Shown: positions 1 to 55,483, numbered from the whole stretch's first letter. The stretch: 55,483 nt of DNA, filler included, from Circinaria calcarea (GCA_051942165.1; 3 parts of 3 records of this genome joined end to end with filler, not necessarily neighbours in it), one strand, 5' to 3'. A program made the numbers and translations. The notes: generated from the letters alone by a model not told the origin.

Positions 1-1090
1 TGTTGGGGAGGGAGTGGAGGCAGAGGAAGGGGGCGGTGGGAATGGAGAAAACGGAAGAAACTGTAATGCGGGTCGTCGAGGAGGTGAAGGCGAAAGACAA
101 CGATGCCGGCTTGGAGGATGTGGCGCGGAAGCTGAACTGCATGGACCTGAGCGCAGAGCAGTGAAGTTTATGGCAGGGGTTCATGTGGTACCTATCGTGC
201 TTTTGCTTTTCTCTCCAGCCGAAAGATTTCGGTCAACGATAGTGCGCTTCTCGGGGTCTGTCTAGGAAGCGGGGGAAGAATACCGCCAAGCCAAAAACAT
301 GTCTGTCGTCCCTCCATACAGCCCTACACGGCCGCTCTCTGTTTCTGTTTTTTTCTCGGCCGGTTAGCTCAAGGGCTAGAGACTGGAAGATGAACATTTT
401 CTTCATCATCCTGCCGAATTCTATATCAAAACACCCATCCTCATCTCCAAATGTGTGGTTCCCTTCCCCCCTCTCCCTTGTATGCCCCGTGTTCCAAGTA
501 GAAACCACCCGCATTGTTGCAACGAACATTCATGGGGAGGAGTCTTCCCAACCACTGAAACATACAGTACATTGTGAGTCGATATCGAACTCCAAATCCA
601 AGCCATCGAAAGAAAGGAGGCGCTGGTTCGATGCAAAAAGGGAGAAGCCCAAGGGAGAAGAATTAAAGGGGTCGGGGGGAATGAATGGAATGGGATCTGT
701 GGCCCGATAACAAAGACATTTAGATATCCAACCTCCCTCCCTCAGCCGAGTCCCGAACCCTTGGGTAACTCGGTAGGGGAGTCGCGATCAAAGCACACCC
801 AAGGCCATGGGTGATATCCGACGCCTGGTGCGGAGGTGGATATCTCCTCGTCTACGATATTGAAGTTATTGAATGCCAGAAGCAGTACTGTACACGTGGA
901 GCAACCTAGAGGGTATCGGATACAAAAGATGTGGAACCGATCATGTTACAAACATCTGCCTAAATACAAGTCTATTCCGAATTCCAACAAACCAACGAAA
1001 CCCTTGACCGTATTAGTGCCGACTTTTCCCACTGCCTCTCCGCAATTGCACACACTTCCAAAAGCTACAGGAAAATGAGCGCTAAAGGCT

Positions 1091-2946
1091 TCACAGCAAA
1101 ACCATACCCGCACCGACCAGCGCTGCCATGACAACATAGAACCCCAGACTCAGCAGGCCGAAGTCGAAGCTCGGAACGGTGACCATGCCCGCGGCCCCGG
1201 TGGTCGTAGTAGCAGCCGAACCGCCGCTGACGCCGCCGGTTCCGCTGGGTTGAGAGGTAACGGTGCCGGTGCCGGCAGCTCCTCCGGCCTGACTGACTAG
1301 GGCATTACACTGGGTGGGAGCTGACGGAGATTGTGTTGTGGCGTTGCCGCCGAAGTCGCACGCGTTAGTATTAGCAGTGTTACTACGTGCTTGTTCTTCA
1401 TAGTACGCATTGAAAGCCCAAGAGAGCTGGTCTGCGGCCTGGCATCCCGAGTAGGCCCCGAAAGCTCCCGTGGTACCGTTGTTGGCAATCCCTGCACACA
1501 CGTTGTTTCCATTCGCTGGATCACACGCGGCGGCAAATAGCGCCGGGATGGCATCGGCGTCGATATTTGATCTCGCAACGCAAGTAAGGTTCTGGACCAT
1601 GCAGCTGCAAAGCTGCTGGTTCGGTGTAGGCGGGATGGCCGAAGCGGCAGACCAGGTTGAGCCAGTTGTGGGGCATGCTTGGGCAGCCGTATTACTGGGT
1701 GAGTACGCAGACATCTGAACGCCACTCGGGGTGACCTTGGCAATCTGGGTGGATAGCGCGGTGAAGTCTGGCAGCTTGCTCGCAGAGTTTCCACTGAGCG
1801 ATACAAGACCTTGCTGCGAGTGAGAATCGGGATTGGAACATGCAGGCTATCTTGCTTACCATAATTTCTCTCTGCTTGGAAGTATTCGTAGACAATTCCA
1901 CCAGACCAAACACCTGTCATTTGCGTGCTGAACAAGGCAATGGTCTCGTCCCAGACCCGCGGCGAGGGCTGATTACAGCCATACTCAGCAAAGAAGGCCG
2001 GGATGTTGTAGCTAGCAAACTCTCTGGTCCTATCGGCATAACCCGACTCCTCGAATGATGAATCAGATCCACACCACGAATAGATATTGTAACCGAAGAA
2101 ATCAATGCTGTCAGAAGCTGGGCCGCAATTTAGATAGGCTTTCAGGTCATCTCGAATGGCAGCGTCGTCATCGGCAGCATACCCAACACCAATCGCCCTA
2201 TAGTTTCTCCGGCTAATGTATGATTTCATGTCCCGGACCGCAGCCTTGACGAATGGAATGGCATCAACATTGGTGACATTATTGGACACCTCATTCCCAG
2301 CAAAGAATCCCAGAACGTTGTTGTAAGGCGCCAGGACGTCTATCACACTCGTATATCGACTATAGAGATCCACGTTCCACGAAGGGGTGTCTCGATTGAT
2401 TGAGATGTTCGGTGCTGACAGATCGGCAACGACGTATATACCGGCATCTTGAAGCATCCGCATGCATGGCTCGTGGTCTTTGGTTGGGTCGATGGCGTAT
2501 ACGCGTATGGTGTTCGTCCGAATCTGTTGAAGAAGAGGGATGTCACGGGTGCATCCGGCAACATCGGTCAATGGATCCACGAAATTGACATTCGCGCTCG
2601 ATGTACCATTGCCACCCACATCCTCTGGTTCTTGTCAGAAAGCAGGAGTGAGGTCGGAAAATGATATACTAACGCTGGTACGCAACCCCTCTGATGAAGC
2701 TGCGGAGGAGTCAGGACAAGAACGAGACGACGATAGGATGAACGATGGAACACTCACAATTCCGTGCCATTCGTCTTGTAGAAGAACTTTGAGCCCTAAG
2801 GTTTCTCTTGTGAGTATCGGTGTATCTGTCGCCAATATGCTGCGAGAACTGACTTTGATTACAATCGGATCCACGTCAGCCAGTACGGAAGAGAAAAAGA
2901 CCGAGGCGGCCGCAACGAGCGTCGAGGTGATACTAAGACTCCTCAT
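1091..2946 (-). CDS. GPI-anchored 1,3-beta-glucanosyltransferase, GH72 (Gas/Gel/Phr family) with Cys-rich X8/CBM43 domain
   Basis: Exons 2946-2854, 2795-2758, 2699-2674, 2624-1860, 1809-1091 join in frame via GT-AG introns. Signal peptide [25 protein letters not shown]72 motifs [27 protein letters not shown] (acid/base) and FFAEYGCN (nucleophile); Cys-rich domain, Ser/Thr/Gly tail and hydrophobic C-terminal GPI signal. Confidence 0.96.
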
Positions 2947-5264
2947 CTTGATGGGAGAGCTGGTGTGTAAGGAGGGTTGACGATGGCGCGGTGTGTTGCG
3001 CAAAGTGGAAGGATGTTGACACTGGCGCCAAGACCTTGAAAGCTAGAAGTCGTTGGTTGAGCTTCGATCAAAACGTAAAGGAGAGATGCAGATGGAAGCG
3101 AAAGTGGAGGATGGCAGCTACGAGGGAAAGGGGAAAGGGGAAAGTGGTGCTGGAAAGGGAAGGCGTTGAGGATTGACAAGCAGAGTGATGGCTTTTCCCC
3201 CGCGTGCCTGAGAATGAAATGAAATGCGGCTTGACTCGACAGCACAGATTATTATTATTATTAGGAATTCTTCAAACTTTAGGGGATGCTGGTCCGTGCC
3301 CCCAATCGTGCCCATGGAAGCAACGACAACCCGTTCCGGCGTCCGTTGCCCCTCAATGGCGAAGGACACGCAAGCTCGCGGTCGCGGCAGAAACGTGTCT
3401 CTCCACCCACTTTCCATTCTCTTGTTGCGACGAGCCTATTCTACATTTGCAGCGTCGGTCTAGATATTTTGGAGCTTAACAGGCCAGGTACGAGTTCCCA
3501 TCACGATTCGGTGGAGGGAAGCAAGTAGATGTACTGCATATTCTCGGTCACCATGATGTCAAAGTGGTTTCTTGATGGTTGTTCGGTGACACCGCCGCGT
3601 AATGCATTAAGGCATCCGTGTCCGGTCATGGCATGCACCCGTTATTCCTACCTACGGTGTATTTGATAACCGTAAATTACGGCAGCAAGTACATGCAATT
3701 GTTCGCAAAGGCAGATGGAGAGTTGGTATCTAGTACAGTAGTCGATCACCAAGCACACTGTGGTCGAGTTGAGTTGAAAAAGGATGCCTATATGGGTAGT
3801 AATACTCCGTCATGCTCATGTTAATTTCAAACGAAAATCTTCCGACGATGGTTCATTAGAGTCTCATCTGACTATGGCGATCGTTTGATCCAGGTATCTC
3901 GGGCCAAACCCGCATGCGGATGGTTTGCCACACTATTCTAGCCCTTCCCGTCTCAAGTGATGCTTGGTATGTTTTTCGCATAATGCTTACGGAAGTGAAA
4001 GCTTAGGTATGCTTCAAAGCACTGCCAAGAATACGTACCTGATGCAAGCTCGAGCGTGATTTTGGCTGTGCTGATCAGCAGCATATGGTCGATCATCTGT
4101 AGTCGGAGGAAAAGATATTCAAGAATAGCAACAACGGGCAGACAGAAATGAGTGGCGGCAAGGTGCGGTAGATCTGTCATTTATCCGGGTCAACCGTGGT
4201 CCCTATCTAGGTAGTGTTGAAAGAAAACGTTGATCATGCATGGGGGTGGTCGGCCTGATTTCGGTGGCCACAACCTCACCTCATAGTACTGATCGGCCAA
4301 TTTGGTTTATTTTTACACACCTAGACATTCCGGTGTGATGTACCGTACGGAAAAGCTCCATTCGCGTCGACTTTAGGTGCTTGGGCAGGTGGACACTGGG
4401 CAGAGAAATAAAACGCGGCTACTGTAGAGGTTTAGAGGGAAGCCACGTGAAGCAACTGACGATAAGAAGGCGCCTGGCTGGGTTCCAATTCATAAGGCAC
4501 TGAGTACGAGTGAAATCTATCGTCCATCGCGACTCCCGTTTGAACCATAACAAACGCAAGATAGTGTCCACACCCGTCCTGGCCACCACGACGGGGAAGG
4601 CGCAACGTATTTTCTGACCCTGGCGAATCAGCGTGGGCCAATTCATTCCATTCATCCCCCGGCGGAGCCAGTAGGATTGAGTTGGTCCCATCACTAGTCT
4701 GTATCAGGCTACCTCCGTTCTGGCCGGCGCTCTCGCTTCCCCTTTCTTGGATGAAGTCCTTCCAACTCCTCGCTTTTCACCTTCGACTTCTCATCTCCCA
4801 CGACATCCTCTTTCCCATCCTCACGTTCGTTACTTTGCCTCTTCACCTCAATCCATCAGCTCGATCTCGGTGCTGGTAATAGGTTTCACTCGCTGGAGGC
4901 TACCTGGGACGGCCAGTGCAGAGCGGGTGATAGGGTGCGGCAATCCAAAGGTCAAGGCGAGAAAGCCGGGTAGCTCGAGCAACCGCGCACTCGTTTGCTA
5001 TTCCTCTTTCCACTCTCGTTCCAAACCACCCAACAACCGCCGACTAAGCCGCCCTGACCATCACAATCCTCAAGGACGACACCTATTACTCCACCATCCA
5101 CTCAAGCAACTCCAGACATATTCCAAGGCTCGATCGGTTCGATTGCATTTGCCGTTCGCCCTTTTCGCTTGCACAGGCGCGCCGGCGACATTTTTATTCG
5201 CGTCATCACCGAACCGACCGTTTTCCCGCTTTCCACACCACAACCAGTAGACCGATTCTGGTGG

Positions 5265-5276
5265 ATGGATAAGTAA
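5265..5276 (+). promoter_or_regulatory. Candidate 3-codon uORF (ATG GAT AAG TAA) in the FKS1 leader, followed by a candidate 5'-UTR intron at 5279-5367
   Basis: ATGGATAAGTAA at 5265-5276, GTTAGT donor at 5279, CCTAAC branch point at 5350-5355, CAG acceptor at 5365-5367. Transcription start is unknown. Confidence 0.45.
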
Positions 5277-5446
5277 AAGTTAGTCATACCCATTCAGCTC
5301 ACTGTCGTCCAAAGATCTTCATTGCAGTGCGGGAGACGTTCTCTACGTACCTAACGCGACGTCTCAGGGTGCTTGTTAAAGTCTTTCTGAAGGCTGTCGA
5401 AACTTACGTTTGAAGAGTCATTAGAAGCTCCCAAGCATCCCTCATC

Positions 5447-8400
5447 ATGTCGGCTCACCCCCAAGGAGGGCATTACGAAGAGGGCTACGGCCAGCATCCC
5501 CAAGGGACGGACTCGTACTATCAGGATGAGCACAACCAGGGCTATTACGATCAGCATCAAGAGTACCAGCAACCCCAGCACGGCGGAGACGGCTACTACG
5601 ACGAATCGTAAGTATATACATGATAGTACGCTTTGCACGTTGCTGATCTGGAACAGTGGATACTACAATGCAGACGCGAATAATCCCTACCAGCAAGATG
5701 GAGGATATTATGAGGGCCAACACCCACAGGGCTATCAAGATGAATACTACAATGACCAATACTATGACCAAGGTGCTCCCGCTGCGGGTCAACAACCAGC
5801 ATATGGAAATAATGAGTACGCTGGAATAGAACTCATTCATTGATAGAGTTCCATGCTAACTGGTTGTAGTGCGAGGCCTAGGCGGCGAGGTCATGATCCC
5901 GAAGAGGACTCCGAAACTTTCAGTGACTTTACCATGAGATCTGACATGGCTCGTGCCGCTGAGATGGATTACTACGGCCGCGGCGACGAGCGATACAACA
6001 GCTACAACGAGGGACAAAATGGCCGAGCCTACAGGCCACCCTCGTCGCAGATCTCTTACGGAGGAAATCGATCATCCGGAGCATCGACTCCCGTCTATGG
6101 CATGGACTATGGCAATGTTCTTCCAGCTGGACAACGGTCAAGAGAGCCTTACCCTGCCTGGACATCTGACGCTCAGATTCCCCTCTCCAAAGAAGAGGTT
6201 GAAGATATCTTCCTGGATCTTACTGCGAAATTTGGATTCCAGCGAGACAGTATGAGGAACATGTACGATCACTTCATGACTCTGCTTGACTCCCGTGCAT
6301 CGCGTATGACACCAAATCAAGCCCTCCTTTCACTTCATGCCGATTACATTGGCGGTGACAATGCGAACTACCGGAGGTGGTATTTTGCCGCCCATCTTGA
6401 CCTCGATGACGCTGTCGGTTTTGCAAATATGAAGCTCGGAAAGGCCAACAGGAGAACTCGTAAGGCTCGTCGAGCTGCGAAGAAGAACCAAACAGTTACC
6501 CAAAACGAGGATCAAACACTCGAAAACCTTGAGGGTGACAATAGCCTTGAAGCTGCAGAGTATCGATGGAAATCTCGTATGAACCGTATGTCTCAGCACG
6601 ATCGAGTACGGCAAATAGCACTCTACCTTCTTTGCTGGGGAGAGGCAAATCAGGTCCGTTTCATGCCTGAATGTCTCTGTTTCATCTTCAAATGCGCATA
6701 TGACTACCTGATGTCCCCCGAGGGACAGAATAGAGTGGAACCTGTTGAAGAATTCACTTACCTAAATAATGTGATTACACCACTCTACCAGTATTTCCGG
6801 GATCAAGGCTTCGAGATCTCCGAAGGGAAGTATGTACGCCGAGAAAGAGACCACAGCAGTACTATTGGGTATGACGACATCAACCAGCTGTTTTGGTATC
6901 CAGAAGGAATCGAGCGGATAATCATGGAGGACAAGTCCAGAATTGTTGATATACCCCTTGCGCAGAGGTATCTAAAACTCAAGGACGTCGATTGGAAGAA
7001 AGTTTTCTTCAAAACTTACAAAGAATCACGATCCTGGTTTCACATGTTAATCAACTTTAACCGCATCTGGGTTATTCACGTCACAACCTTTTGGTTTTAT
7101 ACAGCCTTCAATTCTCCCACCTTCTACACTCCAAATTATCAACAGCAAATCGACAATAAACCGAGACCCGCCGCACAGTGGTCAGCGGTTGCTCTTGGAG
7201 GTACTATTGCTTCGCTAATTATGATTGGCGCAACACTTGCTGAATGGGCTTACGTTCCTCGGCGTTGGGCAGGAGCTCAACATCTTACCACGCGTCTTTT
7301 CTTCCTCTTGGCCGTCTTTGTGATCAACGTTGCTCCCAGCGTCTATATCTTTGGTGTTAAGGGCGGCCAAGGGAAAATTGGACATATTCTCGGGGTAGTC
7401 CAATTCTTTGTTGCGCTGGCTACGATGTTCTTTTTTGTCATCATGCCAATTGGTGGACTGTTCGGAAGCTATTTGACGAAGAACTCCCGTCGATACGTCG
7501 CCAGTCAAACATTCACAGCTAGCTGGCCTCGTCTCCAAGGAAACGACAAGTGGATGTCATACGGCCTGTGGGTATTAGTCTTTGCACTTAAGCTCATCGA
7601 GTCATATTTCTTCTTGACGCTATCAATCAGGGACCCTATTAGGATCTTGTCGACCATGAGGATCCGGAATTGTGTTGGCGATCAAATCCTCAAGCAGTAC
7701 CTCTGCAAGTATCAGCCTCAGATCCTACTGGGTGTGATGATTGTCGTCGACCTCTTGCTGTTCTTTCTCGACACATACCTCTGGTACATCATCTGGAATA
7801 CCGTGTTTTCAGTGGCGCGCTCTTTTTACCTCGGTGTTTCGATCTGGACTCCATGGAGAAATATCTTCTCCCGACTACCAAAACGCATATACTCGAAGGT
7901 CCTCGCCACAACCGACATGGAGATCAAGTACAAACCCAAGGTCCTGATATCGCAGATTTGGAATGCGATTGTGATTTCCATGTACAGAGAACATCTTCTA
8001 GCGATCGATCATGTCCAGAAGTTGCTCTATCACCAGGTTCCATCAGAGCAAGAGGGTAAAAGGACTCTGCGTGCCCCGACTTTTTTCGTATCTCAGGAGG
8101 ACCACTCTTTCAAGACCGAGTTTTTCCCAGTACAGAGTGAAGCGGAGCGCCGTATCTCTTTCTTTGCTCAGTCTCTGTCTACGCCCATTCCTGAGCCACT
8201 ACCAGTTGATAATATGCCAACGTTTACTGTCCTGATCCCTCACTACGGGGAGAAGATTTTGCTATCTCTCCGAGAAATCATTCGTGAGGATGAACCATAC
8301 TCTCGTGTTACCCTCTTGGAATATTTGAAACAATTGCATCCTCACGAGTGGGACTGTTTTGTTAAGGACACAAAGATCCTTGCAGACGAAACTTCTCAAT

Positions 8401-11359
8401 TCAACGGCGATTACGAGAAGAACGAGAAAGATACCGCCAAAAGCAAGATTGACGATCTTCCATTTTACTGCATTGGGTTCAAGTCTGCCGCTCCGGAGTA
8501 CACCTTACGTACCAGAATTTGGGCTTCTCTCCGCTCGCAGACGCTCTATCGTACCATCTCAGGATTTATGAATTACAGCCGTGCAATTAAACTACTCTAC
8601 CGTGTCGAGAATCCCGAGGTCGTGCAGATGTTTGGTGGAAACTCTGATAAGTTGGAACGTGAACTCGAGCGCATGGCTCGTCGTAAATTTAAGATAGTCG
8701 TTTCGATGCAGCGGTACGCGAAGTTCAACAAAGAAGAACGAGAAAATACTGAATTCTTACTTCGTGCATATCCTGATTTGCAAATCGCTTACCTGGATGA
8801 GGAGCCACCAATCAACGAAGGGGAAGAACCTCGTATATATTCGGCTCTGATCGATGGCCACTCAGAAATCATGGAAAATAGCATGCGCAGACCCAAATTC
8901 CGCGTTCAGCTCTCTGGGAACCCTATACTTGGTGACGGAAAATCGGACAATCAAAATCATTCAATAATCTTCTACCGTGGCGAATACATCCAGCTCATCG
9001 ATGCAAATCAAGACAACTACCTCGAAGAGTGTCTTAAGATTCGCAGTGTCCTTGCGGAATTTGAAGAGATGACAACGGACAACATTTCGCCCTATACACC
9101 CGGGCTTCCTCCTGTCAAAACCAACCCTGTGGCAATTTTGGGTGCTCGCGAATACATCTTCTCGGAGAATATCGGTATCCTTGGCGATGTTGCTGCTGGA
9201 AAGGAGCAAACATTTGGAACCTTGTTTGCGCGAACCCTTGCACAAATTGGCGGAAAGCTCCATTATGGACATCCCGACTTCCTCAATGGTATCTTCATGA
9301 CTACGCGTGGTGGCGTCTCCAAAGCACAGAAGGGTCTGCATCTGAACGAAGATATCTATGCGGGGATGAACGCATTGCTCCGTGGTGGTCGTATCAAACA
9401 TTGCGAGTATTACCAGTGCGGCAAGGGTCGTGACCTCGGTTTTGGATCTATCCTCAACTTCACCACGAAGATTGGTACTGGTATGGGCGAGCAAATGCTC
9501 TCTCGTGAATATTACTATCTCGGGACTCAACTTCCTTTGGACCGGTTCTTGTCTTTCTACTACGCTCACCCCGGTTTCCATATCAACAACCTTTTCATCA
9601 TTCTCGCCGTTCAGTTGCTGCTATTGACACTCATCCACCTGGGGGCACTCCGCCACGAAACAATCCTCTGCTTCTACAATAGGAATGCACCAATCACTGA
9701 TCCCTTGAAGCCTACTGGGTGCGCTAATCTGGCACCAATCCTTGACTGGGTTTTTCGCTCAGTGCTCTCCGTCTTTATCGTGTTCTTCATTGCCTTTGTT
9801 CCTTTGGTCGTACAGGAATTGACCGAGAGAGGCTTTTGGCGCGCCGCGACTCGATTGGGAAAACACTTTGCCTCTTTCTCGCCGCTCTTCGAAGTCTTCG
9901 TCTGCCAAATCTACGCCAATTCTTTACATCAAGATTTGTCCTTTGGTGGTGCACGCTATATTGGCACCGGCCGTGGGTTCGCGACTGCTCGTATCCCGTT
10001 CGGTGTATTATATTCGCGATTTGCAGGACCGTCAATATATCTCGGAGCACGACTGGTGATGATGCTGCTCTTTGCAACCCTTACAATTTGGGGAGTGGAG
10101 CTACTCTACTTCTGGGTTTCCCTGCTCGCATTTTGCGTTTCCCCCTTCCTTTTCAATCCGCATCAATTTGCCTGGAACGATTTCTTCATCGATTACCGTG
10201 ACTACTTGAGATGGTTGTCTCGTGGCAACTCTCGGTCGCACGCCTCGTCTTGGATAGCATTCTGTCGATTGTCCAGAACTCGGATCACCGGATACAAACG
10301 CAAGGCGATTGGGGAACCGTCTTCGAAGCTCTCTGGTGATGTGCCGCGTGCTCACTTTACCAACCTTTTCTTCAGCGAGGTTATCGGCCCGCTGATCTAC
10401 GTGGCATTAACCATCATACCGTATCTTTACATCAATGCCCAAACCGGAGTCACGCCAGAGGATAATAGAGGCAAAAAAATAGAACCTACAAACTCTCTTA
10501 TCCGAGTTGCCGCTGTCGCCTTTGCACCAATAGCTATCAACGCCGGTGTACTACTGGGGTTCTTTGCCATGGCTTGCTGCATGGGTCCACTTTTAAGCAT
10601 GTGTTGCAAAAAATTCGGCAGTGTCTTGGCCGCTATAGCTCATGGGATATCAGTGGTAATGATGCTTGCCTTTTTTGAGGTTATGTTTTTCCTCGAAGGA
10701 TTCAACTTCGCCAAAGCTCTTCTCGGGATGATAGCTGTTGTGGCCTTGCAGCGCTTCATCTTCAAGTTATTGATAGCACTTGCACTCACCCGTGAATTCA
10801 AGACAGATTCATCGAATATAGCTTGGTGGACCGGCAAGTGGTACAACATGGGTTGGCACTCCATGTCTCAACCGGGGCGAGAATTCGTGTGCAAGATCAC
10901 CGAACTTGGCTTTTTTGCGGGTGACTTCATTCTCGGGCATATTCTCCTCTTCGTTATGTTACCCGTGCTCGTTATTCCATACATCGACAAGTTCCACTCT
11001 GTTATGCTCTTCTGGCTACGTCCAAGGTACGTTCGCGCCACACCCTTTAATGATTATGCTAATACATATACAGCCGGCAAATCCGACCCCCCATTTACTC
11101 TTTGAAGCAATCAAAGCTTCGAAAAAGAAGAGTCATTCGCTCCGCAATGCTTTACTTCTTGATGCTCATAATTTTCGTGGCGTTGATTGCAGGGCCCTTG
11201 GTTGCGGGCAAATACGTTCCAAATATCTCGATACCACTCAATCTTCAGCAGCCTACCGGATTGAACAACAACGACACATTCACCAGTGTTACAGGGAGTG
11301 CTCTAAACGGTCTTGGAGGAAAAGGAACTGCTGCTGCTACAAGATCATCTTCTTCGTAA
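5447..11359 (+). CDS. FKS1: 1,3-beta-glucan synthase catalytic subunit (GT48), about 1920 aa
   Basis: Exons 5447-5607, 5657-5815, 5870-11026, 11074-11359. Tyr/Gln-rich N-terminus; signature motifs [74 protein letters not shown]; many TM helices. Confidence 0.99.
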
Positions 11360-12028
11360 GCGTTGGAGAATCATGATTAGTATCCTGGCGGTGGCGATAC
11401 ATAATGTACAGATACTATGATCGAAATAGACGAGCATGTCGCCACATATGGCCGACGTCTAATGGTTAGCGACCAAACACGCCATGGTCTCAGTCTTTTG
11501 TCGCGGTTTGCCACACGGTGTATGGATTAGACACAGGCATGGCTATGCATGGTTTTGTTGGTAACCTAGCACACTGTTCTCGTTGAGCCAAGCACGCATT
11601 GTGCCGCGTTTGGGAGTTGTCTTTTCACGCCTCTTGTTTCTGGCTTTAAGGCGTGCACACGTAGGGATTTCAGTTAGTCATCCTGTATGTATGTTGTGGG
11701 CAACTGAATAAATAGTCCATTCATATTATCAGAAGCTGCTGTGCAAGCATGGCCTTTTCGCTTTCACGAGCAAGCAATGGTTACAGGCCTGCCATCCAGG
11801 ATTTCCCGGCATCTTGACGTTAGCTGTAGTTGACGTCCAGAGATCCCTTCGATACAAAGGATGCCTGTAACTCTGTGGTCAGAACCTAAAACGGTGAACA
11901 TTACAGCCTTCGTAAATCATTTGTGTAGCAATTCTGGTGTTGCCGCGTCCCTTTGTCACTAGATGGTCAACCAATCACACGTCTCGTAAAAATATGGGCC
12001 AAATTCCCGACTCGTTCAACATTATACC

Positions 12029-12037
12029 ATGGCATAA
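12029..12037 (+). promoter_or_regulatory. Minimal uORF ATG-GCA-TAA whose stop overlaps the LCB1 start (TAATG)
   Basis: ACC ATG GCA TAA TG at 12026-12039. The upstream ATG is in a strong ACCATGG context and out of frame with LCB1. Confidence 0.55.
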
Positions 12038-13796
12038 TGGACCTTCAGGATATCCAACTTTTGTCTTTCAGGGTCGGGGATCGCTTGTCGGAAGTCTTCC
12101 AAAAAGTGCCTGGCTCTTCGATTGCATTGCGGTATATCAAGTCGAGTTACCAGGACGATCCGGTGCGTTCTGTTATCGAACTGTTTCTCTGCATTTTCGC
12201 TGTCAGATATCTATTGGCGCCAGCATATTCGACCCAGAAAAAAAGCTACGTGAAACTCACAGACGAGGTGCGATTCTCCGAGACGACTGTCCATATATTG
12301 CCTTGCTTACCCTTTATAGGAGGTCGATGAGCTTGTCGAGGACTGGACCCCGGAACCACTCGTCGCGCGACAAACTGCATTCGAGGAGGCCGAGAACGAG
12401 AAACAGCCTGTGATTGCCGGGTGAGTGGAAGACGAGGTGACTGCATCGGAAAAGGGAAAGGGACTGACGTTGCCACAGACCTACCGGTCCCAAGTCGAAG
12501 CTCATCAATGGGCGGACAGTCACCAATCTCGCCTCCTACAACTACTTCAACCTCATCGCCAATGAGACCCTCAAAGAAAAGGCTATACAGACACTACGAA
12601 CGTATGGCGTGGGTCCGTGTGGACCTCCGGGCTTTTATGGCACCCAAGATGTTCATATGAAAACGGAAGCGGACATTGCCGCGCACCTCGGCGTTCCCGC
12701 ATGCATCCTCTATGCCCAGGCGTTTTCGACCATCTCTAGCGTCATACCTGCTTTCTCCAAGAGGGGGGACATCATCGTTGCAGACAAGTCAGTCAACTAC
12801 GCCATTCGCAAGGGGATCCAGATCTCCCGGAGTACGGTGAGGTGGTATGAACATAATGACTTGGAGGATATGGAGAGAGTGCTGCAGAAGGTTATCAAAG
12901 AGCAAGCTAAGAAGCCCTTAATGAGGAGATTTATTGTTACGGAAGGCCTATTCGAGGATGTCGGAGACATGCTTGATCTCCCAAAAATCGTGAGGCTTAG
13001 TCACTTCCACCGTGTAGGGAGCGAGAAATACTGATTATGGACGCAGATCGAACTGAAACTCCGGTATAAATTCCGTCTCATTCTCGATGAGACCTGGTCC
13101 TTTGGAGTGCTCGGGCGGAGCGGTCGAGGTATCACGGAGCATCAAAATGTCGATGCTGCGGAAGTCGACATGATTGTCGGATCTCTGGCGGGTCCAATCT
13201 GCGCAGGCGGCGGATTTTGTGCAGGCTCAGATGAGATTGTGGAGCATCAGAGGCTATCATCGGCTTCGTACACATTCTCCGCTGCGCTGCCCGCGATGCT
13301 AGCCACCACCGCCAGCGAGACCCTCATCATGTTACAGACCACCCCCGATATCTTGACACAGGCAAGGGAGAACACCAAGACCATGTGGGCACAATTAGAT
13401 CCTCGGAGTGACTGGGTCTACTGCACGAGCTCTGTGGAGAATCCGATGATGATTTTGGTTCTGAAGCCAGAGGTCGTCGCAATTAAGAAGCTGAGTCTCC
13501 AGGATCAAGAACAGCTACTACAAGACGCTGTAGATGAGGTGAGAAGGCTCTACCTAGTCTCCCGGGCCCTCAGGTTCACTGACTCGGTTCCATCATAGTC
13601 TCTTGCCAACGGCGTGCTCATCACCCGGTTGAAGAGCATGCCCCGGGCCGTCAATGCCAAGGATACCGGATGGGAGGCCAAGACGCAGCCGGCCCTCAAG
13701 GTCTGCATCACCAGCGGGCTATCGAAGAAAGAGGTGGAGCGGGCGGGGATCACCATCAGACATGCTATTACCAAGGTAGTGAACCGGAGAAAGTAA
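12037..13796 (+). CDS. LCB1: Serine palmitoyltransferase subunit 1 (long-chain base biosynthesis), about 510 aa
   Basis: Exons 12037-12267, 12320-12420, 12479-12989, 13047-13538, 13599-13796. Motifs YIKSSYQDDPVRS, DWTPEPLV, YGVGPCGPPGFYGTQDVH, IPAFSKRGD, YTFSAALP match the AOS-family LCB1 subunit. Confidence 0.96.
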
Positions 13797-14648
13797 TCCG
13801 GGGAGCGGAGTGTCTGTTGTACGATAGTCGGCAATGTAAATACTACGGAATGATGCCATGCGTCTGATATAATGCCTCTTTGGGACGCCCATCCATGTAA
13901 GGCCATCAGGGGGAGCGTCATCCAACGGTTTTCTGGCCCGGGCTTTTGTCTCCTGCTTGAGTGGCTTTACGAGAAAGACAGGCGGATGCTAGAGGCTATT
14001 TCCCCCAAGAATCGGGCTTGCCTCGCTACGAGATGGCCTATGGTCAATATCCTGCGGCGAGTATCCATCATGACCGTGACTTCCGAGTAGGAGCAACGAC
14101 TGGGCAGCCATCACCGTTGGACCGTCGCTCCCTGAGAGATGGAGCACATTATACAGAGTAAGCTGTTGGAAACCTTAAGACAACGCGGTTGCATGCTGCT
14201 TGTCATCAACGGTCAACCAATGCAATTTCAAGGATCCGGTCTGGGCGGGCGCGTACGTGGCATGTTGGGGTTTAGGATCCGTGTCGTCCGGAACAAGTGA
14301 ATGGGTGGGAAAGGATGAAACGGTAAGGGTGAGCGGTAAATACCGGATCGCTAGACTACCTTATGCGGCATCGGCACTGTAGCAATCACACCTCATTTCG
14401 GTGTGGTACTACGGTAAACGTGGCGAGGATGAGTTCCCACCTCGCGCTTGACGGGCAAGGATTGCATTGGCTCTTTCTTTGCCTGTGCCTGTTGTACCTG
14501 ATCGGCGTGGCCATGGCTTGGTGGGCTTCCCCTGAATCTAACCGCTTTCAGCGCTGGGCCGGCCAGGATCTCGTCATGGGTTGAGGGAGCCCCTCGGACA
14601 AACATGCCGTAGCGCGTGCAGTTGTGGATCAGCCAATCTCGTCGGCGG

Positions 14649-14680
14649 TAGGGACTAGGGACTAGGGACTAGGAATAGGG
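14649..14680 (+). repeat. (TAGGGAC)3 tandem heptamer with a fourth GGG tract; G-quadruplex-compatible
   Basis: TAGGGACTAGGGACTAGGGACTAGGAATAGGG read directly from the sequence. Confidence 0.8.
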
Positions 14681-15338
14681 TGGCATTTTGCTTCCCTCTG
14701 CTGTCCATTCCTTTCCTTCCCCTCCTCCTCCTCTCCTCCTTCTTTCACCATATCACTGTCGAAGACCCCGACTGCCAATATCAGTATCTACTGACCGTCG
14801 CTGAACGCGCTCACCCCACATTCCTTTCAGAATCAGACATAAATAAACCCTCGCTTGTTCGCGCCACCTTTTAGCCGACAGTCCCTCCCAGTTTCATCTA
14901 CCACGAGGCCACAGCAGCAACAACATCCACTCTTTTCTGTACTCGACATTCGATCCGAGCGATCGTGCTGGTTCATAGCACCCCTGCAGAGGCAGCGGCA
15001 GCATTCACGCAATTGCATTGTTTGGATATCGACAAAGCGGTCCTTTGAAAGGCCCTACCCCGTATTCGTGACTGGAAGTCATTCATTGATCGCTGCTGTC
15101 ACCTCAAAGCGCTGCACACATGTACGTGGCAGTCATTGTTCGATTTCTCCGAGAGCCACAGGCACCTGTCTTCTACTGCGGAATTCCTCGATGAAATTGC
15201 CTTCTCCCCTCCGTCGTAATCATATCAAGTTATACGACACTTTGCTAACACCGCTGGACGGTCCCAGACAGTCTCTACAGAAACCAAAATCGTCATCACG
15301 GCATCAAGAAATCCCTGTAAATCACCTATCACAACAGA

Positions 15339-16697
15339 ATGAGGGCTGGATTCTTCTCTATCGCTGCCGCGGTGCTACTGCAGTTAGCCGTTGCGCAACC
15401 TCACGGTAAGGCGTTCACCCTATCTTCTATTCTCGGCACTGACGCGCTCTTAGCAATTCGACACCGTCATCATCGCAGGCAAGATGTGGTCGTTACTCAC
15501 TTTGAGGTTGTCACGGTCGAGGCTTCGGAAGTGATTGTATACGTCAACCAAAATGGTGAACCAATTTCGACCACCACTATTGTTGGTAACCAGGCCACAC
15601 CTACAGCAATTCCTTCCACACCGTCCTTGTCCACTCCTGTACCGTCGATTGCATCGGCGACATCAACTTCCACTCCTGCCCCTCCTCTACCGCCTGCGCC
15701 AGCGCAATCGTCCTCCTCCCTACCCCCTCCAGCTGTCCCTACTACTCCTGCAACTTCTCCCTCTGCACAGCCACCCCCAGAATCATCTCCGTCTCCGCCA
15801 ACCGTGCCACCTCCGGCCCCGTCTCCTTCCCCGGTGACATCCACCCCGGCTACGCCTGCATCCTCAGCAGCGCCGGTTCAGTCCGACGCACCGTCATCTC
15901 CTCACGGGCCTGGGTTCAGGTCGGCCATCTCATACTCTCCTTACAATCCGGACCAGACCTGTAAATTACCAGCACAGGTTGCCAAGGATCTTGAGCAGAT
16001 TGAGAGCTTCTCGGTTGTTCGCCTCTATGGTACCGATTGCAATCAAACTGCCAACGTGCTCGCAGCCACTCAAGGCAAAAACGTGCAAATCTTCGCCGGA
16101 TTCTTCGATATTAACGATATCCCCAATCAAGTCCAACTTCTCTCGAGTGCTGTCGGCGGTGATTGGAGTCGTGTTAATACTGTCAGTGTTGGTAACGAGC
16201 TAGTTAACAATGGCGCCGCGTCTGCCGGCAGTGTTATTGCCGCGATGGATCAGGCCAGAGGGCTCCTCAAAACAGCAGGCTACTCGGGGCCAGTTGTCAC
16301 GGTCGATACCATGGTCGCGATGAAGGCTAATATCGAACTTTGCCACGCTTCGGATTACTGTGCCATCAACTGCCATGCATTTTTTGACCCGCATGTTTCT
16401 GCGGAAGGAGCAGCTGACTTTGTACTCGGTTGGGCACAGGAAATCTCGAGTTTGGCTGGAGGGAAGACAACGGTCATTACGGAAACTGGGTGGCCAAGCT
16501 CAGGCGAATCTCACCACAATGCTGTTCCCTCGAAAGAAAACCAAGATATGGTGGTCTCGGCTTTGAAATCGAAGTTCTCGAGTAATATGATTTTATTCTC
16601 TGCTTACAACAACAAGTGGAGGCACGACAGCTCGGGAACGTTTGGCGCGGAGAAGTTCTGGGGAATTCTAGGGGATGCGCCTAGCGAGTCTGGTTAG
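15339..16697 (+). CDS. Secreted GH17 cell-wall beta-1,3-glucanase/glucanosyltransferase (Scw4/Scw11/BtgE-like)
   Basis: Signal peptide, HRHHRR basic site, long Pro/Ser/Thr linker, then a GH17 domain (ISYSPYN, VRLYGTDCNQ, VSVGNEL, ITETGWPS, EKFWGI). Probable 48-nt intron at 15406-15453 (GTAAGG..CACTGAC..TAG) and probable 5'-UTR intron at 15122-15267. Confidence 0.93.
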   Translation: MRAGFFSIAAAVLLQLAVAQPHGKAFTLSSILGTDALLAIRHRHHRRQDVVVTHFEVVTVEASEVIVYVNQNGEPISTTTIVGNQATPTAIPSTPSLSTPVPSIASATSTSTPAPPLPPAPAQSSSSLPPPAVPTTPATSPSAQPPPESSPSPPTVPPPAPSPSPVTSTPATPASSAAPVQSDAPSSPHGPGFRSAISYSPYNPDQTCKLPAQVAKDLEQIESFSVVRLYGTDCNQTANVLAATQGKNVQIFAGFFDINDIPNQVQLLSSAVGGDWSRVNTVSVGNELVNNGAASAGSVIAAMDQARGLLKTAGYSGPVVTVDTMVAMKANIELCHASDYCAINCHAFFDPHVSAEGAADFVLGWAQEISSLAGGKTTVITETGWPSSGESHHNAVPSKENQDMVVSALKSKFSSNMILFSAYNNKWRHDSSGTFGAEKFWGILGDAPSESG

Positions 16698-18165
16698 GGC
16701 TGCCATCACATTCCCAGCAGGAGTAGAAAAATGGATATTTGTTTTCCCCTCATGGCTTTATGGATGCACACAGTCTGCCATTGTTCATTCTCCTTCTACG
16801 CGCGTGATTGTTGTTGATGCGGCATGGGTGTAATGCTCCGGAAAGATCGAATTTGATGTGGTGATCGGTAATGATGTTTCTTTCCGCACGATTGTATCCT
16901 TTTGCTTCTCAACTTGCTCTCGAGATGAAGATGTGGATCTTGAATACCGAGGGGATTTATGGAGCGGGTTGATGGATTGGATTATCTTTCCCCGTACATA
17001 GTCTCCTACTTGTTTGTTTGGCTAGGATCGCCTTGTAGGTGATGGGAGAACATGGGCAATGAAATGTTTTCCGTCGGATATTTGAACCGGACCATAATTG
17101 GTGATGTGTGAAATGTAATGTGCTTCGTACTCAGGATGGAGGGAAGAGTTCTTGGTGTGCAAACCAGTGTTGTGCCGGTATGAAAGTCCATCCCTCCTGC
17201 AAGACGAGCCATTCTCTCCGACGATTCGTAACTTGCCGGGTGTTGAAGGTTAGCGTCCGACCAGAGGGCGGTCTGGTGCAGAGGACGAGAAGAGAAGCGA
17301 AGAGAAAGGAGAGCAAGAGGCTCTCAGAAGGGTAGAAGGTGTCTCTGGCGGCGAACGTTTCAAAGGAGCAGACCCGATCCCACCACCCCGGGTTTAGGGG
17401 CCAGGATCCATAAATCGGAGGAAAAATTGGGCAGCAGGGGGATCGACCAAGGGGTTTCCGTTGGACGTTCGTCCCCTGGGGTGGAGGTGAACCAGTGGAG
17501 TCGGGTATCTATGAGTCGTTCCGGCCGCTTGGGCGTGGAGAAAGGAAAATAGTGGGGAAATCGGGCTGGATCGCGGAATTGGAGATGTCGTTTGATGGTT
17601 TGAGTGGGGGATAGGGTGGAGGGGGTTCTCTTTGACGGTCGAGAGGGGAATGAGAGTGAAAGGGGGTTGGGTGGAGGAGGTATGACTTTGCGTTGGGTGG
17701 CGGTTGGGGGAAGGAGAATCTTGGGAGGGTTGAAGTATAGGGACGCGGTATATTTTGATTTCCTAGGATCTGCCGGATATGCACGCCGTCACCTTGTTCA
17801 TCATGAACCGGCCACACTAGGTGACTCTCGCAGTGTCTTTCGATCATTAATTGATGCGTGAGTGATTGGGTTTAGCTGTATTGTAGGACTTCATCTGCAA
17901 TGGGCAGGTTATGGAAGGCTGATTTCTCGTGATCGTTCCTGTCTGAGAAGTTTAGCTCAAGATCTTGATTTGGGGTCTTTGAACTAATCAGTGTCATAGA
18001 CATGTTCTTGGAAAGCACGATTCCACTCATGAATATGGTTGCTTTCACAAGATCAGTCGTATTCGCAGGCTGTGTCCCGTGAACCCCCAATCATGAAACT
18101 TTATACCCTCAGTCCCTATATTTACATCTCTAAACAGGTAATCAAAAAGCATGTATTCCACTGTC

Positions 18166-18478
<313 letters not shown>

Positions 18479-18578
18479 NNNNNNNNNNNNNNNNNNNNNN
18501 NNNNNNNNNNNNNNNNNNNNNNTTAATTAATTAANNNNNNNNNNNNNNNNNNNNNNNNNNNNNNNNNNNNNNNNNNNN
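18479..18578. other. Artificial contig/scaffold spacer with six-frame stop linker
   Basis: 44 N + TTAATTAATTAA (18523-18534) + 44 N, exactly 100 nt and identical to the spacer at 36987-37086. Confidence 0.97.
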
Positions 18579-18858
18579 GTCTAACGGTAGGTAGGGTATC
18601 CATGCACACGGGTCACCGTCATCACGGGTTCAGGAGGACACGGAGGGGCTTGGGGATATTTCATCCATTCCCCCTTTTTCGTAGAGAATTTCTCTCCCTC
18701 TCTCTCTCTGGGAGAAAAAGTTATTATTAGAGATAGATGGAGTCATGGGTGCTGGCTGAATGAAGCGTATTTTTTCTCTTTCGTGTGACATTTCTGCATT
18801 CGGAGACGGGGAGGGGGGAGGTGGGGACTTTTCTCAATTTAATGCCTTTTGAATTTAG

Positions 18859-18910
18859 TAGGTTTCCAATCTAATATCACTTATATTTAATAGGTTTCCA
18901 ATCTAATATC
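18859..18910 (+). repeat. 20-bp exact direct repeat TAGGTTTCCAATCTAATATC (period 32)
   Basis: Copies at 18859-18878 and 18891-18910, downstream of the MFS stop codon. Confidence 0.85.
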
Positions 18911-18983
18911 TGTTATATCTTCCCCTGCAGCTTTAGCAAATGAGATATATATAGTATTCCATCTCGTAAACTCGATAACGGTT

Positions 18984-21151
18984 TCAATGGGTCAAGCCCG
19001 CCCGCGCCATCTGCTCGACGTATTTGTTGTAGCGGCGCATGCTCGCCCGGCGCATCCTCTTGCCGTACTTGACCACGAGGAGAAAAGTGACGACTTGTGC
19101 CCAGCCCGCACAGGCGGCGACGATGAAGGCGTTCTGGAGGCCCATGTTTGTGATCCAGGGGGTTAAGCTGTTTTTAGGAAGGGGGGAGGTTTGTGAGCTT
19201 TGAACTCGTTGAATGCTCCATATCGTTGCAAAAAGGAAAAGAAAGGGAGGAGGTGCCTTACCCGTAATGCACGGCGACTGGTTTTGAGAGAGAGAGAGGG
19301 ACGTCAGCTCAAGGTTCTCGTCAGGCTGGTAGTGGCGGCGGATGAGGGAAACAGCCTCTTACAGGACATGGTATTTCTCACCAAGATCACCGACACGACC
19401 GCCTCGCCGCTCAAACTCCGGTACGAGTCGATGCAGTAGGCCACCGAGACCTGGAGACCGATGGTATTGGTCACCGCAATGACGCCCATGGCGAAGACGA
19501 GGCCAAACCAGTGAATCCCATGCGCCGCTCCCACACCCCAGAGGAGCAAGCTGCCTGGAACAAGGATCAGCGACGCGGTGAACATCCACAACCGATACTC
19601 GGATTCCATGATTCCCCCGTTTCTTCGGGCCAACCATAGAACGACCCTGTCGCCGAGTTTCCCGGCGTAGGCACTGCCGACGAAGACTCCGAGGAGCGGC
19701 GAGAGGTACGAGAGCCCGACCATGGAGGAGGCGAAGTGGTAGGGTTTGCCGCCGAGGATGAGGGATGTTGTGCCGTTGAGGACATTGAACCACTTGGAAA
19801 CATTTTTGTTAGCCGGTTAGGGTGTCGGAAAGAAACCGAGTTCCGATTTACCACTAAACTTGATCCGTAGCTGAAGCCTGCGTATAAGACAACTGGGAAG
19901 CTGAGATATATTAGTGGACGAAGGACCATGCCTGCCAACCGGTTGGGTCGTCTCAAAACAGACTTCCGGAACAGAGCAAGCTTCTGGATATACGTCTTTT
20001 TCTTGTATTCATGGTTGACAACTTCACCTTGTTCGATGGAAGGTACATTTTGAAACGTCTTCGTTCCTTTTGCCTCCTGGTTTGAGAACTGAGAGCGTAG
20101 ATTCTCACCATTAGTAGATAGAGCACTGTGTGCAGCTGCTGGTGAGGACAGTGCTCGATGGTAATTGGTTTCTTCCATGCAGAAGAAGAGGAAGACAAAA
20201 CCGATCGCGCAAAAAATGGCACACCAGTACTGCATTCGTCAACATAACTGGCTGAACATACGTGAGATTATGAGATTCTAGTACCAGTACCCACCTCCAT
20301 CCCTGGCCATCGTTGATGAAGCCTGCCAGAATCGGAGCAAGGAAATTGCTACCTGCTAAAAACAGGGCATATACCGCCAAGTATGTCCCGCGTTCGTGCG
20401 TGAAGTACTTGGAGATATGTCAACCTGCTTCATCTATATTGTCAAGAAAAATGGCTTACGATATCAGTTACGGAAATCTCACAAAGGCTCTCGATCGGTG
20501 CTCCAAAAAACCCCTGCAGGATTTTGCTAGCGATCCATTGGCCATTCGTAGTCGTATATGGTGTCCAAACCATGACAGCCTACAACACCACAAATGAGAA
20601 TGCTCTTTTATTGTACAAGGTACGAGTGATACCATGGTAGCAAGGATGGAGAACAGATAGACTGGCCGCTTTCCATATTGTAAGGCCAACGGCTGCCAAA
20701 CAAGGCAACCCCAGCCAAAGAACAAGAACTGTTGCAATTTCAGCTATGATTTCCCACAGATATTCCTTACCGCTTTACCATATATCCCGTGCCAGCATTC
20801 AGATCACCCAACGTCAGTCCAGTATCATCTGCAATGGGCTCAAGGACCGAGTAAATGGCGGCCGACGCAATACCGACCATAAGAGTATACCTGATCCGCT
20901 TAGAGAGACTTCCGATACTAGTCATGATGGATTGCACACATGCACATGCTGACCGTAGAGAGCTTCTTCCGTCTCGGTGACCAATTCAATGGATCATCTG
21001 GATCGTCCGATGGCGCTGGTACCAGTAAAATATCATGTTGACCGCCCGAAGCATGCTTGGCAAACAGTGTACCCTCCAGGTCAATCAAATGAACAGTGCC
21101 TGGAACAAAGTCGTCCTTTTCCGCAACATCTGTTGCCTTTACCGGTGCCAT
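18984..21151 (-). CDS. MFS transporter, DHA1/HOL1-like
   Basis: Nine exons join in frame, including a 16-nt micro-exon at 19277-19262. Motifs VPGTVHLID, PSDDPDDPLNWS, YGKRPVY, YFTHERGTY, MEETNY, NGGIMESEYRL; ends ...EQMARAGLTH* (stop 18984-18986). Confidence 0.9.
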
Positions 21152-21753
21152 CTCGAGATCACCATCAATGCTCTTGCAGGATCAGAGCATAGACAATTTG
21201 GGAGAGTAAGCAAAGGTCGCAAGATTTCCAGCGCAAATAGATGGATCATCTTGGAAAGTACCTGCAGATACCATTTGTACTAATTCTGCAGATAATCATA
21301 TCATCATCCTCGAGCGGTGATGTCTCTAATGATTGGTTGTATTTGAGGCAACCGATGCACGCCCGGCGTAGTGCGACAAAGCAGAACGATAAGTGCAAGT
21401 CATTTGCTTCGATCAATAAAGGAAGACAGATGTGATCGCTGTAGGGTTGCATGATTTTGGTTCTTGAAATCGTCAAGTCACCAATGGCATTGCTTTGATG
21501 ACAACAGCACAGGAGATCAATAGCCAAAGTTTTGAGTCATGACATTCGTAGTAATTGTAGAATCCCCCAAAACTGCAATGTCACTAAAACCTTGGTTAAC
21601 AAAGGATTTTCTAGAAGCATTTTGAAGGATGCACAGCCATCCGGTTGTCCACCACAGAACTCGGGTCTATCCGATTATCTGTGATGTTGAGATATCCTCC
21701 ATCTTGATTCATGAATCCTAGAGCTGTGAACTGTTAGAGCCAAGAAAGCTAGC

Positions 21754-22724
21754 ATGAAGCGGTTATTCCATTTACCGCGGACTCGGTATCAAGAGACAGT
21801 CGAGGCAGACCAGTATGCGTCCACATATTCGATCTGTTCGATCTTCAGCTCTAATCCTAGACATAGGAGCACCACAGACAAGCGGATTGCAGACGTTCTT
21901 CCTAAAGCTCAACCATCACTAGCACCCTTTCAGCCAATCCTCACTCCACTTTCAAAGCCCCCCTCGGATACCCCGGTGGTCGCCAACTTCGACAGCAGTC
22001 ACCTCACCATCGGCGCCGGAGTCGCTATATTTCACCTTGCCACGTCGAGGGTCGTAATCTGCAGACATAGCGTGAAGAAGCTGTGGTTCTTACCGAAAGG
22101 TAGGAGAGACGCAAGCGAGGAGACCGGAGCCGGGGCAGAACGGGAGGGTTACGAGGAGGTGCAGTCTCTCAGCTGACTTCGAGATGCCACTAATTGACCG
22201 TACCGGGCCAGTCAGGTTATCGTAACCGCCTCTTACCGGTCCGTCTTCTCCATCGACAACCTCAGGCGTATAATGCGTCAGTTGACAAAGTATCCCCTTT
22301 TGTGACGGAGCCCATATGGACGCAGATGGTCCCGCAGACGAGAACCTCGCAGTACATACTATTTTGGTACATTGCGGAGACTGTTCCCCCACAAGTCGAG
22401 GAAGATCTCAATGCTGCAATGTCTGAGAAGACTACGGCGGAGAACCCAACCCCTTACCAGACGCCGCCCAAGTTTCCTCTAGACATGACACTGGCAGAGA
22501 GAGTGATGTTGGAGCAAGATTGCTATACGCCTCAACATCATAAAAATACTGCTATAGACGCGGACGAGGCTCTCTACGAATCTTACCTGTTGCCTGTGGA
22601 GGAGGCTATGGGTAGACTCAAGGGAACAGTGATGGAGGACGTAGTCCGGAGCGGGTGGGAAGCAATATGTTCTAGGCATAGCATGGAGGCTCAAGTTTCT
22701 ACGGGTAACTGGTCAGGTATATAG
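21754..22724 (+). CDS. Nudix hydrolase domain protein
   Basis: Exons 21754-22158 and 22212-22724. The spliced product contains the Nudix box LPKGRRDASEETGAGAEREGYEESG (GX5EX7REXXEEXG). Start codon uncertain. Confidence 0.85.
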
Positions 22725-23218
22725 TCAACCATGCATAATATAGTGTCACTTGAGAAGCTGAATTGTCACGTATCTGAGGCAATGCTTGTTCGTTTCTTCG
22801 TCAACCCTGGAACGCCTCTATCGTAAAACCCCGAAACCCAAACTCCGTAAAAACAAATGCGATCATGATGACAATCGTGCTCCTGACAGTAAAGACGGAC
22901 AGTGGTGCTCCCTCTTTGATGCTTATCAAACCCTGTTCAAGATACACTCCATGCAGACATCCACCCACAAATCCTCCCACAAACCTTGAACGAACAAGTA
23001 GCCTTGATCGAGGCGCTGTGTTCCAAGGGCGACTGTGCTGTGAAGAATGACCGAGACGCCAGTGATATCGTAAAAGTAAACCCAGCAGTGCATCCTTGCC
23101 TGCCATATCCTCCGAACCCTCAACCAACAAAAGAGAAACCACAAATCTAAGACCAAGATCCCGTCCCACATCCCTCCTGTCTCATTTAGACCTCTGCACT
23201 CTCTTCTCACTTCGCTTC

Positions 23219-23535
23219 AGCTTCTGCCATTGGACATATATTGCGATCAGTCAACTCTGGAAACCAGAGGACATACACCGCAATTAGTCAGCACGGCAGA
23301 GCGTGTTCGAAGTGAAGAAGAAAATCGGTCGAGGTGTGTATTGACAGAGACAAGAGGAAAGTGTGATGAAGAGATGAGGAAAGTGTGATGAAGAGATGAA
23401 GCGTAACCGTAAGATTAGGACCTTATTCCACATTCCCCTTTCTCCTTTGGACCTTTAGCTTCTGCCATTGGACATATATTACGATCAGTCAACTCTGGAA
23501 ACCAGAGGACATGCACCGCAATTAGTCAGCACGGC
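23219..23535. repeat. 79-bp direct duplication (23219-23297 and 23457-23535; 2 mismatches) enclosing a 22-bp tandem repeat (23354-23397)
   Basis: AGCTTCTGCCATTGGACATATATT(G/A)CGATCAGTCAACTCTGGAAACCAGAGGACAT(A/G)CACCGCAATTAGTCAGCACGGC occurs twice; GAGGAAAGTGTGATGAAGAGAT occurs twice in tandem. Confidence 0.95.
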
Positions 23536-23588
23536 GAAGCGTCATCGGCCTGTGTACCCACCAGGAGATTATGGAGTGCTTCCTCGTC

Positions 23589-26500
23589 TCAATCAGAATC
23601 ATCGGACAGGACTCCCGCCAGCTCAAGTAGCCGGTCGGTGGCTGCCTGGTAAGTTGGATTGCCGAGAAGTTCCTCTATGCCCTGGTCCAATACGGCCGGG
23701 GGGGGCTGGGTATCTTCTTCCAGGGAACGTATGAAATCCCTGTGATCCTCTGTACTTATCAAGAGGTTGTCGGCTTCTATCTTAGCAAAAAGAGCCTCGA
23801 GCTCGTTTGCTTGTGCTTCGAAATCAGGGACTTCCGCCACATTGTTATCGGCTGTACTGGTCTCGTCCAGCACCATGTGGTCGCCGTCTGTAACGTCTTT
23901 GTCTAAAGACGACGGTCTCTCTTCCTCGTCCAACATCATTGAATCTCGAGCCTGCTGGTCTTCCCATGACGACTGCTCGTTTTTGGGCATCGGTTTCAAG
24001 TCACGAGTATCTTGACTACTCGGTTTGACTTTCGCCGTTCCTTTGTCGGCGACCCCTGAGAACATTAGCATCCGGAGAATGAGACTGAAGATCTAGAACG
24101 TACGTTTCGTCTTCCGCGAACGAGGTTGTAGCTTTACCCTTCCACGAAGGGCTTCCGTTCGAGCCTGCTCGAACGCCTCGCTCTGCGGTTCTACCTTGAC
24201 CGGAGAACAAACCTCACCATCTGGTGATGGTGACTGGACAAAGGTGTCGCTCCGTTTGCTGTCGCTGCAGTTTAGCTGGGCCAACTGACCCTCAAGCTGG
24301 GCAACTTTCTGTTGAAGGTTGGAGTTTTCTAGCTCCGACTCTTTCATGTTCTTCTCCAAATTGCCGAAGGCTTCTTTCGTCTTTACAATTTCGTTGGAAG
24401 CGACCTCCAACTCATCCACTAACTTCAATGTCTTCTTTTCAACTTGGACAGAAGCTGCAGCTTCCATCTTATTGTCGTTTTCAACAGAAGACTTATCTCG
24501 TTCATCTTTGACTTTGCGGAGTTGTTCTTCAAGCTTCTTGTAGTTCTGTACGAGCTCTTCGTTAGCTTGCTGAAGCTTTCTCTTTTCCCTCTTGAGCATA
24601 TGGTTTTCAACTACCAACTCAGTGGAAGATGTCTGCGGTCCCTGTCCTACGGTCTTACCGGCGCCTTCAGAAGGAGAGACGACGTTGGCTTTAGCTATGT
24701 ATTGAGCGACGGTTGAGCCACGTTGCGCATGCTGGGTAGGAGGTAGCTGCTTTTTAAGCTCTCCATTGGTCCTCAAAAGCGCTTCCTTCTCTCTACTTAG
24801 AGCATCAAGTTCCTTCTTCATCGTCTCGACCGTGTTCATGTAAGTAGCATTAGTGTGCGCGTACCCGTTACACTGGTCTTCGCGTGCTTTCAACTCCCCT
24901 TCTAATGTTGTGATCTTCTGCCTTGTTTCGAGTAGGGATGAGGTATGATCATTAGCGTTACGTTGAACAGTGGTAAGTTCCTCCTTTAGCCTAATCATCT
25001 CGACGTCCTTATCTGTTTGACTGCTGGTCTCCTGGCAAGAGTCATCTAGCAATGTCTTCAGTCTGGAAATTTCTTTATCCTTTTCGACAATTCTTAATCC
25101 ATCTTGCGTTTGTGATGTTGTCCGGTTAGCTTCTTCAAGGGATTTTTTCACTTCTGCTAACTGTTCTACGGCCTTGTTGCGATCGTTCTCAATACAAGCG
25201 ACCTTTGACACGGAAGCACTCAACTGGGAAGCCAAGCTATCCTTCATGGCTCGCGAGTTTGCAAGATCTTCTTTCGCCCCATTCAGCTCGTTTTTGCTTT
25301 CGTTGAGCTTCTGTTTGACTTCATCGAGTTCTTGTTTGAGTTCAACCTTCTTCTGTTTGACTTCATCGAGTTCCTGTTTGATTTCAACCTTCTTCTGTTT
25401 GATTTCATCCAGCTCATTTCTCACTCCGTTCAGCTCCTTATTCGCGCTAGCCAGCTCGTTGTGCAGTTTGGTGTTTTGACTATGCACAGTTCTGCCAGAC
25501 TCTTTTGCACGGTTCAGCTCCGTGTTCAAGGACCGGATTTTGTTGTCTGCAGTGGCGGCCCTTGTCTCAGCCTTTTCGGCCTTCTTCTTCAACGTCTCAA
25601 CTTCCTTCCGGAGTAGATCACGAGCAGCTTCCAAACCCTCCATCTGTTCAAATAAGGTGTCCCCATTCCTCTCAAGCTGTTTGATTTTCTCAATAAGAGT
25701 TGTGTTCTCCTCGTTAGTCCTGTCGATCAATCTGTGGGCGCCGTCGACAAGCTGTTTCATGCCCTCGATCTCGAGTTTCTGATTTCTAACAATCTTGAGA
25801 CTCTCTTCATGACGTTCGTTGGTCATTTTGGTTTTGTTTCGCATCTCTTCTATGTGGTTTTCGTGTGATTTCTCCCGACGGTCGAGCTCATCCTGTAAAG
25901 AGGTTACGTGTTGGCAGCTCTCTTCGGCTTTCTTCTTCGAGTCTATTGCAGCTTGAACGGCCTCGGCAGCTTCTCTTTGATTAAGCTCAATCTCCTGTTT
26001 CAAAATCTCTTCCCGGTCTCTCCACTCTCCTTGCCTTTGCTCAGCTGTGTTGTTTGACAGTGATAGGTCTTCATGTTTTCTTTCGAGCGCCAGTTCCAAA
26101 TCCTTTTGGCGGTTCTGTAATTCGATCTTTTCATCGACAAGTACGTTGACAGCGTTTGCCATCTCCAGGAGTTTCTTCGTGTACCAACCAATCTTCTTTT
26201 CATCTTGCGTCAGACCTTTGGAACCTTGTGCCATGTGTGAGGCTGTGACCGCAGCGACCGCAGCGTTAAAGTCTATGTCTACAGACGAAAGTGGAGATTG
26301 GCCTTGGACAACAGTCTCACCCTCGTCTCTAGGAACCTTGACGGTCTTTGTCGTAGTGCTTTTTGATCGATTGATGCATACGAAACATAGCCCAAAGACA
26401 ACTGTTGCAAGTAGTAAGAAGACGGTAGCAGCAGGGTAGGTCCACGCAGAAAAGGATTCTGGCACTAGATTGGGTGCTCCGACATCAAGGTATTGTGTTA

Positions 26501-26669
26501 CTGATGGCTCATAGAGTGGTGATGCACTTGCTTCGGTCGTATGAACGGTCGTCACTGGCTTCTGTGTCTCGGGGACAGCGTTCTTCGATGAGGCAAGAAA
26601 CCGTTTCTCGTACCATGTCGACGCCACTGACAAAACCAGGTAGAGAGACAGCTGGATAGAAGAATGCAT
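23589..26669 (-). CDS. Uncharacterised membrane-anchored long coiled-coil protein, about 1010 aa
   Basis: First ATG at 26669 (MHSSIQLSLYLVLSVAST, signal-like), TM segment ATVFLLLATVVFGLCFVCI, roughly 600 aa of E/K/Q/L heptads. The 48-nt intron 24103-24056 (GTACGT..GCTAAT..CAG) joins ORF 24093-26855 in frame to acidic ORF 23589-24071. Confidence 0.8.
25308..25415 (-). repeat. Coding 42-bp tandem repeat x2.6 (ELDE[IV]KQKKVE[IL]KQ), two heptads per unit
   Basis: Units start at 25308, 25350 and 25392 on the + strand and are nearly identical at DNA level. Confidence 0.9.
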
Positions 26670-28124
26670 TGTGTGGTTGCTGGCGAACTTCAGCGGAAGA
26701 ACTAGGTGAAGATTCGTGTTTGGATTTGAATAGTGGACTGGTAGGAAGGAGTTTGTAGTGTTTGTAAGAGTCTTGGAAGATTGGAACTGTAGAAGTGCTT
26801 GTTGTGGGTAACAGGAAAGATGGTGAGTTGTGGATGAAAAAGGTGAAGAGTGCAAGATGCAAGATGCAAGAAGATGTAGTAGTCGGAGTGTTAGGGAAAT
26901 GGAGTGGCTGGTAATCTTAGAGTTTGTTATTCACGCAAAAGCTGTCAACACCTAGGTGATGAGTCACGCTAACATATTCACTCTACAATATGACACAACA
27001 CATGCCAACATAAAACTAGCTCGGTTTCTCCTTCGCATAGCGAGTGGGCAGGGCTGGCTTCGCCAAATAGGAGATATACAAACCCTCCATAATGCATGTA
27101 TTGATTGATTATTGCCCACAGCTACATTGTGGCTTGTAGAGTGGTATTTGGATTCTTCATTGTTGTAAGATAGGCTGCAAATATGTCTCAAAGACGTGTC
27201 ACCTACCTATTAATCACTGTAGTTAGATGGTCCTAACTCTTTTACCTTCATATCTGACATTGCATCCCAGCGTACGAGACCAGCTCCAGGCCATTGCCTG
27301 GGCCTGACACGAGTCTTTCTATTACTAAATTGAGTGCAAGGGCACCTTCCACCAAGGCTGTCGACCAACGCAACTCCCAAAGCGCGGCTACACCGCTGAA
27401 CATAAGAACGCTTCACTTCAACAGGAGAACAATTCGGAGGTTGCACTACTATCCCATGAGACGGATATAGATCTGATGTTGTAAAAGTAATGTACAGTTA
27501 TGACACAGGCCGTATTTTAAGAAAGTGGGATCATTGGCCCATGACGAATGCTTTTTATTCCACGCCGTTATTGCAAACCTAGACCGATGCGCGATGCAAT
27601 AGGATGAACAGAAGACGGTCAAGTTACGCTCAAGAGCTGGGTACAAAGGTTACAATGAGATGCTAGGAGATAGACTTATTCTTTTGGGATGTCGACGTCG
27701 GACAGATCTACTTGGGGACAGAGGCTTAGACATAGCTTACTGGACCGATCGCTGGGGTTATGATCAAGCCTTCATGGGCAAAATTATGTATTATACCTTC
27801 AAGAATGATCACAGCTCCACAGCCAATGTCATACCTATTGCTCATCGTTGAGGTTGTCCCATTGTTTTCAATGCTGTTGAACTAGCTGCGCGGTAAAAAG
27901 CGCGATATCCGCCAGCCTTACGGAGTACCTTTAGCAACAGTGGTCATCCAAACAACCTTAATATACCAAGCACATTACACACAGCTGGTCTATTCAATGC
28001 CAATATATTACCACACCAAGCAACTGCCTCAAGGAAATAACCTTCAAATTGCGAGATGCACGGCATTTCCTTCAGTCCCGCCACGGAGTGGATTCCTCAA
28101 CAACTCCGATCCATACCATGAGCG

Positions 28125-29231
28125 CTACACAAAAGTAGCGAGGCCACTACTTATCACCGTCTCCATATTAGCCCCCTGCACTTTGTTTTTTACGATCTTC
28201 CAGCCACCTCCCGCGCACGGGTCAGGAATTTTCTTTGACTTCTTCGTTCTCTTCTTTCCGGACCCCTCCATGTCTATCTCCAACAAACTGTACAGGTCCT
28301 CCGAGAAACCTATGATATCCACACAAGGCAGATAGCTTTGCTTCTGATGGCCGAGGTTTTCGATGCTGTAAGCTACTAGGCGCGTAAAGAATTGGCGAGG
28401 GAGCGAGCCGTTCCTGGAATACCGATAAACGTCTTCGATGACTTTGATCAAAAAGTCAGGCGTCACGAGCGGCCTTTCCATACGCACGATGCGTCGTATA
28501 ACGTGTATCAGGGATTCTTGCAAAGTCGAGAACTCGAGGCTCTCGGCGAGAAGGAGGAGATAAAGATACGGTAATATAGACGCTGGACTACCTTTCCACT
28601 TGGACGATGACTTGGGTACTCGATCATGGTATAGCCAGTAAGTGATATCAGTGAAGGCTTCGGCCGAGGTCGTCCTTAAATAAATGCAACTTCTACACCG
28701 CTTGTCCAGGGTCATGGATTTCAGTAATCTCGACTTCGTTGCGAAGACCCCTTCATGTAGATGGAAGACAGACTCATTGGGGCCAACATAGAACGTGAAC
28801 ATGCGGCCTTCCATCAAGCTAAGAACAGACTCTTAGTATGCTCGTTTATCATCGTTTAGCCAGCGAGCAATGGTCCATCACTTACCGGCTCCAATGTGAA
28901 TTCTCAGGATTGACGAGACTGGTTCGAACAGCAGTATTGACTTTGCTTGTCGTTGACACTGAGACTTGCAGCTTCTCGGCGTTCTCAGCTTGTCTGTCCT
29001 CTTCAAAGTCAATTAGGTTCACCGATTGCTTGCGTACAACGCCATTTTTTTGATTGCCGGACTTGGCTGAGATAGAGAACTTAATCGCTTCAGTTTGACT
29101 CTGCTCATCAATGTCCAGGTCGATCAGGTTGACCATCTTCGCAAGCTGGCTGTGTGACTCTCTACGTCAGGTAAAAACCTTAAAAAGGGTGATCCTGGCC
29201 ACACTTACACGTGGGGCTTCGCCAAATACAT
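28125..29231 (-). CDS. BTB/POZ-domain protein
   Basis: Exon ending at 28886 is joined by intron 28885-28819 to exon 28818-28125. A probable first exon 29231-29209 (GTAAGT donor) is in frame with ATG 29136. Fungal BTB pattern FTFYVGPNESVFHLHEGVFATKSRLL...IYL...AF..I..WLY...LYLLLLAESLEFSTLQ. Confidence 0.75.
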
Positions 29232-29806
29232 GGCAGTAGGTGACAGGTCTTTGTTAGGGCAGCCAGTCTCCAAGAGCATTGATGGTGTCAAAATAGCATC
29301 CTTAATACAGGTTTGAGTCTGCACGGTATTTCACTTAGGGTATCCTTTTTACAGTGCGGTTCGTACTAGATCGTTTATTGGCTTACTACAATTGCAGTAG
29401 ACATCTCTTGCGCTTGGTAGGACTGAAGAGTGGAGTAGGGTAAGCGCAGCTAAGAGAAGATAACGTAACTTGACATCACAACGAGCTTTTCCTCATGGTT
29501 AATGGCAACGTGTGACACCTGTAGGTGAATGTGGGCCAATGAAAGAGGAAATGGTGGTAATGGTTGCTCTTTGTGTAAGGTGTACACTAGGTCTAGCGAC
29601 TCGCATTTTCCATGCAACAGTACAGTTCCTGCATTAACGAGAACCTTTGGCAAGGCCTGTCCACGGCGTGCACTGATCCTAGATGAATACTAACATGTCT
29701 GCATAGCTACCGTGATGGCACGAGATAGAAACCTCGCTCGCGTATGAGAAAAGATAAGACCAATCCCATGGCTATATCATTCTTCCTGACGCTTAATCTG
29801 TTCTCC

Positions 29807-32512
29807 TTACCGCGAGGAGAGAAACTGCAAACATATTAGCCCCTAGTGAAAGAAACTAATATTAGTCCAGCTTACTTGTTTTGCCTCTTCCTCGGTGAGA
29901 TCTGACTGTGGTGATGCCTTTTTGTCAATGAGTCCCAATCTGGTTTTCCGGATTTCCCACCACATCTCCCTTCGATCACCACCTAACTCTTCCGCTAACA
30001 GTTTCCGCTTCAACCCGGTGATGAACTTGTTGTAGATGCCTGGCTCTTCCATTTCAATTAGCTCTTCTCTAAGAACGCGCAATTCTTCCAAGGCCGGTCC
30101 GTAACCATTGTCTCCAAAGCTGTCCTGAATCTGGGCTTCTATGATACTTGAGAGCTGGTTTGCCGCATCCTGAATGGCGTTCGGGTCTTCTGCATTATCT
30201 AACATTTGTCGAAAATCAGGAATGGCGTTATCTCTAGAAATCTTGACTTTTTTCTTGCGTCCGAGCAGTTCATCAACATTAAGCCCTGACATAGGCTTCA
30301 CTTGGTCCCGGTTTTTCTTCCTGCCCTTCAACTTCGGAGGGACTGCGTCTTATTAGCGATGCCCTGCCAGTCGATTTGGAACTGGTCTTACCTTTCTTGA
30401 CATCTGCTACAGCAACCACCTTTTCGAGATCCCGTCTTGCGTTACGTTGCAGTTCCTCTGGTGGCTTAGAGTGTTTTGTAAGAATATCATAAGGTGGAGG
30501 TATAGGCTCGCCAGGGTATACTGCTCTCCATCGAACGGCTTGGTCAATGCGATGTAAGACGGGAGAGAAGGTGTCAGTCATCTTCATATACTCCGTTGGA
30601 TTGCTAGTCTTCTTTAGTAATGTCATCCTTCGAACAACCTAAAGCTCAGCTTACCCCTCGTCATCTCTTGCAAAGGTAGACAAATCCATATGATCAACGT
30701 AGTCGCTCATTGCTGAACTCAGTGCCTTCCCTGGTAGGTTTCGATGTTCCTTCAGAACTTTACCAGATACCGTGATGACCCGGTCGAGCGGAGGAAATTT
30801 GTAGGATCGGACGTCTTCTGCAAAGGGCAGTTGAACATCGAGAAGACATTCATAGTCGACCTCTATTGAAGGAGCAAGTAGCACTAAAATGGGCGGCTTG
30901 TCATCCTTTGTGACCAATCTTCCAATAGCGAAGGACTCGAGCTCAAATAAGGCGTGTATCAAAGAGGACAGTGCCATGATTGCTTTGTTGTTGGTCCTTT
31001 GCGCGATGATTACGCATGAAACTGACATGTTCATGTATCGTTCATACTGCTAATGATCAGTTGACGGTGACCTCGCTTCTTAAAAGTGAAGGCCTTACAT
31101 TCGCCCAAGGAATGAAACCGAGGATCTCGAGAGCGGCTTGCGTGTCAAGTTTCGTAACGTTTAGGTCCGATTCGCTAATGTGAACAGCCGTTCTTCCATA
31201 CTCATAACCTTTTGCTAGATCATCCTGTCCCACATCACGCTTTCCACCTGCCGCATTCTCATCCGTTACTTGATAGGTCCGGGAATTTCTCACCGCTGTT
31301 AGGCCATTCGGATTCGATGCAGATGGTCCGGCCTCTAGGCCATTCCCGTCAGGGAGTATCGTAGCAGAAGACTGGGTGCTGTCGTGTCCATTCGAAACAT
31401 CCGAACGTTGAACGAACTGGCTTGCTGAAGGTGCTCTCCTGATGAAAGTCCGGGGATACCTCTCCACATCAATGCACATTGCCGTATCGTATTGAATGGG
31501 GTCACCTAGCGTAAGCTGACCTTTGTAGGAAGGTACAGGTCTTGTAGATTTCAGCCTTGGTATCCCAAGCTCCTCAACAGCTTGCGCCAATGTACCAAAG
31601 ACTCCGCTACAATCATCAACGAGAGCCTTCAGTGTGCCTTCGTTCTTTGCCTAAGTCAATCTGTGAGTGATGTGACGGTAGGCCACAAGGGAATTGGCAG
31701 TTGAACCTTCTGGGGATTCTTGTCCTCTTCTTTAAAGCCATACTCCGGGTCGTCGAAGTCGACGCCTCTTGATGATATTAGCAAACCCTCTTTGAAGTCT
31801 CCACTTTGACGAACATGACTACAAGCTCAATAGCATCCTCCATAATCTTTTTCGTAATCTCGGAATTGTCATCACCATCAATCGCCCCACTGCCGTTAGT
31901 CACGAGTACTATTCTCCGGCGATACTTGAGCTTTTTGCAGTATCTCTCAATCATCTGAATAGCAACGACAATTGCAGAAATAGCTGGCATGGTAATTAGG
32001 GTCTGCTTCTTAGTAAGATACGCGAGCTCTCATACCGTCGCCCTCATCGGTGTTGCTCAATTGAATCACTTGTCGTAGGCGTTGTAGGTCGGGTAATAAT
32101 ATTCTTCCAAGCCTTGTTAAGTAGACCACCCTAATGGTGGCGCGGAGCTTTGCAGACTAACTGAGCTATCTCTTGCTTTACAGATATATGATGAAAGGCC
32201 GCCTCGCTACTAAGCTCATTGGTTGTTCCTGGGAGTAATGAAAAGTTGTAGGTAGGCGATGGTTGAGACTTAACGTACCATCTGTCCGAAGCCCAATTAC
32301 TCCCAGAGTAGTGGTCTTTCGCTCAGTAGCTACCTTTGATTATCAGCACCCAATGAGCAGGAAGTAAGATCTTTCGCACATACCGTACTAGTAATCTTGT
32401 CCCACACATAAGTCATCGCCCATTCAAAATCCGTCTGTACTCTTCCAATGTGCTTCTTCCCCATAGACGAGCCAACGTCCACTATATAAACGGTTGCCTC
32501 CTTGTCGGCCAT
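29807..32512 (-). CDS. KU80: Ku80, ATP-dependent DNA helicase II subunit 2 (NHEJ)
   Basis: About 11 exons. N-terminus [18 protein letters not shown] (vWA), [52 protein letters not shown]-terminal domain [14 protein letters not shown]; ends FLSSR* (29807-29809). Confidence 0.96.
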
Positions 32513-32803
32513 AATATAATCAAGCTTGCAACAAAATGAATGAGCCTTTCCCAACTGTACCTAAATTTCTTTTTAACCCTATTTCAGCAGGCAGAAGGCA
32601 AACAACAGGCTAGGGTACGCGCTTTTCGCGCTATTCCCAAACTAAGAGGCGGATCTGCTAAGCGAGAGGCTATGGTAGCGGAGCGCAGCCACGTGATGAG
32701 TTCCCGTCGTCATCGTTTTTACCTTCCTGTCAATAATTGTGTTTCTATGGTCGGTATGAAAGCTGGTTGACGTCCATCTGATACTCTACAATTAGCATCC
32801 ACG
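32513..32803. promoter_or_regulatory. Short bidirectional promoter between KU80 and the TMEM205-like gene, with MCB/SCB-like and E-box motifs
   Basis: 291 bp separate the divergent ATGs. ACGCG at 32617-32621, TTTTCGCG (CGCGAAAA) at 32623-32630, CACGTG at 32690-32695. Confidence 0.5.
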
Positions 32804-33525
32804 ATGCCAGACCTATCGATACTCGCCAGTCTGGCTCCATATCATGTTATCAGGTACGCAGACTATCTCATAATGTCAAAATTAAAGGCAGCAGTTGACA
32901 AATCACATAGTTACGGGACTCTACTCGGGACCGAGTTCTTTCAAGTGAGTTCTATTGCCTAGTATCTATTCGCTCCCACACTGAGCATTATAAGTCCTTC
33001 ATCGGCGGCATCGTGGCATACAAAGCACTCCCCCGCCCTCAGTTCGCGTCGCTCCAACAAGCCATCTTCCCAGTATACTTCTCCCTTCAAACCGCCCTCC
33101 CCGTGATTCTGGCCCTTACCTACCCTGGAGAGAAGTCTTACCTGATCTCGAGCCCTACACCCTCGGGCTTAGGAGGCTTCCTGGCGGAGAAGAATCGGAT
33201 AAATGTTCTGGTACCGCTCGTGACCATTTTCGCGAGTAGTCTGGCGAATCTACTTGTGATAGGACCCGCAACCACGAAGATAATGAGGGACAGGAAACAC
33301 CAGGGTAAGACAGATCAACTTTAGATGGGCCCAGCATAGACTAAGGTGGCCACCATAGAAACCCGAGATGGCAAGAAAAGCTATGACAACCCCCCACATT
33401 CAAAGGAGATGATGAAGATGAACAAGTCCTTTGCAAGGATGCACGGAGTTTCCTCGCTGCTCAATCTTACGGGCTTGTTGGCGACGATGTGGTACGGGGT
33501 CACATTGGCAGAGAGGCTGCAATAA
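32804..33525 (+). CDS. TMEM205/DUF4149-family small membrane protein
   Basis: Exons 32804-32853, 32911-32944, 32995-33304, 33359-33525. Product contains PYHVISYGTLLGTEFFQSFIGGIVAYKALPRPQFASLQQAIFPVYF...KHQETRDGKKSYD...FARMHGVSSLLNL. Confidence 0.88.
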
Positions 33526-35294
33526 GTCCATCTGATATACCGGGAAGGTGCTAATCTAGAAGTGTTTGTATGGTGGAATTCCTAGTCGTCTAGACAGCTG
33601 GATTGATAGCATTAATCGCTTTTAGTGGCGCCCAACGATCCTTCTCGACAATTACGGTCGTATAGCTTATGTTGATATGTCTATCTGGTGCTCCCTACTC
33701 CCTCGGTCTCTCCCGATCATGACCACTAACCGCCCGTGAACGTTTCTCGCCACGCACATAGACCATGATTAAGCCTCAAATCGGTTAGATTGATCGTCGG
33801 GCTAGGTTCCTCGCCATGTTTTATTTTAATCGCTTCCATGCCGGACACATGGAATTTACTGTGGTCGCAGGGGAAATAAATCATATTAGGCTTGGTAAAA
33901 CAAGGTATATTTTGTATGTAGTGACCAATCAAGTCCCGGTATTTGCAGATCGTACTATGAATTATTTCCCATCCGACCGTAGTAATTGAAATTTATCCCC
34001 CAACTCGGAGCCGATCTCAATGTGGGCCAATCATAAGCATCACGGCTGTTTCCATACATGAAAATAGCGTTCCCGAGTGTCTTGCATCAAGGAAGGGTTC
34101 GTCCAAAGTAAATCATGCTGCGGAACAAGAGCTCTCTCCACACGTTCCCACTCCTTACCCATGTCGAGCCCACGGTATTCGTCCCGTTCTGCCAAGATAG
34201 CGAGAATGGCGAGAATGGCGCAGGTTGCTGATGTTAGCGTTGTCCGACTCCCCAGGATATGGCCGTTCAGACTCCGGCCTGGATCTGCAGAGTCAATCGC
34301 CTTTGTTCCAAAAGCGGCAGCGCACACGTTGATCCTCTACAAGGGAGTATCAAGACATGATCTGTGATCCACAAACTTTTGGTGGGGTCCGGAGGTCGGA
34401 GTTCCTCTTAAACCGCTTTGAGCGCCATCCATCCTAGCCAGAAATCCATATTGCCTACTTCACTCAGGTACGGGAAGGAGATACCAAGGGTGCATCGGAT
34501 TCACGGGGGACGGCCCTATCGTGTAGCTAGAGCTCTGCGATGGAGTAGCATCAAAGAAGCCCGACCGTAGCCTCGAGGACGGGGAGAGTCGAAGGTAAGT
34601 GGTAGATAATCTTTACGAAGCCAAGTCATGTGTGCCAGATCCTACCGTTTAGTTTGTTTTTTCGGAGGGCGTGACGATTGCCCCATCTCAGGCGACTCTA
34701 CTTCTACATTGGCGAGTAGCAGTAATTCGAAGTGGGGAGTGGGGAAAGGGCCAGATGATCGGTGTATTCCACTTTTAGCTTCCCTCTCTTCCACCAACTT
34801 TACCTGCATGAAAATAATCTTTTTTCTGCTCGCCAGAGACCATCCCCCATAATTGACCACCCGGCAGCAATGATCTCTTCGACGTAGATTCCGCTTTGGT
34901 TGGTGGGCTTGTCGTGTATGCAGATTTGCCAGGATTTTCCACTTCAGCTGCAAAGCCTCCAGTGCGCCGGGCGGCTGAGTCCTGTCCTCCCTCACCAAAG
35001 AGGCACGGGTTTTCCAACGTCGGACCTGTATTCACTCCATCAACAAACTCCATTCACACCTTATCCTTTCATGTTCCGGGGCATTTCTTTCATCCAGCCA
35101 CTCGTTCCATCTACCTTGATCGAGGATATTAATAATAATACCGCCATAACTGAAGACGGCACGACCAAAGAGAGATTCAGTCCCTGTACTTGGTAGGATT
35201 ATCCGGTCTCTCGCCAAACATTGTTGTCCTCGACGGGTCTCTTGATCTTGGCTTACTACAACTTGCCAATGATCAAGAGGCTACCACTTACACC

Positions 35295-36758
35295 ATGACG
35301 TCTTCGAAGGTAGCGGAAATCCCCAGTGCCATGGGCGAAAACGGCTAATCCAAAAGCAAGGACCATACACATCGCCCATCCAGCCAGCACCGGGCTCCAA
35401 CGCACTCAACCCCTTCCCTGGCCGTCCCTGGCCGTCATGCCATTTCTCGAAACCATTCACATTCAGTATCCCTTGGTACCCTCAATCCCACCCATCGGGT
35501 CACCAGACGTAAGAGTGTGAGTTCCACGGCTGCAAACAACATCGCAGTGATGGCAGCTGCAGTTCAAGGCATGGCCGATACCACTTTGGGTACTATTGGA
35601 CTCCCAGATCGCCTTTCAACCAAGAATAACAAGGACACTCGAATCGGAGAACCCATAGCCACAGGGCGACCATACACTGCGGACCCCGGGTCCATTTCTA
35701 GTACAAGGTTCCATAACATGGACGATGATATGGACCAAGGGGTTCAAGATCCAGTTGGGAATATTGCAGTTATCAGGGAGCTACCATCTGTCGTCAACCT
35801 AGGAAATGCAACGAAAAACCGGGGCCGACGAGCAAGTGAAGGAGCTTCCCTTACAAAATTTGATAGCAAACGCACCAGTGGCGAACTGAAATGTGAAAAG
35901 TGCGGGAAATTTTACAAACACCGAAGTTGCCTGGCAAAACACCTATGGGAACATACTCCAGAGTGGTCATACACCTCAAAGCTCCTCATTTCGAAACACC
36001 AACAGGTTCAACTTCTCGAAGCTGCTTCGGTCCTTGTTACAATGAACCAAGACTCATCGGTACCACCTGATTCTGTCAAGGCCAGCGATAGCGACGATTC
36101 TCCTGCATCGCCAGCCGCGTCGGGCTATTCGGAGATTCAAGATGATGACACCAGCTCGGTGGAGACCAGCCCCCCACCACTGAGCGAAAACGCCTATATG
36201 CCCGAAAACTCGGAAATTCGCGAGTCAAAACGTTATAGTAGCAATAGCTCAACCTTCTCTAGATCCTATCAATCTATTCCGTCCGGATCCGTCGCTGCAA
36301 GTAGCATGCCAACTACAGCTTCCTATGGAAGTTACCGTCATGGAGGATATCAACGTCGTCCATCTACGTCTGGAGTGGGAACAACTGGGCCTAGTGCATT
36401 TGACGATGAGGCTGGTCTAGCTGCTGCGGTTGAGTTATGTAACTTCGGAACCCCGAGGACAGGCCCCATCCAGTTACCTCCAGATATTCCTCCAGTACCG
36501 CCGCTTCCGGAGCGTTATCAGTCGCACAATGCAAAACTACCAATATCAAGTATAGATTACCCAGTCTATCAACAAGACTTGGGCCACCCTCCACCCTTGA
36601 CTCATCGCCTCTCTGATGAGCGAGACGTGAGGATGTACCAAAGCCATGTGGGCCATGTCAGGCACGTTGATGAAGAAGATGACTTTGATCAAATGTCTGT
36701 ATCTCGTGGCCGCAGCGATGAAGATGATGACGGCGTCTTCGGCAGAATGGAGGAGTAA
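35295..36758 (+). CDS. C2H2 zinc-finger protein (putative transcription factor)
   Basis: Exon 35295-35309 (MTSSK), intron 35310-35360, then an open frame to 36758. Single finger CEKCGKFYKHRSCLAKHLWEH followed by the block TPEWSYTSKLLISKHQQVQLLEAASVLV; PKA-like sites RRKS, RRAS, RRPS. Confidence 0.85.
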
Positions 36759-36986
36759 TTACCCGGTGTGCCACAGACTTCCATTTTACAAAGGCTTGAC
36801 CTCGGCACGCAGTGGTAGGCTATCCCTAGACTACCCTGATCTTTCTATGCTTGCTGTCTTCCCGAGGGTGCTTCTAGTCTCCGCAATGATCTCTATCACC
36901 GAAGAGTAGGGTTCCTATTCAGTCCTACGAGGTTAAAGTGGAGATCTCTTTCGAGCGTTGAGCGGACACCTTGACGATTGATTTTC

Positions 36987-37086
36987 NNNNNNNNNNNNNN
37001 NNNNNNNNNNNNNNNNNNNNNNNNNNNNNNTTAATTAATTAANNNNNNNNNNNNNNNNNNNNNNNNNNNNNNNNNNNNNNNNNNNN
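36987..37086. other. Artificial contig/scaffold spacer with six-frame stop linker
   Basis: 44 N + TTAATTAATTAA (37031-37042) + 44 N. Confidence 0.97.
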
Positions 37087-37761
37087 CCCCCGGATGATCC
37101 AGATCCAGATCCAGATGGAGAAAAGGGGGTGTTTTTGGTTGGGATGGGGTGGAAAAGGGGGATGGGTTTGGTGCTACAGATTGATTGATTCATAGTTGGA
37201 CTGACTGCTCTTACCCTGTGCACATGCACCCAAAAATAAAAATGTAGGGTGGACCCGAGCACTACCAGCCTGATGATACAAAAGTAAAAATGTAATGGGA
37301 TTGGGATTGATGTATGCAATCAGGAGACCAAGGTTGTCCTCACGGCTACTTCTATCGCTATTGCTATTGCTATCACTAGTCGCTATAACCCATGCCCCCC
37401 TTCCAACTTCATCTCCATCTCCCTCTCCCAGTCTTTCCTTTTCTATCCTCAACTCTAGCGCGGTGGTTCAGATTGGGGGGTATACGCGCTGTGTATGCCA
37501 TGCTATGCTCAATCTAAAATCCCCAGCTCCAAAGCTCGTATTGATGCGTGTGTTCCCATGAGTCATACCACCCCGTGTACCATTCCTGTGCTTTGTTGTA
37601 CCTTTGCTGATTACTCGGTCGAGTAATGGTGTACGCTCCACTTAGCCCGATTCCAGTCCATACACCATGCTGGAAAAGTTCCGTACCACAAACGCCAGCG
37701 CTATGTTTGCGTCATGAAGATGAAAATAAACTAATCATGTACGGTTGGGGGGGAAGATCAG

Positions 37762-40355
37762 TCAATCGCCCCGCTTCTTCCTCATCAGCATCCTTTCCGG
37801 CCCCGAGATATCAATCTCTAAACCTAGAGCGTTCAATCTCTGCACTCCCGTCTTCGGTGATTTGACCACTGGCTTACCGGTCAAAACTTGTGGATGGTTG
37901 GTAGTTTGGTGGAAAAGCCGTTTATACGTGAGTTCTGCGGAACTTGGCTTGGTGGTCGGTGTCATGGCCAAAGAAGCCGCCGAGGAAAGGATACCGCGGA
38001 TAGGAGGAGTAGTCTGAATATACTTCGATTTAGGTAAGAGGGTTGGAAACGTAGAAGATGATCTGTCTGTGGCGGGGCTAGTGGGTTGGGATGCATAGGG
38101 AAATAGGTGACGGGCAGTTGGTCTCCGTGGTGAGAATACAGGGGAGGGAGGTGGATAAGGCGATTCCGTAGAGGATGGAGGATCGCTCTCGGAGTCGGAG
38201 GTTGCAACTTGCGATGTTTCGGCTTCGGAGGAGAGCATGTCGTACTGAGGGTGCGAAAGGAGTGGTGCTGCTGTGAAGGGACGATTCGGAGGGTTTTCGA
38301 GGGTGTGCGAAAAAGGCTCAATTACAAGATGTTTGACAAGGCGAAGGGATGGATGCTTGGCAGTGCCGGCATCCTGGTAACCTGCATGTGATGATCGAGT
38401 GCACATAGCACCTCTGATACATCGACCTGCTGACGCACCAGGCTCGCTGGTTTGCGACATTTTCCGCTGGCGTCTACCTTCCTGCCGCTTACCGCCTCGC
38501 ATTTTTTCTTCTGATATGGATCGTGAATGGGTTCCCCCCGACCGAAGATTCACTTGGCTAGGGCTAAAGACGACCCTGGTCCTCAGCTTCTGCACTGCAT
38601 CGTCCAACGCTAGCTCAATCGCACAATGATTCCGTATCCTACTGAGCTTGGGCCACGTAGCCCGCTCTCCACCGAGCATGGCTTGATTCATGAATTCGGG
38701 CGTGGGGTTGGAAAGCATTCGAGGGAAGTCGGCATAGGATATTTCAGGTAAAATGGTTATGTCCCCCGAATACTTCTGGCTCAGGACCGAAACGGTCTTT
38801 GTCAGGGTGTTTGGGAAGATACCCATTTCTGCCATGACCTGCATCCGGTGCAATGCTTCTCCTTTGGCAAGTTCCGTAATACCGCGAAGCCAACTGGGAC
38901 CTGAAGCAAGTGTCAACGTTGACTGGTGAGCTTCTTGAGCGATGGAATCTTCCTCTTTGACGAGGAAAGGTACAACGTGAGGGTTGACTTGAGATACGAT
39001 AAAGTGATTGACGTTGAACATCTCGGCCAGCCGGGTCATCGGTAGGTCGTTATCTACCGAACCGTCGATCCACCTTTGAGGGGAAGGATTCCAAGGGACT
39101 GCCTCGCCAGTCTTCAGATCCTTCGCTAGCAATGACGCTGCGGAGAAGATGAAAGGGACAGAGCACGACGCAGCACTGTATTGTATCAGACTCATCTCTC
39201 CTTACGGAAATTGGCCGGAGACTTACACAGCAGACCAGATTAGAACGTTGGGGGCTGTAACATAGTTTAGCAGTCTTGGCAACTCATATAGGCTGGCGCT
39301 CGAGACACAGATATTAAGGATTCTCCGTGTGCGATTGTAAGCTTCTTGAAAGGTCATATCTCCCAGCATGTTTTGCATCACCCTGATAAGGTGTGAAATG
39401 TCGAAAAGGGCTCCAAACTTGAGAAATCGTGCAACCTTTTTCAGGACACTATCTTCGTTACCTTCTTCTTCAAAAACTGCGAGGTCACCATGGCAAAAGT
39501 CCTCGAGTAGGTCAGGCACCTCTTCATCCGTTCGGGTGCACAGTACAGCACACACAATACTGCCTGCCGACGCACCAGAAATGATCCGAGGTAGCAGACG
39601 GGCTTCCCACAAGGCTTTTATAACACCGATATGGTTTAATCCTAGCGTCGCTCCTCCAGACAGCAGGAGGGCACTTCGTCCGAATGCTTGTCTCGCAGAC
39701 AAGACTTGTTCCAGTATGTGTTTTGACTCCAGCCCGTCACACTTTGCCCTCTCGGAAACGTCCAGCAGCGCATCGAGCGTCTCCAACGCCGAGGTGATGT
39801 AACGCTCTATAAGATCTTTGGTACCGATATGGGTGTGCTTGTACAGTTTCAGGTTACCCATCTCTCCCAAACCTCGAGCCAGCGCCGTCCGGACAAGGAA
39901 GAGCATCCGCCCAACGTCGCAGCTGATCCTTGCTTCGTCGAGCTGTCTGAGTCTGGTTTGTACCAGACCGGCATCGTAGTCAGGCGAGTCGAAGACAGAC
40001 TTCCATGCATTGTTGCCCTCGATCTCATCCAGCTCCGTGGCAGCAGCTTGCCAATCATTGTAATTTGTTGCCTAGAGCGACGTCAGCCAGCCCAATCCAG
40101 AGTCAGCCGGAGGGGTGACGGGAGAGTCTCTACATTTCGGAGATTCAAGTACAAGATCTGTTTCCTGTCGTGCACCCGTTGCTTCCAAGCACGTTCCTCC
40201 TTGGTCAATCCGTCGCACCAGCCTTCGACAGCTTCGATGGGGTTTCGTACCAGATGGACCAGCGACGCTATCGAACCCTGCGATCGGAGTTGCCGGCCTC
40301 CGCCCTTACCGTGACCGGTGTTAGAGAGCAAGGTCGAATTCTGAATGAAGTACAT
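37762..40355 (-). CDS. Patatin-like phospholipase / triacylglycerol lipase (Tgl4/Tgl5-like)
   Basis: Exons 40355-40134, 40071-39227, 39175-37762. ARQAFGRSALLLSGGA, nucleophile GASAG, IDGSVDNDLP, NHFIVSQVNPH, LSQKYSGDITILP. Start codon uncertain. Confidence 0.92.
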
Positions 40356-41110
40356 TTCCACCTCCTTGAAGTGAGCGGAGCCATCAGGACATTAGGAGAG
40401 GAGATGAATTGCAGGAGGCATAAAGATGCAATAGGTTCGTGGGCGGTAGCGTCATGGAATGACCAGGATAGGACAGATCCTCACGACGTCAAGAATTCAG
40501 CTCCACCCGAGTAAGACACCGATCAGCTTCCGGAGCTTGCCCCGGCTGTAACAGGAATGGGTGCAAGTATATAATTAAAGGTGGGCAGTCACCCAGTCGA
40601 GCGGTCAGGGAGAGATAGCTTGATTATATTTGAGTTCCCCTCGTCCTGTTCTTCGTTGGCATGACGCGAGGGTATGAAAGGTTTTTTTACAGGTGGATCT
40701 ACTCCGTACATCTCCGGTGCAACATGGGAGACGGAATCGTGCATTCACTTCCACGGTCATCCGCGCAGCCCAAAGAATCTTTAACGTCCAGCTGAGCGCG
40801 CCCCCACGCGTGACTCTCAGATTCGAGCCCGGAATCCATGCATAAGTGGTGATCAGGTCCCGCATGCAGCGCTTCAAGGTTGGCGGGGATGGGGGAAAGT
40901 AGCCCGGTGGGCCGAGACGACGCAGGTGCTGGGCCTCGAGCCTCGACACGAGACGAGCTCATGCGCGCTTCTGCCATACCAACTCACCACTTTACCGTAA
41001 TCAGTATGGAAAGGAAGGCACAGACTGCTGCACAATCAACGCACCTCGCCGAGATGATTAGTGTTCATGATTAAGTAAGGTAATCTACAAAAGTGTATAC
41101 AGGGTCAAAG

Positions 41111-42470
41111 TCATCGCTCCAAGGATGGATGATATAACTCCGAGCCAGTTGCAACAATATCGGCTACCCAGCAACCAATGGTACTTCTCAACTCCGCCTC
41201 TACACCGTCCTCATGCCAAAAGTGGCCTGCACCAGCTATCTCATGAAATCGGAAGCAGGAGTCCTTTGCCTCAGCCAAATTCTCTGACCACTTTCGTAAC
41301 TTCTTGGGGGATGTGAAGAAATCCTTGTCGCCATAGACGGCTAGTGTCGGATGGTGGAGAAGGTTCTCTGCGAGATGAGATGCCTGCCGGTCGTGTCTTT
41401 GGTTGGAAAAGGGTGAACGATGATGCCGACGTGAGCTGAGCTGAGTGAACATTGTAGCGAGCATTGAAATTGGCGGTAATAATGGAGAGATGAGCAAATA
41501 GTGAGTTTCGGGCAATAAGGCCTCAGTCGACGGTAACTTCTCGACTGCCGAAACAAATGCAGAGAGCTCTTCAGAACTAGGCTTTCTCGGTCCAAGCTTC
41601 TGTCGTGAGCGGTCAACACTCCGCCGGACGAGGTTCACACTTCGTTTTGACTCTCGACTCTTACGGCGAGTGCCAGGCTCCGATTCATCTCCGCCCATAG
41701 CAATTGAGTGGGAAGTACCGCGTGTCACGTCCTCAACCGTCAAGCTACGCCCCCTTTGAGATTTTCGGTGTACTTCCGTATTCCATTGCGTGGAGAGGTT
41801 GGAAGCTCGAAGTCTAATCTCGGCTTCGGCGGTACCCTGACGAATGTCGATGAAACGTGAAAGTATAGCATCGACAGAAGGCAAATTCATGGCAATGAGC
41901 GAGCCATAGGAATAGCCGCCTAGGACAAGAACTATTCTCGAGCTAACGGCGTTCGGGGGATCGGTGGGTGTAGTAAGGGCTGACTGTATAGGCAGCAAGG
42001 GACTCTCTGTGAATGACGGCGTTTGCGTATACCCATTGGAACTGGTGGAACCGGATGGCTGAAGGCCGTTTAGATAATAGATAAAGAATCCGACAAAGGA
42101 AGAGTAGTCGGCCAATTCAGGCTTGGCAGTCCAGCTAGTCCTGCCTTTCGACGAGCCAGAGCCGCTGAATAGGTGTCAGTTGGCATGGACCCGGAAAAGA
42201 AGTGAATAGGGCCCCACACCGAAAGTTGAAAGTCCCAACAACGAAACCGCCCTTCAGCATCTCTGTGGCAACAACTTGTACCACTGGATCATCATAACAT
42301 CCGCCCAGAGGCCCGTACGGATGCGCCAATATGGCACCCTTCCTCCGCCATATCCGGTGCCTGGCGACACCAGAGGGGCTGGACTTGGTCGGATGATAAA
42401 CACGGCAGTCCAAGGGAACATCGTCGTGGACAGAGGGGATCGTAAAGCTGAATGCAGGCGCTGGCAGCAT
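41111..42470 (-). CDS. Alpha/beta-hydrolase fold protein
   Basis: Exons 42470-42220 and 42164-41111. AHPYGPLGGCYDDPVV, TFNFRGSGSSKGRTSW, nucleophile elbow GYSYG, YGDKD, AGHFW. Confidence 0.88.
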
Positions 42471-43001
42471 GATGCGGGGTACCCCGCCGTGCTTTCAGTG
42501 GTCATAACAGAAGGCCTATGCAATCTAGAACTGGCGGTACATGATTAAGACCAGTGAAAGACTCTGGCATCGTGGTTGGTGAATATGCTCAAAGATTTTA
42601 TTGCGCTTCTAAACCTCATGGCGGGGTTGATAAAACACGCGTCGATCTGGACACAACCAGCCACGTGCACGCTTGGAGGTTATTCTTAGCTTGCGCGGGA
42701 AGGAGAAAGGTTCTGCCAGCCTCCCACTTGTCCACAATTCCATCCCACTTAATAGTGTAAACAAATGTACATTATCAGAAAACTAAATCACACACCCTCA
42801 AAAATACATCAGTGAGAACTAGGTAATGTAAGGCTACCGTCATAGTATATATATCATATTGGTAGATGTACGTCCTTTATCTTCGACCTGGCTACCAGAA
42901 CGCTCGCTTTGCTCAACGATAAAAGGATGGGAGGCCAGCAGAGGACCCTTCAACAATGACATCTCATCCTTTTGTGGCTTGGAAATCCCCTGTCGACGTT
43001 C

Positions 43002-43037
43002 TTCGACTGGCTATTCGACTGGCTGTTCGACCGGCAT
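43002..43037 (+). repeat. Imperfect 12-bp tandem repeat x3 (TTCGACTGGCTA)
   Basis: TTCGACTGGCTA TTCGACTGGCTG TTCGACCGGCAT. Confidence 0.75.
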
Positions 43038-43224
43038 TGACAGTAGCCACTAAATCATGAGCATCCGGCGCGTTCCCTTATGCGTATAAGCCAAAGCTGC
43101 ATGTTTTGAAAAGCAGCACACATGCACTAACACAATCACACGAGTTAAGTCGAGCAATAATGGCACATCTGTCGTACCGTAGGGGTCAGCCCTTTAGAGA
43201 CAGAATATATACACCCAGGTTGGA

Positions 43225-45188
43225 TTATTCCATAATTTCCTTGAGCTGATGCGTTAGTTGAGATACTATTGGTAGGACCCTTAGTACGCACTCTTGCAAA
43301 TTTACTCCGTGCTCGAATTTTTGGACCATAGAAGACCAGTACCCATGGTACTATAGTAAGAATTGCACCCTTTTAAAAGTCAGCTGGTCAAGTATCGCGT
43401 TGTTAGAAGACTACTTACAATAGCCCCAAGAAAGCTCGATGCTCCAGCGAACGTCAACCGATGGAACATGGCGCCTGTTATCAGAGGAAAAACTCCGCCC
43501 AGCATATTTCGGCCTGGGATAAGGTCAGTCAGCATACTTGGCAAGTACGATACGTAATAAATGAAACGTACAGAAAGATTGCGCGGCAAGGGCCGAGCTG
43601 GCGTATCGATGATAGGTGTCGGCCAAGTAATTGAAAACGGCAAGGTAAATAGAAAAGATGCCCATCGTTGCGCAACCTATGCCAAGCGTAGGGACAATCC
43701 AGTGGATATGCGAGAATTGTGTCCAGCCAAACCAGAATAGTCCGATAGGTAACAGTCCACTTTGAACGCAGCTGAAGTAAAGCCGTCTCTCGGGGGTGTA
43801 GTCTTCCGGATCGCTAGCAAATTTGCCATAATGCTTGGCCACCTTTTCCTGATAGATGCTTAACACTGTAGAAAGGATAGCTCCAACAGCAATAGCTAAC
43901 TGATTATTAGTCCGTTCTGGAGGATATTCAGGGTTGGAAATACCTGAAAATACAGCTCCGTTCTGTTGAATGCTAAAACCATGGTTCGCCGTAAACACAA
44001 GGGGTATTGAGCTAAATGTAAGATATAGAACCGCCCAGCTAAAGGCTACCCAGAGTGAGAAAAAAAAGACCACAGGTTCCGTCGCAAGAAGATCTAATAA
44101 ACCGTTAGCGGCGGAAGTCTCCATGCCTGATGGACAGACTCACGGAAAGGCCTGTATAGTGATATACCGATCATCTTCGCAAGGGTTTCTCTCTCCTCAT
44201 CGGACTTCACCTTCCATCTTATTCTCTCATTGCGTGGCTTAACACCAACACCCGTAGGAGGGCATTCAAGTCCGGCATACCCTGCCTTTTCTCGGGCCTC
44301 GTACCATTGATTGAGGATCTGAGCTTTTCTGCTAAGCAAAACACTACCTCTGGTTTCTTTGAAGAATACGACCACAGCAAGGATCACGAGACCGCAACTG
44401 ATGATTTGAACATAGAACACCCACCGCCATGAAACATTTTGGGCAATGAAACCCGAAACCAACGGGCCGAGGCCGGTACCAAATAAGGCGGCGCCAGCAA
44501 AGAGGGCCATTGGCGTATTCCGGTCTTCTGTGTGATAAATATCACTCAATACACCACCCACCATTGTTGAGAAAGTCGAGCCGCCAACCCCGGCAAAAAA
44601 CCTGGCGACCAGCAGTCCTGGGAAGGAGCGAGTGACTGCGCAACACAATTGGCAAACGACGAATAGGATGCCGGTGACCACAAAGACTGGTTTGCGGCCG
44701 TTGATCTCCGAGAAGGGTGCGAGAACCATTGGGGCTATCGCAAAGCCCGTGGTGAAGGTGGTGATACCAACAAATATTGCGATTTGGCTCACGCCGAATT
44801 CCCTCGACATTTCAATGGAGCCGGCGCTGTAAGCGCCTGCCGTATAGGCCGTGACGACAGTTGCCACACATGAAAGCCACGTCGTCAAGTTCTTCCGTGA
44901 CTCGGACCATGTAAATGGCGAAATGTAGTTTGCAAGATCTGGTGGTTCAGGCGCAGGGCCACCCTTTTCATCTTTCGAACATAGATGCGTTGGATGTGGA
45001 AGTTCGGTATCGAAGGTCAGATATTGATATGTAATGGGGAAATCTGCCTGTGCCTCGTCTTCCTTCTGCCTTTCCTTTGGTGCAGAAGCATCGTCTTTCC
45101 AGAGATCGGATGAGATATTTTCCTTTTCTGTTTTTGCAATATCAAGAGTAGATGACGTAGGGGGGAGGTCAATCTCGGGATTAGCCAT
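43225..45188 (-). CDS. MFS drug:H+ antiporter-like transporter (DHA1 family)
   Basis: About 6 exons. APFSEINGRKPV, RFFAGVGGS, GGVLSDIYHTEDR, FKETRGSVLL, PERRL, NYLADTYHRYASSALAAQSFCRN, GPKIRARSKFA; stop at 43225-43227. Confidence 0.92.
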
Positions 45189-45699
45189 GAGGGAGAGGAA
45201 TGAGATAAATTTTGATTGAAACTGCGGTATACCAAAGTTGTTCGTAGAGCTTTTTTGGTAGGAGAATTAGGCCAAGGAGGTTTTTGGAAGAGCAGAAACA
45301 TGCTGCAGAGGATGATCTCCATATCCAGGTAATCCCAAGCTGACTGATAGTGTATGATCAGTGATCAGTAGGGTGTGGGAAAATTGGGTCCCATCCCCCG
45401 TCGATCTTCAGAGTGCCCGGCGGCTTCCGGCGGCTTCTCGGTTGAATTCGATGCGCCACCACGGCCACATACTTCGATCCAACAGTATCAGCTTTTCCAA
45501 AACTCAAAGTAATGACAGAAGCAGAAGGGGAGCCAAACAAAAGGTCTTGCCTAAATATATGCTGTGGTATTCGGAAACCTAGCCGGGGGGTGATTTCATC
45601 CTATAGAATAGCGCTGGAAAAGTTCACCCAAGAGGGCATTCGGTTATCTAGGATTAAGGCTCCCAGAAACCATACAGGAGCGTTGCAAAAGTAATCACG

Positions 45700-47400
45700 A
45701 TGCCAGGCCTGATGCCAGTGCCACCCGTTCTTTCAACTCCGGACACGCATATATTTGAGCAGTCTACAACATCTACTCCTGCCTTGTCGGAGAAGCACTC
45801 AGATGAAGAGATCTACGGCATATACGAGGTCGAAAGAACGGTGTCGGAGATTAGGCATGGCAAATGGTCTAAGATTGCATTGCAGTTTCCAGACGAGATG
45901 CTCCCGGATGCCCCCAGGGTTTTCGAGGCACTGCGGAACGGTCTGAAAAGGTGCACAGGAGGTCAGGACGGCTCGTACCCTGATGGCTCGACCGAGTCTG
46001 CCTTGACTGCCCATACTATTCAGTCTGGAGAGATGCCAGAAGAACGACTCTACATCCTAGCAGATACATCCTATGGCGCTTGCTGTGTGGATGAGATCGC
46101 TGCAGAACATGTAGACGCGGATGTTGTGGTACACTATGGAAGGTCATGCTTGTCACCAACTGCGCGGTTACCAGTTATTCATGTATTTACCCAGCGTGCT
46201 CTTGATGTCGAGGCTGTCGTAAGGGCTTTTGAGGACACTTTCCTGACGAAAGAGGAAAAGATCATACTCATGGCCGACGTGACTTACACCAGTCATCTTC
46301 CTAGATTGAATGAACTCATTAAGGAAAGAGGATATGCTAACATACATGTCACATCGATCCTACATGATCCATCTTCGCCGCTGCCTAATCGTACAGTTCC
46401 CGAACAAGTCCAAAGGGACTTTTCTTTAATGAAGACATGGCATTTGTGGCATATTTCTGAGCCACCACAATCCCTATTGCTTACTTTATCATCTCGGCTT
46501 GCTGCAATCTACATCTATCCAACATCTAGTGATGATAACCCAGAACGCTCTCAACCGTTACTGGCAGCGACAGCGTTGTCCCTGCGTCGCCGATATGCTC
46601 TCCTAACCTCTCTTAGTACTGTTTCTATCTTTGGGATTCTTATCAATACCTTGAGCGTCAAAAACTATCTTCATGTCGTTGAGCATGTCAAGAGTAAAAT
46701 TCGGGAAGCAGGGAAGAAATATTACACGTTTGTTGTTGGCAAGGTAAATGCTGCCAAGATTGCCAATTTCGGTGAAGTTGGTGGATGGGTAGTTATTGGG
46801 TGTTGGGAAAGCTCGCTCGTAGAGAGCAAGGATTTCTGGAAACCTATCATCACACCCTTCGAGTTAGAGCTCGCTTTGAAAACAGATAGAGAGAGGATCT
46901 GGACAGGCGAGTGGCGGAGTGATTTCCAAGGAGTACTATGTGGGTCAAGCCCCGAAACTTACAGTTCAAAAAGCTGGCATATGGTCTCCGAAAAAGAGGA
47001 TAACGTGGCCGAAGACTTTGGTGGAGGCGATCTGGACTCAGAGCTCGAGTCTGCACCACCGGATTTCGATCTTCGTACTGGTCGTTATGTATCGCATACC
47101 CGGCCTATGCGGACGAATCCAGCTCCATCTGCAGATTCGGACTCCAACAGTACCAGCAAGAGCTCTAAATCGGCTGATAACCTGTTGATCAGACGGACTA
47201 AAGGAGACCTTGCAATTATGGGCGGCGAAGTATCTCCAGGCGCCGAGTATCTCCGCTCCAAAAGAACTTGGAAGGGCCTGGGCAGTGATTTCGAAATTGC
47301 ATATGATGAGTCGGGAAACGAAGCAGGCACGGCCATCGAAGAGGGAAGAAGTGGAATTGCGAGAGGCTATACCACTGGTTCCAACATGGCCAAGCGATGA
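45700..47400 (+). CDS. DPH2: Diphthamide biosynthesis protein 2
   Basis: Intronless 566 aa. IALQFPDEML, ILADTSYGACCVDEIAAEHVDADVVVHYGRSCLSPT, VVGKVNAAKIANF, PIITPFEL, C-terminal RTWKGLGSD and EEGRSGIARGY. Confidence 0.95.
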   Translation: MPGLMPVPPVLSTPDTHIFEQSTTSTPALSEKHSDEEIYGIYEVERTVSEIRHGKWSKIALQFPDEMLPDAPRVFEALRNGLKRCTGGQDGSYPDGSTESALTAHTIQSGEMPEERLYILADTSYGACCVDEIAAEHVDADVVVHYGRSCLSPTARLPVIHVFTQRALDVEAVVRAFEDTFLTKEEKIILMADVTYTSHLPRLNELIKERGYANIHVTSILHDPSSPLPNRTVPEQVQRDFSLMKTWHLWHISEPPQSLLLTLSSRLAAIYIYPTSSDDNPERSQPLLAATALSLRRRYALLTSLSTVSIFGILINTLSVKNYLHVVEHVKSKIREAGKKYYTFVVGKVNAAKIANFGEVGGWVVIGCWESSLVESKDFWKPIITPFELELALKTDRERIWTGEWRSDFQGVLCGSSPETYSSKSWHMVSEKEDNVAEDFGGGDLDSELESAPPDFDLRTGRYVSHTRPMRTNPAPSADSDSNSTSKSSKSADNLLIRRTKGDLAIMGGEVSPGAEYLRSKRTWKGLGSDFEIAYDESGNEAGTAIEEGRSGIARGYTTGSNMAKR

Positions 47401-47682
47401 TGCCCTTTGGTCATCGTGCCCTACGCCAGCCAGACTGTTATGGGATTCTTGCCGTATTACGCTCTTGTTCGAAAGCCAGATTACGGTGGTTAAATTAGGG
47501 CAAGCGGATGGCAGCTGCGTATGGATTTGTGGAAAAAATGCAAGCAAGCGGATGGGTAGCGTGTTGATATCTTCCGGACTAGATGCGTGCATTCCAAATC
47601 CACTGTGGATTATCGCTGATCAAGTGACGGGTCTCGATAGAGAGACAGAAATATGGGGTGGAAGCTTTGCATCAGTCCGCAA

Positions 47683-48597
47683 CTATGAAACACTCTCCCA
47701 TTTAGTACCTACTAGCCGTTCATATGCCTCTCGATACTTGTTGGCTGTATTTCCGACGATCTCTTCTGGCATCTCTACATCAGGCTTGCCTTTCAAATCA
47801 TAGCTCGTCAACCAGTCCCTCAGGTATTGCTTGTCGAAGCTCTCCTGACCCTGTCCCACCTTGTACGACGAAGCGGGCCAGAAACGGGACGAATCAGGAG
47901 TCAGAACTTCGTCTACGAGAATCACCTCAGAGGTCTCGGTATCTAGGCCGAATTCAAACTTCGTATCTGCAATAATAATCCCACGCTCGAGGGCATACTC
48001 TCTCGCTTTCGTATACAAGTTTATTGCTAGATTCCGAATACAGTCTGCGTATTTTCTACCAATAATTTCCGCCGCCCGATCGGGATGAATGTTTTCGTCG
48101 TTGGAGCCAGGCTCGGCTTTGGTGCTAGGGGTGTAGAGTGGTCCTCCCGGAAATTCTTCACTTTCCCGTAACCCTGACTGGACCTTCATCCCGTGTACCG
48201 TTCCCCTGGCCTGGTACTCCTTCCATGCGGATCCGGTAATGTATCCTCTGACGATCGCTTCAATGGGGAAAATCTGGACCTTACGTACTTGCATGCTACG
48301 TCGACGAAGCTGTTCATGAAGACTGGGCGGAAGGTGCCTCGGAAGATCGAGTGAAATAAAATGGGTCCGAAGACCAGGTATTGTGCGGGATAGATAGCGG
48401 AACCAGAAGGCAGAGAGTTGTGTAAGGAGAGAGCCCTTCTCCCGCACTCCATTCTTCATGACCACGTCGTAGGCAGAAATGCGATCCGTGGCCACGAAAA
48501 GTAACGTCTCTTGGTCAATCTCAAATACATGTCGGACCTTGCCTCGTGCCAGCAGACGGAAGTTCTCCGGTAAAACTATGTCTGTTAATGCCGCCAT
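47683..48597 (-). CDS. ADE1: SAICAR synthetase (phosphoribosylaminoimidazole-succinocarboxamide synthase)
   Basis: Intronless 304 aa. RGKVR, ATDRISAYD, EAIVRGYITGSAW, TPSTKAE, ADTKFEFG, DEVLTPDSSRFW, SFDKQYLRDWL. Confidence 0.98.
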   Translation of the reverse strand: MAALTDIVLPENFRLLARGKVRHVFEIDQETLLFVATDRISAYDVVMKNGVREKGSLLTQLSAFWFRYLSRTIPGLRTHFISLDLPRHLPPSLHEQLRRRSMQVRKVQIFPIEAIVRGYITGSAWKEYQARGTVHGMKVQSGLRESEEFPGGPLYTPSTKAEPGSNDENIHPDRAAEIIGRKYADCIRNLAINLYTKAREYALERGIIIADTKFEFGLDTETSEVILVDEVLTPDSSRFWPASSYKVGQGQESFDKQYLRDWLTSYDLKGKPDVEMPEEIVGNTANKYREAYERLVGTKWESVS

Positions 48598-48935
48598 GTC
48601 GTCGCTTGGTTGACCTCAGTAATAGATTCATGGGTGGGACGAACCAATTGGGGGAAGGATAACTTTTGGTGTTGCAAACTGGTGAAGGCCGGGGATTCGC
48701 TTGGACTTTACTTAACTTGTCCTAGCGCCCAGGTACAAGGATCTGGGACATCTTCAGCCCTGCCTGCATAACGACTGTGCATCCAGCGAATGTGCTTTCT
48801 CGGACCACAGGCGCTGCGACAGAGTCCCCAGGCACTGAAAGATGTTCTTAGCCACCTTCTCTCCATACCTGCGTCTCGCTCGGTCTTGATTGTTTGCCAG
48901 TATGAGCTGACCGTCACTGTGCCGTGTGTGCTTGA

Positions 48936-51521
48936 ATGGACCAGCTCTCCCCCTTTCTCTCCGAGCACATCTCGACGGACGAGACCTGCGAGTTACCCAT
49001 CGTTGCAGTCAATGAAACGGATCAGTGTCAAGATGGGGTTTCCACATTTGAACGAATAATTACAACGCATCCACCTATTCTGGAGTCACTGCTCTTGCAG
49101 CTTCCAACGTCCGCACTTTTAAGTCTCTACCACACGTCCAAATACCTACAGTCCTTCCTTCAAGCCTATCCCATAGCGTGGAAATACTTGTCTTTTCGAC
49201 TTTTCGGCAATGGTACCAACGTTACAGGACTGACGCCTTCGGGAAATGATGCCGCCCTCGAAACGGCCTCGCTACGGTCCAGGCAATATGCACTGGACCT
49301 GCTGCTGTTAAGCATTGTTGCCCCGTTTGGGACTCGGCTATGTAATCTTGATCTCGACAATACAGCAATCTCTGGCCACACATTGACTTCAACCGTCCTA
49401 CCTGCGCAGAGGGGAACCCTTCAACACCTATCAGTCCGGGGATGCAAAAATGTCTCGTTGAAATACCACATCTTGCCTTACCTTACTCTCTACGGTCTCC
49501 AAAAGGCCGCTGTTGCGCTTAGTCCTGCAGCTCATGTGGGGAGCTTAGCGTTGAAGAGCCTTTACACATTTCGATGTAGACACCACCGTCGACGACCTTA
49601 TTTTCCAGGGTCACTACAACGACGAGACTCTGATGCCGAGCCTACTCATGAACTCATCAAGATATGCCGCAACTTAGGGATTTGGACAGACACATCCTGG
49701 TGCCCTACACCGGGAGGCCGATGTCTAAGGAGGAAAGAATATTATACGGGGAGAACCGCCGAAGGTCGAGGAGAGGTCTGGGTTGTGTACGACCGGTTGT
49801 GGCGCTCGAGCAACAGAATCGGGCAATCAGAAAGCATCAACTGTTTAAAAGCTCCCAGGCGGCGGGGGCTGATGTGGGAAGAGGCAGAGATAGGGGAGGA
49901 AGGTGAACCTCTGGGCGTAGGGTCGTGTAAGGGGGATGAAGGCAAGACCATCCCGGCACACTTACGTCAGAGTCACAGAGTATTTGTGGACAACTATAAA
50001 TGTCATGACTGTGGTACTCCGATTGCAGAGAGATGCGAAATCTGCAGCGTAAGAATGCACTGTATGGGCTGTCGGAAGATACTTTGCGCAAGCTGCGCCT
50101 TCTCACGGCCGTTGCCCGAGAAGAGGACCAAATCGGCAGGCTATGACGGTTCAGTGTCAACAATCCTTAAGAAGGGGCAAAAAGACATGTTTTGGTGGGC
50201 GCCAGGTGAAACACGTAGTCCTAACATCATGCAGGAAACAAATAATGTCAACACTAACCCAAGCACAACTCCAAAACTTAAGCTGCAGTGGTGCTGTGTG
50301 CAACCATCGAACTTTGGCGGAGGTGGTTTTACCTTTGTTTCGAACGGCATAGATAAAGACAAGGCGAGCCGACTTCGAACTGCTCCTCTACCACAGGGCC
50401 ATGGTTGGGAAGACCCTGAATTTGCACGACTTCGACAGGGTGAGGATACGTTCCCTAAAACAGTTTGTCAGGAGGCCGCCAGGTTGGACTGGACACCGGA
50501 AGAAGGCCACGAACAGATATCATATTTATTACAACACACTTCGAGCAGTAATGACGATCCTGATTCCCCCAGAAACCTATGCCAAGAGTGCTATCAGACA
50601 AATGGTTGGCAGGTGTCTTGCCAATCTTGCCGGGAGCCTTTCTGTCTCCAACATGACTTTCCTGGTTCTAACATGAGGGTATGCGGATACAGAAGTCTCT
50701 CTTTGGAGAGAGATAACAGGAAGCTTCAAGAAGAAGCGAAAGCTTGGCAGTTAGCCAGTCTGATGTTCAGTATCCCAGGATTGTCTCTGCGATTGGTTGA
50801 CATACTCGTCAGCCTGGGCTCTGGTAAGAGCGCAATGGTTCAAAAGCTAGCCCACATTAAACCTTCAATATGTCCTAGCGACGAGGAGGCTGTCACGTTT
50901 GATTCTAGTGATCTAAAAAGAAGATTGACCACGCTCCCGGTAGGCGTTATTCCGAGCGCCAACAAAATTATAGCGGCACTTGAGATTTACTTTCCCACAT
51001 CTAATTCTCCTATGGCTTCCGTCGCAAAACCCCGCCCTTTGTTGATGTACTTGCTTCGTACTATCTTTGTGATGGGCAGCAGGGTACAACCAGAGCCCCG
51101 ATTGACCGGTGAACCATGGCGTGGATGCGCGTCATTTTTATGCCCCCAATCGCGACCCGCAGGAGCTCATCGACCAAATTGCCCAGCTCTCGTCAAGGTG
51201 TGTACTCTTTGCAAGGTTCATGTCTGCCCTGAATGTCTTTCTAAGCACCCTCCGTGCGATTGTTCGCATTGCGGTACATGTTATTTATGTCCAGGCTGCT
51301 ACCTCGAGCTTCAAGATGTTTTGTGCAAGAAATCCGAGGATGTTGAAGCAGCTAGGGTCTGGAGAATATCAAAAGAGTTAGCGGACGATGTAGCAGAGCA
51401 GCTGGGGCAGTTCTTCGCCGCTATTGCCTTGTTACAGGAGAGGCAAGAGGGGTCCGATGACGATCCGGAACAGGTGCTAGAGTCCGTGGGGGAGTTGTTG
51501 ACTCTTTGGGAGGGGAGCTAG
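48936..51521 (+). CDS. Uncharacterised Cys-rich protein with F-box-like and LRR-like N-terminus, 861 aa
   Basis: Long intronless ORF. ILESLLLQLPTSALLSLYHTSKYLQSFL is F-box-like; LCNLDLDNTAIS and LQHLSVRGCKNVS are LRR-like; many CxxC pairs. The ORF is well supported, the domain calls are tentative. Confidence 0.75.
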   Translation: MDQLSPFLSEHISTDETCELPIVAVNETDQCQDGVSTFERIITTHPPILESLLLQLPTSALLSLYHTSKYLQSFLQAYPIAWKYLSFRLFGNGTNVTGLTPSGNDAALETASLRSRQYALDLLLLSIVAPFGTRLCNLDLDNTAISGHTLTSTVLPAQRGTLQHLSVRGCKNVSLKYHILPYLTLYGLQKAAVALSPAAHVGSLALKSLYTFRCRHHRRRPYFPGSLQRRDSDAEPTHELIKICRNLGIWTDTSWCPTPGGRCLRRKEYYTGRTAEGRGEVWVVYDRLWRSSNRIGQSESINCLKAPRRRGLMWEEAEIGEEGEPLGVGSCKGDEGKTIPAHLRQSHRVFVDNYKCHDCGTPIAERCEICSVRMHCMGCRKILCASCAFSRPLPEKRTKSAGYDGSVSTILKKGQKDMFWWAPGETRSPNIMQETNNVNTNPSTTPKLKLQWCCVQPSNFGGGGFTFVSNGIDKDKASRLRTAPLPQGHGWEDPEFARLRQGEDTFPKTVCQEAARLDWTPEEGHEQISYLLQHTSSSNDDPDSPRNLCQECYQTNGWQVSCQSCREPFCLQHDFPGSNMRVCGYRSLSLERDNRKLQEEAKAWQLASLMFSIPGLSLRLVDILVSLGSGKSAMVQKLAHIKPSICPSDEEAVTFDSSDLKRRLTTLPVGVIPSANKIIAALEIYFPTSNSPMASVAKPRPLLMYLLRTIFVMGSRVQPEPRLTGEPWRGCASFLCPQSRPAGAHRPNCPALVKVCTLCKVHVCPECLSKHPPCDCSHCGTCYLCPGCYLELQDVLCKKSEDVEAARVWRISKELADDVAEQLGQFFAAIALLQERQEGSDDDPEQVLESVGELLTLWEGS

Positions 51522-51943
51522 ATGGTTCTCTTCTGCGTAGACATGATGGTCATCTCCTTGATGGGGAGATTTTCCATCAAGGTTGGGTCTACGATTTGCC
51601 GGTAACATGGACGAGATATGGATGGGAAAGTATCTCCATTTAGCAAGGTGTCTCGGCGCCTATTTGTTAAATAATTGTTCTGGTATTATAGTTAGGGGAT
51701 AAGCTTGATCGTGAGCTTGTGTCCGGCATAGGTAGTGAATGAAAAGCAATATTTCAACGACTCTATCAACCTAGGGATATTTGCTTTCGCTGCTTTTAAT
51801 CGGATGGATGTTGATACTCGGGAATAGTCCCTGAGGACTGGTAAGATTACATACGGAGTAATAGAACTTTGGCAGCTTCGCTTAAAGAGGTTTAGTCAGT
51901 GTGAGATCATCCCGGTCATCTTTCGGTCCGAGAAAGTCAAAAG

Positions 51944-51955
51944 GTAAACAAAACA
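51944..51955 (+). promoter_or_regulatory. Forkhead-type binding motif GTAAACAAAACA upstream of the Ppc89-like gene
   Basis: Matches the GTAAACA forkhead consensus about 290 bp before ATG 52237. Confidence 0.4.
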
Positions 51956-52236
51956 TTCGCCCTTCCTCGAACACTCAAATACAAACGCTCCACGTTCCCA
52001 ATTAACTGATTGACGGCTATTATTGATGGTAGGTATCTCATAACTTTTCAGTCTTGCTCCTGCATGCAATTACCAGAAAGACTCTCGCTCTGGACAATTC
52101 AAAGCCCTGCTTTTACTATCACTCTCAATTCCCCACATCAACCAATACACAAACAACCTTGGGTACATCAATTGGTCGCGTCAGCTTTAGTTTTATTGCG
52201 CTCATTGAAACAGCCAACTGAGATTCCAAAGTCAAT

Positions 52237-55200
52237 ATGGAGAAGTCACCAAGATCTGAGCATCGTGCTCGGCTTATCCGCGAGATGGCACGAGACCTTG
52301 ACAAAACGCGCCGTCCTTCCAACTCGAATTCCTCAAAAATCTCACGCAGTAATGTCAGTGTCGAGACCACCACCTCCAGCTTCGATCCAGAGAACGAGGC
52401 GTTGATGTCGACTCGGCAACTCGACAATACAACCCAACAGTTACCCGAGTTAAGGGCTAGCGCACAGAAATACGCACGCTACACTCGACCAGAAGAGCCA
52501 TCCTACGTGATTGACACGTCGGCCATGTTACGAGCTTTCCCAGACTTTACCCAAGGAGGGACATCGTCAGATGATGGCAGTATGTCCATTGAAATAGGGA
52601 GAGGTGTGAAGGACGGGGCAAACGGCGCAATGGACAATCCTATACGCACCAGGGAGCATTCAATAAATGAAGCTCCTGGTGATTCTAGCTTCGAGTTCTC
52701 GCCACCTTTGATTGGAGACTACCAAGTAATGTACACGCCACCAAGGAAGTCCAAACCATGGTCCAGAAAAGATAGCGGTGCAGCAAAAGGGTCCTTGAAA
52801 GCTACCGTTCAATCCCGTCAGGCTTCTGCTGTTGAAAAGCAAGCGACAGGAGTATCTACGCCCCTTGCGAAAACCACAGATTACGGATCAGGTAGCAGCA
52901 GACAGGCTAGCGAGGAGCATCGACGAAATTTAGCGTCTATCCATGCACGCGTCACTGAGGAGAACGATACAACACACATCACTGATGACCGTCCTCCAAC
53001 ACTGAACCTTACCGCAAGAAACACTAGATTCGGGAGTGGTCAAGGGGTACAGCTTGCTGCATCTGCTGCCCTACCTACTAAGTTCAGCTCGACCCAAGGC
53101 TTTAACCAAGCAGTCCCTCAAGGAGCTGCAAAAGGAAACAACCCTACGAAACCTTATATGGAAAATGGAACCCTCTCATCCCACATCAACCCAGGCACAC
53201 AGCAATCTTTCATGCTTCCAGACCTCCCGAATCTATCCGAGCTCGTGTCCGGGGTATTCCAGGACGGTACACCAGTGTTCTCGTGCCATACAAAACCTCG
53301 TGCGTCTCGCTTTGCTGCAGCTACCCAGGCCCCGACAGACAAAAAGAATCAGCCTGATTATGCCGGTGTAGCGGATATTCCGGTACCCGAGGACGAGCAA
53401 GCAATATTTGTATCGCTCAAACTTCTTCAAGACAAGGTTGCAGAGTTGGAGAAGAATCGCGCCGAGACTGACGTTACCATGAAAGACCTCCATCAGAAAA
53501 ATCAGATGTTGGAACGTGAAAAGCAAGAGACTCGGAGATGGCGGCGAAGCGATAGTGCCCTGGGCACCACAGACGGTAGTGATGGAGGCGACGAATCGGT
53601 CAGGGTACCGCGTACATGGAAGATCGAGAAGTCACGTACGTATCAGGGTGTGTCAATATAGTTACCCGCTGCTCACCCTTTTCATAGGCTTTGAAGCAAA
53701 CATTCAAGCGCTACAGCAGCAATTAGAAACTGCCAATCGGAAGGTCTCTGTTTCTGAGGTTACGATTAGGAACCTCACCCAGGAGCGTGATGCTGCAGTC
53801 TCACAACTAGGCGTTGCATTCTTCACCACGGAGCAACTAAAGACTGAGAATGAAAATCTGAGAGATGAGAACTTGAAGCTCGAAGCGGATCTTGCCCACA
53901 TGAAAGCTGGGCATGCCGATTTAAGCCAGAAATGGCAGAAACGTGAGGAAGGGCTACGCAAGAAGATCCAGCGGAGAGATGCAACAGTTCAGAATTTACG
54001 GGAAATAACGCAGACCGCCGCGGTGTCTCAGAAACAGGAAACGGATCCGAGCCAGGTGAAGACTGTCGAGAAGTCAACAATTCATAAGACCCCAGCAGGG
54101 GGTCGCGTAGACGAAGATTGCCAGGTTCTGGAGAAGCAAAATGTGAGGACTTCCTCCGGAAATATGAGATCTCGTTCTATGGACTCCAATCAAATACAGG
54201 CACCTCAATTGCGATCGGAGCAGGCAACAGTAACTGGTACGAAGGCTGTCAATATGCAACATCCGAAGGAACGTCCGACTGCATCTAGAAACAGTCAGAT
54301 CGTGATTGATGACACCTTGGATAGCGGAACCAGTGATGGATCGGCAAATGAGCCTGAAGACTTGTTGAACCTTAATAACAATTCTGATGGTCACAGCCGA
54401 TATGAGAATGCCAAGAAGAACGATGAATTGGTGGACCTTACATTTCTTAGCTTCACTGATGTATGTTAACACCGAGGACATACCCGTCTAAGCACACTTA
54501 TACTAATGCGTTGCAGAACGGAGAGATTGCCAAGCTACGAAAAGTACTGGAGCAAGAGCGCATAGCCCGAAAGCAGCAGCGCGCTGCCACTGGAGCAAAT
54601 CTAAAGTTGACTAACGACCTTTTACATTTTGATCAGTTCATTGTCCCTCGAGAAGTTGTTGAACCAAACGTACAACGAAAGTCCTCTATGAAAGATTTGA
54701 CTGGGAAGGTTGAAGATAGGGCAAACGCCACTGGGAACTCTCTACAAGGACCTCGCAGTGTAAGTTTAACTAAATTACGGTCAGGTAAGCAGTTCTCTAA
54801 TTATTTAACAGGCTGTACACTTAGATGCACCCAACGTCCAATACCGTCGACATTCCGAGGACTCCTTAGCAATACAACGTAACCGTCGTCATGGTTCAAA
54901 GATTGAAGATATAACATCCGCCTTCATTGTTCCCGACATCACAATGCAAGTCCCGATTGTGGACAAGGATGCTCCTATGAACCTCTCCACAGCTGCTCAG
55001 CAAGTATTCGACGGACTAGCTCCGCACAATGGACTCAACTGCACTATCTGCAAGCCGCTGATCGAACAGGGCACCACACATAACCATAACGATACAGTCA
55101 ACGGAAAGATCAATATTCCCAAACCAGTACCAGTTTCGGAGCGAATGCCAGAACCTACACCTTACGAAGAAGAACCAACAATGCGTCCCTCTCAGCCTCC

Positions 55201-55483
55201 TGCGGTAGCTCTAGCTACCGTGATGAAGGGCCTGGAAGATGAGCTCGCACATCTGAAGCTCCAGCTGTCTCAGTACCAGGCATTGTACAACCAACATGAT
55301 CCGTCGCTCAGCAAGCGTAGGCGCAAATCTGTACACCAAAAGATTGAAAGCCTGCTCCAAGCGGTAGACATCAAATCTGATCAGATTTACGCCTTGTATG
55401 ACGTCCTCGAAGGGCAAAAAACGGACGGTCATGAGATGAACGAAAAGGAAGTCGAGGTTACCTTGCAATCCATTGGCGTCGAT
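52237..55483 (+). CDS. Spindle pole body protein Ppc89/Cep57-like, 3' truncated by the window end
   Basis: Exons 52237-53635, 53688-54460, 54517-54759, 54812-end. QSFMLPDLPNLSELVSG, IPVPEDEQAIFVSLKLLQDKV, LTQERDAAVSQLGVAF (coiled coil), ITSAFIVPDIT, EEPTMRPSQPPAVALATVMKGLEDELAHLK and KSDQIYALYDVLEGQK (Cep57 microtubule-binding-like region). Confidence 0.85.

What the first reader, a model, noticed from the sequence alone, without database searches (positions are those of the whole stretch)
1091..16697. Four-gene beta-1,3-glucan cell-wall cluster with an embedded sphingolipid gene (GH72 <- -> FKS1 -> LCB1 -> GH17)
Seen: four consecutive genes on one gap-free segment with nothing else between them. 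Established: Fks1 synthesises beta-1,3-glucan, GH72 enzymes elongate and branch it, GH17 Scw/Bgl2-type enzymes remodel it, and Lcb1 is part of the first committed step of long-chain-base synthesis. Long-chain bases are reported to modulate glucan synthase activity and echinocandin sensitivity. Inference: this is a selected primary-metabolism cluster coupling polymer synthesis, remodelling and the lipid environment of the synthase. From memory (unverified), Aspergillus has the same gel-fks-lcbA-scw order, so the synteny may be ancient and partly noted before; the functional role of LCB1 in it is the under-explored part.
Basis: partly seen in the sequence, partly recalled or inferred. Interest (0 to 1): 0.78.

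Follow-up and report, generated by a model that had tools for sequence, protein, structure and literature searches.

The report
Ancient fungal glucan-synthase gene neighbourhood
In this lichen-type fungus the gene that makes the main cell-wall glucan sits head-to-head with a glucan-remodelling gene and next to a sphingolipid gene, an order kept across filamentous ascomycetes, but the sphingolipid gene looks like a long-term passenger rather than a working part of a cell-wall cluster.

Summary
The four genes are real, intact and adjacent. The same order occurs in Aspergillus fumigatus and across Pezizomycotina. Among species-level groups with enough flank, GH72 is linked to FKS1 in 19 of 20, LCB1 in 15 of 17, GH17 in only 8 of 14. 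The control weakens the four-gene reading: unrelated neighbours are kept about as well (SprT-like 11 of 16, MOG1 10 of 15). The FKS1|LCB1 junction has 2 independent breaks, as many as SprT/MOG1|GH72; LCB1|GH17 has 6. The three wall genes share Ssd1-type CNYTCNYT motifs upstream of their start codons; LCB1 does not. In A. nidulans fksA and gelC fall about 30-40-fold in conidia while the two loci in the LCB1 and GH17 positions rise. Best reading: an old, slowly rearranging block whose functional core is the divergent GH72-FKS1 pair; LCB1 is held by a short gap, and GH17 is the loosest member. Ten literature searches found no paper describing this block. It resembles the known chsD chitin-synthase cluster. 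No genome-wide background rate could be measured.

The parts
1091..2946 (-). GH72 beta-1,3-glucanosyltransferase with X8/CBM43 domain (Gel/Gas type), 546 aa, signal peptide and GPI-type tail; introns 1810-1859, 2625-2673, 2700-2757, 2796-2853
   Evidence: Pfam; model (AGNE and AEYGC kept); RNA joints; same position as A. fumigatus AFUB_078410
2947..5446 (.). 2.5 kb divergent region shared by GH72 and FKS1; holds both leaders and an FKS1 leader intron at 5279-5427
   Evidence: coordinates; joint 5278-5428 GT..AG in 4 of 4 runs
2969..3163 (-). five CNYTCNYT (Ssd1-type) motifs upstream of the GH72 start codon
   Evidence: conserved enrichment
4312..4320 (-). TAAAAATAA, one-letter variant of the TAAAAATAG element found at a similar distance in relatives (MADS/RlmA-type label recalled)
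   Evidence: TA[AT]4TAG in 12 of 22 lineages, 2.1 expected, maximum 6 in shuffles; the window's own exact match (near 3255) lies in a TTA repeat
4824..5020 (+). four CNYTCNYT motifs upstream of the FKS1 start codon (a fifth at 5337 lies in the leader intron)
   Evidence: RNA contigs cover 4814-5278
5447..11359 (+). FKS1 beta-1,3-glucan synthase (GT48), only copy found; introns 5608-5656, 5816-5869 (or 5875), 11027-11073
   Evidence: one match in G000
12037..13796 (+). LCB1, non-catalytic subunit of serine palmitoyltransferase, only copy found; 677 nt after the FKS1 stop; four introns
   Evidence: GPCGPPGFYG, DETWS, GSLAG without lysine; next best match 28% identity
14706..15087 (+). seven CNYTCNYT motifs upstream of the GH17 start codon, including the conserved CACATTCCTT at about 14817; leader intron 15114-15267 (GC..AG)
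   Evidence: joint
15339..16697 (+). GH17 Scw4-type secreted glucanase/transglycosylase, 436 aa, Pro/Ser/Thr linker, both catalytic Glu motifs (GNE, ETGWP); intron 15406-15453
   Evidence: position of A. fumigatus scw4
3..164 (+). 3' end of the SprT-like gene, the conserved non-wall neighbour of GH72; the rest lies on G000:C603 with MOG1 and BUD20-like genes
   Evidence: the link between the two contigs is inferred, there is no sequence overlap

Best explanation
An ancestral Pezizomycotina gene block, BUD20-like - MOG1 - SprT-like - GH72 <> FKS1 > LCB1 > GH17 - LDB17 - GH47, that rearranges slowly. Its functional core is the head-to-head GH72-FKS1 pair: one upstream region drives the synthase and the GPI-anchored enzyme that elongates its product, so they switch together in large developmental transitions (shown: linkage, co-movement in two A. 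nidulans data sets; inferred: shared elements as the cause). The GH72, FKS1 and GH17 mRNAs are probably all under Ssd1 translational control (shown: conserved motifs and an SSD1 gene; inferred: binding), which works in trans and needs no linkage. LCB1 stays because it starts about 0.6 kb after the FKS1 stop, so few breakpoints can fall there without damaging one of two single-copy genes (gap shown; near-essentiality recalled; mechanism inferred). GH17 is an old member but the most easily lost.
For: GH72|FKS1 has the widest gap (median about 2.5 kb ATG to ATG) and the fewest breaks, 1 among 36 informative loci; FKS1|LCB1 has the narrowest of the three gaps (median 620 nt, 21 lineages) and 2 breaks among 36, the same count as the non-wall junction SprT/MOG1|GH72 (2 among 32); LCB1|GH17 has 6 among 26. 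Linkage by species-level group: GH72 19 of 20, LCB1 15 of 17, SprT 11 of 16, MOG1 10 of 15, GH17 8 of 14, LDB17 7 of 13, GH47 5 of 13. A. nidulans conidia vs hyphae log2: AN3729 fksA -4.91, AN3730 gelC -5.35, AN3728 +0.53, AN3727 +1.37. vosA deletion: fksA 5.01x and gelC 2.73x, both VosA-occupied; AN3727 and AN3728 not found in the supplement. CNYTCNYT sense counts against 40-nt local shuffles: GH72 78 vs 29.1 (rank 1 of 1350 letter permutations), FKS1 154 vs 57.1 (rank 1), GH17 41 vs 15.3 (rank 5), LCB1 17 vs 11.3 (rank 202), mid-promoter control 13 vs 16.4. SSD1 orthologue in G000.
Against: Break counts are small (1, 2, 2, 2, 6), so GH72|FKS1 is not statistically separated from FKS1|LCB1. 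Two of the six LCB1|GH17 breaks are repeat-like blocks in single assemblies whose conspecifics keep GH17. In Dothideomycete-like lineages both flanks turned over while LCB1 stayed, so LCB1 is a tighter partner than GH17. The pair is not always co-regulated: in the A. fumigatus meaB deletion the GH72 falls (log2 -1.36) and fksP rises slightly (+0.38). AN3731, beyond gelC, also falls in conidia (-2.75), which allows a domain-wide effect. The names of AN3727 and AN3728 are inferred from gene order and recall. The motif test was prompted by k-mers seen in the same data, used offset-defined regions, and lineages are not independent.
Confidence: 0.58

Rival explanations
1. Selected cluster that includes LCB1: linkage keeps long-chain-base supply matched to glucan synthase through shared chromatin or co-inheritance of compatible alleles.
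For: LCB1 follows FKS1 in 15 of 17 groups, including Dothideomycete-like lineages that lost both flanks, and in merged gene models of Aspergillus, Penicillium, Patellaria, Phaeosphaeriaceae, Chaetothyriales and Hirsutella. Dihydro- and phytosphingosine shift the caspofungin IC50 of A. fumigatus glucan synthase by at least 1 and 4 logs (PMC6550521 section 10); myriocin partly restores susceptibility in a C. glabrata fen1 mutant (PMC12521646 passages).
Against: No co-movement; no shared motif among those tested; breaks in L034, L083 and Xylaria (gelsolin upstream of LCB1); the non-wall junction breaks as rarely; only one SPT subunit is here, the LCB2-like match lies on contig C468; no myriocin synergy in wild-type cells.
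Confidence: 0.17
2. No selection on any linkage: the whole nine-gene block is a rearrangement cold spot rich in conserved genes, and the wall genes are together by ancestry alone.
For: SprT-like, MOG1, LDB17 and GH47 genes are co-retained across classes; losses per unit tree length for SprT/MOG1|GH72 (0.96) and FKS1|LCB1 (0.83) are close; the shared Ssd1 motif acts on mRNA and needs no clustering; GH72 is absent from 10 kb upstream of FKS1 in L036.
Against: Three enzymes acting on one polymer within four consecutive genes is unlikely by chance; the widest junction is the best kept; fksA and gelC share VosA occupancy and direction of change. Recalled, not tested here: FKS genes also adjoin GAS and SCW genes in budding and fission yeast (one search confirms only GAS1=YMR307W and FKS1=YLR342W).
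Confidence: 0.22
3. FKS1 and LCB1 are linked because a read-through or spliced transcript makes a fused Fks1-Lcb1 protein.
For: Nine public gene models fuse them: six and three more.
Against: Junction sequences differ among the eight models compared, apart from two related Chaetothyriales strains; one model also swallows a third gene (P0122); LCB1 is likewise merged with GH17, Gaa1, gelsolin or telomerase elsewhere; spliced RNA contigs run through the FKS1 stop to 11555 and 11694, and no FKS1-to-LCB1 joint is among the 15 joints listed (17 not shown).
Confidence: 0.03

Closest known systems
Class IV chitin synthase (chsD) cell-wall gene cluster of Aspergillus and other Pezizomycotina (PMC4141765, PMC4964407; passages read)
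   Same: A wall-polymer synthase head-to-head with a functional partner, a GH17 nearby, several unrelated conserved neighbours, conservation across classes, partial co-expression.
   Different: Different polymer and locus: glucan synthase with GH72 and the Scw4-type GH17, against chsD with its activator, myosin V and the Scw11-type GH17. Neither paper's searched passages describe the FKS1 block.
A. fumigatus A1163 AFUB_078410 / 078400 fksP / 078390 lcbA / 078380 scw4 (supplement rows of PMC10900910); A. nidulans AN3730 gelC / AN3729 fksA
   Same: Orthologous locus with the same order and orientation.
   Different: The genes are annotated and studied singly; I found no text that treats them as a conserved block.
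Ssd1 regulon of cell-wall mRNAs (PMC8934651; passages read)
   Same: Several CNYUCNYU copies upstream of the start codons; SCW4 is a named yeast target; motif enriched in A. fumigatus wall genes.
   Different: FKS1 and GAS1 are not named in that paper's main text (0 occurrences); binding was not tested here.
Fungal metabolic gene clusters (galactose, GAG, secondary metabolites; recalled except the GAG cluster mention)
   Same: Neighbouring genes acting on one product.
   Different: No cluster-specific regulator, no joint four-gene expression, housekeeping single-copy genes, members lost one at a time.

Membership tests
GH72 (Gel/Gas, GH72+) | GH72 domain with two catalytic Glu, X8 domain, signal peptide and GPI tail | tested here: met
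   signal and GPI tail read by eye from the translation
GT48 Fks1 | FKS1_dom1, FKS1_dom2 and Glucan_synthase domains in one intact frame | tested here: met
   83-89% identity to 19 aligned homologues
LCB1/SPTLC1 | closer to LCB1 than LCB2; no PLP-binding lysine | tested here: met
   GSLAG at 325-330 (the lysine position is recalled)
GH17 Scw4 group | GH17 domain with both Glu, secreted, no GPI tail, orthologous position to scw4 | tested here: met
   no GH17 tree was built
selected metabolic gene cluster (four genes) | linkage conserved across distant taxa | tested here: met
   strong for GH72-FKS1-LCB1, partial for GH17
selected metabolic gene cluster (four genes) | members kept better than unrelated flanking genes | tested here: not met
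   GH17 worse than SprT-like and MOG1; FKS1|LCB1 equal to SprT/MOG1|GH72; small counts
selected metabolic gene cluster (four genes) | co-expression of all members | tested here: not met
   three published contrasts; stress series not seen
selected metabolic gene cluster (four genes) | linkage above the genome-wide background | not testable with these tools
selected metabolic gene cluster (four genes) | fitness cost of relocation | not testable with these tools
   needs bench work
co-regulated divergent gene pair (GH72-FKS1) | conserved head-to-head layout and shared regulation | tested here: inconclusive
   layout 19 of 20; co-movement, not
Ssd1 target mRNAs | two or more CNYUCNYU upstream of the start codon, sense strand | tested here: met
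   GH72 21 of 22, FKS1 28 of 28, GH17 9 of 10 lineages; LCB1 4 of 21, within the shuffle range
Ssd1 target mRNAs | binding by Ssd1 in vivo | not testable with these tools
   needs CLIP/CRAC

The most novel reading that the evidence does not exclude
An undescribed glucan-synthase cluster, as old as Pezizomycotina or older, in which selection holds the first sphingolipid-synthesis subunit against FKS1 so that long-chain-base supply and synthase dose evolve and respond together, with Ssd1 co-controlling the three wall mRNAs.
Probability: 0.17. Interest if true: 0.72.

Novelty: new member of a known kind. Interest (0 to 1): 0.4.

Why it matters
FKS1 is the echinocandin target and is heavily studied, yet I found no account that it sits in a block conserved across filamentous ascomycetes, head-to-head with a GH72. 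That has practical consequences: promoter swaps or deletions at fks1 can disturb the GH72 upstream or LCB1 0.6 kb downstream, and gene callers repeatedly fuse FKS1 with LCB1 in public annotations. Conserved Ssd1 motifs in FKS1 and GH72 leaders predict translational control of the synthase itself, which can be tested. If LCB1 linkage proved to be selected, it would tie genome layout to the known lipid control of the synthase.

Tried and rejected
Literature: ten searches returned no paper on this block, judged from listings and abstract starts; one search listed 40 of 67 and one search listed 25 of 62 hits; the library lacks most subscription journals. PMC2871058 main text and supplement 4 gave no FKS-GH72 or FKS-LCB1 pair under the terms used. 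PMC11381361 has no 'glucan' in its main text (supplements not seen). PMC2987803 gave no locus ids. Yeast, fission-yeast and Cryptococcus adjacency could not be verified. Supplements of the two bioRxiv preprints were not seen, and two supplement files were cut when stored. Motifs: CrzA, SCB, MCB, PacC and VosA-type patterns (all recalled) were not enriched in the divergent region; CGCGTC was mildly above shuffles (19 of 22, maximum 16). RNA: the stretch 3670-4777 has no cover in the four runs, which is no evidence of a promoter; contigs give no starts, strand or level; the runs held only 5-9% of the words and come from one study. The search of earlier findings gave nothing relevant. The first tree run did not finish; a FastTree tree was used, with weak deep support and no named Leotiomycete or Sordariomycete reference, so those class labels are inferred (L036 is supported). 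The fusion-protein idea was rejected (see rivals). No structure or complex prediction was run, since no binding claim is made.

Full report
Observation. The window is several contigs joined by N runs; bases 1-18478 are one contig. On it lie a GH72 with X8 domain (minus, 1091-2946), FKS1 (5447-11359), LCB1 (12037-13796) and a GH17 (15339-16697), all with open spliced frames and the expected domains. The aminotransferase-fold gene is LCB1, not LCB2. The GH17 keeps both glutamate motifs. One FKS1 and one LCB1 were found in the genome; GH72 and GH17 have paralogues on other contigs. RNA contigs from a close relative (pieces about 91-95% alike, four runs, one study) show joints at most of the predicted introns and at leader introns of FKS1 and GH17. 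By FKS1 similarity and tree the organism falls among Lecanoromycetes, near Xylographa.

Conservation. One metagenome scan with an FKS1 alignment found 395 confirmed stretches and kept the best 80, 78 loci, which form 51 groups at 97% identity. Many are short, so each count uses only groups with enough flank: GH72 divergent upstream in 19 of 20, LCB1 tandem downstream in 15 of 17, GH17 in 8 of 14 (a group counts as linked if any long-enough member is, so L057 without GH17 is masked by L059). A. fumigatus A1163 has the same order and orientation: GH72 plus 1825481-1827159, FksP minus 1814085-1819903, LcbA minus 1811211-1813502, Scw4 minus 1808800-1810041 (supplement rows of PMC10900910; scw4 id also in PMC5872321). 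A search for over-long LCB1 proteins returned 27 hits; of the 11 that look like filamentous ascomycete models, 6 are merged with FKS1, 2 with GH17, 2 with Gaa1 and 1 with gelsolin. This extends FKS1-LCB1 adjacency to Hypocreales and shows a likely break in Xylaria.

The control. All-against-all comparison of flanking ORFs, Pfam on 70 chosen ORFs and mapping show a larger block: BUD20-like, MOG1, SprT-like, GH72, FKS1, LCB1, GH17, LDB17, GH47. The non-wall genes are linked in 11 of 16 (SprT-like), 10 of 15 (MOG1), 7 of 13 (LDB17) and 5 of 13 (GH47) groups. The window itself begins with the 3' end of the SprT-like gene, whose body lies at the end of contig C603 with MOG1 and the BUD20-like gene (the join is inferred); LDB17 is on another contig and a 4Fe-4S gene follows GH17 instead. 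Independent losses on the FKS1 tree: SprT/MOG1|GH72 2 among 32 informative loci, GH72|FKS1 1 among 36, FKS1|LCB1 2 among 36, LCB1|GH17 6 among 26, GH17|LDB17 2 among 15. Two of the six are AT-rich or retroelement-bearing blocks in single assemblies, possibly insertions or chimeras. Gaps: about 2.5 kb, 0.62 kb and 1.4 kb (medians). So the widest junction is the best kept, the narrowest is kept like a non-wall junction, and GH17 is the loosest. The numbers are small and no genome-wide background was available.

Regulation. In A. nidulans fksA is AN3729 and gelC AN3730; both rise in the vosA deletion and are VosA-occupied (PMC4426670 Table 1 and passages), while AN3727 and AN3728 were not found in its supplement. 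In conidia against hyphae fksA and gelC fall by log2 4.91 and 5.35, AN3728 and AN3727 rise by 0.53 and 1.37 (supplement rows of PMC10653911; their identity as lcbA and GH17 is inferred and recalled); AN3731 also falls. In the A. fumigatus meaB deletion only the GH72 changes clearly. A k-mer search turned up CTCTCGTT and CACATTCCTT at conserved distances; both fit the Ssd1 motif CNYUCNYU (PMC8934651 passages). The motif is sense-enriched before GH72, FKS1 and GH17 and not before LCB1, against antisense, Markov shuffles, local shuffles and 1350 letter permutations. The genome encodes an Ssd1 orthologue. A TA[AT]4TAG element occurs in 12 of 22 divergent regions against 2.1 expected, and in 2 of 21 regions before LCB1; it was one of nine patterns tried, is absent from the Dothideomycete-like loci, and its RlmA label is recalled.

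Lipid link. It is real biochemistry: long-chain bases desensitise A. fumigatus glucan synthase to caspofungin in vitro (PMC6550521 abstract and section 10), and SPT inhibition partly reverses the fen1 phenotype in C. glabrata, with no synergy in wild type (PMC12521646 passages). This makes the neighbourhood suggestive but does not explain linkage: the lipid is diffusible, only one SPT subunit is here, and no shared regulation was seen.

Fusion. Nine public models join FKS1 and LCB1. Their junctions vary, other neighbours get merged too, and spliced RNA contigs run through the FKS1 stop codon. These are most likely gene-calling merges.

Known systems and novelty. The nearest described case is the chsD cluster (PMC4141765 and PMC4964407, passages). 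Ten searches and targeted reading found no description of the FKS1 block in this library; I recall that the yeast FKS-GAS adjacency has been remarked on, which I could not check. Verdict: a real, ancient neighbourhood of a known kind, with a probably functional GH72-FKS1 core, a shared Ssd1 signature on the three wall genes, and LCB1 most likely a passenger. Interest 0.4.

Noticed in passing
window 18150-18476, minus: 3' part of a 4Fe-4S protein gene, cut by the contig end; looks like complex I subunit NDUFS8 (label recalled). It takes the place of LDB17 and was found in none of the 78 loci.
   Followed up: partly
P0064, P0122, P0190, P0195, P0243, P0244, P0245, P0247, P0248: Public gene models that fuse FKS1 with LCB1; a recurring annotation error at a drug-target locus.
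   Followed up: yes
L014 after about 17870; L054 after about 20010: Right after LCB1 these contigs diverge from conspecific loci into 23-28% GC, TpA-rich DNA (L014) or 34-40% GC DNA with a Tf2-type remnant (L054); insertion or misassembly.
   Followed up: partly
FKS1 3' region, about 380-490 nt after the long-exon match in relatives; window about 11405: Conserved TGTACA(A) element (TGTACAAA in 8 of 21 lineages, 0.5 expected; Puf-like label recalled) and extra CNYTCNYT copies (26 vs 8.3).
   Followed up: partly
window 5265-5276: A three-codon upstream ORF just before the FKS1 leader intron, read; conservation not checked.
   Followed up: no
window 15114-15267: GC-AG intron in the GH17 leader, joint seen in 3 of 4 runs.
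   Followed up: partly
L024, L028, L071 downstream of LCB1: A CDP-alcohol phosphatidyltransferase gene (CHO1-like, label recalled), another serine-using lipid enzyme, sits where GH17 usually is.
   Followed up: no
L036; L085; L034: L036 keeps MOG1-SprT-FKS1-LCB1 without GH72; L085 has the SprT-like gene moved downstream of LCB1; L034 keeps SprT-GH72-FKS1 without LCB1.
   Followed up: partly
window 3250-3264 and 14650-14677: Short TTA repeat and a GGGACTA tandem repeat in the intergenic regions.
   Followed up: no
window 18579-55483 (other contigs): Ordinary genes: NUDIX-like, coiled-coil ORF at 24.1-26.9 kb, Ku subunit, DUF4149, patatin lipase, MFS transporter, diphthamide synthesis, SAICAR synthetase, Ppc89/Cep57. 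Not linked to the finding.
   Followed up: no
G000:C1123 about 4500-8000: SSD1 orthologue, best PDB match 7AM1 for two of three segments.
   Followed up: yes
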